Shown one piece after another: positions 1-64,000 of a stretch of DNA of 64,000 nucleotides. Position 1 is the stretch's first letter; each line of letters begins with the position of its first letter. The stretch covers positions 335,860-399,859 of the forward strand of contig DAIOHD010000001.1 of assembly GCA_036744835.1 (NCBI GenBank), in the 5' to 3' direction. The notes beneath the pieces were generated by a model, which worked only from the letters and a program-made list of their open reading frames with translations, made no database searches and had not been told where the DNA came from. The position numbers and the translations under genes were made by a program. This DNA comes from Candidatus Magasanikiibacteriota bacterium (lineage in GTDB: Bacteria; Patescibacteriota; Patescibacteriia; Magasanikbacterales; GWA2-37-8).

Positions 1-833
1 TCTATGCCATAAAGTCCTTTCCATCCAGATTGGCCTAACCGCTTTCCAACTTCACCAGCGATTTTTATATATTGGTTAAATTGTTCTTTAGTAAGTATTT
101 TATGAGGCATTGCCCAATCATTGCCGACGGTTACAAAAGGATTGTCGGTAAAAGGTGGCAGTCCGGTAATCTGGAAATTTATATTTCCAAGCATTATTTT
201 GCTGTCCCAAACGCAATTGTTATTGGTGAAAAAAGGGCCTTCAATAAAATCACTGATGCGAATTTCGCGATTGGGAAAGTCTTTTTTTATTTGATCCAGT
301 TGTTTTGCAGAAGTTATGAGAAATGTTCCTGCTCCGGTGTGTGCACGGTTGTATTGCAAAATAAATTTTTTCCCTTGCCATTTTAGATTTTTACCTAAAA
401 TTATTTTTGCGTTAGGCAAATATTTTTTTAGCGGACCTAAAAACTTGACCTGACTGATTTTTTCTTCCACTTGTGCGGCTAACGAAGCTTGTGGGTTTAG
501 TAATTTCCAATTATTTTTTCGGCAGATGTTTTCTATCAGGTTAGTATTTTTAAAAACAACAATGAAATCTTTTCTGGTAATAATTTTTTTTATTTCAGGT
601 AAAGCAAGTAATTCATGGGTATCGAGTATTTTTTTACTTTTTATAGTTTTGATGTTTGAATATATCTTATTATATTTCTGGGAAAGCGGAGATTGATTGG
701 TAATAATAAAAAAATCTGGTATATTGCAAGACAAACCCGCAGTTGCTCGTTCTAAATCACGACAAACATAAAAAATACGACCAGTTTTTATCGCTTTTTT
801 TATCGCTTTTTTATACTCAGTTGCCTTATCCAT
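1..833 (-). CDS. Partial CDS (start at 833, runs off the window edge): putative ATP-grasp-like protein. Not in the ORF track because it has no stop within the window.
   Basis: My own translation of the minus strand from ATG at 833 gives a continuous ORF with no stops, beginning MDKATEYKKAIKKAIKTGRIFYVCRD...GAGTFLITSAKQLDQIKK...KGLYGID. This resembles ATP-grasp cores. The + ORF 72..386 overlaps it and is likely spurious. Confidence 0.4.
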   Translation of the reverse strand, partial: MDKATEYKKAIKKAIKTGRIFYVCRDLERATAGLSCNIPDFFIITNQSPLSQKYNKIYSNIKTIKSKKILDTHELLALPEIKKIITRKDFIVVFKNTNLIENICRKNNWKLLNPQASLAAQVEEKISQVKFLGPLKKYLPNAKIILGKNLKWQGKKFILQYNRAHTGAGTFLITSAKQLDQIKKDFPNREIRISDFIEGPFFTNNNCVWDSKIMLGNINFQITGLPPFTDNPFVTVGNDWAMPHKILTKEQFNQYIKIAGEVGKRLGQSGWKGLYGI

Positions 834-885
834 ATTTTTCTTTTATAATGAATATATTACGCTAAATTTCAAAAAAATTCAAGCT

Positions 886-1827
886 ATGAACGAATTATAT
901 AAAAAACTTAAATTTTTTGGCTCTGTTAAGCAAAATATTTCTTTAGCTCGGTTTTCCACTTTCAAAATAGGTGGACCGGCTGAATTTTTGGTAGAAATAA
1001 AGGAAAAAGATAGTTTGGTCGGGTTATTGGATTTTTTAAATCAAGAGAATTTGGACTTTTTGATACTTGGCGGTGGTTCAAATATTTTATTTCCAGATGA
1101 AGGTTTGAAAAAAGTTGTAATTAAAGTATTGACTTCACAGGTGAATATTCAGGATAATTTGATAGAATTAGAATCCGGAGTACCTCTTTCTTTGGCCGTT
1201 AGTTTAGCTATTAAAAATGGTTTAGGGGGCTTAGAATGGGCGGTAGGTATTCCAGGTACTGTTGGCGGGGCTACCAGGGGAAATGCTGGGGCTATGGGGG
1301 AAAATATGGGTGATTGTATACAAAAAGTATTCGTTTGGGAAAATGGTTTGATAAAGGAGTACTCCAAAGAAGATTGTAATTTTGAATATCGAAGCAGCAT
1401 TTTTAAGAAAAATAAAAATCTCGTAATATTGAAAATTGTGTTGTTGTTAAAATCAAGAGATAAAAAGGAAATTTTGAAAAAAATGAATAATAATTTAATA
1501 AATCGAGGTAAATTTCCTAATCTTCCTTCAGCCGGTAGTTTTTTTAAAAATATTAAATTAAGTAAATGGCCGGGAGACGTGGATATTCTACCTGAAATTT
1601 TTCGTGAACGAGGTACTGTTCCAGCTGGGTGGCTTATTGAAAATTGTGGTTTAAAAGGTTTTAAAATAGGCGGAGCAGGTATTTCTTTTGAGCATGGAAA
1701 CTTTCTGGTTAATTTCGACAAAGCGCGGCAAAATGAGGTTATTCAATTAGTTGAAGAAATTCAAAAAAAGGTGTATGATAAATATGGAGTGGACTTGGAA
1801 CCAGAGGTTCAAATCGTGGTTCCTTGA
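886..1827 (+). CDS. murB: UDP-N-acetylenolpyruvoylglucosamine reductase MurB
   Basis: FSTFKIGGPAEFLVEIKEKDSLVGLLDFLNQENLDFLILGGGSNILF is the classic MurB FAD-binding N-terminus. Full length 313 aa. Confidence 0.9.
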   Translation: MNELYKKLKFFGSVKQNISLARFSTFKIGGPAEFLVEIKEKDSLVGLLDFLNQENLDFLILGGGSNILFPDEGLKKVVIKVLTSQVNIQDNLIELESGVPLSLAVSLAIKNGLGGLEWAVGIPGTVGGATRGNAGAMGENMGDCIQKVFVWENGLIKEYSKEDCNFEYRSSIFKKNKNLVILKIVLLLKSRDKKEILKKMNNNLINRGKFPNLPSAGSFFKNIKLSKWPGDVDILPEIFRERGTVPAGWLIENCGLKGFKIGGAGISFEHGNFLVNFDKARQNEVIQLVEEIQKKVYDKYGVDLEPEVQIVVP

Positions 1828-1851
1828 ATAATTAAATAATTTTTAAAACAT

Positions 1852-2208
1852 ATGCAAGTCATCATCTCCGGTAAAAGTATTGAACTAACAGAGGCTATCA
1901 AAGATTATGCGGAAAAAAAGATATCCTCGCTTGAAAAGTTTTATGATAATATTTTGCGTGCTGAAGTAGTTGTGGGTTTGGAAACCAGACATCATCTCAA
2001 AGGTAAAAATTTTGTTTGTGAATGTAAATTGGTAGTTCCAGGAAATGATTTATTTGCTACCAAAGAAGAAGCGAATCTTTATAAAGCTATTGATAAGGTG
2101 CGTGATTATTTAGAAGCTGAATTAAAAAAACACAAAGTAAAACAGAGAGAAAAAGAAAAAAAAATAAAACGTGCCGTTCGAAAAACAAAAGAATATAAAG
2201 TTGAATAA
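1852..2208 (+). CDS. hpf: Ribosome hibernation promoting factor / RaiA (YfiA) family
   Basis: 118 aa; MQVIISGKSIELTEAIKDYAEKKISSLEKFYDNILRAEVVV matches the sigma-54-modulation/HPF family signature start. Confidence 0.85.
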   Translation: MQVIISGKSIELTEAIKDYAEKKISSLEKFYDNILRAEVVVGLETRHHLKGKNFVCECKLVVPGNDLFATKEEANLYKAIDKVRDYLEAELKKHKVKQREKEKKIKRAVRKTKEYKVE

Positions 2209-2216
2209 AGTCGGTT

Positions 2217-4445
2217 ATGTTTAGTTGGCAGAAAATAATTTATAAAAAGATAGTGCCCGGTTTATATTCGATAGCCGGGCCTTTTGTTATTGCTTATTGT
2301 TGGAATTGGTATCATTTGACCTCTGTGAATCGTCAAACAGAACTTTGTTGGTTAACTTTGCTTTATGCCGGTTTAATTTTCTTTGTTTTTTTTCTTTTCA
2401 AAGGATTGTTTAGATTTTTAATTTCAAAGTTTAAATGGCATAGTTTTTGGTTAGATGAATTTATTATTTATTTGGATGAACTTTTTTTCTTGAGCTCTTT
2501 GATTTTTTTTGTTTTATTTTCTCAGTCTGAATTTTTAGGCCTAACTTACGTTCTATCTTTATTTTTTTTGATTTTTCTTCGTCTGGATAATATTTTAGGA
2601 AAACACAAAGAAGATTTACTTTGGCAAAAAGTAAATAGAAAAGTTTTTCTTTTGGCCGGTTTTATTTTTTTGATTACTGGGATTTTTCAGTTTATTGCTT
2701 ATACTTATTATATATTTGATAGTAATGCAAAATATCACAGTATTGTGTTGTTTCGTACTTTTTCTTTGACAGTTTTTTGGCTTGGGGGCTTCTCTCTTTG
2801 TAGTCTATTTTATTTTTATTTTAAAAAAATTCGCCAATTGTTTCTTTTTATTTGGTTAATCATGTTTGGGATGGCTTTGTTTTTGGATATGATAAATACG
2901 GGGATAGTCGGAAATTCCGGGCTTTATTTGAGCCCGGTAATATTAAATCACTTGAGTTTTACAGGGTTAAAAATATTTTTCTTCCCAGTAGCAACTGTTG
3001 TGGTTGTTTATTTTTTTCTGCTGGTCTTATCTTTTTTGATTTTTCAAAGTGTGTTAAAGGCCCATAAAGAAACCACCAGAAGACATTGGTTATTTTATAA
3101 TTTTGCTTTATTGTCTATATCTATCGCGGCTATATTTTCCGTAAGCTCTTTTTGGAACACACCACAAGCTACAACTTTTAAAAATTTTACGGCAAATAAA
3201 TTGGTAAAAAATATTATTATTTCTCCGGAGATTTGGCAAAAATTGGAAAAATTCGGTTTAATTTATAATTTGGAATCTTTTTCCGTAATGCGTAAAGTTC
3301 AGCCAAAAGAAAAAAAATTAAATTTAAAAATTGAAAAACCCAATATCATTTTGATTTATTTGGAATCTTTTTCCGCGCGCTTAACCGGAGTATACAATGA
3401 GGAATATATTGAAGTTACTCCAAATTTAAATGATTTTGCCGGTCATAAAAATACCACTGTATTTTCCAAAGTCTATAATGCTTCTACTCCTACAATTACC
3501 GGCTTGATTTCCTCATTATGTTCTTTTTTACCTCCGACGGGCCATCAAGAAATCGAACAGGACAAGTTGCTCAAAAGACAGTATTTGACTTGTTTACCGG
3601 TTATTTTGAAAGAAAACGGATATGAAAGTGCGACTTTTGTAACTGCGGTAGCCAAAGAGTTTGCCAATAAAAATACTATTTTGGAAAGTATGGGTATCGA
3701 GAGTGTTTATGGTGTTGATGAACTTAAAAAAGAAATCAAAGAAGACCCTAAGTCTTGGGGATATTCCGACCATCAACTTTTTCCATTTATTTTTGATTTA
3801 GCAAAAAATAAAAAAAATCCTTTTTTCTTGGGTTATGCGACGGTTGATACACATCCTCCTTTTGATTTACCTCAAGATTTAGTTAAATTCAAAGAAGGAG
3901 AAAATGTTGTTTTAAATTCTATTCACACCACTGATAGTGCCTTTGGTCTTTTTTGGAAAGAATTTCAAAAGAGCTCTTTGGCGCAAAATACAATTTTAGT
4001 AGTTATGGCCGATCACGCAATTTTTCCTACTGCGTTAAATAAAAAATATTTTCCAAATTTTGGAGGCCAGACAACTTTTTATGATGAATTGTTTATGGCG
4101 GTGTATATTCCGGAAAATCAATTACCAAAAAGAAATGAAATTTACGGTAGTGGTATTGATTTAGCACCGACTGTTTTACATTTATTAAATTTTTCATCAC
4201 CAAATTCTTTTGAAGGTTATTCTTTGTTAGGGGCTCGTAAAAAATATCCTAACCTTATTGGGATGCATGAATTTGGTCTTTATTTAAACCAAGAAACATT
4301 GGATAAAAAGCGACAAGAAGAATTTGTTATGCCAAATGATGTTGATTGTGAAGAAAAAATATCCGGTGATCTTTTAACAATGTGTGAACTTAAACAATAT
4401 TATGATTGGAAAAGACAGATGATGTTACAAGGTCGTTTGTGGTAA
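2217..4445 (+). CDS. Polytopic membrane protein with C-terminal sulfatase / LTA-synthase (LtaS)-like alkaline-phosphatase-superfamily domain
   Basis: N-terminal ~300 aa is multi-TM. C-terminal has NIILIYLESFSARL...TPTITGL...DTHPPFD, typical of LtaS / phosphoglycerol-transferase sulfatase domains. Confidence 0.75.
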   Translation: MFSWQKIIYKKIVPGLYSIAGPFVIAYCWNWYHLTSVNRQTELCWLTLLYAGLIFFVFFLFKGLFRFLISKFKWHSFWLDEFIIYLDELFFLSSLIFFVLFSQSEFLGLTYVLSLFFLIFLRLDNILGKHKEDLLWQKVNRKVFLLAGFIFLITGIFQFIAYTYYIFDSNAKYHSIVLFRTFSLTVFWLGGFSLCSLFYFYFKKIRQLFLFIWLIMFGMALFLDMINTGIVGNSGLYLSPVILNHLSFTGLKIFFFPVATVVVVYFFLLVLSFLIFQSVLKAHKETTRRHWLFYNFALLSISIAAIFSVSSFWNTPQATTFKNFTANKLVKNIIISPEIWQKLEKFGLIYNLESFSVMRKVQPKEKKLNLKIEKPNIILIYLESFSARLTGVYNEEYIEVTPNLNDFAGHKNTTVFSKVYNASTPTITGLISSLCSFLPPTGHQEIEQDKLLKRQYLTCLPVILKENGYESATFVTAVAKEFANKNTILESMGIESVYGVDELKKEIKEDPKSWGYSDHQLFPFIFDLAKNKKNPFFLGYATVDTHPPFDLPQDLVKFKEGENVVLNSIHTTDSAFGLFWKEFQKSSLAQNTILVVMADHAIFPTALNKKYFPNFGGQTTFYDELFMAVYIPENQLPKRNEIYGSGIDLAPTVLHLLNFSSPNSFEGYSLLGARKKYPNLIGMHEFGLYLNQETLDKKRQEEFVMPNDVDCEEKISGDLLTMCELKQYYDWKRQMMLQGRLW

Positions 4446-4495
4446 AAAAGATTAAAAAATAATATAATAAAATTGTTAAAACTAATTACAAAAAT

Positions 4496-6748
4496 ATGAC
4501 CTATAAACTTATTGATAATGAAAAACTTAAAAATTTGATTGCTGATGAACCTGAGAGATTTTTACTACAAAAAAAATCCGATAGTGGCTACCTAAATTTA
4601 AAAGGACTGGCTTTGGAAGATGTTTCGGAGATTGATTTTGATCGTTTGGAAAAATTTGCCAAAATTATTAGAGCGATGATTTTTACAACTGTAGAGTTTT
4701 CTCAAAATGGTCATCCTGGGGGAAGCAGTTCTAAAGTAGAACAATGGTTGGCTTTAACGCTAACCGGTTTATTGGCTTTTGATCCATTATCTCCGAAAAA
4801 CCCTGGTCGTGATAGAATTGTTTGGAGTGCCGGGCATTGCACTCCTTTGCTTTACACCGGACAGGCACTTTTCTATGAAGCTTTGCGTCGTGAAGGCAGA
4901 CAGTTTTCACAAGCTGTTTTAAAAAATGTTTTTCCTGAAGATTTAGTTCGTTTTCGTCGAGTTGATGGACTGGGTGGACATGTAGAAAGTGCTCTACCTT
5001 ATAATGATTTTTCTGCCGGACCATCGGGTCATGGGTTTTGTGCAGCCGGTGGGATGGCGTTATCTCATAAAAGTAGCGGTTTACCGACCAATGTTTATGT
5101 GTTTATGGGGGACGCGGAAAGCGAAGAAGGGATGACTTACGAAGCTCGTAATGTTTTGTCATCTGTTGGAGCAGATAATTTAGTTGTAAGTTTGGATTTT
5201 AATAAATTTGGTTTGGACGGAAAAATAGATGAAGTTATTTCTTCCGACTACATTACTCATTGGCAAGGTTTAAATTGGAATGTTATTGAAGTTGACGGAC
5301 ATAATCTCAAAGAACTTTACTGTGCTTATCGTTTGGCCAAAGAAAAAGTTTTTGCCAATAGCTTACCAACTGTGGTTATCGCTCATACTATCAAAGGTAA
5401 GGATTATGGAGATTTGGAAAATAGTGAAAAATCTCATGGACAAATATTGTTGCATGAAAAATATTTGAAAGTTCAGAAAAAACTTGGTTTTGAAATTGCC
5501 GGAGATAAAAATAATCCGTTTAGGGATTTGGAAGATATCCTAAAAACATTAAATGATGAAGATGAAAAATATATCGTAAAAATGTTGGATAATGGAGTAA
5601 AAAATATTTTACCGGAAAAAGAAGCGGTAGATTTGATAAAAACTAAATTAAAAAAACGTCCATTAATTTCTGCCAATCATCTAAAAAAGCCTGAAAAAAT
5701 GCCAGTAGATTTGGTTTTTAAAGCTGGAGATGAAGTTTCTACTCGTCAGGCTCTAGGTGCTTGGCTTACATGGTTGATGAAAAACAGCGCGTTTGTTTAT
5801 GCTGGAGCCGGGGATTTGGGATCCTCAGTCATGACTACAGAAGCGGAAAAAGTTTACGGTTTGATAAACAAAGAAAATCCATTTGGTCGGGGGATAAAAT
5901 TTGGAATTGCGGAAAACAATATGGCAATGATGATGGCTGGGTTATCTGCCGATGTTTTACCAGGAGGATTTTGTCCAGTAGGAATTTTTGGGACTTTTGG
6001 TTTGTTTTTGAATATGGCTACCAATAGTATTCGTTTAGCCACCATCAACAATGCCGTTCATAAAGAAATACAAGGATTTTTTATCGCCGTATCGTCTCAT
6101 GACGGTCCAGATACTTCGCAAGATGGGCCGACACACCAGGGTTTGAATAATCTGAGTATTTTCAAAACCATGCCGGGAATAAAAGTTTATAAACCAAACA
6201 GTGCGCCTGAACTTATAGAAATGTTATTCCACGCTTTGGAAGTTGGTGAGCCGATAGTTTTGTCTATGGCAAGACCAAAGTTTTTGATAACTGATGAAAT
6301 TGCCAAAAATCATAAAGACGCTGTTTTGGGAGCTTATGTTTATGATGAAACTTCCGCCAATAAAAAGAAGAAAGCAGTTTTGGTAGTTTCTGGAATGCAA
6401 AATTTATTAAATACTACAAAGGTGAAGGGCTATCTAGAAAAAGATGGTTATGCGGTGAAAATAGTAACTGTAACTTCACCGGAACTATTTGGGGAGTTAT
6501 CACAAAACAATCCAGAAAAAGCTGATAAGATTTTATCTTCACAAGAAAAAGAAATAGTCATTACTATAAACAATGGGTACTCTGAATTTTTGAGTGATTT
6601 TTTGGAAGGTAAAAACCTAAAAGAAAGAATGGTTGGGATAGATGAATATTTGAAATCCGGTACATTGGAAGAAATTTATGATTATGCTGGATTATCATCG
6701 GAGAAACTTTATCAAAAAATAAAAAATATTTTGGAAAATGTTTTATAA
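4496..6748 (+). CDS. tkt: Transketolase family protein (long form)
   Basis: FSQNGHPGGSSS (TPP-binding GHPG motif), DRIVWSAGHCTPLLY, and C-terminal SHDGPDTSQDGPTHQG (the G-P-T-H-Q transketolase motif). Confidence 0.75.
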   Translation: MTYKLIDNEKLKNLIADEPERFLLQKKSDSGYLNLKGLALEDVSEIDFDRLEKFAKIIRAMIFTTVEFSQNGHPGGSSSKVEQWLALTLTGLLAFDPLSPKNPGRDRIVWSAGHCTPLLYTGQALFYEALRREGRQFSQAVLKNVFPEDLVRFRRVDGLGGHVESALPYNDFSAGPSGHGFCAAGGMALSHKSSGLPTNVYVFMGDAESEEGMTYEARNVLSSVGADNLVVSLDFNKFGLDGKIDEVISSDYITHWQGLNWNVIEVDGHNLKELYCAYRLAKEKVFANSLPTVVIAHTIKGKDYGDLENSEKSHGQILLHEKYLKVQKKLGFEIAGDKNNPFRDLEDILKTLNDEDEKYIVKMLDNGVKNILPEKEAVDLIKTKLKKRPLISANHLKKPEKMPVDLVFKAGDEVSTRQALGAWLTWLMKNSAFVYAGAGDLGSSVMTTEAEKVYGLINKENPFGRGIKFGIAENNMAMMMAGLSADVLPGGFCPVGIFGTFGLFLNMATNSIRLATINNAVHKEIQGFFIAVSSHDGPDTSQDGPTHQGLNNLSIFKTMPGIKVYKPNSAPELIEMLFHALEVGEPIVLSMARPKFLITDEIAKNHKDAVLGAYVYDETSANKKKKAVLVVSGMQNLLNTTKVKGYLEKDGYAVKIVTVTSPELFGELSQNNPEKADKILSSQEKEIVITINNGYSEFLSDFLEGKNLKERMVGIDEYLKSGTLEEIYDYAGLSSEKLYQKIKNILENVL

Positions 6749-6751
6749 ATT

Positions 6752-7798
6752 ATGCAATTAAAAGAAGTTTTAAAAAATGAACCAAAATATAAAATAGATC
6801 AAATTTGGCAAGGTAAATTTAACCCCGCTTTGAATTCGTTTATAGAAATTACCACTTTATCCAAAGATTTGCGAGAAAAAATAAAAGATTTTCCGTGGTT
6901 ATCTGTAAAACCGATTTTGTTACAAAAAAGCAAAGAAGGGGATACCACTAAAGCGTTGCTGGAACTATCCGACGGGCAAACCATAGAAACTGTATTGATG
7001 GGTAGGGTTAATAAACGAGAAACTCGCGAAGACGATTTTCGCAATACGATTTGTTTATCCACTCAAGTTGGTTGCGCGATGAATTGTGCTTTTTGCGCTA
7101 CCGGTAAAATGGGATTAAAAAGAAACCTGACAGCAGATGAACTGATAGATCAATATCGTTTTTGGCAAAAATATTTATTACAAAACGGTGGAGGAGAGGT
7201 GAATAATATCGTGCTCATGGGACAGGGTGAGCCGTTGCTCAACTATGAAAATATTAAAGAAGCGCTAAATTTGTTTATCAAATACGGTGAAATCGGACAA
7301 AGTAAAATCACCATGTCCACCTGTGGGATAGTTCCGGGGATGAAAAAGATGATTGAAGACAAAGATTTTCCGCCCGTACGTTTTGCGCTTTCGCTTCATA
7401 GTGCAATCCCAGAAATTCGCAAAAAATTAATGCCGAGTCACACGGATAATTTTTTTGAATTCTTGATTGACTGGTCCAAACAATATCATGCTAAATTTAC
7501 TTCGCGCACTCAGTTTATCGGTTTGGAATACGCTTTTCTTGCCGGTATAAACGATGATGACAAAAATTTCAAAGCTCTTATTAAGTTGGCAAGTAAACTC
7601 GGCCGAGTCAGAATTAATTTGATTCCGTATAATGATACGACAGGAATATTTGTTGGATCTGATATAGAGATATTAAAAAAATGGCAGAAGAAATTGATGG
7701 AAAGTGGATTTACTGTAACCATTCGCTTGTCACAAGGGCAGGATATTGCAGCAGCGTGCGGACAACTGAGTAATAAGTTGAAAGTAAAAAGTAATTGA
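6752..7798 (+). CDS. rlmN: 23S rRNA (adenine2503-C2)-methyltransferase RlmN (radical SAM)
   Basis: CLSTQVGCAMNCAFCATG radical-SAM CxxxCxxC in RlmN/Cfr context. Downstream motifs are conserved. Confidence 0.9.
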   Translation: MQLKEVLKNEPKYKIDQIWQGKFNPALNSFIEITTLSKDLREKIKDFPWLSVKPILLQKSKEGDTTKALLELSDGQTIETVLMGRVNKRETREDDFRNTICLSTQVGCAMNCAFCATGKMGLKRNLTADELIDQYRFWQKYLLQNGGGEVNNIVLMGQGEPLLNYENIKEALNLFIKYGEIGQSKITMSTCGIVPGMKKMIEDKDFPPVRFALSLHSAIPEIRKKLMPSHTDNFFEFLIDWSKQYHAKFTSRTQFIGLEYAFLAGINDDDKNFKALIKLASKLGRVRINLIPYNDTTGIFVGSDIEILKKWQKKLMESGFTVTIRLSQGQDIAAACGQLSNKLKVKSN

Positions 7799-7822
7799 AT
7801 ATTAAATGTTGAATATTGAAAA

Positions 7823-7850
7823 ATCGTCCGAAATGGCGATTTTTTAAATC
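7823..7850 (+). terminator. Rho-independent terminator after rlmN
   Basis: aaaatcg-tccgaaatgg-cgatttttt hairpin plus T-tract. Confidence 0.5.
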
Positions 7851-7886
7851 TTTCAATCTTTAAATCTTTGCAATTTTTGTAATTAA

Positions 7887-7915
7887 AAAATATCCGCTTT
7901 CGCGGATATTTTTTA
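7887..7915. terminator. Bidirectional intrinsic terminator between convergent rlmN and the sugar transferase gene
   Basis: atatccgc-tttc-gcggatat perfect hairpin, flanked by A-run on the left and T-run on the right. Confidence 0.6.
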
Positions 7916-9292
7916 TCTCCCCATCATCTTCATCACCACTGCCACAGTTTTGAGTATGATCATCAGATCAAGCATCGGTGAGCGATGTTTGATATAGTAT
8001 AAATCGTATTCCAATTTTTTGAGGTTTTCTTCAATGTTGCCGTAATAAGAATTTTGCAACTGTGCCCAGCCGGTAAGTCCGGGTTTGGTCAGATGACGTA
8101 AACGATAATACGGTAAAACACTGATTAATTCTTGTACAAATTCCGGGCGTTCTGGTCGAGGGCCGATGAGTGACATTTCATTTTTGAGTATGTTGATAAA
8201 TTGTGGTATTTCGTCAAGTCTGGTAGCGCGCATAATTTTCCCCAAAAAAGTGATACGACAATCTTTTTTTTGCGCAAATTGAGGACCCTCGGTTTCTGCG
8301 CTACCGTCGGAGTTCAGAACTTTCATTGTGCGATATTTATACATTTTGAAAGGTTTACCAAGTAGCCCGGTTCTGGTTTGGGTAAAAAATATAGGTCCAG
8401 ATGAGGTGATTTTGATGAGTAGTGAGATGAATGGAAAAGTAATGACGAAAAATAACCCCATCAAGACTCCAGCCGTATAATCCAAAATTATTTTTACCCG
8501 ATCATAAACTTTCTTTTCTTGTTCCGGGAGATTGTTCAAAAACCAATTTTCCGAAAAAACAAACGGCGGTAAACGACCAAACATTTTTTCATAAATTTCC
8601 ACTAACCCGACAATACTAACTCCGGTAAAAAATTCAGTATAAATTTCTTGAGCCAGTAGTTCGTTTTTTGTAATTTGTGGCGACAAAATTATTAAATTGC
8701 AATCTATTTTTTGTTCTTTTAATTGAGAAAAAGAAGGAAATAGGGGATACGACAGATATTTTTCTGGCAGGTGAACAGTTTCATTGTTTTCTACAAAACC
8801 GCATAAAATATAGCCTCTTTCCGGTTGATTTAAAAAAAGATCAGCTAATTCTAAAGATTCTTTGGTTATCCCGACAATTACCGTTTTGGTTTTAAAAATA
8901 TTTTTGGCCAAATATTTTAAATTTATAATACGCCAAATAGTTGATAAAAAAGCAAAAATAAAAGCATTCAGCAAAAGAATGGTTTTTGGGCTACCTAGTG
9001 AATTTTGAGCGAAATAAAAATAAGCGAATCCAAAAAACATCCAAAATAAAGAACTAATTAAAGTTTTTTGGATAATTTCACCAAAAGCATATTTTTTGCT
9101 TACATCATAAAGACCTGCGATATAGAAAAAAACCAAAATTAAAAAAAGCAAAGGTCTGTAATCGGTCAATAACTCTATAAATCTTTGGTTTGGATATTCT
9201 AAATAACGTAAAAACAAAGCAAAAAATAAGCTAAGATAAAGCAAAATTATATCTCCCAAGATTATTATCAATTGTTTAAAACGATAAAACAT
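7913..9292 (-). CDS. Undecaprenyl-phosphate sugar phosphotransferase (WbaP/WcaJ-type priming sugar transferase, bacterial sugar transferase family)
   Basis: C-terminal KPGLTGWAQ...MSLIGPRPERPEFV and DLYYIKHRS motifs of polyprenyl glycosylphosphotransferases; N-terminal TM segments. Confidence 0.85.
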   Translation of the reverse strand: MFYRFKQLIIILGDIILLYLSLFFALFLRYLEYPNQRFIELLTDYRPLLFLILVFFYIAGLYDVSKKYAFGEIIQKTLISSLFWMFFGFAYFYFAQNSLGSPKTILLLNAFIFAFLSTIWRIINLKYLAKNIFKTKTVIVGITKESLELADLFLNQPERGYILCGFVENNETVHLPEKYLSYPLFPSFSQLKEQKIDCNLIILSPQITKNELLAQEIYTEFFTGVSIVGLVEIYEKMFGRLPPFVFSENWFLNNLPEQEKKVYDRVKIILDYTAGVLMGLFFVITFPFISLLIKITSSGPIFFTQTRTGLLGKPFKMYKYRTMKVLNSDGSAETEGPQFAQKKDCRITFLGKIMRATRLDEIPQFINILKNEMSLIGPRPERPEFVQELISVLPYYRLRHLTKPGLTGWAQLQNSYYGNIEENLKKLEYDLYYIKHRSPMLDLMIILKTVAVVMKMMGR

Positions 9293-9343
9293 AAAAGAAT
9301 TGTTTTTTGTTTATTTTTTTGTTATACTAAAGATAGACATTTT

Positions 9344-11314
9344 ATGCTTAAAGTTTATCCCAATTTAACAAAAAAATCAATTGTGGCCTTTTTATTGGTC
9401 TGTTTTTTATTGAATTATGTAGATGTTGTCAGAGCATTAGAGCCAAACGATATTTTTTATGAAAAACAAGCAAAAATATTTAAGCAAATAAATGCTTTGG
9501 AAGCTTGGAATTTAACTACTGGAAATCGTAGAATAGTGGTAGCGGTAATTGATATCGGAGTAGATACTTGGCATCCTGATCTAGATAAAAATATTTGGGT
9601 AAATCAGAATGAAATAGAAGAAAACAATTTAGATGATGATGGCAATGGATATATAGATGATATTTCAGGGTGGAATTTTGTTGAAGAAAATAATGATCCG
9701 CGAGTAAGTGTTTTTGATAAAAATATGGACAAAGAAGCAATTTCTCATGGAACGATTGTGGCTGGTATTATCGGAGCAATAGGCAATAACAAAAAAGGTG
9801 CTGCGGGTTTAAATTTTGAAGTTAGTATAATGCCACTTAGAGCCATAGATAATAAAGGAACCGGAAGTTATAATAATATTGCCAGAGCTATAAATTATGC
9901 GGTAGAAAATGGCGCTCATATTATTAATCTGAGCTTTGTTGGACAAGAGGAAGATCCGGGTTTAAAAGAAGTACTTTTTAATGCTTACAAAAGAGGAGTT
10001 TTTATAGTGGCGGCTGCTGGGAATTTGGGTTATTTAACAAGTGAAAAAAGTCAAATTAATTACCCCGTTTGCTATGACAAGGAAGAACAAAATTGGATTA
10101 TGGGGGTTTCAGCGGTCGACAATAAAGACGGTTTTAGTTATTTTTCCAACTATGGCCCTTGTGTGGATATTTTAGCTCCCGGAGAAGGTATTTACGGTTT
10201 ACAGAGATATTCTCCTCAATATGGTTTTTATGAAGAATTTGGCGGGCCTTGGCAAGGAACCTCTTTTGCGACTGCTTTTGTTTCCGGGGCAGCAGCATTA
10301 ATCAAGAGCTTGCATCCGGAATGGACTCCGACGCAAATCAGTGATAATCTTGTTCAAACCGCCGATGATTTATTTTTTGATATAAATAATTCTGGGACAC
10401 ATTTGTATAAAAGATTAAACGTTGGCAAAGCTGTCGAAGTGGCTTACAAATCAAAAGTTAGTTTGGATAATTTAGATGGTTTTTATTTTTATCGTAATGG
10501 TAAAAATAATAACGCAGAAATTTTTTATCATTTTTTGGGAAGTGTTATTTCCAATTCAGTACTGAAGCTTCAGGGGCAAATAATGGCACTTTCTTCGCTT
10601 GATATCAATAATGACGGTAAAAGAGAATTCGTTGTAATTTTGAAAAATAAAGAAAAATATTCATTACAGGTTTATACGGATAGAGGAGTTTTGGCACGAG
10701 ATTTTAACCTGGTCAAACAAGGAAAGATCGATTATGAATTCAACGGAATAAAATTTGATGTTGATGCTAATAAACAGATAAATTTTGTACTAAGTCAATA
10801 TTATCCGAAACAAAAATTGACAAAATTTATTAAATATAATTGGCATGGAAAAAGTATGAATGAGTTTGGTGTTTTTGGTCAAGTCCCCGGTTGGGAAGTA
10901 AATAATTTCTTTGTTTATATAACTGCTTTTGAAAAAGGGGGGTTAAAAATCAAAGAGATAGACTGGGGAGGCAATATTATAGAGGAAATGAATTTTCCTA
11001 ATTTAAAGTCATTGGACTCTTTTCGTGTAGGTCATGTGGATAATTTAAAGAGTGACCAGGTGGTTTTTATAGCTCGTAATCAGAACAATATCTATCAATA
11101 TACGGTTGATTGGAATAGTCAAAGTTTTTATAAGGAATACGTAGACAAAAAAGCCGGTAAATGGTATCTTTTGCTGGGTAAATATCAAGATAGTTTATTG
11201 CATAATATATTTCGTTTTGATTTGGGTGGGGGAAACTATTTAATCAAAAATAATCAAGGAAAAAATTTAAAAAACTATACTTTGCCGAAAATTATCGGCA
11301 CGGTTGAAAAATAA
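9344..11314 (+). CDS. Secreted S8 (subtilisin-like) serine peptidase with long C-terminal extension
   Basis: Catalytic triad motifs VAVIDIGVDTWHPDL (Asp), SHGTIVAGIIGA (His) and GTSFATAFVSGAAAL (Ser). Signal-peptide-like MLKVYPNLTKKSIVAFLLVCFLL starts at ATG 9344. The tool's 9272 start overlaps the divergent gene. Confidence 0.85.
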   Translation: MLKVYPNLTKKSIVAFLLVCFLLNYVDVVRALEPNDIFYEKQAKIFKQINALEAWNLTTGNRRIVVAVIDIGVDTWHPDLDKNIWVNQNEIEENNLDDDGNGYIDDISGWNFVEENNDPRVSVFDKNMDKEAISHGTIVAGIIGAIGNNKKGAAGLNFEVSIMPLRAIDNKGTGSYNNIARAINYAVENGAHIINLSFVGQEEDPGLKEVLFNAYKRGVFIVAAAGNLGYLTSEKSQINYPVCYDKEEQNWIMGVSAVDNKDGFSYFSNYGPCVDILAPGEGIYGLQRYSPQYGFYEEFGGPWQGTSFATAFVSGAAALIKSLHPEWTPTQISDNLVQTADDLFFDINNSGTHLYKRLNVGKAVEVAYKSKVSLDNLDGFYFYRNGKNNNAEIFYHFLGSVISNSVLKLQGQIMALSSLDINNDGKREFVVILKNKEKYSLQVYTDRGVLARDFNLVKQGKIDYEFNGIKFDVDANKQINFVLSQYYPKQKLTKFIKYNWHGKSMNEFGVFGQVPGWEVNNFFVYITAFEKGGLKIKEIDWGGNIIEEMNFPNLKSLDSFRVGHVDNLKSDQVVFIARNQNNIYQYTVDWNSQSFYKEYVDKKAGKWYLLLGKYQDSLLHNIFRFDLGGGNYLIKNNQGKNLKNYTLPKIIGTVEK

Positions 11315-11327
11315 TATATTTTAAAAT

Positions 11328-12350
11328 ATGGAAAATGTAATTTTTGAAAAGAAAAATATTTTAGTGACTGGAGGGGCGGGTTTTATAGGATCTCATTTGT
11401 GTGAACGATTGCTCAAAGAGGGGAATGTAATTTGTTTGGATGATTTTAGTAATTCTGATCCGCAAAATATAAACCATCTCTTACAATATCCAGATTTTGA
11501 ATTTATCAATTACGATGTAAATAAACCGATAAATTTGGAAGATTTTGATGAATTGAATAAATTTAAAGTTAAATTTCAAGGGATTCAAGAAGTTTACCAT
11601 TTGGCTTGCCCAACCAGTCCAAAAGATTTTGAAGATTTTAAAATTAACTCTTTACAAGCTAATTCCGCTGCAGTTATAAATACTTTAGAGCTAGCTTTGA
11701 AATATCGCGCTAAATATGTTTTTGCGGGTAGTTCGGTGGTTTATGGAGACGCCACAGATAATAAAAATGTTTTTAAAGAAACAGATTTGGGAACAGTAAA
11801 TCAATTATCACCTCGTGCTTGTTATGATGAAGGAAAACGTTTTGCGGAAACCTGTGTCCAAACGTATCGCGATTTTCATGGCTTGGATGCTAAAATAGCC
11901 AGAATTTTTACCGCCTATGGTCCCAAAATGCGTCTTTTCCAAGGTTTACTTATTCCTGATTTTGTTATTAATGCTTTGGATAATAAAGATGTGGTGATTT
12001 ATGGAGATAAAACACTTTTAACTTCACTTTGTTATGTTTCCGATATTATCAGCGGGTTGTGTGATTTGATGTCAGCCGATCCAGGAGTAAATGTTATTAA
12101 TTTAGGAAGTGACGAAGTTTATTCTTTTACGGACATAGCGCAGATGATTATAAAAATGACCGGTTCCAAATCAAAAATAGTATATGACAATCCATTATTA
12201 TTTTTGACTCGAAAAGGTGCTCCAGATTTACAATATGTTAAAAAAACTTTAGGCTGGATGCCGTTGGTACGTCTTGAAGATGGTTTAGAAAAAACTATCG
12301 AATATGTAGCTGCCAATAAAGAAGCTTTGCTCTACAATAATAATAAATAA
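11328..12350 (+). CDS. NAD-dependent epimerase/dehydratase (UDP-glucuronate decarboxylase / UDP-xylose-synthase-like SDR)
   Basis: ILVTGGAGFIGSHLCERLL Rossmann motif; YxxxK-type extended SDR. Confidence 0.75.
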   Translation: MENVIFEKKNILVTGGAGFIGSHLCERLLKEGNVICLDDFSNSDPQNINHLLQYPDFEFINYDVNKPINLEDFDELNKFKVKFQGIQEVYHLACPTSPKDFEDFKINSLQANSAAVINTLELALKYRAKYVFAGSSVVYGDATDNKNVFKETDLGTVNQLSPRACYDEGKRFAETCVQTYRDFHGLDAKIARIFTAYGPKMRLFQGLLIPDFVINALDNKDVVIYGDKTLLTSLCYVSDIISGLCDLMSADPGVNVINLGSDEVYSFTDIAQMIIKMTGSKSKIVYDNPLLFLTRKGAPDLQYVKKTLGWMPLVRLEDGLEKTIEYVAANKEALLYNNNK

Positions 12351-12352
12351 TT

Positions 12353-13015
12353 ATGGTTTGGATCGTTATCCCGGCTTTTAATGAAGAAAAAAATATTACC
12401 GCAACCGTGCAGGGTCTTTTGGCACAAGGTTATGAAAACGTAGTGGTAGTAGATGACGGTTCTTTTGATAATACTTTTGAATCAGCTCAAAAAACCGGCG
12501 TGCATGTCTTGCAGCACGCGATTAATCGTGGGCAAGGAGCGGCGTTACAAACAGGCCACGATTATGTTTTGTTAAAAAATGCGGAAATAGTAGTTGATTT
12601 TGATGCAGATGGACAGTTTGATCCAAAAGATATTGCGTTTGCAATAGAAAAATTAAAAAAAGAAAAATTAGATGCGGTTTTGGGTTCTAGATTTTTAGAC
12701 AATCGTTCAAATTTACCTTTTACTAAAAAATATTTCATTTTACCTGTTGCCAAATTTGTTAATAGATTTTTTACTGGTATAAAATTAACGGATGTTCATA
12801 ACGGGTTTCGTATTTTTACTCGTCAAGCTTTGGAAAAAATTGAAATTACCCAAGATAAAATGGCCCATAATACTGAAATTGTGGCTCAAATCAAAAAAAA
12901 CAAACTTCGTTTTGTTGAAGTTCCGGTAAAAGTTTTTTATGCGGACTATGGGCAAAGTTGGTATGGAGGTATAGAAATAGTCAAGGATTTGTTTGTTAAT
13001 TTTTTTATAAAATAA
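12353..13015 (+). CDS. Glycosyltransferase family 2 (polyprenol-phosphate glycosyltransferase-like)
   Basis: MVWIVIPAFNEEKNI...VVVVDDGSFDNT...DADGQFDP, GT2 DxD architecture, 220 aa. Confidence 0.8.
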   Translation: MVWIVIPAFNEEKNITATVQGLLAQGYENVVVVDDGSFDNTFESAQKTGVHVLQHAINRGQGAALQTGHDYVLLKNAEIVVDFDADGQFDPKDIAFAIEKLKKEKLDAVLGSRFLDNRSNLPFTKKYFILPVAKFVNRFFTGIKLTDVHNGFRIFTRQALEKIEITQDKMAHNTEIVAQIKKNKLRFVEVPVKVFYADYGQSWYGGIEIVKDLFVNFFIK

Positions 13016-13019
13016 ATTT

Positions 13020-13355
13020 ATGATTTTTGCGCAAATAATTTTATTTTTTATCTTTATCTTTTTGTTTTTAAAAACCGCTTTAAGATGGAAGAAAAAAGAA
13101 TTGTCTCTGGGTGAAACTATCGGATGGTCTTTATTTTGGGTTTTCGGTCTTATTTTGACGATTAAACCAGACACTACATCATATTTTGCTAAAATTTTAG
13201 GGATTGGCAGAGGTGCTGATTTGGCTATTTATTCGGCATTGATGGTCTTGTTTTATTTGCATTTTGTTTTAACCGTTCGTTTAGAAAAAAACAGCCGAGA
13301 AATTACCCGTTTAACCAGAGAAAAAGCGTTAAAAGATAAAGAAAAAAGTTTATGA
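13020..13355 (+). CDS. Small 2-TM membrane protein (DUF2304-like, commonly paired with GT2)
   Basis: 111 aa, two hydrophobic helices. Immediately downstream of a GT2 and overlapping the next gene. Confidence 0.45.
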   Translation: MIFAQIILFFIFIFLFLKTALRWKKKELSLGETIGWSLFWVFGLILTIKPDTTSYFAKILGIGRGADLAIYSALMVLFYLHFVLTVRLEKNSREITRLTREKALKDKEKSL

Positions 13356-14470
13356 AGGTAGCGCACATAGTTTCTACTTTTTATCCGCATGTTGGCGGGA
13401 TGGGAGAAGTTTGTTTTTTGGAAACCGATAATTTGCGTGATCGAGGAGAATTGGATATCACCGTATTTACTCTACATTATCCAAAAACAGAATATCGTGA
13501 TGAACTTTTTCCTTTTACCGTCAAGCGTTTAAGGGCGGCTATCAAAATAGGCGATGCTGGATGGATGTGTTGTTTAAAAAATAAATTACAAGATTTTGAT
13601 ATTGTACATTTTCATTTTCCTTTTTATGGAGCGGAAAAATCAGTTATTGAAGCCAAAAAAGAGTATGGTTTTAAGCTGATAATTACTTATCATATGGACG
13701 CCCAAGTTAAGGGCTTTAAGAAAATTATTCAAAATGTTTTGGATTTTTTATATGGAAAAAAACTTTTTGAAATAGCGGATAAAATTATTTATATTGATGA
13801 AGAACGGTTTAAACATTTTAAATTTTTTAATGAAATTATAAAATTAAAATCTTTTTATTTACCCAATGCTGTAGAAACGGAAATTTTTAAACCACAAGAA
13901 AAAAATTATTCACAAGTTGGTTTGGATAAGTATAAGGGAAAAAAGATAATTTTGTTTGTTGGCAATCTTTTGCCGGTTAAAAATTTGGAAATACTCATAA
14001 AAGCTATGCCGGAAATACAAAAGGAATCTATTTTGTTGGTGATAGGTGGGGGTTATGCTGAAAAAAGATATAAAAAGATGGTAAAAGAAATGAATTTGAA
14101 TGATAGAGTTATTTTTTATGGTATAGAAAAAAATAAAGAAATTTTGGCACAAATTTACAATTTAGCTTCTGCGTTGGCTGTGCCTTCACATTATGAAACT
14201 TTTTCTCTTTCTGCATTGGAAGCTTTATCGTGTGGTATCCCGGTCATTGGAAACAATATTCCGGGAGTCCGCGGTAGAATAGCGCATGGCATTGACGGTA
14301 TCTTGTTGACAGAAAACACCAAAGAACAATGGGCTGATGCTATTAACAGTGTTTTACAATATAGTGAAGAACAAAGAAAAAATATCGCCAAAAGAGCTCG
14401 TCAAAAAGCTGTAGTAAATTATAGTGTGGAAACGCATATTAATAAATTGATCGGTTTTTATAAAGATTAA
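13352..14470 (+). CDS. Glycosyltransferase family 4
   Basis: MKVAHIVSTFYPHVGGMGE N-terminus; C-terminal LSALEALSCGIPVIGNNIPGVRG (GT4 E-x7-E region). Confidence 0.8.
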   Translation: MKVAHIVSTFYPHVGGMGEVCFLETDNLRDRGELDITVFTLHYPKTEYRDELFPFTVKRLRAAIKIGDAGWMCCLKNKLQDFDIVHFHFPFYGAEKSVIEAKKEYGFKLIITYHMDAQVKGFKKIIQNVLDFLYGKKLFEIADKIIYIDEERFKHFKFFNEIIKLKSFYLPNAVETEIFKPQEKNYSQVGLDKYKGKKIILFVGNLLPVKNLEILIKAMPEIQKESILLVIGGGYAEKRYKKMVKEMNLNDRVIFYGIEKNKEILAQIYNLASALAVPSHYETFSLSALEALSCGIPVIGNNIPGVRGRIAHGIDGILLTENTKEQWADAINSVLQYSEEQRKNIAKRARQKAVVNYSVETHINKLIGFYKD

Positions 14471-14474
14471 AAAT

Positions 14475-15296
14475 ATGCAATTTGATTATGAAAAAAATTT
14501 ATGGGGAAAAGAAGAAGCGACACTTTCTTTAGTTTCTCCGACTTATTTTCGTCTCAAAAAAGCTTTGCAGGTTTTGAAAAAAACTCCGATAGGAAAAAAT
14601 ATTTTGGATTTTGGTTGTGGGGCCGGTCGTTTTATTCGTGCTTTGCGTAATCGTCGTCCGGATCTACATGCTTATGGGTGTGATGTTAGTGTCTCAGCTA
14701 TTTCTTTGGCTCAACATAATGCCGATAATGTAAATTATGCTGTAAATAAAGTTGATGAGAGATTGCCTTATGAAAATGAATTTTTTTCCAATATTTTTAT
14801 TTTTGATGTATTGGAACATGTTTCTGATCCGCTTAGAACCTTGCTGGACCTAAACAGAATTTTAAAAAAAGAAGGAGTTCTATTTTTACAAGTTCCATGT
14901 GAAAAAGATTGGTTATCTCTGTGGTTTTGGTTTGATAAGTGGGGGTGGAAAAAAGATTTAACCAAAAAATTTGCCGGACATATTAGTTTTTTTTCACGCA
15001 AAGAATTAAAAAAGACGATTATGGAAGCCGGATTTAAAATAGAAAAAAAGTATTATTGCGATCATTTGCTCGGACAAAAAATAGGCATTTTAGCTTTTTA
15101 TCTCACCGCTTGGCAGGCTCGTAAGAAAAATTTATCTTTTTATAATAATGAAACTTGTATGAGTGAACTCAAAGAAAGTAGGGGAATGGGATGGTCTTTT
15201 TTAGGTAAGTTGATTAATTTTTTAATCAACTGTGAATCAGTATTGTTACAAAAAATACCATCAGCTAATGTTTTTTATATTTTGAAAAAATTATGA
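14475..15296 (+). CDS. Class I SAM-dependent methyltransferase
   Basis: ILDFGCGAGRF (motif I) and IFIFDVLEHVSDP. Confidence 0.75.
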   Translation: MQFDYEKNLWGKEEATLSLVSPTYFRLKKALQVLKKTPIGKNILDFGCGAGRFIRALRNRRPDLHAYGCDVSVSAISLAQHNADNVNYAVNKVDERLPYENEFFSNIFIFDVLEHVSDPLRTLLDLNRILKKEGVLFLQVPCEKDWLSLWFWFDKWGWKKDLTKKFAGHISFFSRKELKKTIMEAGFKIEKKYYCDHLLGQKIGILAFYLTAWQARKKNLSFYNNETCMSELKESRGMGWSFLGKLINFLINCESVLLQKIPSANVFYILKKL

Positions 15297-15934
15297 GGAT
15301 TTTACATATTGTTCCGGCGGCCTTTGAATATTTTGAAGTTATCAGAAAAGAAGCTTTTGATTTAGCTGATAGTTTGAATGCATTGGGTTTTGAAAGTGAA
15401 TTAATAACTTTGCAATACAGTCCTGTTAGTAGAAGATTTGAAAAAAAGGTAGCTGAAGAAACAAAAAAAAGAGTTAATTTTGAAAGAAATTATTCGGAAG
15501 ATGAGATTTTGGAAAAATTCAATCAACACGACATCATACATCTGCATATACCTTTTTTGGGGATGGGTAAAAAGATTTTAAAATTTAAAAAAAATAACCC
15601 ACAAAAGAAGTTTGTTATTACTTTGTATGAGAACTTGCCATATGTTGATTTTTTTACTATAATTATTTGGCTATACAATAGTTATTATGTAAAACGTTTG
15701 ATAAATTTGGCAGATTTTGTAGTGGCGGGAAGTGAACAGATTTTTCGTCGTAGTGGAGGTTTTTCTTACCTAAAAGATGAAAAAAAATTTGTTCCTCTAG
15801 ATAGCTTTGTTGAGTTTATATTAGAAAATAATTTTGATTTGACAAAAAAAATAAATAATTTAAAATTAAATAAATCAAATATCCATACGGCTGTCGCGTA
15901 TGGTGAACTTTACCGCTTACTTGGCGGAGAATAA
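15293..15934 (+). CDS. GT4 N-terminal-domain-like protein lacking the catalytic C-terminal half
   Basis: MRILHIVPAAF...HDIIHLHIPFLG parallels MKVAHIVSTFYP...FDIVHFHFPFYG of the GT4 at 13352. It is only 213 aa and has no E-x7-E region. Confidence 0.5.
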   Translation: MRILHIVPAAFEYFEVIRKEAFDLADSLNALGFESELITLQYSPVSRRFEKKVAEETKKRVNFERNYSEDEILEKFNQHDIIHLHIPFLGMGKKILKFKKNNPQKKFVITLYENLPYVDFFTIIIWLYNSYYVKRLINLADFVVAGSEQIFRRSGGFSYLKDEKKFVPLDSFVEFILENNFDLTKKINNLKLNKSNIHTAVAYGELYRLLGGE

Positions 15935-15949
15935 TCAATCTAATTTATT

Positions 15950-16780
15950 ATGGAAAACAGCAAAAATTTTTTTGAAATGCTTAGTCCTAAAACTGCAATT
16001 TTGACCGGTGTTTTAGCGGGTTTAGGAATTTTGGGTGTTTTGATAAGTCTGGTTTTTGGGGTTATGATTGTGCAGGGAAAAATCGTTTATGTTAAAAATC
16101 CTGTTAAAAAAACAACCGTTCAAACAGTTGTTACCGGAGAAGATCTAGCTCCTACGGTTGCCGCAAAAGCAGATAAACCCACAGTAGATCTTTTTGTAAT
16201 GTCTTATTGTCCTTATGGTTTGCAGATGCAAAAAGCAGTTTTACCGGTCATGGAATTATTTAAGGATAAAATTGATCTAAAGATGCGCTTTGTTTCTTAT
16301 ATAATGCATGATAAAATAGAAATAGATGAGAACAATTTGCAATATTGTTTACAAGAAGAGCAAAATGATAAGTTAGTTGCTTATTTAAAATGCTTTAGCG
16401 TTAGCGGAGATTCCAAAAGTTGCTTGAAAACAGCCAAGGTTAATGAAAGTAAATTAAATAGCTGTATTAGTGCTACGGATAAAAAATTTGGTACTACCGT
16501 TGCTTATAATGACAAGGCTAGTTGGTTGTCCGGTCGATATCCTTTGTATCCAGTTGATCAAGATTTAAATGATTTATATGGTGTTCAGGGTTCGCCCACA
16601 ATAGTTATCAATGGTTCTCAAACTCAAGTTTCTCGATCCCCAGAAGCTGTTAAGCTTGCTATTTGTGCTGCATTTAATAACCCGCCAAAAGAATGCGAAG
16701 AAACTTTAAGTACTCTTTCTGCTTCTCCTAGTTTTGGCGCCGGAACCGGAACTGACACAGCGGTTGAGTGTGGAACTTAA
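15950..16780 (+). CDS. Membrane-anchored thioredoxin-fold (DsbA-like) thiol-disulfide oxidoreductase
   Basis: N-terminal TM (ILTGVLAGLGILGVLISLVFGVMIV), then FVMSYCPYGLQMQ (CxxC active site) in a DsbA-like context. Confidence 0.6.
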   Translation: MENSKNFFEMLSPKTAILTGVLAGLGILGVLISLVFGVMIVQGKIVYVKNPVKKTTVQTVVTGEDLAPTVAAKADKPTVDLFVMSYCPYGLQMQKAVLPVMELFKDKIDLKMRFVSYIMHDKIEIDENNLQYCLQEEQNDKLVAYLKCFSVSGDSKSCLKTAKVNESKLNSCISATDKKFGTTVAYNDKASWLSGRYPLYPVDQDLNDLYGVQGSPTIVINGSQTQVSRSPEAVKLAICAAFNNPPKECEETLSTLSASPSFGAGTGTDTAVECGT

Positions 16781-16784
16781 TAGG

Positions 16785-16818
16785 ATACGAAATACGAAAC
16801 GATACGAAATTACGAAAT
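16785..16818. repeat. Short tandem repeat (A)TACGAAA x4
   Basis: gatacgaaatacgaaacgatacgaaattacgaaattt read directly. Confidence 0.7.
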
Positions 16819-16893
16819 TTAAAATTAATATTTAATAATTGAATATTAATTAAAAATTGTAAAATTAAAAATTAAAAATTTAATTTAAATTAT

Positions 16894-17208
16894 ATGGGAA
16901 ATTTCAAAAAAGGTTTATTTTTCGGTGGATTGCTTGGTGCCGGACTCATGTGGCTCAACGTTACCCCAAAAGGTAGAGAAATGCGCGCTAAGCTCATGGC
17001 TTATGCCGAACCGATGTATAATGAACTCAAAGAAAACATCAAGACATTAGAAGGCCCAACCAAAGAAATGTACGAAGCTTTGGTAGAGAGAGCTACTGAA
17101 GAATTGGCAGCCAAAAAAGAAATGGCTATGGAGATGAAAATGATGTTGATTAAAGAACTGAAGAAAAGATGGGGGAAATTGGAGAAAGAACTAAAGAAAA
17201 GCAAGTAA
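16894..17208 (+). CDS. YtxH-like small membrane-associated protein
   Basis: MGNFKKGLFFGGLLGAGLMWLNVTPKGREMRAKL matches the YtxH (DUF948) N-terminal glycine-zipper + PKSG(K/R)E motif. Coiled-coil tail. Confidence 0.6.
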   Translation: MGNFKKGLFFGGLLGAGLMWLNVTPKGREMRAKLMAYAEPMYNELKENIKTLEGPTKEMYEALVERATEELAAKKEMAMEMKMMLIKELKKRWGKLEKELKKSK

Positions 17209-17232
17209 GCTGGTAAGCTAGTAAGTAAAAAA

Positions 17233-17259
17233 CCGCCTTTTGGGCGGTTTTTTGATTTG
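17233..17259 (+). terminator. Intrinsic terminator
   Basis: aaaaaccgcc-tttt-gggcggttttttg. Confidence 0.75.
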
Positions 17260-17295
17260 TGGTTTGGCTAATGTTAGCTACAAAAATGGAACCTT

Positions 17296-17379
17296 GTCAC
17301 GCTGAGCGTGACTATAACCCCGGACTTATCTTCGCGGGCCACGCTAAGCGTGGCTTTACCGGCGCTCAGCGCCGGGGTT
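17296..17379. repeat. GC-rich nested-hairpin intergenic element (E1)
   Basis: gtcacgc-tga-gcgtgac, then an outer stem aaccccgg...ccggggtt enclosing ggccacgc-taa-gcgtggc and cggcgc-tca-gcgccg. Abuts the -35 box. Confidence 0.6.
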
Positions 17380-17406
17380 GACAAAAGTGCTAAAATGTGC
17401 TATAAT
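17378..17406 (+). promoter_or_regulatory. Sigma-70-type promoter (TTGACA-17-TGcTATAAT)
   Basis: ttgaca 17378-83, 17-nt spacer aaagtgctaaaatgtgc, tataat 17401-06 with extended-10 TG. Confidence 0.7.
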
Positions 17407-17444
17407 ATCCTGTTGGATACCTTTAACTTTATAAGGAGGAAGCC

Positions 17445-17624
17445 ATGGAAAGGTTGTCGGTTTATATTGCTATTGTCATTTTCAACATCGTTGTAGGAGG
17501 AGTACAGTATCTTTGTTTTGAGGCAGATGTAAAGCGTATCGTTGTTATAGCGCTAATAAGTCTTGTCTCTGGTATTGGAGCGACGGCTTTTTACTACAAA
17601 ACAACGACGGGCAAAGTGATGTAG
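17445..17624 (+). CDS. 59-aa two-TM hydrophobic peptide (unlisted small ORF) with perfect SD
   Basis: AGGAGG at 17434-39, 5 nt before ATG 17445. Translated codon by codon: MERLSVYIAIVIFNIVVGGVQYLCFEADVKRIVVIALISLVSGIGATAFYYKTTTGKVM*. Driven by the consensus promoter above. Confidence 0.55.
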   Translation: MERLSVYIAIVIFNIVVGGVQYLCFEADVKRIVVIALISLVSGIGATAFYYKTTTGKVM

Positions 17625-17876
17625 AAAAAGACAAGGTAAGGTTCACAGCAGTTTTGAACTACTGCTTAAACAAAAGGTTCTTTTTTTATCCAAAAACAAA
17701 AATTCGTTCTCTCAGACGAATATTTTAAAATTACAAATTCAAAATTTCAAATTCCAAATAAATTACAATAAGCAATTTCAAAATTCAAAACGTTTTATGA
17801 GTTTGGATCTGTAATTTGAGATTTATTTGGAGCTTATAATTTTGAGTTTGTGATTTATATTCTAAAATCTAAAATC

Positions 17877-19658
17877 TTAAATCTCACTTTTTTTAATATC
17901 CTCAATGGTTAGCTGTAGCTCTCTGTTTCCATTCCATTGATTCACGCTAATGCGGAACACCATATCTATTTTATCTCCGGGTTTTAGGACTTCTTTCCAA
18001 TTGAGCGGATGTTTGTTGATATCACCTAGTCCAAAGCCGATAGTTTTTTTAATAAGATGAGAATTGTGTTTGACCATCAGGCGAAGATGTTTGCCATCAT
18101 TGCCAACCGGCACGACGGATGAAACAGTTAAATTGCGTGCTAGATATTTTGGTTCTTCGTTGCCAACGCCAAAGGGTTCAAATTTTTGCAACAAATCATA
18201 AAGACTCCAATTTACTTCGTCCAAATCAACTTCCGCATCAATAGTGATTTGTGGAACGAGCTCTACATTTTTTAATTTAGCTTCCGCGTATTTAAAAAAT
18301 CTTTCCTTAAATTCAGCCAAAGCATTTTTATCTTTCAAAGTAAAACCGCAAGCTTGCGGGTGTCCGCCAAATTTTTCAAATAAATCAGCGTTATCTTTCA
18401 ACGCCTCTATCAGATTAAATTCGGGGATACTACGTCCGGAACCGACAATTTCTTCATCCGTGATACCCATTACTAAGGTCGGTTTATAAAATTGTTCACG
18501 CACTTTACCGGAAACTAATCCCAAAATACCAGTTGGCCAATTTTCTTTGGCGATGATTAACATATGTTTATCTTCTTGTTTTTCTTCTTTTACTTGTTTG
18601 AGAGCTTCGTTGACTATTTTTTCCGTGAGTTTTTGACGATCAATATTATTTTTGTTGAGTTGAGCGGCTAGAGTATCAGCATCTTCTTCATTCAAAGCGG
18701 ATAATAACGCAAATGCGCTATTGGCATGATCCATGCGTCCGGCGGCGTTGAGGCGGGGGACTATCTGATAAGAAATATTTTCCGAACTTAGTCCGGCTAC
18801 ATTTTTGAGTTTATCCTTATCATCCAAAAGTCCGGCGTATTTAAAAAGTTTTTTCAAACCGAAATTTTTTGTTTTGTTTAAGACGGTCAACCCATAGCGA
18901 GTGAGAGTGCGACTTTCGCCGATAAGCGGAACCATATCACCGATACTTGCAATGGCCACTAAATCTAACATCCATTTTTCATATGACTCGTGAGTTTGTC
19001 CGTCGGGTAAAAATTCATTGGTTTTTTTGTGCTCTTTGAGAAGTCCTTGTGCCAATTTAAAAGCCACAGCCGCACCACAAAGGCCTTTGTCAGGATAGGG
19101 TTCATTTGGCATCAGATGATGGATGATAGCATCAGCCGGAGGAATATTTTCTGGAACAACATGATGATCCGTGATTATTACTTGTATGTTATTTTTTTTG
19201 ACCAGTTCTATTTCTTTGAAATTACTAACTCCGCAATCACAAGTGATTATCAAATCTATTTTTTGTTCTTTGAAATATTCAACCGTATTTTCGTTTAGGC
19301 CATAACCGTCAATTTCACGATGGGGAATAAAAACAGTTATATTTTTACCACCAAGTTTTTTGAGAGTATTGATGAGAATTGTGGCTGCGCAAACTCCGTC
19401 AGCATCATAATCACCGTGCACAACAATATTTTTATTAGTGACGATATTTTTCAAAATTATTTTCACCGCTTTTTCCATTTGCGAAAATAAAAAAGGATCA
19501 TGGATATCCATTCCATAATCGGGATTAAGAAATTCATCTATTTTTTTTTGGTCGCGTAAATTTCTATTCCAAAGCAAATTATTGACGATGCTTGGAAGTT
19601 CGGGATGAGAAGAAATAAAATCTACTGGTGCCTGTGGTAAAACTATCCACTTTTTCAT
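17877..19658 (-). CDS. recJ: Single-stranded-DNA-specific exonuclease RecJ
   Basis: VHGDYDADGVCAATIL and ITDHHV (DHH motifs), DHHA1 domain. Start chosen at MKKWIVLPQAP (ATG 19658, preceded by GAGG) rather than the upstream in-frame start. Confidence 0.85.
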   Translation of the reverse strand: MKKWIVLPQAPVDFISSHPELPSIVNNLLWNRNLRDQKKIDEFLNPDYGMDIHDPFLFSQMEKAVKIILKNIVTNKNIVVHGDYDADGVCAATILINTLKKLGGKNITVFIPHREIDGYGLNENTVEYFKEQKIDLIITCDCGVSNFKEIELVKKNNIQVIITDHHVVPENIPPADAIIHHLMPNEPYPDKGLCGAAVAFKLAQGLLKEHKKTNEFLPDGQTHESYEKWMLDLVAIASIGDMVPLIGESRTLTRYGLTVLNKTKNFGLKKLFKYAGLLDDKDKLKNVAGLSSENISYQIVPRLNAAGRMDHANSAFALLSALNEEDADTLAAQLNKNNIDRQKLTEKIVNEALKQVKEEKQEDKHMLIIAKENWPTGILGLVSGKVREQFYKPTLVMGITDEEIVGSGRSIPEFNLIEALKDNADLFEKFGGHPQACGFTLKDKNALAEFKERFFKYAEAKLKNVELVPQITIDAEVDLDEVNWSLYDLLQKFEPFGVGNEEPKYLARNLTVSSVVPVGNDGKHLRLMVKHNSHLIKKTIGFGLGDINKHPLNWKEVLKPGDKIDMVFRISVNQWNGNRELQLTIEDIKKSEI

Positions 19659-19904
19659 AATTTTTAGCCTAACCTCTGTTTTTTTTAATAAAATATCGGT
19701 GCGATGGTAAAAAGTAGCATGGCCAAAATTCCCAAAATGGAAATCATTATCCAAATTGACTTGACGGTTTTGTGTTTCATATAAATTAAGTATAAAGTAT
19801 TTAGTATTAAGTATTTAGTATGTAAACGTTGTTTTAAATTTCGATTTGATAATTGAAATTTAATTAAAAATTGCAAAATTAAAAATTAAAAATTGCTGAA
19901 AAGA

Positions 19905-21713
19905 TTATCTTTTTAACACTTCCAGGTATGTTTCCGTCGGTATATCCACCTTACCGTGAGCGATCATACGTTTCTTACCTTTCTTTTGTTTCTGTAGAAG
20001 TTTCAATTTGCGAGTATAATCACCACCACTCATAGTTTCGATAACATCTTTACGTAAAGCGGACAATCTTTCCGAAGCGATAATTTTTCCTCCAACTGCA
20101 GCTTGTATTTTTACCTCAAAATGTTGTCTTGGTAGAGATTCTTTTAGAGATTCTACAATTTTCTTACCGACTTTGTAAGCATCTTCTTTCCATACAAGGG
20201 TGGATAAAGATTCCACCGGGTCTTCAGCTATCAAAATATCCAGTTTTAATATGTTTGTTTCTTCATAATCCGTAAATTCATAATTCATAGAAGCATAGCC
20301 CGAAGTTACAGTTTTGAGCTTATCATAAAAATCCGTAATAAGGGAAGCAAGGGGAATTTCATAATGAAGCATGGCTCTTTGATCTGAACCGGTACTCAAG
20401 TATTGAGTATTGATATATCTTCCTTTGCGTTCTGATATTAGCCCCATAACATTTCCTACATAATCTTTTGGAGTGATAATGTCCAATTTCATCCAAGGTT
20501 CAAAAACTGATTTTAAATGACTAGGATCGGGCATTTCTTGTGGACTGTGAATAGTCAATTCTGTTCCGTTATTTTTGGTAATTCTATAAGCCACACTTGG
20601 AACGGTAATGATGATTTCTATTTCGTATTCACGTTTCAATCTTTCTTGAAAAATATCTAAATGCAACATCCCCAAAAAACCACAACGAAAACCAAATCCC
20701 AGAGCCTGGGAGTGTTCCGGTTCAAAAAATAAAGCCGAATCGCTTAATTTTAATTTTTCTATAGCATCTCGTAGTGATTGATATTCGTCGCCTTCTTTTG
20801 GAAAAATTCCGGCAAAAACCATGGGCTTGACTTCTTTGTATCCTGGAAGTGGTAATAAACTTTTATTTTTCTCTATTGATTCACGTAAAGTAATGGTGTC
20901 TCCAACACGACAATCGCGAACTTCTTTTAAGCCGGTAACAATATAACCTATTTCACCATTGCCTATTTTTTCATTACTTACAAATTTAGGTATATAATAA
21001 CCGACGTCAAGTGTATCAGCCGGAGTTTGAGTACCCATTAAATAAATTTTATCACTTTTTTTTATTTCTCCGTCAACCATACGAACCGATGCTACAACGC
21101 CTTTGTATTCGTTGTAAGTAGAATCAAAAATCATTGCTCGAGGAGGTAAGTCAACGGTATTTTTTGGTGGTTTAATTTGTTGAATAATTTTTTGCAATAT
21201 TTCTTCAACGCCCACGCCGGTTTTTCCTGAAGCCAAAATAATATCGCTTTCTGCACAGCCTATTAAATGTATAATTTCCGCTTTGGTTTTTTCTACATTG
21301 GCTATTGGCATGTCTATCTTATTGATAACAGGAATAATGGTGAGATTTTGTTCTAATGCCAGATAAAGATTACCAATAGTTTGCGCTTGGACTCCTTGAG
21401 TAGCATCTACCAATAGTATGGCGCCCTCAACAGCGGCCAGAGAGCGAGAAACTTCATAAGTGAAATCCACGTGTCCGGGGGTATCTATGAGATTTAAAAT
21501 ATAATCTTGATTTTCAAAATGATATTTCATGCGAACTGGAGTGAGTTTAATAGTGATACCGCGTTCACGCTCCAAATCCATAGAATCAAGTAGTTGAGCC
21601 TTCATTTCTCTTTTTTGGACAGTATGGGTAAATTCCAAAAAACGATCAGCCAAGGTGCTTTTACCGTGATCGATATGGGCGATAATACAGAAATTCCGAA
21701 TATTTTTTTGCAT
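19905..21713 (-). CDS. lepA: Elongation factor 4 (LepA)
   Basis: MQKNIRNFCIIAHIDHGKSTLADRFLE...DTPGHVDF, and the LepA-specific C-terminal domain. Confidence 0.92.
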   Translation of the reverse strand: MQKNIRNFCIIAHIDHGKSTLADRFLEFTHTVQKREMKAQLLDSMDLERERGITIKLTPVRMKYHFENQDYILNLIDTPGHVDFTYEVSRSLAAVEGAILLVDATQGVQAQTIGNLYLALEQNLTIIPVINKIDMPIANVEKTKAEIIHLIGCAESDIILASGKTGVGVEEILQKIIQQIKPPKNTVDLPPRAMIFDSTYNEYKGVVASVRMVDGEIKKSDKIYLMGTQTPADTLDVGYYIPKFVSNEKIGNGEIGYIVTGLKEVRDCRVGDTITLRESIEKNKSLLPLPGYKEVKPMVFAGIFPKEGDEYQSLRDAIEKLKLSDSALFFEPEHSQALGFGFRCGFLGMLHLDIFQERLKREYEIEIIITVPSVAYRITKNNGTELTIHSPQEMPDPSHLKSVFEPWMKLDIITPKDYVGNVMGLISERKGRYINTQYLSTGSDQRAMLHYEIPLASLITDFYDKLKTVTSGYASMNYEFTDYEETNILKLDILIAEDPVESLSTLVWKEDAYKVGKKIVESLKESLPRQHFEVKIQAAVGGKIIASERLSALRKDVIETMSGGDYTRKLKLLQKQKKGKKRMIAHGKVDIPTETYLEVLKR

Positions 21714-21715
21714 AA

Positions 21716-23347
21716 CTATTCCTTTGGATTAATAATTTCTTCTCCTGGTAGATTGCGTATTTTAAGCCATTGTTTTTTCAAAGAGGCTGTTAGAGAAAAA
21801 ACTTCTGGTAGTTGAAAAATATAGCATAAAAAACCATAAGTTAGCAAGCAGAGAAAAGCACTAAGAATAAATTGGAGAAAAACTCCGTAAAATCTGGTTT
21901 GGTCAAAAATATTTTCAAATAAACCGGAAAAATGATTTAAAACCAAATAACTCAAAATCAGACCGGTTATTACTTTAAATAAAAAGATAAAAAGTTTTTT
22001 AAAATTACGATTTTTGAAGTTTAATTGTAATAAAAAGAAAAGTAAAATTACGTTTATAGTTGAGCCGATAACTGTGGCTAAAGCTAAACCGTAAACACCA
22101 AAAGGACGCATCAATAAAATAGCACTGGTTATAGTGATGATTTCGGCTGCCAAGGCGGTAAAAAAAGGAGTCTTGGTGTTGGAAAGTGAATAAAAAGTTC
22201 TGGCCAATAGAGGTATTAAACTTTGGGCTAAAAGACCAAAAGCAAAATAAGCCAAGGTTTTGGAAGTGACTAAAGTGTTTTGCCAACTAAAAGATCCGCT
22301 TCCCAAAATCAAGCGAACAATTTGTGTGTTTAATGCTATAAAAATTATTACTAAAGGAGAAACCAAAAAAATTATTTGTCTAAGCACGGCCATGTATTGT
22401 TGATAAAAACTTTCCAGGTCATTTTTGGCGGAAAGGTTAGAAAGAACTGGAAAAACAGCTAAAGCAAAAGGTATACCGATTAACCCAATAGGCACAGCCT
22501 GTAAATTACTGGCAAAAGTAAATGCTGACAAACTTCCTGAAGGTAGCCAAGAGGCTAAAATTGCGATAACTATTAGATCGAGTTGAACAATAGCTAAACC
22601 GGCAGTTCGGGGGATCATGAGTTTGCCAATAAGACGCATTTCTTTATCTTTGAGGTCAAATATTTTTTTGAAACGAAAACCAGCTTGATAAGCTCCATAA
22701 TACTGGATAATCATATGTAAAAAGGCGCCCAAAATCACACCCATCGCCAGAGCCAAATAACCAAAATATTTAGTTAAATATAGAGCTCCAAAAATAATTC
22801 CCAAATTATAAAAAAGAGGAGCAATAGAAAAAAGAAAAAAACGACGTAATGATTGTAATACTCCTCCAAAGACCATGGACAAGCCAAAAAGAAATGGAGA
22901 TATAAACATCAAACGCATCAAAGAAACAACCATTTCCTGGCCTTGAAAAGAAAAACCAGGAGCGATAAGCGGAGCTAAAAACGGTGCTAAAATTATTCCA
23001 AACAAGCCGAGAACTATCAACAAAACAGAAATGATATTTATGACGTTGTTGGTTAAATCCCAAGCTCTTTGTTCATTTTTTTCTTCTTGATAAAAAAGTT
23101 TGGTAAATATCGGGATAAAACCCGCGGAAAGGGCTCCAATAACCAAAAGATTATAAATTAGATCAGGTATCTTGAAAGCGGCATAATAAGCATCCAAAAT
23201 TTCACCAGCTCCAAATTGATGTGCTAAAACTCGATCACGCAGAAGACCTATAATACGTGAAAGTAAAGTAGCGCCGGAAATAACCAAAGCTGAACCGGCA
23301 ATGGTTTTAAATTCAGTATTTAAATTAAATATTTTTTTAGAAAACAT
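21716..23347 (-). CDS. murJ: Lipid II flippase MurJ (MviN)
   Basis: LLSRIIGLLRDRVLAHQFGAGEILDAYYAAFKIPDLIYNLL, 14 predicted TMs. ATG 23347 chosen; the tool's start at 23383 is a TTG. Confidence 0.85.
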   Translation of the reverse strand: MFSKKIFNLNTEFKTIAGSALVISGATLLSRIIGLLRDRVLAHQFGAGEILDAYYAAFKIPDLIYNLLVIGALSAGFIPIFTKLFYQEEKNEQRAWDLTNNVINIISVLLIVLGLFGIILAPFLAPLIAPGFSFQGQEMVVSLMRLMFISPFLFGLSMVFGGVLQSLRRFFLFSIAPLFYNLGIIFGALYLTKYFGYLALAMGVILGAFLHMIIQYYGAYQAGFRFKKIFDLKDKEMRLIGKLMIPRTAGLAIVQLDLIVIAILASWLPSGSLSAFTFASNLQAVPIGLIGIPFALAVFPVLSNLSAKNDLESFYQQYMAVLRQIIFLVSPLVIIFIALNTQIVRLILGSGSFSWQNTLVTSKTLAYFAFGLLAQSLIPLLARTFYSLSNTKTPFFTALAAEIITITSAILLMRPFGVYGLALATVIGSTINVILLFFLLQLNFKNRNFKKLFIFLFKVITGLILSYLVLNHFSGLFENIFDQTRFYGVFLQFILSAFLCLLTYGFLCYIFQLPEVFSLTASLKKQWLKIRNLPGEEIINPKE

Positions 23348-23369
23348 GATTAAGATTGTATTTTGAAAA

Positions 23370-24044
23370 TTATTTATTTTCAAGTGGCGGCATGTTTAAA
23401 ACTAAAAAAGCGTAAGTCACTTTATTTTTTTGGTTACTTTTATTTTCCGCGTAAATAGTTCCGGTATAACCGTCATTACGAACAAATTCTATTTTCTTAT
23501 AGTCATTGCCCTCGGCGTAAGAATTGATAATAAAATTTTTTCTTTCTAATTCTTTTTGATAGTAATTAAGAAAACTATTGAGATTATTTTCTATATCTTC
23601 CCATTCTATTTTAAAATTATCATTTTTATCTGAAACAGGAGTTGTTAGAGTCTGAAAAAGATTTTTGAAACTTATTTTTTCCTCGGTTTGTTCTTGGTTG
23701 TGTTCGGAATTTAACCAAAGAGGTAATAAAACTAATTTAGGAAAAATAGCCGCTATTTCCATCCGACGATTTTTGTATTCACCGGAAATAAAGGTCATCC
23801 TGACTATTTTTTCTTTATTATGAACAGGTATATCTTCCAATGGAAAATTTAGAGGGATAACGGTAACGGTTTTGGGGCCTGAACCAAGATAAAATTTTAA
23901 TCCGATAAGTAAACCGAAAATTATTAAAAAAATAAAACTACAGCCGAAAAAACAAGACCTCTTTAGGCCAGATGACTTTTTGTTGAGTTCATAAATCGGC
24001 GGATCGACTATTTTTACATCTTTTATGAGATCTTTTCTCTTCAT
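23370..24044 (-). CDS. Hypothetical membrane-anchored protein
   Basis: Single N-terminal TM (CFFGCSFIFLIIFGLLIGL), no recognisable domain. Co-oriented with murJ and lepA. Confidence 0.5.
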   Translation of the reverse strand: MKRKDLIKDVKIVDPPIYELNKKSSGLKRSCFFGCSFIFLIIFGLLIGLKFYLGSGPKTVTVIPLNFPLEDIPVHNKEKIVRMTFISGEYKNRRMEIAAIFPKLVLLPLWLNSEHNQEQTEEKISFKNLFQTLTTPVSDKNDNFKIEWEDIENNLNSFLNYYQKELERKNFIINSYAEGNDYKKIEFVRNDGYTGTIYAENKSNQKNKVTYAFLVLNMPPLENK

Positions 24045-24130
24045 AAAAAGTAGATAATTGTTATCAACATTTTATCAGGTTTTTTGCTTTTTGTATAGAG
24101 TAAAGTATGATACAATAAGTTCATAAAGCT

Positions 24131-24193
24131 CACCCCGTTAAATCCGGCAAAGCCGGAATTTCGCAAAAAGCGAAATTATTTAACAGGGGTAAA
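24131..24193. repeat. GC-rich nested-hairpin intergenic element (E2)
   Basis: CACCCCGTTAAAT [ccgg-caaag-ccgg] [aatttcgc-aaaaa-gcgaaatt] ATTTAACAGGGGTAAA. Same architecture and outer-stem sequence as E3 at 50557. Confidence 0.6.
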
Positions 24194-24275
24194 TAAAGTT
24201 CGTAAGGTCCGTAAAGTCCACAAAAATGGTTGATAATTGAAAATTATAAATTCATTAAAAATTAAAATTTGACTT

Positions 24276-25649
24276 ATGAAGATTTCTTTTCATGGAGCGG
24301 CGGGGGAGGTCACTGGTTCTTGCACCATGCTTGAAACTGGTGAACAAAAAATATTGATAGATTGCGGTTTATTTCAAGGTAGTGATTTTGCCGATGGTAA
24401 AAATTTTGAAGATTTTTCTTTTAATCCCAAAGAAATTAGCGCGGTAATTTTAACTCATACCCACCTTGATCATATTGGCAGATTACCAAAACTTATCAGA
24501 GATGGTTTTTCCGGTTTGGTTTATGCCACTCCTCCAACAGCTGATTTGGTAGAATTAGTTTTAGAAGATGCTTATGAAATTATGGAATATAATTACAGAA
24601 AGTTCGGTGCACCACTTTTGTATCGTTTGGAAGATGTCAGATCTGTGATGGCTAGGATAAAAACATTTAATTACGAAGATCCTTTTGAGCTGGGGCGAGG
24701 TCTTTTCAATCGTAATAAATTAAAAGTAACTTTTTATGAGGCGGGCCATATATTTGGTTCTGCTTTTATCGAAATAATTGCTGAAGGAAAGAAATTAATT
24801 TTTTCTGGAGATATTGGAAATATAGACGTGCCTATTTTGAAAGATACCACTGATTTACCGGAAGATGTAGATGTGTTGCTATGCGAGTCAACGTATGGTA
24901 ATCGTCTTCATCCTGCTGGTTTAGATCGTAAAGTAATCATTGAATTAAAAATAAAAGAAGCTTTAATGCGTGGCGGAACCTTATTAATTCCGGCTTTTTC
25001 CATTGAGCGTACTCAAGAGCTTTTATATACATTAAATGAATTGATAGATGTCCAGGGTAAATTTAAAAAAATACCGATATTTTTAGATAGTCCTTTGTCT
25101 ATCCGGGCTACTAGAGTTTTCCAACGCTATACCACATATTATGATGAAAAAGCTTTTGAATATTTGGCGGCTGACCAAAATATTTTTGAATTTCCCAGTT
25201 TGACGCTTTGTGAAACACGAGAAGATTCCAAAAAAATAAATGCGGTCCCAGGCAGTAAGATTATTATTGCCGGGGCGGGAATGATGAATGGTGGTCGTAT
25301 TTTACACCACGCTTTGCGTTATTTGACCGACGAGAGGAGTACGTTGCTTTTTACAGGTTTTCAAGCACCCGGAACGTTGGGTAGAAGGATATTGATGGGT
25401 GAATCACCGGTGCATGTTTTAGGAGAAAGGCTACCGGTAAAATGTCGTATTGATTCTATAGATATTTTATCAGCTCACGGTGATCAAAAAAAACTTATTA
25501 AGTGGCTTGGAAGTGCCAAAAATTGGCCGAAAAAAATATTTTTAAATCATGGAGAAACTGAAGTTATAAATGGCTTTGCTAAAAAAATAAATGAAGAATT
25601 TGGAATAGAGCCAGTTTTGGCCGCTCCGCATACGGAGTATGAGATATAA
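24276..25649 (+). CDS. Beta-CASP family MBL-fold ribonuclease (RNA-metabolising metallo-beta-lactamase)
   Basis: MKISFHGAAGEVTGSCTMLETGEQKILIDCGLFQG...ILTHTHLDHIGRLP (HxHxDH), beta-CASP and RMMBL C-terminal motifs (SAHGDQ). Confidence 0.8.
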   Translation: MKISFHGAAGEVTGSCTMLETGEQKILIDCGLFQGSDFADGKNFEDFSFNPKEISAVILTHTHLDHIGRLPKLIRDGFSGLVYATPPTADLVELVLEDAYEIMEYNYRKFGAPLLYRLEDVRSVMARIKTFNYEDPFELGRGLFNRNKLKVTFYEAGHIFGSAFIEIIAEGKKLIFSGDIGNIDVPILKDTTDLPEDVDVLLCESTYGNRLHPAGLDRKVIIELKIKEALMRGGTLLIPAFSIERTQELLYTLNELIDVQGKFKKIPIFLDSPLSIRATRVFQRYTTYYDEKAFEYLAADQNIFEFPSLTLCETREDSKKINAVPGSKIIIAGAGMMNGGRILHHALRYLTDERSTLLFTGFQAPGTLGRRILMGESPVHVLGERLPVKCRIDSIDILSAHGDQKKLIKWLGSAKNWPKKIFLNHGETEVINGFAKKINEEFGIEPVLAAPHTEYEI

Positions 25650-25723
25650 TTTGACTTCGGTTTAAGGTCTTCAGTCTTTAGTCTAATGTAGTCCGTAGTC
25701 TGTAGTCTGAAGTCCGATTGAGG

Positions 25724-25752
25724 TTGACAAAATAGGGAACTTTTGTTTAAAT
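25724..25752 (+). promoter_or_regulatory. Putative promoter of ankyrin gene
   Basis: ttgacaaaatag...17 nt...ttaaat; AGGAGA SD before ATG 25797. Confidence 0.45.
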
Positions 25753-25796
25753 TTAAGCAAAAGTTCTTTTTATTAATGTTTTAGAAGGAGATAATC

Positions 25797-26426
25797 ATGT
25801 CTTTATCAAAGTATTTCATTGATTCGTTTTTAAAAAATTTAAACCAAAGAAGTTCATTAGTGAAATTCATGATTCCTTGGATTAGGAACATGGTAATTTT
25901 ACAGCACGAGGAAAATGACGACGAAGTTAGTTTTTTTGCGGTTGTTGTAGCTGTTGGAAATTATGAATTGTTGTGTAAAGCTTACAACAAACTCCATGTG
26001 CATAAACGCAAAAATGTGCTGAACAAAGTTGATAAAACCGGTACCTCGGTGCTTGATAGGGCATATCTTTTGCCGGTTGAGGAAGCCGATCGAGAAAAAA
26101 TCATTCATTTTCTGAAAAGCCAGGGTGCGGAAATCTTGGGTTACAAAGCTTTGAATCATTTTATCGAAAGAGGAAGTCTTTCGGTAGTGGAAACACTCTG
26201 TAGACATTGCACGGACTTTTCCGCTCACAATAAGTCGGGTAAAACCATTTTGATGGTGGCAGCGGAAAGCGGCCATATGGATATCGTTCGTTATTTGGTA
26301 GAAAAAATAGCTGTTAACCCGGGAGAAAAGAATGATGAAGGGGAAACTGCTGCTGATTTTGCCAAAATCATGGGACACAAGGAAGTGTACGAATATCTGA
26401 AACATAAAATTTCAGATGCCCTTTAA
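25797..26426 (+). CDS. Ankyrin-repeat protein
   Basis: C-terminal half contains ANK repeats (DKTGTSVLDRA..., HNKSGKTILMVAAESGHMDIVRYLVEK..., NDEGETAADFAKIMGHKEVYEYL). GC visibly higher than neighbours; own promoter and terminator. Confidence 0.7.
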   Translation: MSLSKYFIDSFLKNLNQRSSLVKFMIPWIRNMVILQHEENDDEVSFFAVVVAVGNYELLCKAYNKLHVHKRKNVLNKVDKTGTSVLDRAYLLPVEEADREKIIHFLKSQGAEILGYKALNHFIERGSLSVVETLCRHCTDFSAHNKSGKTILMVAAESGHMDIVRYLVEKIAVNPGEKNDEGETAADFAKIMGHKEVYEYLKHKISDAL

Positions 26427-26578
26427 AGGGCTAAGGATCGCTACCAAGCGGTCCTTTTTTATTTTTTAATATTAAATATATTTAAGTGGGGAAATTAGTT
26501 ATCCACAAGCATCTATTTATATTAATTTTTTTATCTAAAATTAGCCAAAATAAAGGCTGATTTTTTATTTCTAATCAT

Positions 26579-26607
26579 TTGACGTTATTTTTAAAGTGGT
26601 GTAGAAT
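26579..26607 (+). promoter_or_regulatory. mraZ promoter (TTGACG-17-TAGAAT)
   Basis: Read directly. Confidence 0.6.
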
Positions 26608-26615
26608 GGATACAA

Positions 26616-26638
26616 GTGGGGAAAAGTGGAAAATTGGA
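26616..26638 (+). promoter_or_regulatory. Putative MraZ operator: three GTGG(G/A)-like boxes at 10-bp periodicity
   Basis: GTGGGgaaaaGTGGAaaatTGGA immediately downstream of the -10; more GTGGKG copies at 26596 and 26505. MraZ is known to bind direct GTGGG repeats with 10-bp spacing. Confidence 0.5.
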
Positions 26639-26672
26639 AAAACATGCTTGTCTTTTTCAATAACATTTTTTT

Positions 26673-27104
26673 ATGTTTATAGGTGAATATTCTCACAATT
26701 TAGATGATAAATTTCGCTTGGCCATTCCGGTCAAATTTCGACGCGAACTTGAGGAGGGGGCGGTTATAACCAAAGGTTTGGATAACTGTTTGTTTTTGTA
26801 TACCAAAAACGAATGGAACAAACTGGCAGAAAAATTGGCGACTTTGCCATTTTCCCAAGCCAATAGCCGCGCGTTCGCTCGACATATGTTGTCCGGAGCT
26901 ATGGAAGTTGAAGTAGACAAGCAAGGGCGCGTAGTGGTTCCCGAATATTTAAGGCAGTTTGCTGGATTAAAAAAGAATTTGATTGTTGCCGGGTTGTATA
27001 ACCGAGTGGAAATTTGGGATGCAGGGTCTTGGAATGTTTATAAAACAAAAACAGAAAAAGATAGTAATGAGATTGCAGAAAACATCAGCGATCTAGGAGT
27101 TTAA
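26673..27104 (+). CDS. mraZ: Transcriptional regulator MraZ
   Basis: MFIGEYSHNLDDKFRLAIPVKFRREL...; duplicated MraZ domain, 143 aa. Confidence 0.9.
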   Translation: MFIGEYSHNLDDKFRLAIPVKFRRELEEGAVITKGLDNCLFLYTKNEWNKLAEKLATLPFSQANSRAFARHMLSGAMEVEVDKQGRVVVPEYLRQFAGLKKNLIVAGLYNRVEIWDAGSWNVYKTKTEKDSNEIAENISDLGV

Positions 27105-27105
27105 T

Positions 27106-28029
27106 ATGAGACACATTCCCGTTCTTTTAAAAGAAGTGCTTGAAGGTTTAAATTTAAAAAAGGGCGCTAAAGTTATTGACTGTACTATGGGAGACGGTGG
27201 TCATAGTGAGGCAATTTTAGAATATATTGGTCCACGAGGAAAATTACTTGGGCTTGATGCTGATCCGGAATCATTACTTCGAGCTAAAAGATTTTTATAT
27301 CGCTTTGAAGATCAAGTTATTTTTATTAGAGAAAATTTTGCTTCTTTGAAGCAAGTAGTCACAGACAGCGGTTTTTTGGGTGTCAACGTAATTTTGTTTG
27401 ATTTAGGCTGGAGTACACCGCAATTTGCCGAACGTAGTCGAGGTTTCAGTTTTGATAAAGACGAACCTTTAAATATGCGTTACGACAATAAGTGTCAGGT
27501 TTTTGGCAAAGAAATGTGTTTGGATGCTTTGCATATAGTCAATAATTATAATCAAGAAGATTTATCTTGGATTTTAAAAAATTACGGCGAAGAAGAATTA
27601 AACAAAGAGATAACCGCGGCTATAATTGCAGAAAGAAAAAACGGACAGATAAAAACCAGTAAAGAATTATCAAATATAATTTTGAAAGTTTATCGACAAA
27701 AATTACATACGGAAAAAGAGATTCCTTGGATCGGGGGAATTCATCCGGCGACAAAAACGTTTCAAGCCTTACGGATTGCGGTAAACAATGAATTGGAAAT
27801 TTTAAAAAATGTTTTGCCGGAGGCATTTGAAATATTGGGTCAGGGTGGTAGATTGGCGGTGATCAGTTTTCATTCGCTTGAAGACAGAATAGTTAAACAA
27901 TTTTTTCAGAGTTTACCATTTGCTAAGGCAAAAATAATTACCAAAAGACCCATAGTGGCCGATGAAAAAGAAATCGAGAGCAATCCTCGCGCGCGAAGCG
28001 CCAAATTACGTATAGTTGAAAAAATATGA
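27106..28029 (+). CDS. rsmH: 16S rRNA (cytosine1402-N4)-methyltransferase RsmH (MraW)
   Basis: MRHIPVLLKEVLEGL...DCTMGDGGHSEAIL...FDLGWST. Confidence 0.9.
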   Translation: MRHIPVLLKEVLEGLNLKKGAKVIDCTMGDGGHSEAILEYIGPRGKLLGLDADPESLLRAKRFLYRFEDQVIFIRENFASLKQVVTDSGFLGVNVILFDLGWSTPQFAERSRGFSFDKDEPLNMRYDNKCQVFGKEMCLDALHIVNNYNQEDLSWILKNYGEEELNKEITAAIIAERKNGQIKTSKELSNIILKVYRQKLHTEKEIPWIGGIHPATKTFQALRIAVNNELEILKNVLPEAFEILGQGGRLAVISFHSLEDRIVKQFFQSLPFAKAKIITKRPIVADEKEIESNPRARSAKLRIVEKI

Positions 28030-28409
28030 TAGATTTATTTAAAAAAATTTATATCAAAATAAATAACTTTTTTGTAGAAGTTACAAATTCCGCTTTGTTT
28101 TTATTGAAAATGCCGGAATGGTTATTTGGGTCAAAATTTCGTTTTGCCTTGGTTTTTGCCAATATTTCACTTATTATCATGTTTGTTTTACAAGTAGCAA
28201 CTACCTCAAGTACTGGTTATGAATTAAAAAAATTAGAAAGAATTACCGAGGAATTAAGTAAAGAACAACAAAAAATAGAAGTAGAGATAACCATGGCTAA
28301 TTCACTTACAAATCTTAGTGCCAAAGTTGCTGATTCTTCAATGACTAGCGTTTCTCGCGTGCAGTATATCAAAACCGCCCCCTCTTTGGTTGCTGTTAGT
28401 ACAAAATAG
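28026..28409 (+). CDS. FtsL-like cell-division protein (single TM + coiled coil)
   Basis: Position after rsmH; TM (FALVFANISLIIMFVLQVA) followed by a coiled coil (ELKKLERITEELSKEQQKIEVEI). Confidence 0.5.
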   Translation: MIDLFKKIYIKINNFFVEVTNSALFLLKMPEWLFGSKFRFALVFANISLIIMFVLQVATTSSTGYELKKLERITEELSKEQQKIEVEITMANSLTNLSAKVADSSMTSVSRVQYIKTAPSLVAVSTK

Positions 28410-28525
28410 ATTTTTTAACTCAACGATAGATTCGCCGAATGAATTTTGGCGAATTTTTTAATTTATGGTAAAATAAAGATAGTCAAATATTCAATCTTTA
28501 AACCAATAGAGCCAATTTTATTTTT

Positions 28526-28876
28526 ATGTTTTTTGTAGCTTTACCAAGATTAATTTTAGAAACTTTTTTAGATTTTTTATATTTTCCTTTGTGGTGGTAT
28601 ACTTTGGGTGCTTTCAAAAGTATCAAGTGGTGTTTAAGTTTAGTGGCGGTAGGAAATGGTCATTTTGCTCCCGGTTTATGGTTGAACAATATTTTTGTTC
28701 CTATGTATGGACAGTATGATATTGAGGGCAGGGTGATAAGTTTTGTTATGCGCCTTTTTCAGATTGTTGTGCGTTTTATAGCTTTGTTTATCTGGGTGAT
28801 TGCTTGTCTGATTTTATTTTTAATTTGGCTATCTTTACCTGCTTTGGTTTTATACGGTTTTTTGTCATTAAAATAA
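28526..28876 (+). CDS. Small polytopic membrane protein
   Basis: 116 aa, 3 hydrophobic segments. Confidence 0.4.
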   Translation: MFFVALPRLILETFLDFLYFPLWWYTLGAFKSIKWCLSLVAVGNGHFAPGLWLNNIFVPMYGQYDIEGRVISFVMRLFQIVVRFIALFIWVIACLILFLIWLSLPALVLYGFLSLK

Positions 28877-28882
28877 TTTTTT

Positions 28883-31648
28883 ATGGAATTCAAAAAAATC
28901 AACCCATTACCTTTGTTGCTTTGCGATGAATGTAAAGAAATCGGTGAAAAACAAAATAATCACCGTTGTAGCAACTGTAAAGGTTTGACCGTTGTTTATC
29001 AACCGCGAGAAAAATTATTATATTGGAAATTTCCTTTGAGTTATTATCGTTTATCGCTTTTACAAACCAGGCTTTGGTGGAATAAAGGACGTAGACTATT
29101 TCTAATTTTACTTTTATTAAATTTTTGGCTTTGGGCCGGTTTTTCTGTTTATGCAGCCGGTCTTTTTTCTTATCTTTGGCAAGGACAGAACTACATCGAT
29201 CTCTTTTTGAAAGGTCTAACGTATTATCAAAAATTATTATTTTTACTCGGAGCTTTGACGTTACTTTATCTTTGGTCTCGGATTATTCGTGAAAAACAGC
29301 ACTTTCAAATCGTTGAAAAACATAGTTATGAAAGCGACGATAAAAATAGACAGCCACGAGAGTTATCATGGGAAGAAATAAAAAAAGTTTCACATCGCCA
29401 ACGTCTAAATATTTCTCAATCTTTTACTCAAGAAGCTGTTTTGTCTATTGTTAAAGCTTGCAAAGAAGCGCAAAAGCTCGGACACAATACGGTTTCGCCT
29501 TTGCACCTATTTTATATTTTATTATCTACCAATAGAATAGCCAATGTGTTTATTCGTCTTGGTTATCCGGTAGATTTTTTACAAAAGAAAATCAGAGAAA
29601 ACCTTTTATTTAAAAATCAAAATACCAGTTTCAATTTTCCTTTGCCGGGAAAAGATTTATTTCAAATATTCTTTTTGGCTTATGAAGAAGCATACGCTTT
29701 CCACCAAGATTATGTTAGTGTGGTAGAATTACTTTCGGCGACGATTTTTTTTACTCCGCAATTACAAGAATTTTTATTTGAACTTGGTTTGGAATCGCCC
29801 AAGATAAAAAATGTGATTATGTGGGCCAGAATCAGAGAGCAACTTTATCGTCAATATGTTAAATATGCCAAAACTCATGCATTGAAACCAAAATCCGGTT
29901 TAGATAGAGCGATGACCGCTGTGGCTACACCTTATTTGAATAATTTTAGCGAGGATATGACGATGATGGCGCGTTTTAACCATTACGACCCTTGTGTGGC
30001 ACGAGATAAAGAAATAGAAGAAATATTTAGAGTAGTTGAAGGTGGCGGTGGAAATATAGTATTGGTTGGGGAAAATGGAGTTGGAAAAATGAGTTTGCTT
30101 GAAGGTTTGGCACAAAAAATGGCGGGAGACGATGTGCCAAAACGTTTGCAAGATAAACGTTTGGTACGACTGAAAATATCTTCTCTTTTATCCGGTACTA
30201 CGCCTGCCGGAGCGGTGGAGAGGGTCAATAATATTTTTTACGAAGTTGCCAAAGCGGGAAATATTATTTTATGTATTCATAATATCCATGAATTGTTTGG
30301 AGTAAGCGCCGGAGGGACTAGTAGTTTGGATGTGGCCGGAGCTTTGGCGGAAAATTTATCCAAAAATAGGTTTTTAACCGTAGCAACTACGAGTTTACAA
30401 GAATATGCCCAGAGCTTCGCCGGTACAACATTAAATAGTGTATTTACCAAAGTAGATGTTCCGGAAATGACTGAAAACCAAGCGATTGCCGTAGTAGAAG
30501 CGAAAATTGGTTATATTGAACATAAACATTCTGTGTTTTTTTCTTATGATGCGATAGAAAAAGCGGTTAAACAAAGTCATAGATTTTTACATGATATTTG
30601 TTTGCCCGGTAGTGCTTTGGAGGTTGTAGTAGAAGCTGCAGCTTTTACCAGAAATCACAAAGGTGTAAATTCTTTAGTTACGGACGAAGAGGTAGCTAAA
30701 ATTATTTCTGATAAAACCGGAGTGCCAATAACTTCTATCACTGCTCAAGAAGGTAGTCGATTGTTAAAATTGGAAGGGGAGATGCACAAAAGAGTTATCG
30801 GTCAAGATGAGGCGGTCCAAGCAGTGGCTTCAGCTTTACGACGTGCGCGTGCGGAAATGCGTTCACAAAATCGTCCTATTTCCACTTTTTTATTTTTGGG
30901 TAGCACCGGGGTGGGGAAAACTGAATTGGCTAAAACTATCGCCGATATTTATTTTGGCGGAGAAAAGAAGATGGTGCGTTTGGATATGAGTGAATATCAA
31001 GATAGTGGCAGTATAACTCGTTTGATAGGCATGCCTGGACAAAAAGGTACCGGATTATTGACTGAAAATATTCGTCGACAACCTTTTTCGCTTTTATTAC
31101 TTGATGAAATAGAAAAAGCGGATAAGGATATTTTAAATTTATTTTTACAAGTGATGGATGATGGTCGTCTAACTGATAGTATTGGGCAAACAGTGGATTT
31201 TACCAATACAATTATTATTGCCACCAGCAATGCGGGTACTTCTTATATCAACGAAAGTCGTAAAGCCGGGTTATCTATGCCGGCAATCAAAGAAAGATTA
31301 TTGCACGGGGAACTCAAACAATATTTTCGTCCTGAATTTTTGAATCGTTTTGACGGGATCGTTTTATTTGAAGATTTAAATAAAGAAGCTTTAAAGAAAA
31401 TTGCCGCTTTGATGTTGAAAAAAACAGCTTTGGAATTACAAAATAAAGGGATTGAATTTGAATATGATGAAGAAGGTTTAGAATTTTTGACTCAAGTTGG
31501 TTTTGATCCAGAGTTTGGTGCCAGACCGATGCGTCGGGCGGTACAAGAAAATGTGGAAAATAAACTCGCTGAATTATTTTTAAGCGGTTATCTCAAGCGA
31601 GGAACCAAAGTAATTTTTAGCGCTAAGGGGGAATTGTTGATAGTTTAA
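28883..31648 (+). CDS. ClpC/ClpB-like AAA+ chaperone with N-terminal Zn-ribbon and two TM helices; NBD1 Walker motifs degenerate
   Basis: CDECKEIGEKQNNHRCSNCKG (CxxC-x11-CxxC); TM segments LFLILLLLNFWLWAGFSVYAAGLF and LLFLLGALTLLYLW; two Clp_N repeats. NBD1 has GENGVGKMS (no T/S after GK) and ILCIHNIHELF (HN replaces the Walker-B DE). NBD2 is intact: FLFLGSTGVGKTELAKT and LLLLDEIEKA. Confidence 0.8.
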   Translation: MEFKKINPLPLLLCDECKEIGEKQNNHRCSNCKGLTVVYQPREKLLYWKFPLSYYRLSLLQTRLWWNKGRRLFLILLLLNFWLWAGFSVYAAGLFSYLWQGQNYIDLFLKGLTYYQKLLFLLGALTLLYLWSRIIREKQHFQIVEKHSYESDDKNRQPRELSWEEIKKVSHRQRLNISQSFTQEAVLSIVKACKEAQKLGHNTVSPLHLFYILLSTNRIANVFIRLGYPVDFLQKKIRENLLFKNQNTSFNFPLPGKDLFQIFFLAYEEAYAFHQDYVSVVELLSATIFFTPQLQEFLFELGLESPKIKNVIMWARIREQLYRQYVKYAKTHALKPKSGLDRAMTAVATPYLNNFSEDMTMMARFNHYDPCVARDKEIEEIFRVVEGGGGNIVLVGENGVGKMSLLEGLAQKMAGDDVPKRLQDKRLVRLKISSLLSGTTPAGAVERVNNIFYEVAKAGNIILCIHNIHELFGVSAGGTSSLDVAGALAENLSKNRFLTVATTSLQEYAQSFAGTTLNSVFTKVDVPEMTENQAIAVVEAKIGYIEHKHSVFFSYDAIEKAVKQSHRFLHDICLPGSALEVVVEAAAFTRNHKGVNSLVTDEEVAKIISDKTGVPITSITAQEGSRLLKLEGEMHKRVIGQDEAVQAVASALRRARAEMRSQNRPISTFLFLGSTGVGKTELAKTIADIYFGGEKKMVRLDMSEYQDSGSITRLIGMPGQKGTGLLTENIRRQPFSLLLLDEIEKADKDILNLFLQVMDDGRLTDSIGQTVDFTNTIIIATSNAGTSYINESRKAGLSMPAIKERLLHGELKQYFRPEFLNRFDGIVLFEDLNKEALKKIAALMLKKTALELQNKGIEFEYDEEGLEFLTQVGFDPEFGARPMRRAVQENVENKLAELFLSGYLKRGTKVIFSAKGELLIV

Positions 31649-31656
31649 TATAAAAT

Positions 31657-32010
31657 ATGTTACTTTTATTAAAATCTCATTTTAAAGACATTTTTGTTTT
31701 TATCGGTTTAACCATTAGTCTGGTTTTTTTTGCTTTGTCTTCTTGGTATATTTTTGGCGAAGTCAATTGGGAAGCGGAAAGATTTTTTTTACATTACAAT
31801 ATTATTTTTGGTGTTGATCGTTTGGGAGAAGTCAGAGATTTATGGCATTTCTTTTTTGGGGCGCTGGGAGTTTTATTATTTAATTATTTTTTATCTTTGT
31901 TTTTGTTTACCAAAGATAAAATTATTTCTCGCATCATAGTTATTTTTGGCGGTATCTGGCAAATATTTATGTTTATTGCTTTGTATTTGATAATTTCTCT
32001 TAACAGTTGA
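31657..32010 (+). CDS. Small membrane protein
   Basis: 117 aa, 3 TMs. Confidence 0.4.
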   Translation: MLLLLKSHFKDIFVFIGLTISLVFFALSSWYIFGEVNWEAERFFLHYNIIFGVDRLGEVRDLWHFFFGALGVLLFNYFLSLFLFTKDKIISRIIVIFGGIWQIFMFIALYLIISLNS

Positions 32011-32011
32011 T

Positions 32012-33118
32012 ATGATTGGTAGAGAATATAAAGTAAAAAAAATCGATTGGAATTACTTTATCTATGTGGCTATATTGGTTTGTTTTGGTTTGGCCATGTT
32101 GGCTTCAGCCAGTGCACCGCTTGGTTATGTAAAATTTAATGATTCTTATTTTTATCTCAAAAGACAGTTGCTGTTCGGAATTTTGCCGGGTATACTGCTT
32201 TTTTTGTTGGCCTTAAAAGTAAATTCTGAACTATTTAGACGTTTAGCTTGGGTTCTTTATTTTGCTTGTATTGTTTTATTGCTTTTATCTTTTGTTCCCG
32301 GACTATCTTTGGTAGTTAATCATGCCAAGAGTTGGGTACAAATTTTTGGTTTTAGTTTTCAACCCGCGGAGTTTATGAAATTGGGTTTGATTTTTTTACT
32401 GGCTTCCATGCTTTCCGATCCTCGGCGTGATTTGCGAGATTGGCAATACGGTTTATTGCCGGTACTGGTTTTTATTGCGATTCCGCTTGGTTTGGTTTTG
32501 TTACAACCGGATTTGGGTACAATGTTTATTTTGGGAATTATCGCTTTTTTTATTTTATTTTCTGCTAAAATTCCTTGGAGTTATCTTCTGGTTCTAGGTC
32601 TTTTGGGAATAGTAGTTTTTAGTGCCATGGTGATAGTCAAGCCTTATCGCATGGATAGGTTGAATATGTTTATGCATCCGGAACTTGATCCGCAAGGTGT
32701 TGGTTACCATGTTAACCAAGCGTTTTTAGCTGTAGGATCAGGAGGTTTTTGGGGTTTGGGCTATGGACACTCTAGACAAAAATATCAATATTTACCAGAA
32801 GTGAACGCTGATTCTGTTTATGCGGTTATTGCCGAAGAAATGGGATTTGTGGTAGCCGGAGGTTTGATTTTTTTAATTTTAGTAATAGCAATGCGGGGTT
32901 TGAAAATAGCCAGAGAGCAAAGCGATGATTTCAATCGTTATGTGGTGGTGGGAGTAACAGCTTGGTTTTTTTGTCAGTCAGTAATAAATATCGGGGCAAT
33001 GGTTGGTATAATGCCTTTGACGGGTGTACCTCTCCCTTTTGTTTCACACGGTGGTTCGGCGATGTTAGCGGCTCTTGTCGGTGTGGGTGTGGTTTTAAAT
33101 ATTAGTAGAAACGATTAA
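32012..33118 (+). CDS. ftsW: SEDS-family peptidoglycan glycosyltransferase (FtsW/RodA)
   Basis: 10-TM profile, FTEF-like loop and PLPFVSHGGSAMLAA C-terminal SEDS motif. Confidence 0.8.
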   Translation: MIGREYKVKKIDWNYFIYVAILVCFGLAMLASASAPLGYVKFNDSYFYLKRQLLFGILPGILLFLLALKVNSELFRRLAWVLYFACIVLLLLSFVPGLSLVVNHAKSWVQIFGFSFQPAEFMKLGLIFLLASMLSDPRRDLRDWQYGLLPVLVFIAIPLGLVLLQPDLGTMFILGIIAFFILFSAKIPWSYLLVLGLLGIVVFSAMVIVKPYRMDRLNMFMHPELDPQGVGYHVNQAFLAVGSGGFWGLGYGHSRQKYQYLPEVNADSVYAVIAEEMGFVVAGGLIFLILVIAMRGLKIAREQSDDFNRYVVVGVTAWFFCQSVINIGAMVGIMPLTGVPLPFVSHGGSAMLAALVGVGVVLNISRND

Positions 33119-33246
33119 TTTCAATGTTGTACATGGTGTGTGAAACATTGAAAATGTGTAAAATTTGACAAAAATCTTAAAATATTCAAATAATTAATAA
33201 ATCCGTCTTTTTTAGACGGTTATATTAAATAATTTAGATAAAATTT

Positions 33247-34302
33247 ATGAATCTACTTGTTTGTGGCGGAGCCGGTTTTATCGGGTCCAATTTTATCCGC
33301 TATATGATAAATAAATATCCGGATTATAAAATCGTCAATTATGATAAATTGACCTATGCTGGTAATTTAGAAAATCTGAAAGACGTGGAAAATAATCCAA
33401 ATTATATCTTTGTCCAAGGCGATATCGTGGATTTGGAATATTTGGATAAAGTTGTTAAAGAACATAGTATAACTCACGTGATAAATTTTGCGGCGGAAAC
33501 GCATGTGGATAGATCTATTCACGGTGGTTGTAAAGATTTTGTTTTGACCAATACTTTGGGTGTGCAGATGATTTTGGATGCGGTACGCAACAATAATTTA
33601 AAAAAATTCGTCAATGTTTCTACAGATGAAGTATATGGTTCACTGGAACTAGATGAAGAAAGACTTTTTACGGAAGATACCCCGATAGAACCAAATATGC
33701 CTTATGCAGCGGCTAAAGCCGGCGGTGATTTGATGTGTCGCGCTTATTTTGCCACACATAAAGTTCCGGTGGTAGTTACTCATTGTTCCAACAATTATGG
33801 CTCTTATCAGTTTCCGGAAAAATTGATTCCTTTCTTTATATTTAAGCTTCTCAAAGGAGAAAAAGTTCCGGTTTATGGTGATGGTTTAAATGTTCGTGAT
33901 TGGATTCATGTAGTTGATCATGCAAGGGCTTTAGATTTGCTTTTACACAAAGGCATTCCTGGTGAAGTCTATAATATTGGAGTTGACAATGAAAGAAATA
34001 ATTTAGAAATTACCAAATTGATTTTAAAATTAATGAATTTAGGCGAGGATAGGATAGAATATATTACTGACAGGCCAGGGCACGATAGACGTTATGCTAT
34101 TGATGCAAGTAAAATATTATCTTTGGGTTGGAATCCGGAATATAACAGAGAAAAATTTGAACAAGGCCTGAAAGAAACTATAGATTGGTATTTGAGTAAT
34201 CAACCGTGGGTGGAAAATCTTTGGCAAAAAAAGAAAGGTGAGATGAATAAATTTCAAAATAGTTTAGAAAGATCTCAAGATAAAATGAAATCTTCAACTT
34301 AA
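33247..34302 (+). CDS. rfbB: dTDP-glucose 4,6-dehydratase
   Basis: MNLLVCGGAGFIGSNFIRYMINKYPDYKIVNYDKLTYAGNLENL, YAAAKAGGD (YxxxK). Confidence 0.9.
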   Translation: MNLLVCGGAGFIGSNFIRYMINKYPDYKIVNYDKLTYAGNLENLKDVENNPNYIFVQGDIVDLEYLDKVVKEHSITHVINFAAETHVDRSIHGGCKDFVLTNTLGVQMILDAVRNNNLKKFVNVSTDEVYGSLELDEERLFTEDTPIEPNMPYAAAKAGGDLMCRAYFATHKVPVVVTHCSNNYGSYQFPEKLIPFFIFKLLKGEKVPVYGDGLNVRDWIHVVDHARALDLLLHKGIPGEVYNIGVDNERNNLEITKLILKLMNLGEDRIEYITDRPGHDRRYAIDASKILSLGWNPEYNREKFEQGLKETIDWYLSNQPWVENLWQKKKGEMNKFQNSLERSQDKMKSST

Positions 34303-34311
34303 TTTATCTAT

Positions 34312-34725
34312 ATGCAAAAATTTCAACAATTTTCCATCAAAAAAATAGAAGTTCCGGGTAAATTTGTTATGAGTCCGGTGGAGCTCAAAGATTACATAGA
34401 CTTTGAAGTAAAAAGAATTTATTATATCACCAAGGTGGAAGCTCCGACCGGTGCTCATTGTCATAAAGTAGAAGAAGAATTGTTTATTTTACTTTCCGGT
34501 ACTTGCACGGCGGTGGTAGACAAAGGAAACGGTTTGGAAGAAATCTCGATGAGTGGACCGACCGATGCACTCTATGTTCCAGGTTATGTCTGGCACCATT
34601 TTAAGGATTTTTCTTCCGATGCTATATTGTTAGCTATTTCTTCAACCAATTACAATCCCGATAGAAGCGATTATATAGAAAATTACGAAGAATATTTAAA
34701 AATAAGAGATGAAAAATTGAAATAA
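34312..34725 (+). CDS. Cupin sugar 3,4-ketoisomerase (FdtA/WxcM-like)
   Basis: 137 aa; AHCHKVEEELFILLSGTCTAVVD...LYVPGYVWHHF pattern of TDP-4-oxo-6-deoxyglucose 3,4-isomerases. Confidence 0.6.
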   Translation: MQKFQQFSIKKIEVPGKFVMSPVELKDYIDFEVKRIYYITKVEAPTGAHCHKVEEELFILLSGTCTAVVDKGNGLEEISMSGPTDALYVPGYVWHHFKDFSSDAILLAISSTNYNPDRSDYIENYEEYLKIRDEKLK

Positions 34726-34726
34726 T

Positions 34727-35581
34727 ATGAAAGTTTTAATTTTGGGCTACAAAGGAATGCTTGGCCAAGCTTTGATCGATGAATTTAAAAACAACGGTTA
34801 TGAAACCGTGCTTTGGGATAAAGAAGACGTAGATGTCGGTGATTTTGAACTACTGAAAGATAAAATAAAAGAAGTAAAGCCTGATATTTTGATAAATGCT
34901 ACGGCCGTAAATGCCGTGGACAAGATAGAAGAAGACCCGGCTGTTTTTGAATTGGCCTGGAAAATTAATGGTGAAGCAATAGGAAGTTTAGCGGAAATTT
35001 GCAAAGAGCAAAATATTGTTTTTGTTCACTATTCGTCAGACTATGTTTTTTATGGTGATAAAAAAGAAGGTTATGATGAAAAAAGTGAAACCAATCCCGT
35101 GGATAAATATGGAGAAACAAAAGTCAGGGGAGAAAAACTGTTGCAAGAAAAAGGGGATAAATATTATTTAATCCGTTTATCTAAATTATTCGGTAAACCG
35201 GCGATTGCAGAAGGTGCCAAGAAAAGCTTTGTAGATACTATGATTTGGTTAGCAACCGAAGGTGGAAAAACACACCTTGATTTGGTGGATGAGGAAATCA
35301 GTTCTCCGACTTATGCGCCGGATTTGGCAAGATTTACCAGGGTGTTATTGGAAGAACAAAAAACTTTTGGAATTTATCATGGAACCAATAGCGGGGTTTG
35401 TAGTTGGTATGAATTGGGAAAAGAGACATTTGAATTGAAAAATATCAAAATAGACATTGCGCCGGTTAGCGGGGATAAATTCCAGAGACCCGCAAAAAGA
35501 CCGGTTTATTCGGAACTCAAAAATACGAAAATGCCACTACAGAGAAGTTGGCAAGAGGCGCTCAAAGAGTATTTGAAATAA
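34727..35581 (+). CDS. rfbD: dTDP-4-dehydrorhamnose reductase
   Basis: MKVLILGYKGMLGQAL..., YSSDYVF..YGETK. Confidence 0.8.
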   Translation: MKVLILGYKGMLGQALIDEFKNNGYETVLWDKEDVDVGDFELLKDKIKEVKPDILINATAVNAVDKIEEDPAVFELAWKINGEAIGSLAEICKEQNIVFVHYSSDYVFYGDKKEGYDEKSETNPVDKYGETKVRGEKLLQEKGDKYYLIRLSKLFGKPAIAEGAKKSFVDTMIWLATEGGKTHLDLVDEEISSPTYAPDLARFTRVLLEEQKTFGIYHGTNSGVCSWYELGKETFELKNIKIDIAPVSGDKFQRPAKRPVYSELKNTKMPLQRSWQEALKEYLK

Positions 35582-35593
35582 ATTAGCAAAAAA

Positions 35594-35617
35594 CAGCCCA
35601 AACAGGGCTGTTTTTTG
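35594..35617 (+). terminator. Intrinsic terminator after rfbD
   Basis: cagccc-aaaca-gggctg-tttttt. Confidence 0.8.
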
Positions 35618-35625
35618 TTTTAATC

Positions 35626-35654
35626 TTGACAAAATAGTCAAAATGTGCTAATCT
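35626..35654 (+). promoter_or_regulatory. Promoter TTGACA-17-TAATCT (near-copy of the 17378 and 52404 promoters)
   Basis: ttgacaaaatagtcaaaatgtgctaatct. Confidence 0.6.
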
Positions 35655-35706
35655 AAGTCCGTGTTCTTTGTTAGTTTCATAAACTTTTTTTGGAAGAGGT
35701 AAAAAC

Positions 35707-36165
35707 ATGACCAAGTACAAGCAGTGGGATCTGTTGACCGATGACGAGAAGTACAATCTGTGTAATCTCGGCCCCGACGGCAAGAAACAGTTCTACGAGG
35801 TCATCATGGGCCAGTACGGGCAGCCGCTCATCGTGGCCGAACCCGACAGGGCCTTCCCGTGTCCGGCGACGCTCGAGTATGTCAACGCCAAGGGCGAAAC
35901 GGCCGTTCCGACCGAGAAGATCGCCGGAATAATCTGTTCCGACGGTAAGCGTTTCTCGCTGACCAACGCCGCCAACAAAGGGATCAAGATCGAGACCAAG
36001 GAAAACGGTTCCATCCAGATCGACGACGAGATCTGGTGGATCAAGACCTTGTTCCAGAAAGACAAGAACCGCATCATCAACTACGATGCGTACCTTTCGC
36101 CGGACAAGCCGGAGAAGGTCAAAATCCTTGAACTGGCCGACCTCACGGCTCATCTCTGTTCCTAA
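35707..36165 (+). CDS. High-GC 152-aa hypothetical protein (compositional island inside the rhamnose locus)
   Basis: GGAAGAGG SD 7 nt upstream. The ORF is visibly ~50-55% GC against ~30% background; all six frames are open across it. Own promoter and strong terminator. No recognisable domain. Confidence 0.6.
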   Translation: MTKYKQWDLLTDDEKYNLCNLGPDGKKQFYEVIMGQYGQPLIVAEPDRAFPCPATLEYVNAKGETAVPTEKIAGIICSDGKRFSLTNAANKGIKIETKENGSIQIDDEIWWIKTLFQKDKNRIINYDAYLSPDKPEKVKILELADLTAHLCS

Positions 36166-36185
36166 ACCTAAAGTTCTGAATTTCC

Positions 36186-36214
36186 CGGCCCCGCTTTATT
36201 GCGGGGCTTTTTTA
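36186..36214 (+). terminator. Intrinsic terminator
   Basis: gccccgc-tttatt-gcggggc-tttttt. Confidence 0.8.
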
Positions 36215-36284
36215 ATCCGTGAATGAATTTACAAAAAACATTTTTGGTGATAAAATCAAAGTAATCTTTTTAATCAAAAATTTT

Positions 36285-37343
36285 ATGAAAATTCTAGATA
36301 ATTTAGCCAAAATCAAGCAATTGGATAGTAAAAGCATGCTTCACAGTATTGAATTGCTGGATCAGCAAATAAAAGAGGTAGAAAAAGCGGTTAAAACTAT
36401 CAAAATCCCGAAAAATTATAAAAAGTTTGAAAATGTGGTTGTATGCGGGATGGGTGGTTCGGCACTAGGCGCGCATCTGATAAAAAGTTTATATAAAAAC
36501 GATTTGAAAGTTTCACTTAATATTGTTAATGGCTATCATCTGCCTGGATTTGCGGATAAAAATACTTTGGTGATACTTAGTAGTTATTCTGGAAATACGG
36601 AAGAAGTTTTATCTTGTGCCAGCGAGGCTAAAAAGAAAAAATGCAAAATCGCTATAATTGCCTCGGGCGGTAAATTGGCGATTTTGAGTAAAAAAGAAAA
36701 ATATCCGTCTTTGATTTTTACGACAAATAATAATCCGTGCGGATCACCTCGAATGGGACTAGGTTATTCAATAGTTGGACAGATTTATTTATTTTCTAAA
36801 TTGGGTTTGTTGAAAGTTAAAACCGACGAATTGAAAAAAATTCCGGATTTAGCAGGGGAGTTAAATAATAAATTTGGTGTTAAAATAAAAAGTGTTTTGA
36901 AAGATATTGCCGAAAAAACAAAAGGCAAATCCGTGTGGTTTGTCGCAGCTGAGCATCTGGCAGGTTCCGCTCATATTGCCGCCAATCAGATGAATGAAAA
37001 TGCCAAACGTTTTGCCGGATATTTTCTCATCCCGGAACTCAATCATCATCTGATGGAAGGAATGATAAATCCCAAAAGCAATAAAGATAATTTATTGTTT
37101 GTATTTTTGGAATCGGATTTATATAGTGATAATTTCAAAAAACGTTTTGTCTTGACCAAAGAAATTTTGAAAATGAATAAAATAAATTTTGTTTCTATCA
37201 AAGCAAAAGAAAAATCCGCTTTGGATCAAACCATGGAAATATTAGTTATCAGTTCTTATTTGAGTTTTTATTCTGCGATGGTGGAGGGGATTGACCCAAC
37301 GGCTATTCCTTTCGTGGACTTTTTTAAGAAAAAATTGGCTTAA
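36285..37343 (+). CDS. Bifunctional phosphoglucose/phosphomannose isomerase (SIS domain)
   Basis: VVCGMGGSALGAHL...ILSSYSGNTEEVLSCASEAKKKKCKIAIIASGG tandem SIS motifs. Start moved to ATG 36285 (MKILDNLAKI). Confidence 0.7.
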   Translation: MKILDNLAKIKQLDSKSMLHSIELLDQQIKEVEKAVKTIKIPKNYKKFENVVVCGMGGSALGAHLIKSLYKNDLKVSLNIVNGYHLPGFADKNTLVILSSYSGNTEEVLSCASEAKKKKCKIAIIASGGKLAILSKKEKYPSLIFTTNNNPCGSPRMGLGYSIVGQIYLFSKLGLLKVKTDELKKIPDLAGELNNKFGVKIKSVLKDIAEKTKGKSVWFVAAEHLAGSAHIAANQMNENAKRFAGYFLIPELNHHLMEGMINPKSNKDNLLFVFLESDLYSDNFKKRFVLTKEILKMNKINFVSIKAKEKSALDQTMEILVISSYLSFYSAMVEGIDPTAIPFVDFFKKKLA

Positions 37344-37388
37344 TTATTATTAAAACTTACTTGCTTATTAGCTTACTTGCTTAATTAT

Positions 37389-38267
37389 ATGAAATTATCG
37401 GTCATTACTGTTACTTGGAAAAATGAGTCATCCATTGGAAAACAGATAGAAAGCGTACAAAAAGGCGCTATTGGTTTGGAATTAGAGCAGATTATTGTGG
37501 ATAATGGTTCAACGGACAGTACAATAGAAATTATCAAAAAGTATCCGCAAGTTAAACTGATTCAAAATAAAGAAAATTTAGGTTTTGGGGCGGCCAATAA
37601 TCAAGGTTATAAAATAGCCACCGGTGATTATATTTTATTTTTAAATCCTGATAATGAAGTAGAACCAAATTCTTTGTTGAAACTTTGTAAAATGATGGAA
37701 CAACGTTCAAAAATTGGTTTATTGAGTTGTAAATTGACTACTCAAGAAGGACTTTTTAATGAAGGTGCTAAACCCAGGCGCTATCCTGGTTTGGTGGATC
37801 AATTGGCTTTGTTACTTAAAATTCCACACCTGTTTCCAAAAATTTTAGATAAATATTTAATGAAAGATTTTAATCCGGAAATAGAACAGGAAGTGGAAAC
37901 AGTGCGCGGTGCTTTTATGTTGTTATGCAAAAGTACTTTGGATAAACTAGGCTGGGGTTTTGATCCGCGGTATTTTATTTGGTTTGAAGATGTAGATTTA
38001 TGTAAAGAGGTACAAAAATTGGGGTTAAAAGTATTTTATACCCCAGAAGTTTCTTGTGTTGATTTGGTTGGACAAAGTTTTAAACAACAAGATAATTTAT
38101 GGAAGCAAAAGATTTTTACCACTAGCATGGTACAATATTTTCAAAAGTGGGAGCCATGGTATATATGGATTTGGATTGTTATTTTCCGGCCAGTGGCTAT
38201 TTTTATGGTGTGGTTAAAAGAAAAAATGGGAAAAAATAATTCAGATAAAATTAGACCTAGTTTATAA
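37389..38267 (+). CDS. Glycosyltransferase family 2
   Basis: MKLSVITVTWKNE...VDNGSTDST...LFLNPDNEVE...WFEDVDLC. Confidence 0.8.
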   Translation: MKLSVITVTWKNESSIGKQIESVQKGAIGLELEQIIVDNGSTDSTIEIIKKYPQVKLIQNKENLGFGAANNQGYKIATGDYILFLNPDNEVEPNSLLKLCKMMEQRSKIGLLSCKLTTQEGLFNEGAKPRRYPGLVDQLALLLKIPHLFPKILDKYLMKDFNPEIEQEVETVRGAFMLLCKSTLDKLGWGFDPRYFIWFEDVDLCKEVQKLGLKVFYTPEVSCVDLVGQSFKQQDNLWKQKIFTTSMVQYFQKWEPWYIWIWIVIFRPVAIFMVWLKEKMGKNNSDKIRPSL

Positions 38268-38268
38268 T

Positions 38269-39312
38269 ATGTCAAAACTTTCTGTAAATTTAGTTGTCTG
38301 GAACGGGGCAAAATATTTGCCTTATCTTTTTGATTCGCTACGCAAACAAATTTATCAAGATTGGGAATTGCAAATTTTGGACAATAATTCCACCGACAAT
38401 ACTGTGGAAATTATTGAAAAAGAAATTATAAATTTTCCAGTACCGGTAAAGTTTTTTAAAGAAAAAGAAAATCATGGTTTTGCCAAGGGACACAATATAT
38501 TATTTAAAGAAAATGAGAGCGAATATTTTTTGCTTTTGAATCAAGACATGTATTTAGAAAATACAGTTTTAGAAAAAATGGTAGATTTTTTGGATAAAAA
38601 TTCTGCCGTGGCCGCAGTTTCTCCGCGTTTGATGCGTTGGGATTTTGCCAAAATAGGGGAGGGGTTAAATAATACCTTTTCTTTTTCAGTGGATGCCTTG
38701 GGTTTAAAAGTTTTTCGCAATCGTCGGGTGATAGAACAATATACTGGAGAAAATTGGGAAGAGATAAAAAGTAAGTTTGGAGTAAATAATATTCTGGAAG
38801 TTTTCGGCGTATCTGGAGCCTTTCCGATGTACCGTCGTGAGGCTATAAAAAATGTTTTGTTTTCCGATGGTCAGATGCTTGATGAAAGTTATCATTCATA
38901 TAAAGAAGATGTTGATTTAGCTTGGCGTTTACGATTATCAGGAAACTCTTCCTTTATAATGCTAAATACTGTCGCGTATCATGACAGAGCCGGAGCTGGT
39001 CCGAAAGAAAAAAGTGACTTGGCGGCAATGCAAAATAAGAAAAAGCACAGTCCCTGGGTGAAATATTACAGTTATCGCAATCATCTGATGACTTTGTATA
39101 AAAATGAAAATAGTAAAAATTTTTGGCTTGATTTTATTTTTATTGCATGGTATGAATTAAAAAAGCTGGTTTATTTTATTGTCTTTGACCCAAAGGTTTT
39201 GAAAGGATGGAAAGATATTTGGTTGATGAAAAAAGATTTAAAAAATAAAAGACAAGAAATTAAAAAAATAATAAAAATTTCTATGGGGGATTTAAGAAAA
39301 TGGTGGAAATAA
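38269..39312 (+). CDS. Glycosyltransferase family 2
   Basis: LSVNLVVWNGAKYL...LDNNSTDNT...LLLNQDMYLE. Confidence 0.75.
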   Translation: MSKLSVNLVVWNGAKYLPYLFDSLRKQIYQDWELQILDNNSTDNTVEIIEKEIINFPVPVKFFKEKENHGFAKGHNILFKENESEYFLLLNQDMYLENTVLEKMVDFLDKNSAVAAVSPRLMRWDFAKIGEGLNNTFSFSVDALGLKVFRNRRVIEQYTGENWEEIKSKFGVNNILEVFGVSGAFPMYRREAIKNVLFSDGQMLDESYHSYKEDVDLAWRLRLSGNSSFIMLNTVAYHDRAGAGPKEKSDLAAMQNKKKHSPWVKYYSYRNHLMTLYKNENSKNFWLDFIFIAWYELKKLVYFIVFDPKVLKGWKDIWLMKKDLKNKRQEIKKIIKISMGDLRKWWK

Positions 39313-39318
39313 TTTTGT

Positions 39319-40158
39319 ATGAAAGATATAACAATAGTATTTGTAAATTATTTAATGAAAGACGACATAGTAAATGCCGTCGATTCTTTGATTAAAGATA
39401 TAACCGACTGTCCATATTCCGTTCAAATCACGGTTACGGATAATTCGCAAAATAAAGACAATATCAAAGAAGCTTTGGCGGAGAAATTTCTCCAAGTAAA
39501 ATATATAGACTGTGGCGGGAATATCGGTTTTGGCGCTGGTAATCAAGTAGGTTTTATAGATACCCCGGCTCGCTATTATTTTGCTATCAATCGCGACACA
39601 ATAATTCCGGAAAATAGCAAAACAATCGAAAGATTGATAAAATTTATGGACGAACATCCAAAAATCGGTTGCATAGGTCCGAAATTATTAAATTTGGACG
39701 GATCTTTACAAGATACTTGTTATCGATTTGATTTGCGAGCTTTATTAATAAAACCGTTCAAACAAATAAATTTTGATAAAAAATACGCTTGGGTTAAAAA
39801 ATATGCCGATTATTTATTAATGAAAGATTTTGATCACAACGAAACCCGTCCTGTAGATTGGGTGCTTGGGGCGGCAATGATTGTACGAGCGGAAGTAGTC
39901 AAAGATATCGGTTGGTTTGATCCGCGTTATTTTATGTATTTGGAAGATTGTGATTGGTGTCGTAGGATGTGGGAAAAAGGATGGCCGGTTTATTATGTTC
40001 ATGATATTACTATTTTGCATAGACACGAAAGACAATCGGCAAAAGTACCAGGTATTTTTAGAGCTTTAATAAAAAATAAAACCGCCCGGATCCATTTGGC
40101 CAGTTGGTTTAAATATCTCTGGAAATGGCGTGGTAAATATAAATATTATGCTGAATAA
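39319..40158 (+). CDS. Glycosyltransferase family 2
   Basis: ITIVFVNYLM...AINRDTIIP...YLEDCDWCRR. Confidence 0.75.
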   Translation: MKDITIVFVNYLMKDDIVNAVDSLIKDITDCPYSVQITVTDNSQNKDNIKEALAEKFLQVKYIDCGGNIGFGAGNQVGFIDTPARYYFAINRDTIIPENSKTIERLIKFMDEHPKIGCIGPKLLNLDGSLQDTCYRFDLRALLIKPFKQINFDKKYAWVKKYADYLLMKDFDHNETRPVDWVLGAAMIVRAEVVKDIGWFDPRYFMYLEDCDWCRRMWEKGWPVYYVHDITILHRHERQSAKVPGIFRALIKNKTARIHLASWFKYLWKWRGKYKYYAE

Positions 40159-41248
40159 TTTTCCTAAAGTTGCTATTGTTTATCTATCTTTTCACAGTGA
40201 GCCATATATTGACGATGTGGTTTCGGCTTTGAAAAAAGTATCCTATCCCAAGGAAAAATTGGAATTGGTTATTGTTGATAACCCGCACCCCAAATATGGT
40301 AATTCCGTCAGGTTTTTAAACGAAACAGTTATGCCGTTATCTAATACGGATTTGCCTCATGTGACGATTTTGCCACAAACGGAAAATTTGGGATTTGCCG
40401 GTGGAAATAATGTCGGGATAAAATGGGCAATAGACAATGGTTTTGATTATGTTTATTTTCATAATAATGACGGTTTTGTGACTACCAATTTTTTGGAATC
40501 GTTGGTGGAGGCTATGGAAGGTGATAAAAAAATAGGTGCTGCCCAATCGCTTATCATGTTGCACCCAGAAACGGAGATGATAAATACTTCTGGCAATGTG
40601 TTTCAATATTTGGGGATAGGTTTTTGTAATGATTTTCGTAAAAAAATAAACGATTTCACTCTACCCAAGATAAAAGAAATAAATTATGCTAGCGGAGCGG
40701 CGATGTTGATGAGAGTGAATTTATTAAAACAATTTGGAGTTTGGGATAAAGATTTCTTTTTATATCACGAAGATGTCGAATATTCTTTTCGTTTGAAAAT
40801 TGCCGGTTTTAAAATTGTAGTTGTTCCGGATTCGATTTTTTATCATAAATATTCTTTTTCTCGCAATAAAGAAAAATTTTATTACATTGAACGCAATCGT
40901 TACGGTGTGATGTTGATGTTTTTCAAGTGGCCGACACTTTTGTTGATGTTACCGATGGGAATTATACTAGATATCGGATTATTACTATTTTCTTTGAAAA
41001 ATGGCTGGATAAAAGAAAAATTAAACGCCTATAAGTATTGGCTATCTTTGAAAAATTGGCAGTTATGGCTTAAAAAAAGAAATTACATACAAAGTATTCG
41101 TCAAATTAAAGATAAAGAATTAATAAAAGATTTAGCGGGCAAAGTTGAATTTGAGGATAAAAGCGTCAATAATCCTGTTTTGAAATATTTAGGCAATCCT
41201 TTGATGAATATTTATTGGCAGGTAATAAAGAGACTAATTTTTTGGTAA
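40148..41248 (+). CDS. Glycosyltransferase family 2
   Basis: VAIVYLSFHSEPYI...VIVDNPHP...YFHNNDGFV...YHEDVEYSFR. Confidence 0.75.
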   Translation: MLNNFPKVAIVYLSFHSEPYIDDVVSALKKVSYPKEKLELVIVDNPHPKYGNSVRFLNETVMPLSNTDLPHVTILPQTENLGFAGGNNVGIKWAIDNGFDYVYFHNNDGFVTTNFLESLVEAMEGDKKIGAAQSLIMLHPETEMINTSGNVFQYLGIGFCNDFRKKINDFTLPKIKEINYASGAAMLMRVNLLKQFGVWDKDFFLYHEDVEYSFRLKIAGFKIVVVPDSIFYHKYSFSRNKEKFYYIERNRYGVMLMFFKWPTLLLMLPMGIILDIGLLLFSLKNGWIKEKLNAYKYWLSLKNWQLWLKKRNYIQSIRQIKDKELIKDLAGKVEFEDKSVNNPVLKYLGNPLMNIYWQVIKRLIFW

Positions 41249-41250
41249 TT

Positions 41251-42345
41251 ATGTCTATCAAAAAAATCAGAAAAGCTATTTTGACCGGCGGGGGAAAAGC
41301 GACTAGATTGCGTCCGGTAACTTCCACTATTAACAAACATCTTATCCCTTTGGCCAATAAGCCAATGATTTTTCATGCTATTGAGAAAGTAGTTGGAGCC
41401 GGGGTTGAAGAGATTTTTATCAATCTTAATCCTGGTGAAACCGAACTCCCAAAATATATTGGTGATGGCGGTCATTGGGGAATAAAAATTACTTATTTTG
41501 AACAAGAGGGTGGTCCGCAAGGTGTGGCCCATGTGGTCAAACAAGCACAAAAGTTTATTGGTAACGATCCTTTTATATTCTTTTTATCTGATAATGTAGT
41601 ACTTGGAGATATCAAGCCGATGGTAGCGGAATTTATAGAAAATAAATATGATTGTATGTTGGCGTTATCGGAAGTTCCTAACGCCAAATCTTTTGGCGTA
41701 CCAGTTTTTGATGAAAATAAAAAATTGATTGATGTTTGGGAAAAACCGGAAAATCCACCCAATAATTTTGCGGTTACCGGAATCTATATTTACGGTCCGG
41801 AAGTATTTTTTAAAGCTTTTGATAATATCGAAAGAAGTGCTCGTGGTGAATATGAAATCAGCAGTATTCACTCTCATTTTTTGAAAAATAATTATAAAGT
41901 CGGCTATAAAGAAATAACCGGTTGGTGGAAAGATACTGGTCAAGCCCACGATCTTATTTTGGCTAATAAATTATTACTTGATGAGTTGAAAACAGAAGAC
42001 TTTGTTATTCAAGGAAAAGTGGAAGAAGGAGCAAAATTTACGGATAGAGTTCATATTGGTGCTGGAACAGTTGTGAGAAGTGACGTAAAAATAAGTGGTC
42101 CGGTTACTATAGGTGAAAATTGTATTTTAGAAAACTGCGTGATAGGGCCTTATGCCACACTTGGTTCCGGGTGTGTGATAAAAAACGCAGAAATAAATAA
42201 TTCTATTATTTTAAAAAATTGTACTATTGATTGTCCGCTTAAATTTACCGAAAGTATTGTTGGAGAGAAAGCGGAAATAATAAAGAAAAGAACCGATGAG
42301 TGTCGTAGGGTGATTATTGGTGAACAGACGGTGATTGAGGTATAA
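41251..42345 (+). CDS. rfbA: Sugar-phosphate nucleotidyltransferase (RmlA-like, long form with C-terminal left-handed beta-helix)
   Basis: AILTGGGKATRLRPVTSTINKHLIPLANKPMIFHAIE (G-x-G-x-R-L motif); C-terminal hexapeptide repeats. Confidence 0.7.
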   Translation: MSIKKIRKAILTGGGKATRLRPVTSTINKHLIPLANKPMIFHAIEKVVGAGVEEIFINLNPGETELPKYIGDGGHWGIKITYFEQEGGPQGVAHVVKQAQKFIGNDPFIFFLSDNVVLGDIKPMVAEFIENKYDCMLALSEVPNAKSFGVPVFDENKKLIDVWEKPENPPNNFAVTGIYIYGPEVFFKAFDNIERSARGEYEISSIHSHFLKNNYKVGYKEITGWWKDTGQAHDLILANKLLLDELKTEDFVIQGKVEEGAKFTDRVHIGAGTVVRSDVKISGPVTIGENCILENCVIGPYATLGSGCVIKNAEINNSIILKNCTIDCPLKFTESIVGEKAEIIKKRTDECRRVIIGEQTVIEV

Positions 42346-42380
42346 AATAAATATTGGATATTAAATATTAAATATTAAAA

Positions 42381-42414
42381 ATTCTCTCCGCCCAGGGCGG
42401 AGAGAATTTTTTGT
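42381..42414. terminator. Intrinsic terminator (bidirectional-capable) between convergent rfbA-like and recR
   Basis: attctctccgcc-caggg-cggagagaat-tttttg. Confidence 0.8.
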
Positions 42415-42416
42415 AA

Positions 42417-42479
42417 TCTGTAGTTTGTAGATTGAAGTCTTTTTATTTTTCGTAGTTTGTAGTCCATAGTCCGAAATCC
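42417..42479. repeat. GTAGT(Y)(Y)-rich short repeats
   Basis: ctgtagtttgtagattgaagtct...cgtagtttgtagtccatagtccgaaatcc. Related to gtagtccgtagtctgtagtctgaagtcc at 25689-25716. Confidence 0.5.
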
Positions 42480-42481
42480 AA

Positions 42482-43078
42482 TCAAGTCCTGTTTTTCAAT
42501 GCGCTTATCAGTGTGATTTCATCCGCATATTGCAGATCCGATCCGAGCGGGAGCCCCCGCGCCAAGCGAGTGATTTTTAATTCCGGATTTATTTTAGCCA
42601 ATTCTTTTTTGAGATACATCATTGTAGTTTCGCCGGGTAAATCAGGAGAGAGAGCCAAAATAATTTCTTTTATTTCTTTGTTTGATACTCTTTTTTTCAA
42701 TTCTTCAATTTTGATTCTGGCGATTTCCGTTTCATCATCATCAGGGCTGATAGTTTCGCGTAAAACATGGTAGAGACCGTTGTATTCGTGGGTATTTTCG
42801 ATAGCCACCAAATCTTGCGGATCGGCCACCACACAAACAACTTCTTTGTTTCTTTTTGGATCGCTACAAATATGACAAGGGGAGTTGTCGTCAAAATTCC
42901 AACAAATTTCACAGCTTTTGGTATTTTGTAATAATTTGTCCAAAGCATCGCGCAATTCATTAACTTCTTTTTTACCGGATTTTAACCAATAAAAAACAAA
43001 ACGCTCGGCCGTACGTTGTCCGACCGAGGGTAATTTTTTGAGCGCTTCAATAAGTTTATTTATTGAAGAAGAGTACAT
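42482..43078 (-). CDS. recR: Recombination protein RecR
   Basis: MYSSSINKLIEALKKLPSVGQRTAERFVFYWLKSG, C4 zinc finger, Toprim. Confidence 0.9.
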   Translation of the reverse strand: MYSSSINKLIEALKKLPSVGQRTAERFVFYWLKSGKKEVNELRDALDKLLQNTKSCEICWNFDDNSPCHICSDPKRNKEVVCVVADPQDLVAIENTHEYNGLYHVLRETISPDDDETEIARIKIEELKKRVSNKEIKEIILALSPDLPGETTMMYLKKELAKINPELKITRLARGLPLGSDLQYADEITLISALKNRT

Positions 43079-43082
43079 AAAA

Positions 43083-43397
43083 TTATTGGTTACCACCGCC
43101 TAAGCCTGGTAAAGAGAAACCACTTTCTTGCATTTTACTAGCCATGATTTTTTGAACTTTTTTGAGTACATCGGCATGAACGTCTTTTATGGCACTTTCT
43201 AATTTTTCTTTTTTATCCAAGGAAAGCATTTCCGGGGCGATTTTGACTTCGGTAATTTGCATATTACCGTTCATGGTGATATTGACAGTATTTCCAAAAT
43301 TACTGGCAGTGCAAGATTCATTCCCGAGTATTTCTTGTAATTTTTTTCCTTGATCGCGGATATCTTTGAATTGTTTAAGTTTGGTAAACATGGACAT
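43083..43397 (-). CDS. ybaB: Nucleoid-associated protein YbaB/EbfC
   Basis: 104 aa, MSMFTKLKQFKDIRDQGKKLQEIL...ITEVKIAPEML. Confidence 0.9.
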   Translation of the reverse strand: MSMFTKLKQFKDIRDQGKKLQEILGNESCTASNFGNTVNITMNGNMQITEVKIAPEMLSLDKKEKLESAIKDVHADVLKKVQKIMASKMQESGFSLPGLGGGNQ

Positions 43398-43439
43398 ATA
43401 AAAAATTTTTAATTTTTAAATTTTCAATTATAAAATTGG

Positions 43440-44918
43440 TTAAAATTGTGGTGTTGGTGGTTCGGCGGAAATAGGCTTGTTTGTAAAATCACTTTTTGGT
43501 CTCAAACCGGCGGACGGTCTATTTTCGGTTTTATTTTCACTAACTACGCGAGTTTCCAAATTGCGGAAAGAAGTACAATTTTCGTTAAACAACAATTTTA
43601 CCATACCGGTCGGACCGTTTCTATGTTTGGCAATATGGATTTCTGCAATATAACGTTCGTCAGGAGATATTTCATCCAAGCGATAATTTCTATCAGCTGC
43701 TTTACGATAGATAAACATAACGATATCGGCATCTTGTTCGATGGATCCGGATTCACGTAAGTGGGAAAGTTTTGGCAAAGCCGGCTTACTTTGTTCCACC
43801 ACACGTGAAAGTTGAGAGAGAGCGACAACCGGGATGTTTAGCTCACGAGCGATACTTTTCAGACCGCGAGTTATTTCGGAAATTTCTTGTACTCTACTTT
43901 CAGAACTTCCGCGAGATTCCATCAATTGTAAATAATCGATAACAATCATTCCTAGATTGTGTTCGGCTTGTAAACGACGAGCTTTAGTGCGTAATTGTAA
44001 AATATTATTATTAGGAGAATCATCAATAAAAATTGGAGCTTCCGATAAAGTGCCGATAGCATGACCGATACGAGGAAAATCATCATCTTCGGGCTTGTCG
44101 GAAAGTTTACCGCTACGTAAACGCCACAAATCAATATTGGCTTCGGCGCAAAGCATACGATCAACTAACTGTTCTTTACTCATTTCCAATGAAAACATTC
44201 CAACCGGAACTTTTAATTTTCCGCCAATGTGTCGGACAATATCCATAGCAAAAGAAGTTTTACCAACAGACGGACGAGCGGCGATGATTATCAAATCTGA
44301 TTTTTGTAAACCGGCTAAAATATTGTCTAAATCTCGAAAACCGGTGGCATAACCGCGAAGTTGCCCTTTATTTTTGTGTAATTCATCAATACGATCAAAA
44401 GCGGTATCAAGCACGCCACGAATATGAGTAAAATTTTGTTTAAAATAATTTCCAGCCACACCAAACAAACTGCGCTGGGCTTCATCAAGTACTTGTTCCA
44501 AATCATCGCGTTCTTCATAACCCAGTTTGGCAATATCGGCGGAAGAATGGATCAAACGACGTCGGATAGCTTTACGATGAACTATCTGTCCGTAATGAGC
44601 CACATTGGAAGCTGTTGGCACCATATTACTTAGCGTGGCTAAATAAGGTTTACCGCCAATATCTTCAAGTTGATTTTTTTCTCGCAAACGATTATCTATT
44701 GTCAATAGATCTATAGATTCATTTTTGGTATAAAGTTCTTGCATGGCTTCATAAATTCTACCATGAGAATTTTTATAAAAATCTTCCGGAGCCACAATAT
44801 CGGCAATTTTCATCATGGCGTCTTTGTCTATAAGCAAAGCGCCAAGTAACGACATCTCCGCCTCCAAACTATGGGGCGGTATTTTTTCTACAGTTTCGAA
44901 ATTACCAGGGTTATTCAT
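43440..44918 (-). CDS. dnaB: Replicative DNA helicase DnaB
   Basis: PPHSLEAEMSLLGALLIDKDA N-terminus; RecA-like C-terminal with Walker A AARPSVGKTSFAMD. Confidence 0.9.
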   Translation of the reverse strand: MNNPGNFETVEKIPPHSLEAEMSLLGALLIDKDAMMKIADIVAPEDFYKNSHGRIYEAMQELYTKNESIDLLTIDNRLREKNQLEDIGGKPYLATLSNMVPTASNVAHYGQIVHRKAIRRRLIHSSADIAKLGYEERDDLEQVLDEAQRSLFGVAGNYFKQNFTHIRGVLDTAFDRIDELHKNKGQLRGYATGFRDLDNILAGLQKSDLIIIAARPSVGKTSFAMDIVRHIGGKLKVPVGMFSLEMSKEQLVDRMLCAEANIDLWRLRSGKLSDKPEDDDFPRIGHAIGTLSEAPIFIDDSPNNNILQLRTKARRLQAEHNLGMIVIDYLQLMESRGSSESRVQEISEITRGLKSIARELNIPVVALSQLSRVVEQSKPALPKLSHLRESGSIEQDADIVMFIYRKAADRNYRLDEISPDERYIAEIHIAKHRNGPTGMVKLLFNENCTSFRNLETRVVSENKTENRPSAGLRPKSDFTNKPISAEPPTPQF

Positions 44919-45007
44919 ATGCTTTTTAAGTTATCCTATCTTATCTAAAAAGTAAATAATCTGCAACCCCTAGAAGCGGATAAACTGTTGATGAGCTGTG
45001 ATTAAAA

Positions 45008-45030
45008 AAACCGCCCCCAAAGGAGCGGTT
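45008..45030 (-). terminator. Intrinsic terminator of the CDP-alcohol phosphatidyltransferase gene
   Basis: Minus strand reads aaccgctcc-ttt-gggggcgg-ttttttt. Confidence 0.6.
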
Positions 45031-45625
45031 ATGAACGAGCGTTAAGTTTGGCGATAAGAGATCGGTATGCAAACGGTCCGCTTACTATTATAAAAAAAGA
45101 ACCAAGCAAAGAAAAGCCACTTTCCGGGTTTGGATAAGCTAAGATAAAAGCTCCTAAACCGCACATTTCTAATAAAAACTTGATTTTACCCGATGTCCCG
45201 GCTTTTATTAAGCACTTACTATCGTTGTTAGCGGAAAATTTTAGATAATCTTGCCAACGAACAATAGCGAGCCAAATTTCCACTGGTACAATCAGGGTTA
45301 AACTACTGAAAGCGGCTACTGGATAAAATATTCCCGTGTTTGTGTAATCCATTAGGAAAACCAAAGGAACAATCAAGCAAACAAAGAAAATCTTGTCCAT
45401 TAGCGCATCAATGGCAGCTCCAAATTCAGTTAAAATTTTTCTACTTCTTGCTAACAGTCCGTCAACAGAGTCTAAATAGGCAGCAAAGACAAATAGAACA
45501 AAGGCGGAGACTTGAAAATCAAGCAGTAGTAAAATCAGTACCGGTACGAACATAAAAGCCCGAAACACGGAAATTCCGTTTGGTGTGATCCAAAGCGGAA
45601 AGATTTTTCCAACGATTTTTTCCAT
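45029..45625 (-). CDS. CDP-alcohol phosphatidyltransferase family protein
   Basis: ITPNGISVFRAF...DSVDGLLARSRKILTEFGAAIDALMDK (D-x2-D-G-x2-AR...G...D-x3-D motif). Start placed at MEKIVGK (45625). The tool's ORF extends to 45787 with a 54-aa N-terminal extension of uncertain reality. Confidence 0.65.
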   Translation of the reverse strand: MEKIVGKIFPLWITPNGISVFRAFMFVPVLILLLLDFQVSAFVLFVFAAYLDSVDGLLARSRKILTEFGAAIDALMDKIFFVCLIVPLVFLMDYTNTGIFYPVAAFSSLTLIVPVEIWLAIVRWQDYLKFSANNDSKCLIKAGTSGKIKFLLEMCGLGAFILAYPNPESGFSLLGSFFIIVSGPFAYRSLIAKLNARS

Positions 45626-45868
45626 TACGGAATTATATCGTTGATAGAAGATCTTGAAAATTTTTTCAAAGAACTCGAAGATGGTAAATACTACCACCAG
45701 AAAAAAATCCCATAACCTTTTGTACAGCAGATACGGATCATACTCCACCAATGGTGGAAGTATCGCAAGGCAGTTGGTTTGATACATTTTCTTCCTCCAT
45801 TAGTTTATTTCCATAAAGACACTACAATACTTTGCTTTTTTTGTCAACTTTGTTATAATTCAAATAAT

Positions 45869-47986
45869 ATGTTAAAAGTAGTAAAAAATTTGCTTGTTAT
45901 AGCTATTTTTGCTCTGTTTTCAGGGCTTATTATTACATATCAGCCAGGCTGGTTCTTCGGGCTGATTTTTTTGTTATTCTTTCTTTTTTACTATTCCAAT
46001 TTAGCTTATTTACTTTTGGTGCGCTTGTTTAATTTTCCTAAAAATTCTTTTTTACGCAGATTTTTTGGAATACTGATTGTTTTTTGGTTATTTGTCACTT
46101 CCGTCGGTTTTTTGATATTATCGGGTTTTTCAACTTTTTATTTAGGGGTGTTAGTTTTACCTTTTACCATTGTTTTGCTGAATATGTTTTTGGGCTTATC
46201 TGTTTTGAAACAAAAAAAAGAAGAAAGTTTATTGGAAGCGGAAGAAGTTCGAGAAATTGTTTTGCCCAGCTCTACTTCTTTTTTGGCGGCAGTTTTGATT
46301 TTGATGGCCGGTGCTTTTTATATTTTATTTCAGCATGAAACCGGCGCGGAAATTTGGACACCTTGGGCGATTTTACCCGATTATTATCCGTATCTGTATT
46401 TATTGATTTATTTGGTTTTGGGGTTACTTATTTTTACCAACAACCATGCTAAAACCTTATTGGCTTTGTTTTTTGTTTTTTCTCTGTTATGTCATTTTAA
46501 TCTGGCATTTACTCATGAATTGATTTATGGCGCGGATTATTGGCGACATTTAGGGACGCAAAATCAGATTTTACAAAATGGGGGAGTGACTATACGAAAT
46601 TTTATGGAAAATCCCGGTTGGATAGAAAAAATGAATTTTGGCTTATATTCTTACAGTGGATTTTGGGGTTTAAATGTAATTTTAAATTTATTTACCGGAA
46701 TTGATTTATTAAATCTAGGTAAATTTGTTGGACCTATTATTTGGTCTTTATTTGTACCGGTTTTATTTTATGCCCTGGGCAGGATATTAAATTTATCCAA
46801 ACGCCTGGCTTTATTTTTAGTTTGGTTGTCTTTTGTTCCGAGTGCGTTATTAATTAGCGGATCATTTAGCTTGCCGTCAAGCTTACATTTTATTTTTTGG
46901 TTGTTCAGTTTAATATTGCTTTTAAAAGCGGATTTTTCAGAAAATAAAAATCAATTATGGGCGTTATTAATTGTCGGATTGTTGCTTTCATCGGGGTATT
47001 TGCTTTATGCTGTTATTTTCTTTTTAGCGCTTGGTTTGAAATTATTAAATATATATTTGATAAAAAACAACTTGCTAAATAACGTCGCTTGGTTTTTTAT
47101 TTCTATTTTTGCTGTTTTGTTTTTACCGGTTTTGGAGATTGTTTCAGGTTATTCGCAAATGTCTTTCAAAAGTGATTTATTTTCCGCGATTAAGCAATTT
47201 GTCGGTAATTTGACCGGTGTTTATTTTGCTTTTGGTCCGCGACCGCATACCATTTCCACCGGAAATATTTTGTTTTATCAAACGCCGCAATCTTCTTTTG
47301 TGGAAAATATTTTTACCATCTGGCCTTATTGGTTGATTTTGACAGCGGTTTTATTTTGCACTTTGGCGATTTATGGCATGATAAAATTTTTCTTGCGAAA
47401 TGAAAATCAAAAATGGCTGGGGGTATTTTTCTTTTCTTTATTTGGCGGGTATTTTATTTCTCGTTATTTGTTAAACGGAGAAAATATTTTGACGCGCAGA
47501 CTGGATGTTGTTTTGGCTACCGGTTTGATAGTTTTCTTTTGTTTGGCAATTTTATATTTTCAAAAATATTTATTAAAAAGAAAATTTATTTTGATTGGTA
47601 TTATTTGTTTGTCGTTTTTTGGCGCAACAATTTATACACTTGGCCCGGTCAGTCGCGCCGTAAGTTCTCAAGAATATTTAGATTATCAAGATATTTATCA
47701 TCAGGTTAAAGAAGAAAAAAATTTTTGCATTATCGCTGATCCGTATAATCTCACGGTGTTAGAAGGCATTTCCGCCAAAAAGATAGTAGGTGGTGGTTTC
47801 CCAATAAAGGGTGATTTTTCACAAACAGAACTTCAGGCCGTGTTGAAAGATTGGGAAGATGGAAAAGACAAAGATCAGATTATAAAACAAGCCAAAAACA
47901 TTACCGGTGCAAATACCTGTTTTGTATTGGAAAAGAATGTAGGAGATTCCGGGATAGAGAGTAAAGTAAAGATGTTAAAATATTAA
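45869..47986 (+). CDS. Large polytopic membrane protein (GT-C-like fold suspected), function unknown
   Basis: >12 hydrophobic segments followed by a soluble C-terminal ~150 aa. Start moved to ATG 45869 after an extended-10 promoter (tgtTATAAT 45851-59). Confidence 0.45.
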   Translation: MLKVVKNLLVIAIFALFSGLIITYQPGWFFGLIFLLFFLFYYSNLAYLLLVRLFNFPKNSFLRRFFGILIVFWLFVTSVGFLILSGFSTFYLGVLVLPFTIVLLNMFLGLSVLKQKKEESLLEAEEVREIVLPSSTSFLAAVLILMAGAFYILFQHETGAEIWTPWAILPDYYPYLYLLIYLVLGLLIFTNNHAKTLLALFFVFSLLCHFNLAFTHELIYGADYWRHLGTQNQILQNGGVTIRNFMENPGWIEKMNFGLYSYSGFWGLNVILNLFTGIDLLNLGKFVGPIIWSLFVPVLFYALGRILNLSKRLALFLVWLSFVPSALLISGSFSLPSSLHFIFWLFSLILLLKADFSENKNQLWALLIVGLLLSSGYLLYAVIFFLALGLKLLNIYLIKNNLLNNVAWFFISIFAVLFLPVLEIVSGYSQMSFKSDLFSAIKQFVGNLTGVYFAFGPRPHTISTGNILFYQTPQSSFVENIFTIWPYWLILTAVLFCTLAIYGMIKFFLRNENQKWLGVFFFSLFGGYFISRYLLNGENILTRRLDVVLATGLIVFFCLAILYFQKYLLKRKFILIGIICLSFFGATIYTLGPVSRAVSSQEYLDYQDIYHQVKEEKNFCIIADPYNLTVLEGISAKKIVGGGFPIKGDFSQTELQAVLKDWEDGKDKDQIIKQAKNITGANTCFVLEKNVGDSGIESKVKMLKY

Positions 47987-48040
47987 AATTAATTTTGAAA
48001 AATAAAAAAACCGATCCGCGAAACGGGTCGGCTTTGGTTT

Positions 48041-48256
48041 TTAACTTTCTTGTACGGCTCCGGCGCCAGAGAGACGGTATCTGTCACTTTTGCAATCGGG
48101 GTTTTCTTTATCGTGTTTACGGTAACCACGAAAGAGCGCTATCTGCATGTTGTCAGCTCTGAAATCGAATGTTGAGCTACAAACCTTACAGACAAAGGTG
48201 TAGACATAAGCGCCTTCCTTGAGTTGTTCTGGAGTGGGTTTTTCAGCATAACTCAT
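48041..48256 (-). CDS. Small (71 aa) hypothetical protein with strong SD
   Basis: CCGGAGGAAACC-ATG on minus strand. Elevated GC. Sits between a bidirectional hairpin (48008-48040) and a divergent promoter region. Confidence 0.45.
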   Translation of the reverse strand: MSYAEKPTPEQLKEGAYVYTFVCKVCSSTFDFRADNMQIALFRGYRKHDKENPDCKSDRYRLSGAGAVQES

Positions 48257-48337
48257 GGTTTCCTCCGGTAAAGAAGTTTAAGAACTATTTTAAAATTAGC
48301 ATTAAATATTTTGGTTGTCAATGAGATAAACAAGTAT

Positions 48338-48365
48338 TGAATTTTTCAAATAAATGTGCTATCTT
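48338..48365 (+). promoter_or_regulatory. Promoter TTGAAT-16-TGcTATCTT
   Basis: ttgaatttttcaaataaatgtgctatctt; shares the AAATGTGCTA spacer/extended-10 with three other promoters. Confidence 0.5.
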
Positions 48366-48416
48366 TCTTTTGATTAGTTCCTTGAAAATAAACAACCTTT
48401 CTATTTGGAGGATATC

Positions 48417-49784
48417 ATGAAAGTAAATTTAGTAGGAGTTTCTTCTGTTGCTCCGTTGGGTATGACAGAGTTCGCTGGTAAAACTTGTTATCAAAACGAA
48501 ATGCCAGAGTTCATCAGTGATGAAGAAGAGGCGAAAAAATTTGTTAAAGAAAAACTGTTTTTGCCTTCTCATCACACAACATCAGAACACACCAATTTCA
48601 CATTCTTTTTGGAAGGTATTCCCGTGAGTGATGTGACACTGGGTCTTCATTTGGCTCATCCGTTTTATAATTCGGATCAGCGTTCAGGGAGGTATTGTTC
48701 CAAAATGTTCACTTCTCCTGATTTTGGAGCTATTCGCGCTCACATTATTTCTTTGTGGCCAGAACTTACCCCATTTCAGACTGAAAATGTCATCGGATTT
48801 ATCAAAACCGGGACAGAAATTTATTCAATTTATATGGAGAAAGCAGTTGAGGTTACTGCAAAGCTTCTTCGCAAAGAGAGACCTCATTTGAGTGAAAAAG
48901 GTGTTGCAGAAAGAGCGCCCAAAATTGCTCAGGAACAGCTCCGAATGTTCATTTCCACGATTTTTCCAACTGGCCTGGTTCATACTATTGACATCATCAC
49001 TTTGGTTTCTATGTGGGAATCGGCTTGGTCGCCTGGTATGAGAAAAATGACCGATATGATGAGAGATCATGTGTTGGAAAGATTTCCCCAAACATCCTTC
49101 ATGTTTGATGAAGATCGTCGTTGCAAAGACGATTGGGCTTGTGCTTTGGTAGAAATACCTCCAGATAATATGATTGCTTTTTCTCCCAAAGTTACTAATG
49201 TGAGATTAGACATCTCTCATTTGGCGAAATTGCCCGATGAAAAAATAATGCATCCGGTTGATAAGCTCCATTTTACTCCGGAGTTTATGGATAACAACAC
49301 CAATGATGTTTTGTCGCGAGTTCAGATTTCCTTGGCTACCATGGGTCAGGATCAGCGTCACAGAACCGTCAAAAGGAGTGAGCCCGCTTTTACCGGGGAA
49401 TTTTATCTTCCACCGATTTGTCAGATACTGGGACTTCATGAGATAGCCAGGAATTTTTTTAAGACATGGCTGGAAATGAGGGATTCTATTCCGGCAAGTC
49501 TGCTTGCTGCTATCGCTCCGTATGGTGCAGTAGTTACATACGAGAAAAAAGCAAATTTGAATGCTTTTTTTCATGAGATTGCCAAGCGTTTTTGTTGGCA
49601 GGCGCAGGAGGAGATTTATAACCTCAACATTTTACTAAAAAGAATTATTGAACTTCAATATCAGGATTCTGATATTCTCAGCAAGATGATCCCGCCTTGT
49701 TTTCACAGTGGCAAGTGCGCTGAAGGCGGTCGCTATTGCGGTCGCAACATGGAAAATCGCGAAAGCGATTTCCGAAAGGTTTGA
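48417..49784 (+). CDS. Divergent ThyX (flavin-dependent thymidylate synthase) family protein, elongated, with RHR motif replaced
   Basis: HTTSEHTNFTFFLEGIPVSDVTLGLHLAHPFYNSDQRSGRYCSKM aligns by eye to Thermotoga ThyX [42 protein letters not shown]. The catalytic RHR is AHP here, the protein is 455 aa (ThyX ~220-260), and a second RHR-containing stretch QDQRHRTVKRS is in the C-terminal half. GGAGGA SD. Confidence 0.55.
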   Translation: MKVNLVGVSSVAPLGMTEFAGKTCYQNEMPEFISDEEEAKKFVKEKLFLPSHHTTSEHTNFTFFLEGIPVSDVTLGLHLAHPFYNSDQRSGRYCSKMFTSPDFGAIRAHIISLWPELTPFQTENVIGFIKTGTEIYSIYMEKAVEVTAKLLRKERPHLSEKGVAERAPKIAQEQLRMFISTIFPTGLVHTIDIITLVSMWESAWSPGMRKMTDMMRDHVLERFPQTSFMFDEDRRCKDDWACALVEIPPDNMIAFSPKVTNVRLDISHLAKLPDEKIMHPVDKLHFTPEFMDNNTNDVLSRVQISLATMGQDQRHRTVKRSEPAFTGEFYLPPICQILGLHEIARNFFKTWLEMRDSIPASLLAAIAPYGAVVTYEKKANLNAFFHEIAKRFCWQAQEEIYNLNILLKRIIELQYQDSDILSKMIPPCFHSGKCAEGGRYCGRNMENRESDFRKV

Positions 49785-49798
49785 TATTAAAATTATAA

Positions 49799-49824
49799 GC
49801 GGAGCTCACCCTCCGCTTTTTTTA
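49799..49824 (+). terminator. Intrinsic terminator
   Basis: gcggag-ctcaccct-ctccgc-ttttttt. Confidence 0.75.
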
Positions 49825-49919
49825 ATTTTTTCAATTTCATATCCTTGACTTTCTCTTCAAAATATGTTATGTTCTAACTAGTTTTTTACAATTTATAAAC
49901 GATTTTTTGGAGGTGGGTT

Positions 49920-50501
49920 ATGTTGTCAAAAAAAATTGAAAGGGCAATCTGTCTAGCTGCTAGATTGCACAAAAACCAGCTTCGCAAAGATGGGGAAACA
50001 CCTTATGTTTCTCATTGTTTTGCGGTCGCTTGCGTTTTGAGTCAATACACCAATGAGCAGGAAATAATCATTGCCGGATTACTCCATGATGTATTGGAAG
50101 ATGTTCCTGGATATCTTTATGAAGATATCATACGCGATTTTGGTGAGCGTGTTGCAATCATTGTTCAGGGGGTTAGTGAAGATAAAAACCCTAACGAAGA
50201 AACGGATAAAAAGGCGACATGGGGTGAAAGAAAAGCCAAACAGTTGTCTTCCTTGCGCAATGCTAGTGTCGATGTCCTTCTTGTTTGTTGTGCAGATAAA
50301 ATTCACAACCTCAGATCAACAACCAATGAGTTCGAAGAGACTGGGAAAAAAATTTGGGAAAAGTTCAATGCACCGATCGAGAGACAGCTCTGGTACTATC
50401 AAGAAATTCTTTCTATTATGAAAAACAGGATATCTCTAAATCCGATAGTTCGAGAGCTGGAAATGGCACTGCAGTACTTTACCTGTATTGTTCGTGCCTA
50501 A
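49920..50501 (+). CDS. Rel/SpoT-type HD-domain hydrolase (small alarmone hydrolase-like)
   Basis: GETPYVSHCFAVACVLSQYTNEQEIIIAGLLHDVLEDV matches the (p)ppGpp hydrolase HD domain (GEPYITHPLAVA...LLHDVIED). 193 aa, no synthetase domain. Confidence 0.75.
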   Translation: MLSKKIERAICLAARLHKNQLRKDGETPYVSHCFAVACVLSQYTNEQEIIIAGLLHDVLEDVPGYLYEDIIRDFGERVAIIVQGVSEDKNPNEETDKKATWGERKAKQLSSLRNASVDVLLVCCADKIHNLRSTTNEFEETGKKIWEKFNAPIERQLWYYQEILSIMKNRISLNPIVRELEMALQYFTCIVRA

Positions 50502-50527
50502 AACTCCAGAATCGTTTATTTTTTACT

Positions 50528-50552
50528 ACCGCCCATATCCGGGCGGTTTTCT
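50528..50552 (+). terminator. Intrinsic terminator
   Basis: ccgccc-atatcc-gggcgg-tttt. Confidence 0.6.
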
Positions 50553-50556
50553 TATT

Positions 50557-50670
50557 CACCCCGTGAAATAATTTTTGTTTTAACAAAAATTGGCGCAAAG
50601 CGCCATTTCACAGGGGTAAACCCCGTGAAATTTCGTAATTTCGCTTTAATTTCGTACGTTCGTACGTAAC
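50557..50670. repeat. GC-rich nested-hairpin intergenic element (E3) with an extra 3' copy of the outer-stem 5' arm
   Basis: CACCCCGTGAAAT [aatttttgtt-ttaac-aaaaatt] [ggcg-caaag-cgcc] ATTTCACAGGGGTAAA CCCCGTGAAAT ttcgtaatttcg...cgtacgttcgtacgtaac. Confidence 0.6.
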
Positions 50671-50676
50671 TAATCT

Positions 50677-50705
50677 TTGCAATCTTTTTAAATTTGTGTT
50701 ATAAT
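50677..50705 (+). promoter_or_regulatory. Promoter TTGCAA-17-TGtTATAAT for the metK leader
   Basis: Read directly. Confidence 0.6.
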
Positions 50706-50736
50706 ATTTTCAGACAATTTAATAATTAGTTTTATC

Positions 50737-50845
50737 CAGAGTGCAGTTTGTTTTTTCGCCTTGGCGAAGAATCTAGGGATCTAGCCCGAACACTGCCGAC
50801 AACCGTTGAAAGATGACTCTTTCAAAAAGGTGCCAATTCTAGCCT
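50737..50845 (+). promoter_or_regulatory. Candidate SAM-binding riboswitch aptamer (S-box-like, non-canonical order) in the metK leader
   Basis: Contains AGGGAUC...GCCCGAA...GCCGACAACC, GUUGAAAGAUGAC and GGUGCCAAUUC. These strongly resemble SAM-I/SAM-IV core segments (GGCAACC, GGUGCYAAUUCC), and the element is upstream of metK. The segment order differs from the T. tengcongensis SAM-I I remember, so the class is uncertain. Confidence 0.5.
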
Positions 50846-50870
50846 TAAACTCCGCTTAGCGGGGCGTAGG

Positions 50871-50940
50871 GGAAAGATATCAAGTCGATTTTTTATTTCT
50901 TAAATAAAAAAATATCTTTCCTCAAAAGGGAAAGTTTTTT
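50871..50940 (+). terminator. Riboswitch expression platform: antiterminator (ggaaagatat...atatctttcc) competing with an intrinsic terminator (ctttcc-tcaaaa-ggaaag-tttttt)
   Basis: 10-bp antiterminator stem 50871-80/50912-21. The terminator stem 50916-21/50929-34 reuses ctttcc and is followed by T6 at 50935-40. Confidence 0.6.
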
Positions 50941-50946
50941 ATTGAC

Positions 50947-51037
50947 TGTCATTGCGAGGAATGTAATGACGAAGCAATCCCACAAAGTTCAGAAAGCAGT
51001 GAGATTGCCACGTCGTCTGCGACTCCTCGCAATGACA
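50947..51037. repeat. 91-bp stem-loop: perfect 14-bp inverted repeat tgtcattgcgagga / tcctcgcaatgaca around a 63-nt partly self-complementary spacer
   Basis: Read directly; lies between the leader terminator and the metK ATG. Confidence 0.7.
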
Positions 51038-51082
51038 CCTTACTAATCTTTAAATCTTTAAATTTTTAAATCTTTAAATCTT

Positions 51083-52201
51083 ATGTTCAAAACTTGTGAA
51101 TCAGTTTGTGCCGGACATCCGGACAAAATTTGTGATCAAATTAGCGATGCAATACTTGACGCATGTTTGCGTGAAGACAGTGAAGCCAGAGTAGCCATAG
51201 AATGTCTCATCAAAGACAAACATCTTATCTTGGCCGGTGAGATAACTAGCTCTGCTAATCCCGATTTTATTGCTATTGCCAAAAACACTTTAGAAAAAAT
51301 CGGTTATACAAAAGAGGAAGTAGAAAAATTTCAAATTCAAAATCTTATCGGCAAACAATCTTCCCATATCGCGCAAGGAGTAGATACGGGCGGAGCCGGC
51401 GATCAAGGGATGATGTATGGTTATGCTACGGATGAAACTCCGGAGATGATGCCTCTGCCTAGTTTACTCTCGCATCGTTTATGTCAAAAACTCAACGCCT
51501 TGATGATAGAAGACGCTACTTGTCCGCTCAAACCAGACGGTAAAGCGCAAGTAACTATACTATATGAAAATGATAAACCACTCATGGCCGATACGGTCAT
51601 AGTTTCTGTTCAGCACACACCGGAAATCACTTCTCCTGATTTGGAAAAATATGTTTGGGAAAAAGTCATCCAACCTATTTGTGCTCCTTGGCTCAAAATA
51701 GGTCCTATCATCAATCCGCATTTCAAAGATAAACAAAATACAGAATTTACCAAAATCTTCATCAACCCAACCGGACGTTTTGAAATCGGCGGACCTGAAG
51801 GTGATTGCGGTTTGACCGGTCGTAAAATCGCTGTAGATACTTATGGTGGAATTGGTCGTATCGGCGGGGGAGCATTCTCAGGCAAAGATCCGAGCAAAGT
51901 AGACCGTAGCGCCGCTTATATGGCCCGTTATCTGGCAAAAAAGCTAGTTTCTCTAGGTTTTGCTGGCGAGGTAGAAGTTCGTCTAGCTTATGCTATCGGG
52001 GTAGCGCAACCGGTTGATGTCAGTGTAGATATTATCCGTGGTGACAAAACTCGCCAAAGCGAAGCGGTAAAATATTTACGAGAAAACTTTGATCTCACTC
52101 CATCAGGAATCATAGAATTTTTGCAATTGAAACAACCAATTTATTCCGCAACTTCCGCTTACGGACATTTTGGGAGAAACGGATTTAGTTGGGAAAAATA
52201 A
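51083..52201 (+). CDS. metK: S-adenosylmethionine synthetase
   Basis: CESVCAGHPDKICDQISDAILDACL...GGGAFSGKDPSKVDRSAAY canonical MetK motifs. Confidence 0.92.
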   Translation: MFKTCESVCAGHPDKICDQISDAILDACLREDSEARVAIECLIKDKHLILAGEITSSANPDFIAIAKNTLEKIGYTKEEVEKFQIQNLIGKQSSHIAQGVDTGGAGDQGMMYGYATDETPEMMPLPSLLSHRLCQKLNALMIEDATCPLKPDGKAQVTILYENDKPLMADTVIVSVQHTPEITSPDLEKYVWEKVIQPICAPWLKIGPIINPHFKDKQNTEFTKIFINPTGRFEIGGPEGDCGLTGRKIAVDTYGGIGRIGGGAFSGKDPSKVDRSAAYMARYLAKKLVSLGFAGEVEVRLAYAIGVAQPVDVSVDIIRGDKTRQSEAVKYLRENFDLTPSGIIEFLQLKQPIYSATSAYGHFGRNGFSWEK

Positions 52202-52338
52202 CACACCCAGGTGTGTGAGTTGAAAGTAAAAATTTAAAAAATTGAAGAAATTTAAAAAATTCAAAAGATTAGATAAAATACAAGAATACAATTTCCTACT
52301 AAAGGTGGACGAAGGCGGGTTGAAAGAGATTAAATAAT

Positions 52339-52368
52339 TAAAAACTGTCCCAAAAGGGCAGTTTTTAA
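52339..52368. terminator. Bidirectional intrinsic terminator
   Basis: aaaaactgtccc-aaaa-gggcagttttt. Confidence 0.7.
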
Positions 52369-52403
52369 TATATCATTTAGCTAATATTAGCCAAATCTAC
52401 CTC

Positions 52404-52432
52404 TTGACAAAATCGTTAAAATGTGCTACAAT
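52404..52432 (+). promoter_or_regulatory. Promoter TTGACA-17-TGcTACAAT
   Basis: ttgacaaaatcgttaaaatgtgctacaat. Confidence 0.65.
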
Positions 52433-52477
52433 ACTCTGTTTAGTAGTTCTTTATATACAAACAAAAAGGAGGATGCC

Positions 52478-52606
52478 ATGTTTATTTTCTTTGGAATTAT
52501 TGCTTTTTTACTGGTAATAGCATTGGGATATTATTTTCTTAAAATAGTATTCACAATAATGTTCATCTGTTTTTTGGTGGACATGATAATGGATATTTTA
52601 TTTTAG
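52478..52606 (+). CDS. 42-aa two-TM hydrophobic peptide with perfect SD
   Basis: AAGGAGG 5 nt upstream of ATG 52478; MFIFFGIIAFLLVIALGYYFLKIVFTIMFICFLVDMIMDILF*; followed by a terminator. Confidence 0.5.
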   Translation: MFIFFGIIAFLLVIALGYYFLKIVFTIMFICFLVDMIMDILF

Positions 52607-52621
52607 TAAAACCTTTTTATA

Positions 52622-52648
52622 AGCGGAGCTTCGGCTCCGTTTTTTTGT
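52622..52648 (+). terminator. Intrinsic terminator
   Basis: gcggagc-ttcg-gctccgt-tttttttg. Confidence 0.8.
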
Positions 52649-52705
52649 TGAATTTTTTACAGAAAAAGGGTAAAATAAAGACGATAAATAAATAATTATT
52701 GTTTT

Positions 52706-53629
52706 ATGCCAGAAATTAGTTTACAAGATGCGGGATTTTGCCCCCACGGAAATTATCCCAATCAATGCGATGCTTGTCGTTTTGAATATTTGCATGAAGT
52801 CAAAGAACAAGCACAAAACAATTGCGAAAAAACTATAGAAGAATTTGGTTTAAAAAACAGCCCAACTTTTGCACAGGCGTATGAAAAAATGAAAAATATG
52901 AACCATGGACCTTATCATCAGGAAGGTGGTCCAGATGTTCACGTGTCTTTGGTGTTATGGGAGATGGATAAACTGATAGGGCAAGAAGAAAAAAATTTGA
53001 CTGATGAAGAAAAAAAGATATTACGTCTGAGCGCCTTACTGCATGATATTGGTAAACCAGAGAGCTCGTTTGTTGACCTGCCGACCAAAAAACACATGGA
53101 ATTATTTGAGAGTTCCAAAACAATGTTAAGTCCCGGAGCTTTGGACAAAGCGCAAAAAATAAGAACTGAAATATTAGACAGTATGATGCCGGGAAAAAGA
53201 TCAAAGCCCAAAGAAATGGATTTGGTTCGCACACCTGAGTTTCAAAACAAGGTAGAAGAGATGTTGCAAAATGAAGATGCAGAAGTAAAACGTGCGTTTG
53301 TGCCTAGATTTTTTGATCATGAAACTTTTAGCGCCAATTTATTGGATAAAATCACACAGGAAATAGATTTGAAATTAACACCTGGCCAGATAGAAACTTT
53401 GAAAAAAATTATCGGCAACCACATGGCTTTGTATGCCGATACAACTGGGTTGGAAAAATTTATTGCCAAAGCACTTACCAAAGATGGTCAGTTTGATGAA
53501 AATACTTGGAAAATGCTCAAGATGCAAGTTCGTTCCGATTCCCGTGGGACGTACTCTTATGGCGAACCCAATCGCGATGCAGGGGTAGATAAATTGATAG
53601 AGGGGATTGAAAAAACAAAGATAAAATAA
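52706..53629 (+). CDS. HD-domain phosphohydrolase family protein
   Basis: HGPYHQEGGPDVHVSLVL...LSALLHDIGKP (H...HD metal-binding motif); N-terminal Cys pair (CPHGNYPNQCDAC). Confidence 0.6.
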   Translation: MPEISLQDAGFCPHGNYPNQCDACRFEYLHEVKEQAQNNCEKTIEEFGLKNSPTFAQAYEKMKNMNHGPYHQEGGPDVHVSLVLWEMDKLIGQEEKNLTDEEKKILRLSALLHDIGKPESSFVDLPTKKHMELFESSKTMLSPGALDKAQKIRTEILDSMMPGKRSKPKEMDLVRTPEFQNKVEEMLQNEDAEVKRAFVPRFFDHETFSANLLDKITQEIDLKLTPGQIETLKKIIGNHMALYADTTGLEKFIAKALTKDGQFDENTWKMLKMQVRSDSRGTYSYGEPNRDAGVDKLIEGIEKTKIK

Positions 53630-53650
53630 ATTAATTTAAATAATAATATT

Positions 53651-54136
53651 ATGAAGAATAAAAAACTAATCACAATCACGATTTTGGCCGTCTTGGTTTT
53701 TCTGGGAGCTGGTTGTAAATATGGAAATGAAACCAAACCCGACATCGATCAATCTCCGGGAAATATTGTCGGCGCAGACAGAGACGCACATGGTTGTATC
53801 GGTTCAGCCGGATATTCTTGGTGTGAAGAAAAACAAAAATGTTTGCGTCCTTGGGAAGAAAAATGTGAGGGCGATGCCGGAAATACAGTTTGTGGAATAG
53901 AAAATTGCCATGGATTGGATATTCAATGCGGACCCAATCCAGCGGAAATGTGCACAGAAATTTATCAAATTGGAGATAAGTGTAGAAAATACGCAAAATG
54001 TGGCGTTCAAAACGGTACTTGTCAGCAAATACAAAATGCGCAATTTACGCAATGCAAAGAATGTGTTCAAAATTGTGAAAACAAAAACAATGATGATGTT
54101 ATGAAAATGTTTGAATGCGAGGGAAATTGTAATTAA
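53651..54136 (+). CDS. Cysteine-rich secreted lipoprotein
   Basis: Signal peptide plus lipobox (VLVFLGAGC); >20 Cys in the mature 140 aa; no recognisable domain. Confidence 0.6.
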   Translation: MKNKKLITITILAVLVFLGAGCKYGNETKPDIDQSPGNIVGADRDAHGCIGSAGYSWCEEKQKCLRPWEEKCEGDAGNTVCGIENCHGLDIQCGPNPAEMCTEIYQIGDKCRKYAKCGVQNGTCQQIQNAQFTQCKECVQNCENKNNDDVMKMFECEGNCN

Positions 54137-54254
54137 CATAAAATAAATATTGAATATCCCCTCCTTTTCAAGGAGGGGGGGAGGGGTGGTTAATATCCAA
54201 TATTCTATCTAATCTTTAAATCTTTCAATCTTGTAATCTTGCAATCAAAAAATT

Positions 54255-54503
54255 ATGTCTTTTTTCGTCTATATTGTAAAGTGTTCTGACAAAACTCTTT
54301 ACACCGGCATCACCACTGACTTGAAACGTCGTATTGATGAACATAATTCTTCGGATTTGGGCGCCAAATACACCCGCGCCCGCCGTCCGGTCAAACTCGT
54401 CTGGTCAAAAAAGTTCAAAACCAGATCTTCCGCCGCACGGATGGAGTATAAAATCAAACAGTTGAGTAGAGAGGAAAAAATCGTTTTGATAAAATCTAAA
54501 TAA
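54255..54503 (+). CDS. GIY-YIG nuclease-family protein (UPF0213/YhbQ-like)
   Basis: FFVYIVKCSDKTLYTGITTDLKRRIDEHN...RRP.KLVW GIY-YIG core; 82 aa. Confidence 0.8.
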   Translation: MSFFVYIVKCSDKTLYTGITTDLKRRIDEHNSSDLGAKYTRARRPVKLVWSKKFKTRSSAARMEYKIKQLSREEKIVLIKSK

Positions 54504-54505
54504 CT

Positions 54506-54596
54506 AAACACTTCGCCCTCTAGTTGAAGTGTTTTTATTTGCTTTGTTTTAGCAAAAATTATAGTTCTTGAAGTTTTGGGTGAAAGGGAGTAAAAT
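54506..54596 (+). promoter_or_regulatory. Repeated module copy A: terminator hairpin (aaacacttc...gaagtgttt) + palindromic ttgctttgttttagcaaaa + promoter TTGAAG-17-TAAAAT
   Basis: ~85% identical to copy B at 57272-57362; promoter part also matches 56384-56412. Confidence 0.65.
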
Positions 54597-54626
54597 ATAG
54601 AACATTATAAACAAAAAATAGTTAAC

Positions 54627-55316
54627 ATGTATATTTTTCTCGATGAAAGCGGACAATTTCATAAAAATCATAAAGACGATTATTTTGTGATTGGTTCTTT
54701 TACGATAGGTGACACAAAAAGAACGGCTAAACGTTTTAGATCTTGGTGTCGTACCAGATTTCCTAAAAAAATGTGTAAACAAGCGGAAATTAAATATTCT
54801 GATTCCGGTATATCCGATGAGCTTCGATTGAGAACCTTAAAATTCATTAGTTCTTTGGATGTAAGAGTGCGTTATAGTTTTATGAAAAAAGAAAATATTC
54901 CTGATGAATATAAAACTAAAGATACTTTAGAAAGTGGATTGCTCTATACTGCTATAGTCGGTGAGACCCTTGAATTATATTTACCAACTGATGATAATTT
55001 ATTACATGTTTTTTGTGATCAGCGTAGACTGAAAGGTGTTAGTAAAAAAGAATTTACGGAAAAAATTATACCTCATCTTTTGCCAAATTTATCAAAAGGC
55101 GGACAAATTAAAATTGAAATGGTTGATTCTAAAGAATACCCAAACATTCAAATCGCCGATTGGATTGTAGGTGGAATTGCCTCTTATTTAAATAAAAAAA
55201 ATTTGGGCGATGAAGTATTTACTATATTGAAAAATAATATTATTAGTGAAGGTAAAGAAATGTTTAAAGATTATTGGGATAATAAATATAACAAAAAACC
55301 CAATCTTATAGATTAG
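54627..55316 (+). CDS. DUF3800-family protein
   Basis: MYIFLDESGQF... N-terminal signature of DUF3800, 229 aa. Confidence 0.65.
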   Translation: MYIFLDESGQFHKNHKDDYFVIGSFTIGDTKRTAKRFRSWCRTRFPKKMCKQAEIKYSDSGISDELRLRTLKFISSLDVRVRYSFMKKENIPDEYKTKDTLESGLLYTAIVGETLELYLPTDDNLLHVFCDQRRLKGVSKKEFTEKIIPHLLPNLSKGGQIKIEMVDSKEYPNIQIADWIVGGIASYLNKKNLGDEVFTILKNNIISEGKEMFKDYWDNKYNKKPNLID

Positions 55317-55327
55317 GCATTTTGTTG

Positions 55328-55403
55328 AAGCAGCGTCTCCCAACGCGGAATTCCACAGCTGAAGCCTCAGGTTCCCTGAGGGAGCACCGTGGCGCACTGA
55401 AAG
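55328..55403. other. GC-rich structured segment between convergent genes
   Basis: gcgtctcccaacgcggaattccacagctgaagcctcaggttccctgagggagcaccgtggcgcac, containing cctcag-gttcc-ctgagg hairpin. Not a complete tRNA. Confidence 0.4.
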
Positions 55404-55523
55404 CTATTATTGCATACTTCAATATTAATATACCACAAAATCAGTCTTTAGTCAATATTTATCCACAACACAAATTCCGCCAAATAAGCGGAATTTTTTG
55501 TATGTTTACGATTTTGTTTTTAT

Positions 55524-56174
55524 TTAGAAGTTATTGGTGTATTCCAATAGTAAACCCATCATAACTTTTTTTACTGCTGGATGAGAATTGTACATTATTT
55601 CTTTTTTTATCTCTTTATTACGAAAAAAAGATATGATTTCTTTTTCAATCTCCAATTTATGCCAAGAAGGCATTTTGCTGAGTGTTTCTGATAAGTCTTC
55701 AGTTATAGATAATATAGCAGGGATATTTTCACTACTTCCCAAAGCAGAAAAAAGATCATAACCACCGCGTAAAGTTTTTGGCGCAAAATGGCTAGGCACG
55801 AAAGTTCCATATTTATTAAAACCCAACAAATATCCTTTTTCTTTATTTCCAAAACAAAGAGAGGCTTCGATATTTCCATCTTGAAAAAAATGACCGATGA
55901 AAGATTCTTTGGAAAGTGGTTCTCGGTCACGTCTTTGCATCGCTTCAGAATACCATGTATAAACTTCGTCAGCAGAAACATCGTCCAATATTTTATCTGT
56001 ATTAATTAATTCAAAATCATGACCGTTAAATCTCTCTTTAATAAGTAAATCTTCAGTCACTTCCAGTGTTTTATCCATCTCCTCTATTTTTTTATTATAT
56101 TCTTCCACGCCCATTTCTATTTCTTCTTTAATTTGTTTTGGGTCGGGTTTATTCCAATTATTTTCATTGTACAT
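55524..56174 (-). CDS. Hypothetical cytoplasmic protein
   Basis: 216 aa, no motif recognised; acidic N-terminus. Confidence 0.45.
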   Translation of the reverse strand: MYNENNWNKPDPKQIKEEIEMGVEEYNKKIEEMDKTLEVTEDLLIKERFNGHDFELINTDKILDDVSADEVYTWYSEAMQRRDREPLSKESFIGHFFQDGNIEASLCFGNKEKGYLLGFNKYGTFVPSHFAPKTLRGGYDLFSALGSSENIPAILSITEDLSETLSKMPSWHKLEIEKEIISFFRNKEIKKEIMYNSHPAVKKVMMGLLLEYTNNF

Positions 56175-56273
56175 ATATTTTTTTTAATTTTACTTTTTTC
56201 TAGAATATTATAAATACGAACAAAAGTCAATTTAAGTTAGATTATTGTAAAAGCTAAAATAAGCCGGTTTTGT

Positions 56274-56320
56274 CACCCCCGCGAATCCGCCTTCGCCAGT
56301 TGGCGAATGGCGGGAGGGGA
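56274..56320. repeat. GC-rich nested-hairpin element (E4)
   Basis: CACCCCCGCGAAT ccgcc [ttcgcc-agtt-ggcgaa] t ggcgg GAGGGGA. Confidence 0.55.
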
Positions 56321-56383
56321 TCCAGTGTCTAATTTCTGAAATTTTTTCAATTTCTGCAATCTTTATAATTTTTATTTTGGTTG

Positions 56384-56412
56384 TTGAATTTTTTAGGGAA
56401 AAGTAGTAAAAT
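56384..56412 (+). promoter_or_regulatory. Repeated promoter copy C (TTGAAT-17-TAAAAT)
   Basis: ttgaattttttagggaaaagtagtaaaat. Confidence 0.6.
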
Positions 56413-56418
56413 TTCATC

Positions 56419-57252
56419 ATGAAAAAACTTTATATTTCCATCATATTTCTACTATTTCTATCCGGTTGTACTTCTGAGATTGCGCAAAATAGTAAAGTAG
56501 AAATCAAAACCGAAAATCAAACCGTCACTGCGGTTGTTTCTTCTACCACAAATATAAAAATAAACGATGATTTTGATGATATAAAAACAGAAATTTTTGT
56601 TACTACCAATACCCCTACAAATTCAGAAAAAACTTTTTTGGTGACACGAGTTATTGACGGCGACACTATCGAGATAGAAGGCGGGCAAAAAGTGCGCTAT
56701 ATCGGTATAGACACTCCGGAAACTGTAGATCCGCGCAAACCCGTGCAATGTTTTGGCAAAGAAGCTTCCGCCAAAAACAAAGAATTGGTGGAAGGCAAAA
56801 AAGTGCGTTTGGAAAAAGATATCACAGACACTGATAAATACGGGCGCTTGTTGCGATACGTTTACATCGGCGATATTTTTGTAAATCTGGAATTGGTCAA
56901 ACAAGGTTACGCCTCCTCATATTCTTATCCGCCGGATATCAAATTTCAAAATGTATTTTTGCAAGCCCAGCAAGAAGCGCAAGCCAAGGATCTAGGTTTT
57001 TGGTCAGCTTGTGAAGAAAATAATATCCCCGAAATATCTACCCCTGCCATAAATACTACAACAAACAACAACAGCCCGACGGATTGTAAAATAAAAGGAA
57101 ATATCAGTTCAAAAGAAGAAAAAATTTACCATCTTATAGGGTGTGATAGTTACGATCTTACAAAAATAGATGAGGCTAGGGGAGAGAGATGGTTTTGCAC
57201 GGAAGAGGAAGCGGTGATGGCGGGGTGGAGAAAAGCATTAAATTGTCCGTAA
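56419..57252 (+). CDS. Secreted lipoprotein thermonuclease (SNase-like) with C-terminal CxxxC/YHxxGC domain
   Basis: Lipobox FLLFLSGCTS; VTRVIDGDTIEIEGGQKVRYIGIDTPE...GRLLRYVY SNase core; C-terminal KIYHLIGCDSYDLTK...FCTEEEAVMAGWRKA. Confidence 0.85.
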   Translation: MKKLYISIIFLLFLSGCTSEIAQNSKVEIKTENQTVTAVVSSTTNIKINDDFDDIKTEIFVTTNTPTNSEKTFLVTRVIDGDTIEIEGGQKVRYIGIDTPETVDPRKPVQCFGKEASAKNKELVEGKKVRLEKDITDTDKYGRLLRYVYIGDIFVNLELVKQGYASSYSYPPDIKFQNVFLQAQQEAQAKDLGFWSACEENNIPEISTPAINTTTNNNSPTDCKIKGNISSKEEKIYHLIGCDSYDLTKIDEARGERWFCTEEEAVMAGWRKALNCP

Positions 57253-57271
57253 AAATAATATTCTGTATTTT

Positions 57272-57362
57272 AAACACTTCACCCTAGGTTGAAGTGTTTT
57301 ATTTTTGCTTTATTTTAGCAAAAATTTGGTTTATTGAATTTTTTAGGGAAAAGGAGTAAAAT
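57272..57362 (+). promoter_or_regulatory. Repeated module copy B: terminator hairpin + palindrome + promoter TTGAAT-17-TAAAAT
   Basis: aaacacttc-accctaggtt-gaagtgttttatttttgctttattttagcaaaaatt...ttgaattttttagggaaaaggagtaaaat. Confidence 0.65.
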
Positions 57363-57397
57363 AAAGGCATTAAAAACAATATAAACTTTTCTATAAT

Positions 57398-59113
57398 ATG
57401 GAAAATATTTTTGAAAAATTAGTGGCTTTGCTCAAAAAAGATGAGCGGTTAAAATCTCAAGAAAATACCTTGTTAAAAAACAAAGCTCAAGAATTGGCTC
57501 GAGGCAATGATTTGGAATTAATCAAACTTTTGTTATCTGATAAGACTATTAAGCAAAACTTTTTTTATAAAGTAGATGAAGCTTTGATTTTTGATAAAGA
57601 AAAGTTTATTCGTTTTATTTCCAATAAACAATTTTTGCCGGATTCTTACACTGCTTTCAAAAATAAAATTGGTTTGACTGTTGGTGATGAGTATTTGAGC
57701 GAAAATAAAGATGTTGTTTTGGTTTGGCCGTATAAAGATTGTATTTTGGAAGGTGGAATGACCAAAGAAGATCAAAAAAGAGATGAGATATTTTACAATG
57801 AAACACTTGCACCGGATCAAATAACAAAATTATTAGATCCAAAGGTTTTTACTAATTTCAAAAGATTTGATGCAAAAGGCGAACACAAACTTGAGGGTTT
57901 TAAACGGGATGAAAAAGGGAATATAAAAGATAATTTAATTATTAAAGGCAACAATTTACTTGCCCTTGCTTCGCTTAAAAAAGAATTTGCCGGAAAAGTA
58001 AAATTGATTTACATTGATCCGCCATATAATACAGGTTCAAATAGTTTTGGATATAATGACAGTTTTAATCATTCAGCATGGATGGTTTTTATGAGAAATA
58101 GATTAGAAATTGCAAAAGATTTATTAAATGATGACGGAAGTATTTATATACAATTGGATTACAATGAAGCTCATTATGGCAAAATTTTGATGGATGAAAT
58201 TTTTGGCCGAAATAATTTTCAGCGTGAGATTATTTGGAAATTAGGCGGTTTAGCTGGTTATAAAAGCTTAGCAAATAATTTTATTCGAGGACATGAGACT
58301 ATACTTTTTTATACAAAATCATCAAATTTTAATTTTAATAAAATTTATTTGCCTTATAATGAAGGACAGCTAAAAAGATTTTCCAGCGTTGATGAAGAAG
58401 GCAGAAAATATAAAATTATCACAAAAGATAAAAAATTATATTTAGACACAGCCAAAGGTGTTCCTATTTCAGATTTATGGGATGATATCGCCAGTTTTCA
58501 AACCGTTGTTAATTCGCCAGAAATTATGGATTTTGATGGACAAAAACCTGAAAAATTATTACAACGTATCATTGAATCTTCTAGTAATAAAGGAGATTTG
58601 GTTTTAGATTATCATGCAGGTACGGGTACAACATTGGCTGTAGCTCATAAATTAAATCGTCAATATATCGGGGTTGAACAAATGGAATACATTCACGATT
58701 TACCAGAATCTCGTTTGAAGCGAGTGGTTACAGGAGAACAAGGGGGAATTTCAAAAGTAGTTAATTGGAAAGGTGGAGGAGAGTTTGTTTATTTGGAACT
58801 TGCGGAATTAAATCAAAAATGGGTAAAAGAAGTTAGAGAAGCAAAAACTGAAAAAGAATTATCTAAAATTTGGGAAGAAATGAAAGAAACTGCCTTTTTG
58901 AATCATAAAATAAGTCCAGAAAGTATTGATGCAAACATAAAAGAATTTGCGGATTTGAGTTTAGAAAACAAGAAGAAATTTTTGATTGAATGTTTGGATA
59001 AAAATCAGCTTTATGTAAATTTGAGTGAGATAGGGGATAAGGAGAATAAAATAAGTGAAGGAGATAAAAGGTTAAATAATGAATTTTATCAAAAAAGATA
59101 TGAAATTAAATAA
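57398..59113 (+). CDS. Type III restriction-modification Mod subunit (beta-class N6-adenine DNA methyltransferase)
   Basis: KLIYIDPPYNTGSNSFGYNDSF (motif IV DPPY) precedes DYHAGTGTTLAVAHKLNRQYIGVEQ (motif I), i.e. beta-class order. GKILMDEIFGRNNFQREIIW is typical of type III Mod. Confidence 0.85.
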   Translation: MENIFEKLVALLKKDERLKSQENTLLKNKAQELARGNDLELIKLLLSDKTIKQNFFYKVDEALIFDKEKFIRFISNKQFLPDSYTAFKNKIGLTVGDEYLSENKDVVLVWPYKDCILEGGMTKEDQKRDEIFYNETLAPDQITKLLDPKVFTNFKRFDAKGEHKLEGFKRDEKGNIKDNLIIKGNNLLALASLKKEFAGKVKLIYIDPPYNTGSNSFGYNDSFNHSAWMVFMRNRLEIAKDLLNDDGSIYIQLDYNEAHYGKILMDEIFGRNNFQREIIWKLGGLAGYKSLANNFIRGHETILFYTKSSNFNFNKIYLPYNEGQLKRFSSVDEEGRKYKIITKDKKLYLDTAKGVPISDLWDDIASFQTVVNSPEIMDFDGQKPEKLLQRIIESSSNKGDLVLDYHAGTGTTLAVAHKLNRQYIGVEQMEYIHDLPESRLKRVVTGEQGGISKVVNWKGGGEFVYLELAELNQKWVKEVREAKTEKELSKIWEEMKETAFLNHKISPESIDANIKEFADLSLENKKKFLIECLDKNQLYVNLSEIGDKENKISEGDKRLNNEFYQKRYEIK

Positions 59114-60860
59114 AGTCGGAATAAAGAATTTTCGTTCTATAGTAAATATTAATCTAGTTATCGAAGGAGATATAACTACTTTGGTTGGGGCAAACGAACA
59201 CGGAAAATCTAATATTTTAGCGGCCATATCATTTCTTAATCCAACATATGTTTTTGATATTAAAAAAGACAAAAGAATTGATGGTAATGCAATAAAATAT
59301 TGTCCATCAATAAAATTTTCTCTTACCCTTAGTTTAGCCGAACGTAAACAAATTCAAGAATTAATTCAAAGCAAATATCCGCCCGTTATAATTAAAAATG
59401 AAGATGGAGTTTCTTCCGAGGGCAAACCAGAAAAAGAAATAAAATTAAAAGACATACCAGAAAACATAGATTATGAGCGTTTTGTTGGTGAAGAAGATGA
59501 TAAATCTTATTATAGAATAAATACCAATGATGAAGATGTTTTAACAGAAGTTTATAAATTTATTTCTCAAGAATTTGGTACAAAAATAATTTATTTTGAT
59601 GAGTTTAATGACAGGTTAGAATCTATAATTTCAAAAGTCGATATTGAAGACACGGAACGAAATCCCATAATACAGGGTCTTTTAAAAGTTTGTGATTTAG
59701 AAGGTAAGGAAAAGCAAATTTTTACTGATGATATAGGCATGAGACAGCTTTTAGATAAAGCACCAGAAAAAATTACTAAAGCTGTTAAAGAAGCTTGGTA
59801 TCAAGGGTTGCAAGATGATATAAATATAAAAATAATTCGGGATTCAAAAGGTGAAAATTTACTTATTGATATTGAAGATAAAAATACCTATATCGATTTT
59901 AAAGCAAGAAGTCGTGGTTTTAAATGGTTTTTTTCTTTTTTTCTTAAATATCGTGCTTATCACGACGGAGAATTAAAAAATTCAATTTTTCTTATAGATG
60001 AGCCGGGATTGTTTTTACATCCAAAAGGCCAAAAAGATTTACTTCAATATTTAGAAAAATTAGGTAAATCAAACCAAATAATTTATTCTACACATTCGCC
60101 GTTCATGATTAACCGACTTAAAGAAAAAAGAGTCCGGGTTGTTGAAAAAAAACAAAAAGAAGGCACGACCATTAATACAAAAGGATTCACCGCAAATTGG
60201 CGACACATGCGAACTTCTTTAGGGATGGTACTTTCAGATAGTTTTTATTTTGCAGATAAAACATTAATAGTAGAAGGTCCGGAAGATAAAATTTATATAT
60301 TAGCTTTGTTACAATATTTTATAAAAAAAGAAAATTTAGATGTTGATGTAAACATGCTGTCTATTATGGATTCTGGGGGAGCAGCAAATTTACCTGCGAT
60401 GGCCAGAATCGTAAAGGATGAGGAACGGCCATTAATTGTTTTAATTGATAGCGACAGTATTTCAGTACTAAATAAATTAAAAAAATATATTAACGATAAA
60501 GAATGTAAAGAAATAAAGGAATTTAATTCTAATGCTGCAACAATCCAAGATTTACTTCCCAAAAAATATTATGAAAAAGCTGTTAATAATTATATCCAAC
60601 GTCTTAAAAATGACGGTCTTATAGTTTTATCAGAGGGGTGTAAAGAAGATTATAAAATTAAAGAAAAATTTAAAATAGATAAAGAAGTTGAAGATTTTGT
60701 GAAGACAAATTTTAACGAAGAAAGTATTTCTAAGGTAGGCATAGCCAGAGAGTTCGAAGAATTGTTAAATACAAAAGCATTTAATAGTACTGAAAATGAT
60801 TTTGAGAATTCTAAAAAATTAATAGAATGGGTAATCAAAACTTTAGAATTAAAAGTCTAA
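59079..60860 (+). CDS. OLD-family nuclease (N-terminal ABC/AAA ATPase + C-terminal TOPRIM)
   Basis: KVGIKNFRSI...TTLVGANEHGKSNILAAISFL (Walker A/P-loop of OLD/AAA_15-21), FLIDEPGLFLHP (Walker B/D-loop region), and C-terminal TLIVEGPEDKIYILALL (TOPRIM VEG-x2-D). Overlaps the Mod stop by 35 nt; alternative start ATG 59100. Confidence 0.8.
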   Translation: MNFIKKDMKLNKVGIKNFRSIVNINLVIEGDITTLVGANEHGKSNILAAISFLNPTYVFDIKKDKRIDGNAIKYCPSIKFSLTLSLAERKQIQELIQSKYPPVIIKNEDGVSSEGKPEKEIKLKDIPENIDYERFVGEEDDKSYYRINTNDEDVLTEVYKFISQEFGTKIIYFDEFNDRLESIISKVDIEDTERNPIIQGLLKVCDLEGKEKQIFTDDIGMRQLLDKAPEKITKAVKEAWYQGLQDDINIKIIRDSKGENLLIDIEDKNTYIDFKARSRGFKWFFSFFLKYRAYHDGELKNSIFLIDEPGLFLHPKGQKDLLQYLEKLGKSNQIIYSTHSPFMINRLKEKRVRVVEKKQKEGTTINTKGFTANWRHMRTSLGMVLSDSFYFADKTLIVEGPEDKIYILALLQYFIKKENLDVDVNMLSIMDSGGAANLPAMARIVKDEERPLIVLIDSDSISVLNKLKKYINDKECKEIKEFNSNAATIQDLLPKKYYEKAVNNYIQRLKNDGLIVLSEGCKEDYKIKEKFKIDKEVEDFVKTNFNEESISKVGIAREFEELLNTKAFNSTENDFENSKKLIEWVIKTLELKV

Positions 60861-63547
60861 TTATGCTCTATACAGAATTTGATATATACAAAAATTTCGC
60901 CGGACTGGAAGTTTTTAAAAATAAAGTTATTGAAAAAGCTGAAATTTTAAGAAGTCTCAACCCAAATTTTTTAGCACGCGAATACCAAAAAGAAGCTTTG
61001 GGGCGGTTTTATTATTATTGTGAAGAATATCATAATAAACAAAAACCGATTCATCTTTTGTTTAATATGGCCACTGGTTCCGGAAAAACCATGATCATGG
61101 CGGCCAACATTTTGTATTTATATCAAAAAGGTTATCGTAATTTTATATTTTTTACTCGCCTCGGTAATATTATCCAAAAAACAAAAGATAATTTTTTAAA
61201 TTCAGAATCAAAAAAGTATTTATTTGCGAATAAAATTATTTTGGATAGTAAGGAAATAAAAGTCAAAGAAGTGGAAAATTTTGAGGGTGTAAATAATGAC
61301 GATATAAATATTTGTTTTGCGACTATCGGAAAATTGCATCGCCGTTTTAATAGTTCGGTTGAAAATTCAGTAACTTTTGAAGACTTTGAAGATAAAAAAG
61401 TTGTGTTGATTGCTGATGAAGCGCATAATTTTTCCGCGGAAACAAGAAAGACAAAATACACAAAAGAAGAATTAGAAGATAGAAATAGTTGGGAAAAAAC
61501 TGTAATGGGAATATTGAATGCCAACAAAGAAAAAGAAAATGTTTTATTGGAATTTACAGCTACTGCTAGATTAGAACAAGAATATCCGGAAATGTTGGAA
61601 AAATATAAAGACAAAGCTATTTTCCGTTATGATCTTAAAGAATATCGTCTCGATGGTTTTTCCAAAGATGTTCGAACTATTTCTATTGATGCTCCAGTTT
61701 TACAAAGAGCTTTGACTGCTGTGATTATTTCACAATATCGTCGTAAAATAGCAGAAAAAAATAAAATAGCACTCAAGCCGGTTGTTTTATTCAAAGCCAA
61801 TAGAGTAACTCCGCCAAAAGATGAAAAAGAAACAAAAGGAGAAAATCCTCAAGTTGTTGTTTCTGGGGAATTTAAAGAAAAATTTCATAAATTAATTTCG
61901 GAATTGAAAGTTAGTGATTTAAAAGAATTAAAAAAGTTGGATGATAAAATATTGCAACAAGCTTTTGGTTTTTTTGATGAACAAAAAATCAATTTATCTG
62001 ATTTGGTTGATGAAATTAAAAATGATTTTGCGACTGAAAAATGTTTGACTGTGGATGATGATAAAGATATAGAGAAAAAACAAATATTATTAAATTCTTT
62101 GGAAGATAACAATAATGAAATTCGCGCAATTTTTGCCACGGAAAAATTGAATGAGGGTTGGGATGTCCTCAATTTGTTTGATATTGTTCGTCTTTATGAT
62201 AGCCGTGATGCGCGCGAGAACAGACCGGGTAAAACAACAGTAGCCGAAGCCCAATTAATTGGTAGAGGGGCGAGGTATTATCCTTTTGTCGTAAATGGTT
62301 TGAATGATTTGTATCGTCGTAAATTTGATACAGATGCGCAAAATGAACTGCGAATATTGGAACAGCTTTTTTATTATAGTGCTAATAATCCTCGTTATAT
62401 TCAAGAATTGACTAATGTTTTGGTAAAAGAGGGAATTATAGCTTCAAACAAAATAGAGCGAGAGATAAAAATAAAAGATGAGTTTAAAGAAAAAGATCTT
62501 TGGAAAAAAGGCATGATATTTTTAAATAGCCGAAAAGAAAATATTGGTGAACATATAAATAGTTTGGCGGATGCACAAATTCATTTTGATTTTAACGCAG
62601 AGTGGAATATCTACAAATTATCCAGTGGCGATGTTTCAGAAAAGGATATTTTTACAGGCGAACAAACAAAATCAAAACAGGTTACAAAAGAAATAAGAGA
62701 ATTTAAATTGATTGATTTTGGGCAAAATGTGATAAGAAGTGCTATGGATAGAATCCCGGCTTTTAGTTTTGATCGACTTTCTAGAATTTTTGGTAATTTA
62801 CAATCTGTAAAAGAATTTGTAAATAAAAAAGATTATTTGGGAGATATAAGAGTAAAAATAGAAGGTACACCAGAACAATTGGATAATTTGAGTCAAGACC
62901 AAAAATTAAAAGTTTCCATTTTTGTGCTTGGTAGAATTTTACAAGAAATGGATAAACACAAAAGTGAATTTATTGGTGAAAAATTATTTAAAGCCCATAA
63001 ACTTTCTGATGTTTTTGTTGATAAAAAATTACAACTTGACAATGATAGTAATCGCGCACAAGAAATGCGAGATTTAATTTTGAAAGACAAAAAATGGTTT
63101 GCACAAAATGAAATTTGGGGAACAAGCGAAGAAGAATCATTTATTAAATTTTTTGATGTAGTTGCTAATGAATTAGAGAAGAAATATAGTGAAATTGGTT
63201 TGCTCCGCAATGAACAACATTTTAAAATTTATAGTTTTGACGAAGGATTAGCGTTTTCTCCGGATTTTGTATTATTTTTAAAAGAAAAGAAAACTAAGCA
63301 AGAAGTTGTTTATCAAGTATTTATTGAACCAAAAGGTGATCAATTTTTAGACAAAGATAATACTTTTGAACAGTCACAAGAAGGCTGGAAGCAAAAGTTT
63401 TTGTTAGATATTGAGAAGAATTACAAAGTTGATTTGAAAATGGAAAATAAAGATTTTAGATTAATTGGTTTACCTTTTTATAATGAGGGGAATAAAAATC
63501 CGAAGTTGAAAGAAAAGTTTGAAGAGGGGTTTAAAGAGAAAATATGA
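60827..63547 (+). CDS. Type III restriction enzyme Res subunit (SF2 DEAH helicase + C-terminal PD-(D/E)xK nuclease)
   Basis: MATGSGKTMIMAANILYL (motif I), VVLIADEAHNF (DEAH), AEAQLIGRGARY (motif VI), and C-terminal VYQVFIEPKGDQF (E-x-K). Overlaps the OLD gene by 34 nt; alternative start ATG 60863, 2 nt after the OLD stop. Confidence 0.8.
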   Translation: MGNQNFRIKSLIMLYTEFDIYKNFAGLEVFKNKVIEKAEILRSLNPNFLAREYQKEALGRFYYYCEEYHNKQKPIHLLFNMATGSGKTMIMAANILYLYQKGYRNFIFFTRLGNIIQKTKDNFLNSESKKYLFANKIILDSKEIKVKEVENFEGVNNDDINICFATIGKLHRRFNSSVENSVTFEDFEDKKVVLIADEAHNFSAETRKTKYTKEELEDRNSWEKTVMGILNANKEKENVLLEFTATARLEQEYPEMLEKYKDKAIFRYDLKEYRLDGFSKDVRTISIDAPVLQRALTAVIISQYRRKIAEKNKIALKPVVLFKANRVTPPKDEKETKGENPQVVVSGEFKEKFHKLISELKVSDLKELKKLDDKILQQAFGFFDEQKINLSDLVDEIKNDFATEKCLTVDDDKDIEKKQILLNSLEDNNNEIRAIFATEKLNEGWDVLNLFDIVRLYDSRDARENRPGKTTVAEAQLIGRGARYYPFVVNGLNDLYRRKFDTDAQNELRILEQLFYYSANNPRYIQELTNVLVKEGIIASNKIEREIKIKDEFKEKDLWKKGMIFLNSRKENIGEHINSLADAQIHFDFNAEWNIYKLSSGDVSEKDIFTGEQTKSKQVTKEIREFKLIDFGQNVIRSAMDRIPAFSFDRLSRIFGNLQSVKEFVNKKDYLGDIRVKIEGTPEQLDNLSQDQKLKVSIFVLGRILQEMDKHKSEFIGEKLFKAHKLSDVFVDKKLQLDNDSNRAQEMRDLILKDKKWFAQNEIWGTSEEESFIKFFDVVANELEKKYSEIGLLRNEQHFKIYSFDEGLAFSPDFVLFLKEKKTKQEVVYQVFIEPKGDQFLDKDNTFEQSQEGWKQKFLLDIEKNYKVDLKMENKDFRLIGLPFYNEGNKNPKLKEKFEEGFKEKI

Positions 63548-64000
63548 TAGATAATAATGAGTTAAAAAAAGAATTTGAAGATCAATTAGAGTTGTTAGAT
63601 GCTTTAACTAGGGTTTATGATAAAAATGAGTTTGTAGTTTCTAAATCAATCGCTACTACTATTCGTGTTTTATTACACAATACAAAAAATTCCCATTCAT
63701 TAATAGAGCAAATTGGTTTTATTAATGAAAAATTTTTTGATTCATCTTCATCCTTTTCTTTAAAAGAAAAGGATATTCAAAGATTTGGTAGTTTTTGTGG
63801 TTTGGTGGGAATTTCTACAGGAATAAATAATACTAATAATATTTATATTCCTTATCTTGACAGTGTGCCAGAAAAAAGTTTTGGTTATACAAATTTCGAC
63901 GAATATTGGGAAAGGATAATTTTTATAGATAAATACAATAATAAATTTTCTAGAAAAGATATTATTTTAAATGTTGCTAATAAAGGTGGTGGGGCACATG
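63544..64000 (+). CDS. Partial CDS of unknown function, translationally coupled to Res (ATGA overlap)
   Basis: ATG 63544 overlaps the Res TGA; open to the window end (>152 aa: MIDNNELKKEFEDQLELLDALTRVYDKNEFVV...NKGGGAH). Confidence 0.5.
   Translation, partial: MIDNNELKKEFEDQLELLDALTRVYDKNEFVVSKSIATTIRVLLHNTKNSHSLIEQIGFINEKFFDSSSSFSLKEKDIQRFGSFCGLVGISTGINNTNNIYIPYLDSVPEKSFGYTNFDEYWERIIFIDKYNNKFSRKDIILNVANKGGGAH

Follow-up and report, generated by a model that had tools for sequence, protein, structure and literature searches.

Introduction

Nucleases of the OLD family are sorted into classes by gene context: single genes, genes paired with UvrD, genes in retrons, the split genes of PARIS, and the archaeal Cran1 class. 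The class 1 enzymes, which include P2 Old and the proteins of Thermus scotoductus (Protein Data Bank [PDB]: 6P74) and Vibrio cholerae, carry an N-terminal ABC ATPase and a C-terminal TOPRIM domain on one polypeptide and are described as encoded by single genes that are not proximal to other defense genes (PMC10568477). Among them, P2 OLD has tRNase activity (PMC12445682; 10.64898/2026.07.10.737580) and Vibrio OLD is a nickase (PMC12392090). In Gabija, an OLD-family ATPase-TOPRIM gene (encoding GajA) lies beside a gene for an SF1 UvrD-like helicase, GajB, and in PARIS (class 4) the ABC ATPase sensor AriA and the TOPRIM effector AriB are two split proteins. ABC-ATPase/TOPRIM modules that are fired by anti-defense proteins have been described, the trigger of PARIS being the anti-restriction protein Ocr (10.1101/2024.01.29.577857).

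Genes can also be embedded in the operons of defense systems, a pattern for which PrrC in EcoprrI is the precedent (10.1101/2024.01.29.577857), and a second defense system inside a type I restriction-modification (R-M) operon has been documented experimentally (PMC11411939). In PrrC of EcoprrI, a type Ic R-M system, and likewise in RloC, an ABC-type NTPase is joined to a nuclease, and the gene lies within an R-M operon; the PrrC effector is an anticodon nuclease domain, PrrC is masked by the R-M enzyme, and it serves as a model of anti-anti-restriction by a second-line gene. The “guilt by embedding” genes (HEC-01, HEC-04, PDCs, and TgvAB in a Vibrio type I R-M system) show the same nested-module pattern as the locus described here, and one of them, HEC-04, combines an ABC ATPase and TOPRIM in one protein and acts alone; these genes come from a survey of the Hma, BREX, DISARM, and type I R-M systems of RefSeq, whereas the host system here is type III. 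Our literature search, covering reviews and surveys, found no R-M-associated class of OLD and no OLD gene between mod and res. As both embedding and the PrrC paradigm were established before, the present locus represents neither a new enzyme type nor a new principle. Its clade does, however, provide a clean natural experiment for asking what makes second-line defense genes nest within first-line systems, with one nuclease gene in several unrelated R-M backbones and mostly in the same slot.

Organization of the Locus

We analyzed a 64,000-nt stretch of DNA (herein the window) from a Candidatus Magasanikiibacteriota bacterium (contig DAIOHD010000001.1, positions 335,860 through 399,859 of the forward strand); the contig that carries it is a genome of 906 kb, a size typical of reduced genomes. 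Near its end, four ORFs run head to tail on the plus strand and encode Mod, an OLD-family ABC-ATPase/TOPRIM protein, a type III Res, and a fourth protein (ORF4). An earlier note on this DNA had described a type III R-M operon with an OLD gene between mod and res, and profile matches together with catalytic motifs in all three proteins confirm that description.

The mod gene (57398 through 59113, plus strand) encodes a beta-class type III DNA methyltransferase of 571 residues with DPPY at residue 207; the protein matches PF12564 (TypeIII_RM_meth, 8.7e-24), PF01555 (N6_N4_Mtase, 5e-51), and the PADLOC model MTase_III (1.1e-186), and it is 60 to 62% identical to the Mod proteins of two relatives, L084 and L165. 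The res gene (60863 through 63547, plus strand; 894 residues from a conserved MLY start, against 906 residues for the longest ORF, 60827 through 63547) encodes a type III restriction subunit with an SF2 helicase and an endonuclease motif. It matches PF04851 (ResIII, 2.3e-27) and PADLOC REase_III (2.7e-113 over residues 51 through 895) and contains GSGKT, DEAH, a C-terminal PDF...EPK nuclease motif (PD...ExK), and also HI_1054 domains. Because DPPY is retained in Mod and GSGKT, DEAH, and PD...EPK in Res, so that each subunit keeps its defining catalytic motifs, the R-M system is predicted to be complete without OLD. On a Bacillus cereus plasmid (L175), a homolog of Res follows Mod directly, with a 2-nt gap, and OLD is absent. 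We considered and rejected the idea that OLD substitutes for the restriction nuclease, as Res keeps its own PD...ExK motif and the type I systems that host related OLDs have HsdR.

Over 9,790 nt, an independent Logan assembly (L001) matches the window locus without a single mismatch, and independent metagenomes (L084, L165, and L085) show the order Mod-OLD-Res again; an assembly artefact is therefore excluded, and the arrangement is no one-off. Upstream, a terminator-like hairpin (57272 through 57299, plus strand), formed by a 10-pair stem and the T-run TATTTTTGCT, would terminate an SNase-like gene and set the 5′ limit of the operon. The best promoter-like site (TTAAAA-16-TATAAT; 57370 through 57397, plus strand), whose −10 box abuts the Mod ATG, is a consensus match alone (10/12), and such sites are no commoner in the region than in shuffled sequence. 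A hairpin scan within the genes returned two weak, short terminator-like hairpins, one at 62152 through 62171 (plus strand, 7 pairs) and the other near 60205 through 60187 (minus strand), and no others. Thus mod and res lie on the same strand with the OLD gene in between and no convincing internal terminator.

Read literally, the longest ORFs overlap by 35 nt (Mod/OLD), by 34 nt (OLD/Res), and in an ATGA (res/ORF4), as the earlier note had stated. Homologs argue for shorter OLD and Res genes. All OLD relatives start at the position equivalent to Met8 (59100), which leaves a Mod/OLD overlap of 14 nt. Of the five closest relatives, four have a conserved stop-nTT-ATG junction, where the gene after OLD starts 2 to 3 nt past the OLD stop; in the fifth (L085) that gene overlaps the stop by 4 nt. 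By the conserved junction, the Res start would be 60863, separated from OLD by 2 nt instead of overlapping it. Packing is tight under either choice of start codons.

Domains and Class of the OLD Protein

From the conserved Met8, the OLD gene (59100 through 60860, plus strand) encodes 586 residues; the longest ORF (59079 through 60860) encodes 593. The ATPase part matches PF13175 (AAA_15, 2.8e-24), as well as AAA_21 and SMC_N, and residues 391 through 459 match PF20469 (OLD-like_TOPRIM, 1.4e-8); with the PADLOC model “Old”, these matches bear out the assignment of the middle protein to the OLD family. The motifs GANEHGKS, DEP, HS, EGPED, and DSD are present, with Walker A K43, Walker B D307/E308, H339, and TOPRIM E399, D403, D457, and D459 (numbering of the 593-residue form), and the Walker A, Walker B, H-loop, and TOPRIM acidic residues are invariant across 39 OLD homologs. 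By its sequence, the protein is intact, with all ATPase and TOPRIM catalytic residues retained.

The earlier note had discussed the gene in terms of Gabija-type (class 2) OLDs, but model comparisons do not place it among them. Among PADLOC models, “Old” (6.5e-38) lies far above the GajA models (1e-22 or weaker); AriA matches the ATPase part alone (7.6e-28), the retron Eco8 model scores 45.8 bits against a cut-off of 250 bits, and HEC-04 is absent from the 25 best models. A phmmer search of the PDB at E ≤ 0.01 found the class 1 Thermus OLD (TsOLD, 6P74; 1.9e-15) as the sole OLD structure and no GajA chain, and Foldseek placed 6P74 first (about 15% identity in the structural alignment) and GajA second. 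The window operon has no reverse transcriptase, and its ATPase and TOPRIM domains are fused in one ORF, unlike the split proteins of PARIS, which sets it apart from classes 3 and 4. The protein thus appears class-1-like, within a class-1-like clade, and, as in class 1, it lacks a helicase, reverse transcriptase, or split nuclease dedicated to it.

Pfam searches of the operon found no UvrD-type helicase, in agreement with the earlier note; the helicase neighbor is the SF2 (ResIII/DEAH) subunit Res. As the OLD and Res genes adjoin and Res has a helicase domain, the two could in principle assemble into a complex of nuclease and helicase, with Res in the place of GajB, and the Foldseek rank of GajA is in keeping with such a hybrid. 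We regard it as extremely improbable: “Old” and TsOLD match the protein better than GajA does, the type III Res bears its own endonuclease motif whereas the Gabija helicase is of the SF1 UvrD-like kind, the nearest OLD relatives (76 to 77% identity) are found without any Res, and others occur with HsdR, without a helicase, or alone. Because OLDs 49 to 77% identical to that of the window reside in type I and RM-plus-S operons without a type III Res, and others stand alone, Res is not a dedicated partner, and the hybrid OLD-type III system suggested earlier is not sustained.

R-M Contexts of the OLD Clade

Most members of the clade are from uncultivated Patescibacteria and Bacteroidota. Same-strand R-M genes lie within two genes of OLD in 21 of the 27 informative loci, which were gathered by pattern-based searches and include several related ones, so that the counts are not independent events; we estimate at least 12 independent OLD/R-M associations. 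Among 126 control neighbors, no R-M family is found in the 25 most frequent Pfam families. The R-M partners comprise three unrelated type III families, type I, fused RM-plus-S, type IIG, and type IIP systems, and no single partner family is conserved across the clade.

The order Mod-OLD-Res is found in the window, L084, and L165, and with an unrelated type III family in L085; in L176, OLD is followed by a third type of Res. OLD sits between a fused RM gene and S in L002 and L164, whose OLD proteins are those 76 to 77% identical to the window protein, and within HsdM-OLD-HsdS-HsdR operons in L166, L008, L088, and L093. It ends the operon in L004 (R-M-S-OLD) and in L005 and L150 (Mod-Res-OLD), comes one gene after a type IIG gene in L090, and directly follows a type IIP restriction endonuclease gene in L092. 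Standalone copies occur in L171 and L172, and in L173 OLD lies beside a type IIP R-M system on the opposite strand; a small HTH gene precedes it in L171 and L173. Besides the window, nine loci have OLD between M and S or R; the hosts of nested copies are type I, IIB-like, and III systems, and type IIG and IIP systems are the neighbors of adjacent copies at the operon end. A methyltransferase gene is directly 5′ of OLD in 10 loci, across unrelated methyltransferase families. The clade is found repeatedly in or next to unrelated R-M types, usually just after a methyltransferase gene, and in some cases alone. In contrast to the single genes of class 1, its members are mostly in or beside R-M operons, often with predicted co-translation, and their hosts are wider than the type I systems of PrrC.

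Operon junctions do take other inserts: a 145-residue gene sits between mod and res in Chryseobacterium pA2BH1, and Mrr, DUF2971, and KAP NTPase genes likewise occupy the HsdM-HsdS gap. OLD might then be a neutral passenger, functionally unrelated to R-M, whose arrival between mod and res was accidental. This is very unlikely given the strength of the R-M linkage against essentially none in the controls, the conserved architecture of the OLD junctions, and purifying selection that exceeds that on Mod or Res (see below); the present sample also points toward an adjacency to R-M genes in this clade far above that of other defense genes in the same genomes.

What the partner systems all have in common is that they make double-strand breaks where DNA is unmodified, and P2 Old and Thermus OLD are 5′-to-3′ exonucleases on linear DNA in vitro (PMC10568477). 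OLD could thus degrade the DNA ends made by restriction, in a RecBCD-like role as in E. coli, so that a few type III or type I cuts would be lethal to phage in small-genome hosts, for which the reduced genome carrying the window would qualify. We consider this improbable: recent work assigns to P2 OLD an in vivo activity of tRNA cleavage, not DNA degradation (PMC12445682; 10.64898/2026.07.10.737580), the clade has standalone members, and it is also present in Bacteroidota of normal genome size.

Co-inheritance, Context Switching, and Selection

In three lineages (the window and two relatives), Mod, OLD, and Res diverged together as one unit. Across the OLD tree, R-M contexts are interleaved, and in comparison with L002 and L164 the DNA similarity extends from about 9 nt before the OLD start to 15 nt past its stop; because the contexts are interleaved and this similarity ends at the ends of the gene, OLD appears to switch contexts on a short timescale. 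Plasmid searches with OLD gave relatives at ≤35% identity and no more, and a search of viral contigs gave no close relative. Values of dN are 0.16 to 0.22 for OLD, 0.26 for Res, and 0.30 to 0.35 for Mod, with dS saturated, so that dN/dS is bounded only; OLD appears to evolve more slowly than Mod or Res, under strong purifying selection.

A Proposed Second-Line Role for the Nested OLD

On balance, and by a modest preponderance, we favor the reading of a canonical type III R-M operon with an autonomous, separate second-line phage-defense module, OLD, nested at the mod-res junction; we infer the autonomy of OLD from gene context alone. Presumably expressed on the same transcript as mod and res, OLD would work by itself like the single-gene OLDs, its ABC-ATPase sensor restraining the TOPRIM nuclease until infection. 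Against phages that evade R-M, it would thus form a second line, probably an abortive one. As its trigger, we consider most likely something linked to restriction evasion, for example a DNA-mimic anti-restriction protein, by analogy with the PrrC anticodon nuclease in EcoprrI and with PARIS, which shares the pairing of an ABC-ATPase sensor with a TOPRIM effector and whose Ocr-type triggering is the logic we propose for an R-M-nested OLD. Alternatively, aberrant phage replication DNA might serve, as for P2 OLD. Once triggered, the nuclease would be expected to cut tRNA, like P2 OLD and AriB, or to nick DNA, like Vibrio OLD. Nesting would provide co-transfer and co-expression with the first-line R-M system. 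A testable prediction is that OLD would become active when anti-restriction proteins are present or the R-M complex is lost.

Several observations run counter to autonomy: the very strong linkage to R-M, the joint divergence of Mod, OLD, and Res in three lineages, and the methyltransferase-adjacent position. The regularity of that position exceeds what one would expect if defense genes simply cluster in islands, and OLD could be linked, functionally or physically, to the methyltransferase. In a PrrC-like coupling, OLD would be held latent on the methyltransferase core (Mod2 here, M2S in type I) until the R-M complex is inactivated or deformed by an anti-restriction protein of a phage, freeing OLD to kill the cell or destroy phage nucleic acid. 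PrrC-EcoprrI is the precedent, although the effector of the window OLD is TOPRIM and its masking by the R-M enzyme is putative. The persistence of the methyltransferase gene directly before OLD despite changes of R-M type, the tight junctions that look translationally coupled, and the co-inheritance of Mod, OLD, and Res are consistent with such a coupling, and the HTH gene before the standalone copies in L171 and L173 suggests that OLD needs some control. We nevertheless consider the coupling rather unlikely, as the methyltransferases are unrelated (an N6_N4_Mtase Mod versus an N6_Mtase HsdM or fused RM), OLDs 70 to 77% identical pair with different methyltransferase families, no extra domain separates embedded from standalone OLDs (all about 580 to 610 residues), and some OLDs follow Res or HsdS or stand alone.

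The earlier note had also raised the idea that the R-M machinery gates OLD, and to this the preference for the post-methyltransferase slot lends some support. It is conceivable, if doubtful, that the clade constitutes a distinct, R-M-coupled class of OLD, which would be made immediately after the methyltransferase in translation and would dock on the methyltransferase core of the host enzyme as a built-in guard; equally tentative is the corollary that OLD would fire when a phage protein neutralizes restriction and would be a portable, PrrC-like module for type I, IIB, and III systems.

The Gene Downstream of res

ORF4 (63544 through 64000, plus strand, cut by the window end), whose ATGA start overlaps the res stop, encodes a SEC-C-motif protein; in full it has 263 residues, as read from L001 beyond the end of the window. 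The suggestion that it extends the operon does not hold up: its homologs sit in unrelated contexts without R-M genes, and in the closest Mod-OLD-Res relatives the genes after Res differ from ORF4. It appears to be an adjacent gene rather than a conserved component of the system.

Architecture of the mod-OLD-res Operon

Four ORFs run head to tail on the + strand (57398 through 64000). The first, a type III Mod (from 57398), matches PF12564, PF01555, and the PADLOC model MTase_III (1.1e-186) and carries DPPY at residue 207. The second, OLD, matches AAA_15 (2.8e-24) and OLD-like_TOPRIM (1.4e-8), with “Old” as its top PADLOC model (6.5e-38). The third, a type III Res, matches ResIII and, over residues 51 through 895, PADLOC REase_III (2.7e-113); it has the helicase motifs GSGKT and DEAH, and the endonuclease motif PDF...EPK at its C terminus. 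The fourth, ORF4, shares an ATGA overlap with the res stop and is cut by the window end. The order Mod-OLD-Res, which the earlier note allowed might be an assembly error, is no such artefact, because a separate Logan assembly of the locus (L001) is identical to the window over 9,790 nt. The G+C content of the four genes (26 to 30%, versus 35% in the remaining window) suggests that they were acquired from elsewhere.

A terminator-like hairpin (57272 through 57299) closes the upstream SNase-like gene, and the best promoter-like site (57370 through 57397) has a −10 box ending one base 5′ of the Mod ATG. No Shine-Dalgarno sequence was found near this ATG (57370 through 57398), and the operon mRNA may be leaderless. 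A terminator scan within the genes returned only two hairpins, both weak and short: one of 7 pairs on the + strand (62152 through 62171) and one on the − strand (near 60205 through 60187).

The gene overlaps of 35 and 34 nt described previously hold for the longest ORFs, but homologs indicate shorter genes. In 38 of 38 aligned relatives OLD starts at the position of Met8 in the window protein (MKLNKV, 59100), and the mod/OLD overlap is 14 nt if the gene begins there. Among the five closest relatives (contigs given here by L numbers), four (L002, L084, L164, and L165) have the next gene beginning 2 to 3 nt after the OLD stop, with stop-nTT-ATG as the conserved junction; the fifth, L085, has a 4-nt overlap between the downstream gene and the OLD stop. 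The Res N terminus in L084 and L165 is MLY, as encoded from the window ATG at 60863, and with this start OLD and Res are separated by a 2-nt gap, with no overlap. The predicted packing is close enough for co-transcription, and translation of the packed genes is probably coupled.

OLD Resembles Class 1 Enzymes

In a sequence search of solved structures, the best match of OLD is the class 1 OLD of Thermus scotoductus (6P74; 1.9e-15); the matches below it cover the ATPase domain only (Septu and retron PtuA, Rad50), and Gabija GajA chains are absent from the matches. Foldseek with an AlphaFold model of OLD (built on 39 homologs; mean pLDDT 86) placed 6P74 first and GajA second; the TM-scores are low (0.33 to 0.38), so the fold search supports the OLD family but not the class. 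No UvrD-like gene was found near OLD. Because 6P74 is the best match, GajA is not matched in sequence, and a UvrD-like neighbor is absent, OLD is predicted to be class-1-like rather than Gabija-type, and a Gabija-like hybrid with the type III enzyme is disfavored.

OLD Relatives Are Associated with Diverse R-M Systems

Relatives were gathered by a protein search, which gave 301 hits at E<=1e-10, by scanning collections of genomes, metagenomes, and viral contigs, and by contig look-ups, and their neighbors were annotated with Pfam and local phmmer. Same-strand R-M genes lie within two genes of OLD at 21 of 27 informative clade loci and are directly adjacent at 18 of these 21; the 27 loci are not all independent and represent, by our estimate, a dozen or more separate associations.

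The window, L084, and L165 share Mod-OLD-Res with the same Mod and Res families (OLD 70 to 72% identical to that of the window); L085 has this order with an unrelated type III pair (60%), and in L176 OLD precedes a type III Res of yet another, third kind (RE_endonuc), the upstream gene being cut at the contig end (63%). In L002 and L164 (73 to 77%), OLD has a fused nuclease-methyltransferase (HSDR_N_2 plus N6_Mtase) on its 5′ side and an S subunit on its 3′ side. HsdM-OLD-(other genes)-HsdS-HsdR occurs in L166, L008, L088, and L093 and, truncated, in L089 and L094 (33 to 49%). OLD ends the operon in L004 (R-M-S-OLD) and in L005, L006, and L150 (Mod-Res-OLD; together 27 to 46%), lies one gene 3′ of an MmeI-like type IIG gene in L090 (34%), follows an MvaI/BcnI type II endonuclease gene in L092 (32%), and is no more than two genes away from a type I system in L134 and L139 (about 29 to 31%). 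It stands alone in L171 and L172 (41 to 45%) and adjoins a type IIP R-M system on the opposite strand in L173 (42%), with a small HTH gene 5′ of OLD in L171 and L173; no R-M genes were seen at L007, L009, and L086 (33 to 49%).

Several individual loci have further features. At L086 (8016 through 9809) the OLD gene (49% identical), with no R-M genes nearby, is broken into two ORFs, 321 and 273 aa long, and is probably a frameshifted pseudogene. In L173, a gene for a T4 Rnl1-like RNA ligase (PF09511; 7493 through 8791) is located 1.2 kb 3′ of OLD, a neighbor worth noting should these OLDs prove to cut tRNA. In L004, a Chryseolinea MAG, a 1014-aa reverse-transcriptase-domain protein is encoded directly 3′ of OLD at the end of the type I operon (9995 through 13039).

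A control set comprised 126 immediate neighbors of 83 more distant ATPase/OLD relatives, gathered by the same searches. None of the 25 commonest Pfam families in this set is an R-M family, so each R-M family has at most three members there. Many of these distant relatives are ATPase-only proteins of ∼375 aa from uncultivated bacteria, and rplQ (ribosomal protein L17) makes up 17 of the 126 neighbors (L012, L017, L024, and similar loci); this context looks housekeeping, unlike the defense context of the OLD clade.

OLD Is Shared between Different R-M Backbones

R-M contexts are interleaved in a neighbor-joining tree of OLD proteins, and type III and RM-plus-S hosts alternate even within the subclade above 70% identity. 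Against L084 and L165, DNA similarity of 71 to 72% is unbroken from the 3′ part of mod across OLD into res (protein identities: Mod, 60 to 62%; OLD, 70 to 72%; Res, 64 to 65%), and the three genes have moved as one in this lineage. Against L002 and L164, similarity extends from about 9 nt 5′ of the conserved OLD start to 15 nt past the stop; between these different R-M backbones, the OLD gene alone is in common. With dS saturated, dN is lowest for OLD (0.16 to 0.22; Res, 0.26; Mod, 0.30 to 0.35), and OLD has the appearance of a functional gene under selection, not a decaying insert.

Homologs of the window Res are usually encoded immediately 3′ of Mod, for example, with a 2-nt gap on a Bacillus cereus plasmid. 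On the Chryseobacterium plasmid pA2BH1 (L174, 4501 through 12418) the mod-res slot holds a different gene (145 aa, no Pfam match), and in type I hosts Mrr, DUF2971, and KAP NTPase genes also lie in the gap 3′ of OLD. As other genes occupy the same slots, R-M operon junctions serve as nests for several kinds of defense-like genes. The pA2BH1 interval additionally encodes a 1612-aa AAA-domain protein 3′ of the res of this related type III system.

A Proposed Second-Line Role for OLD

The R-M system and OLD are each complete; this, the changes of partner, and the occurrence of some OLDs alone fit the known pattern of nested defense genes. Such genes lie within Hma, BREX, DISARM, and type I R-M systems and include ABC-ATPase/TOPRIM modules acting alone (Payne et al., 10.1101/2024.01.29.577857); TgvAB, embedded in a type I operon of Vibrio, is a case demonstrated by experiment (PMC11411939). 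PrrC, which is nested in EcoprrI and joins an ABC-type NTPase to a tRNA nuclease in one fused protein, is released when a phage peptide blocks restriction, and in PARIS, an OLD relative with split domains, the trigger is the anti-restriction protein Ocr (10.1101/2024.01.29.577857). P2 OLD responds to aberrant DNA structures and acts as a tRNase in abortive defense (PMC12445682; 10.64898/2026.07.10.737580), and a Vibrio OLD nicks DNA (PMC12392090). Based on this fit and these precedents, we propose that the window OLD would be an autonomous second-line sensor-nuclease, co-expressed with the type III enzyme, that would catch phages escaping restriction; the steps leading from trigger to substrate are inferred by analogy.

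The main rival is PrrC-like physical coupling of OLD to the R-M enzyme. A methyltransferase gene is immediately 5′ of OLD in 10 loci, and this regular placement, across unrelated methyltransferase families, lends some weight to coupling; of the features seen, only this one is left unexplained by simple nesting. The partner changes and solitary OLDs fit the autonomous reading. OLD might, alternatively, act as a post-cleavage exonuclease.

The OLD reviews and recent phylogenomic survey consulted recognize class 1 (alone), class 2 (Gabija), class 3 (retron), and class 4 (PARIS), together with eleven unnamed clades and an archaeal class, Cran1, with no mention of an R-M-linked group; type III systems fall outside the coverage of the embedding survey (10.1101/2024.01.29.577857), and full-text literature searches turned up no description of an OLD gene in the mod-res gap. 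The nesting itself is of a known kind; new within it are this clade of R-M-associated OLDs and the type III system that hosts one.

ORF4 and the Surrounding Island

The full 263-aa ORF4 product, read on the matching L001 contig, has a C-terminal SEC-C zinc motif as its sole Pfam match and belongs to a family of SEC-C proteins of about 265 aa that is common in Patescibacteria. Neither R-M nor OLD genes were found near its homologs at three of three loci examined, where the neighbors are unrelated housekeeping genes, and 3′ of res the nearest Mod-OLD-Res relatives carry different genes: L084 encodes a HerA-like protein and an unknown protein of 191 aa there, and L165 a YgjP-like one. These contexts argue against ORF4 as a conserved part of the system.

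The operon sits within an island-like stretch (window 54255 through 57252; L001 10155 through 15834, past the window end) of a host contig that spans 906 kb in full. Upstream are genes for a GIY-YIG protein (54255 through 54503), a DUF3800 protein (54627 through 55316) matching the PADLOC candidate PDC-M04A (4e-8), and an SNase-like lipoprotein (56419 through 57252) matching PADLOC “SNc+LTD” (3e-35); 3′ of ORF4, L001 encodes CasR/HTH_24-like, 23S_rRNA_IVP, 400-aa HNH, and 408-aa PDDEXK_1 (Cas4/DruK-like) proteins.
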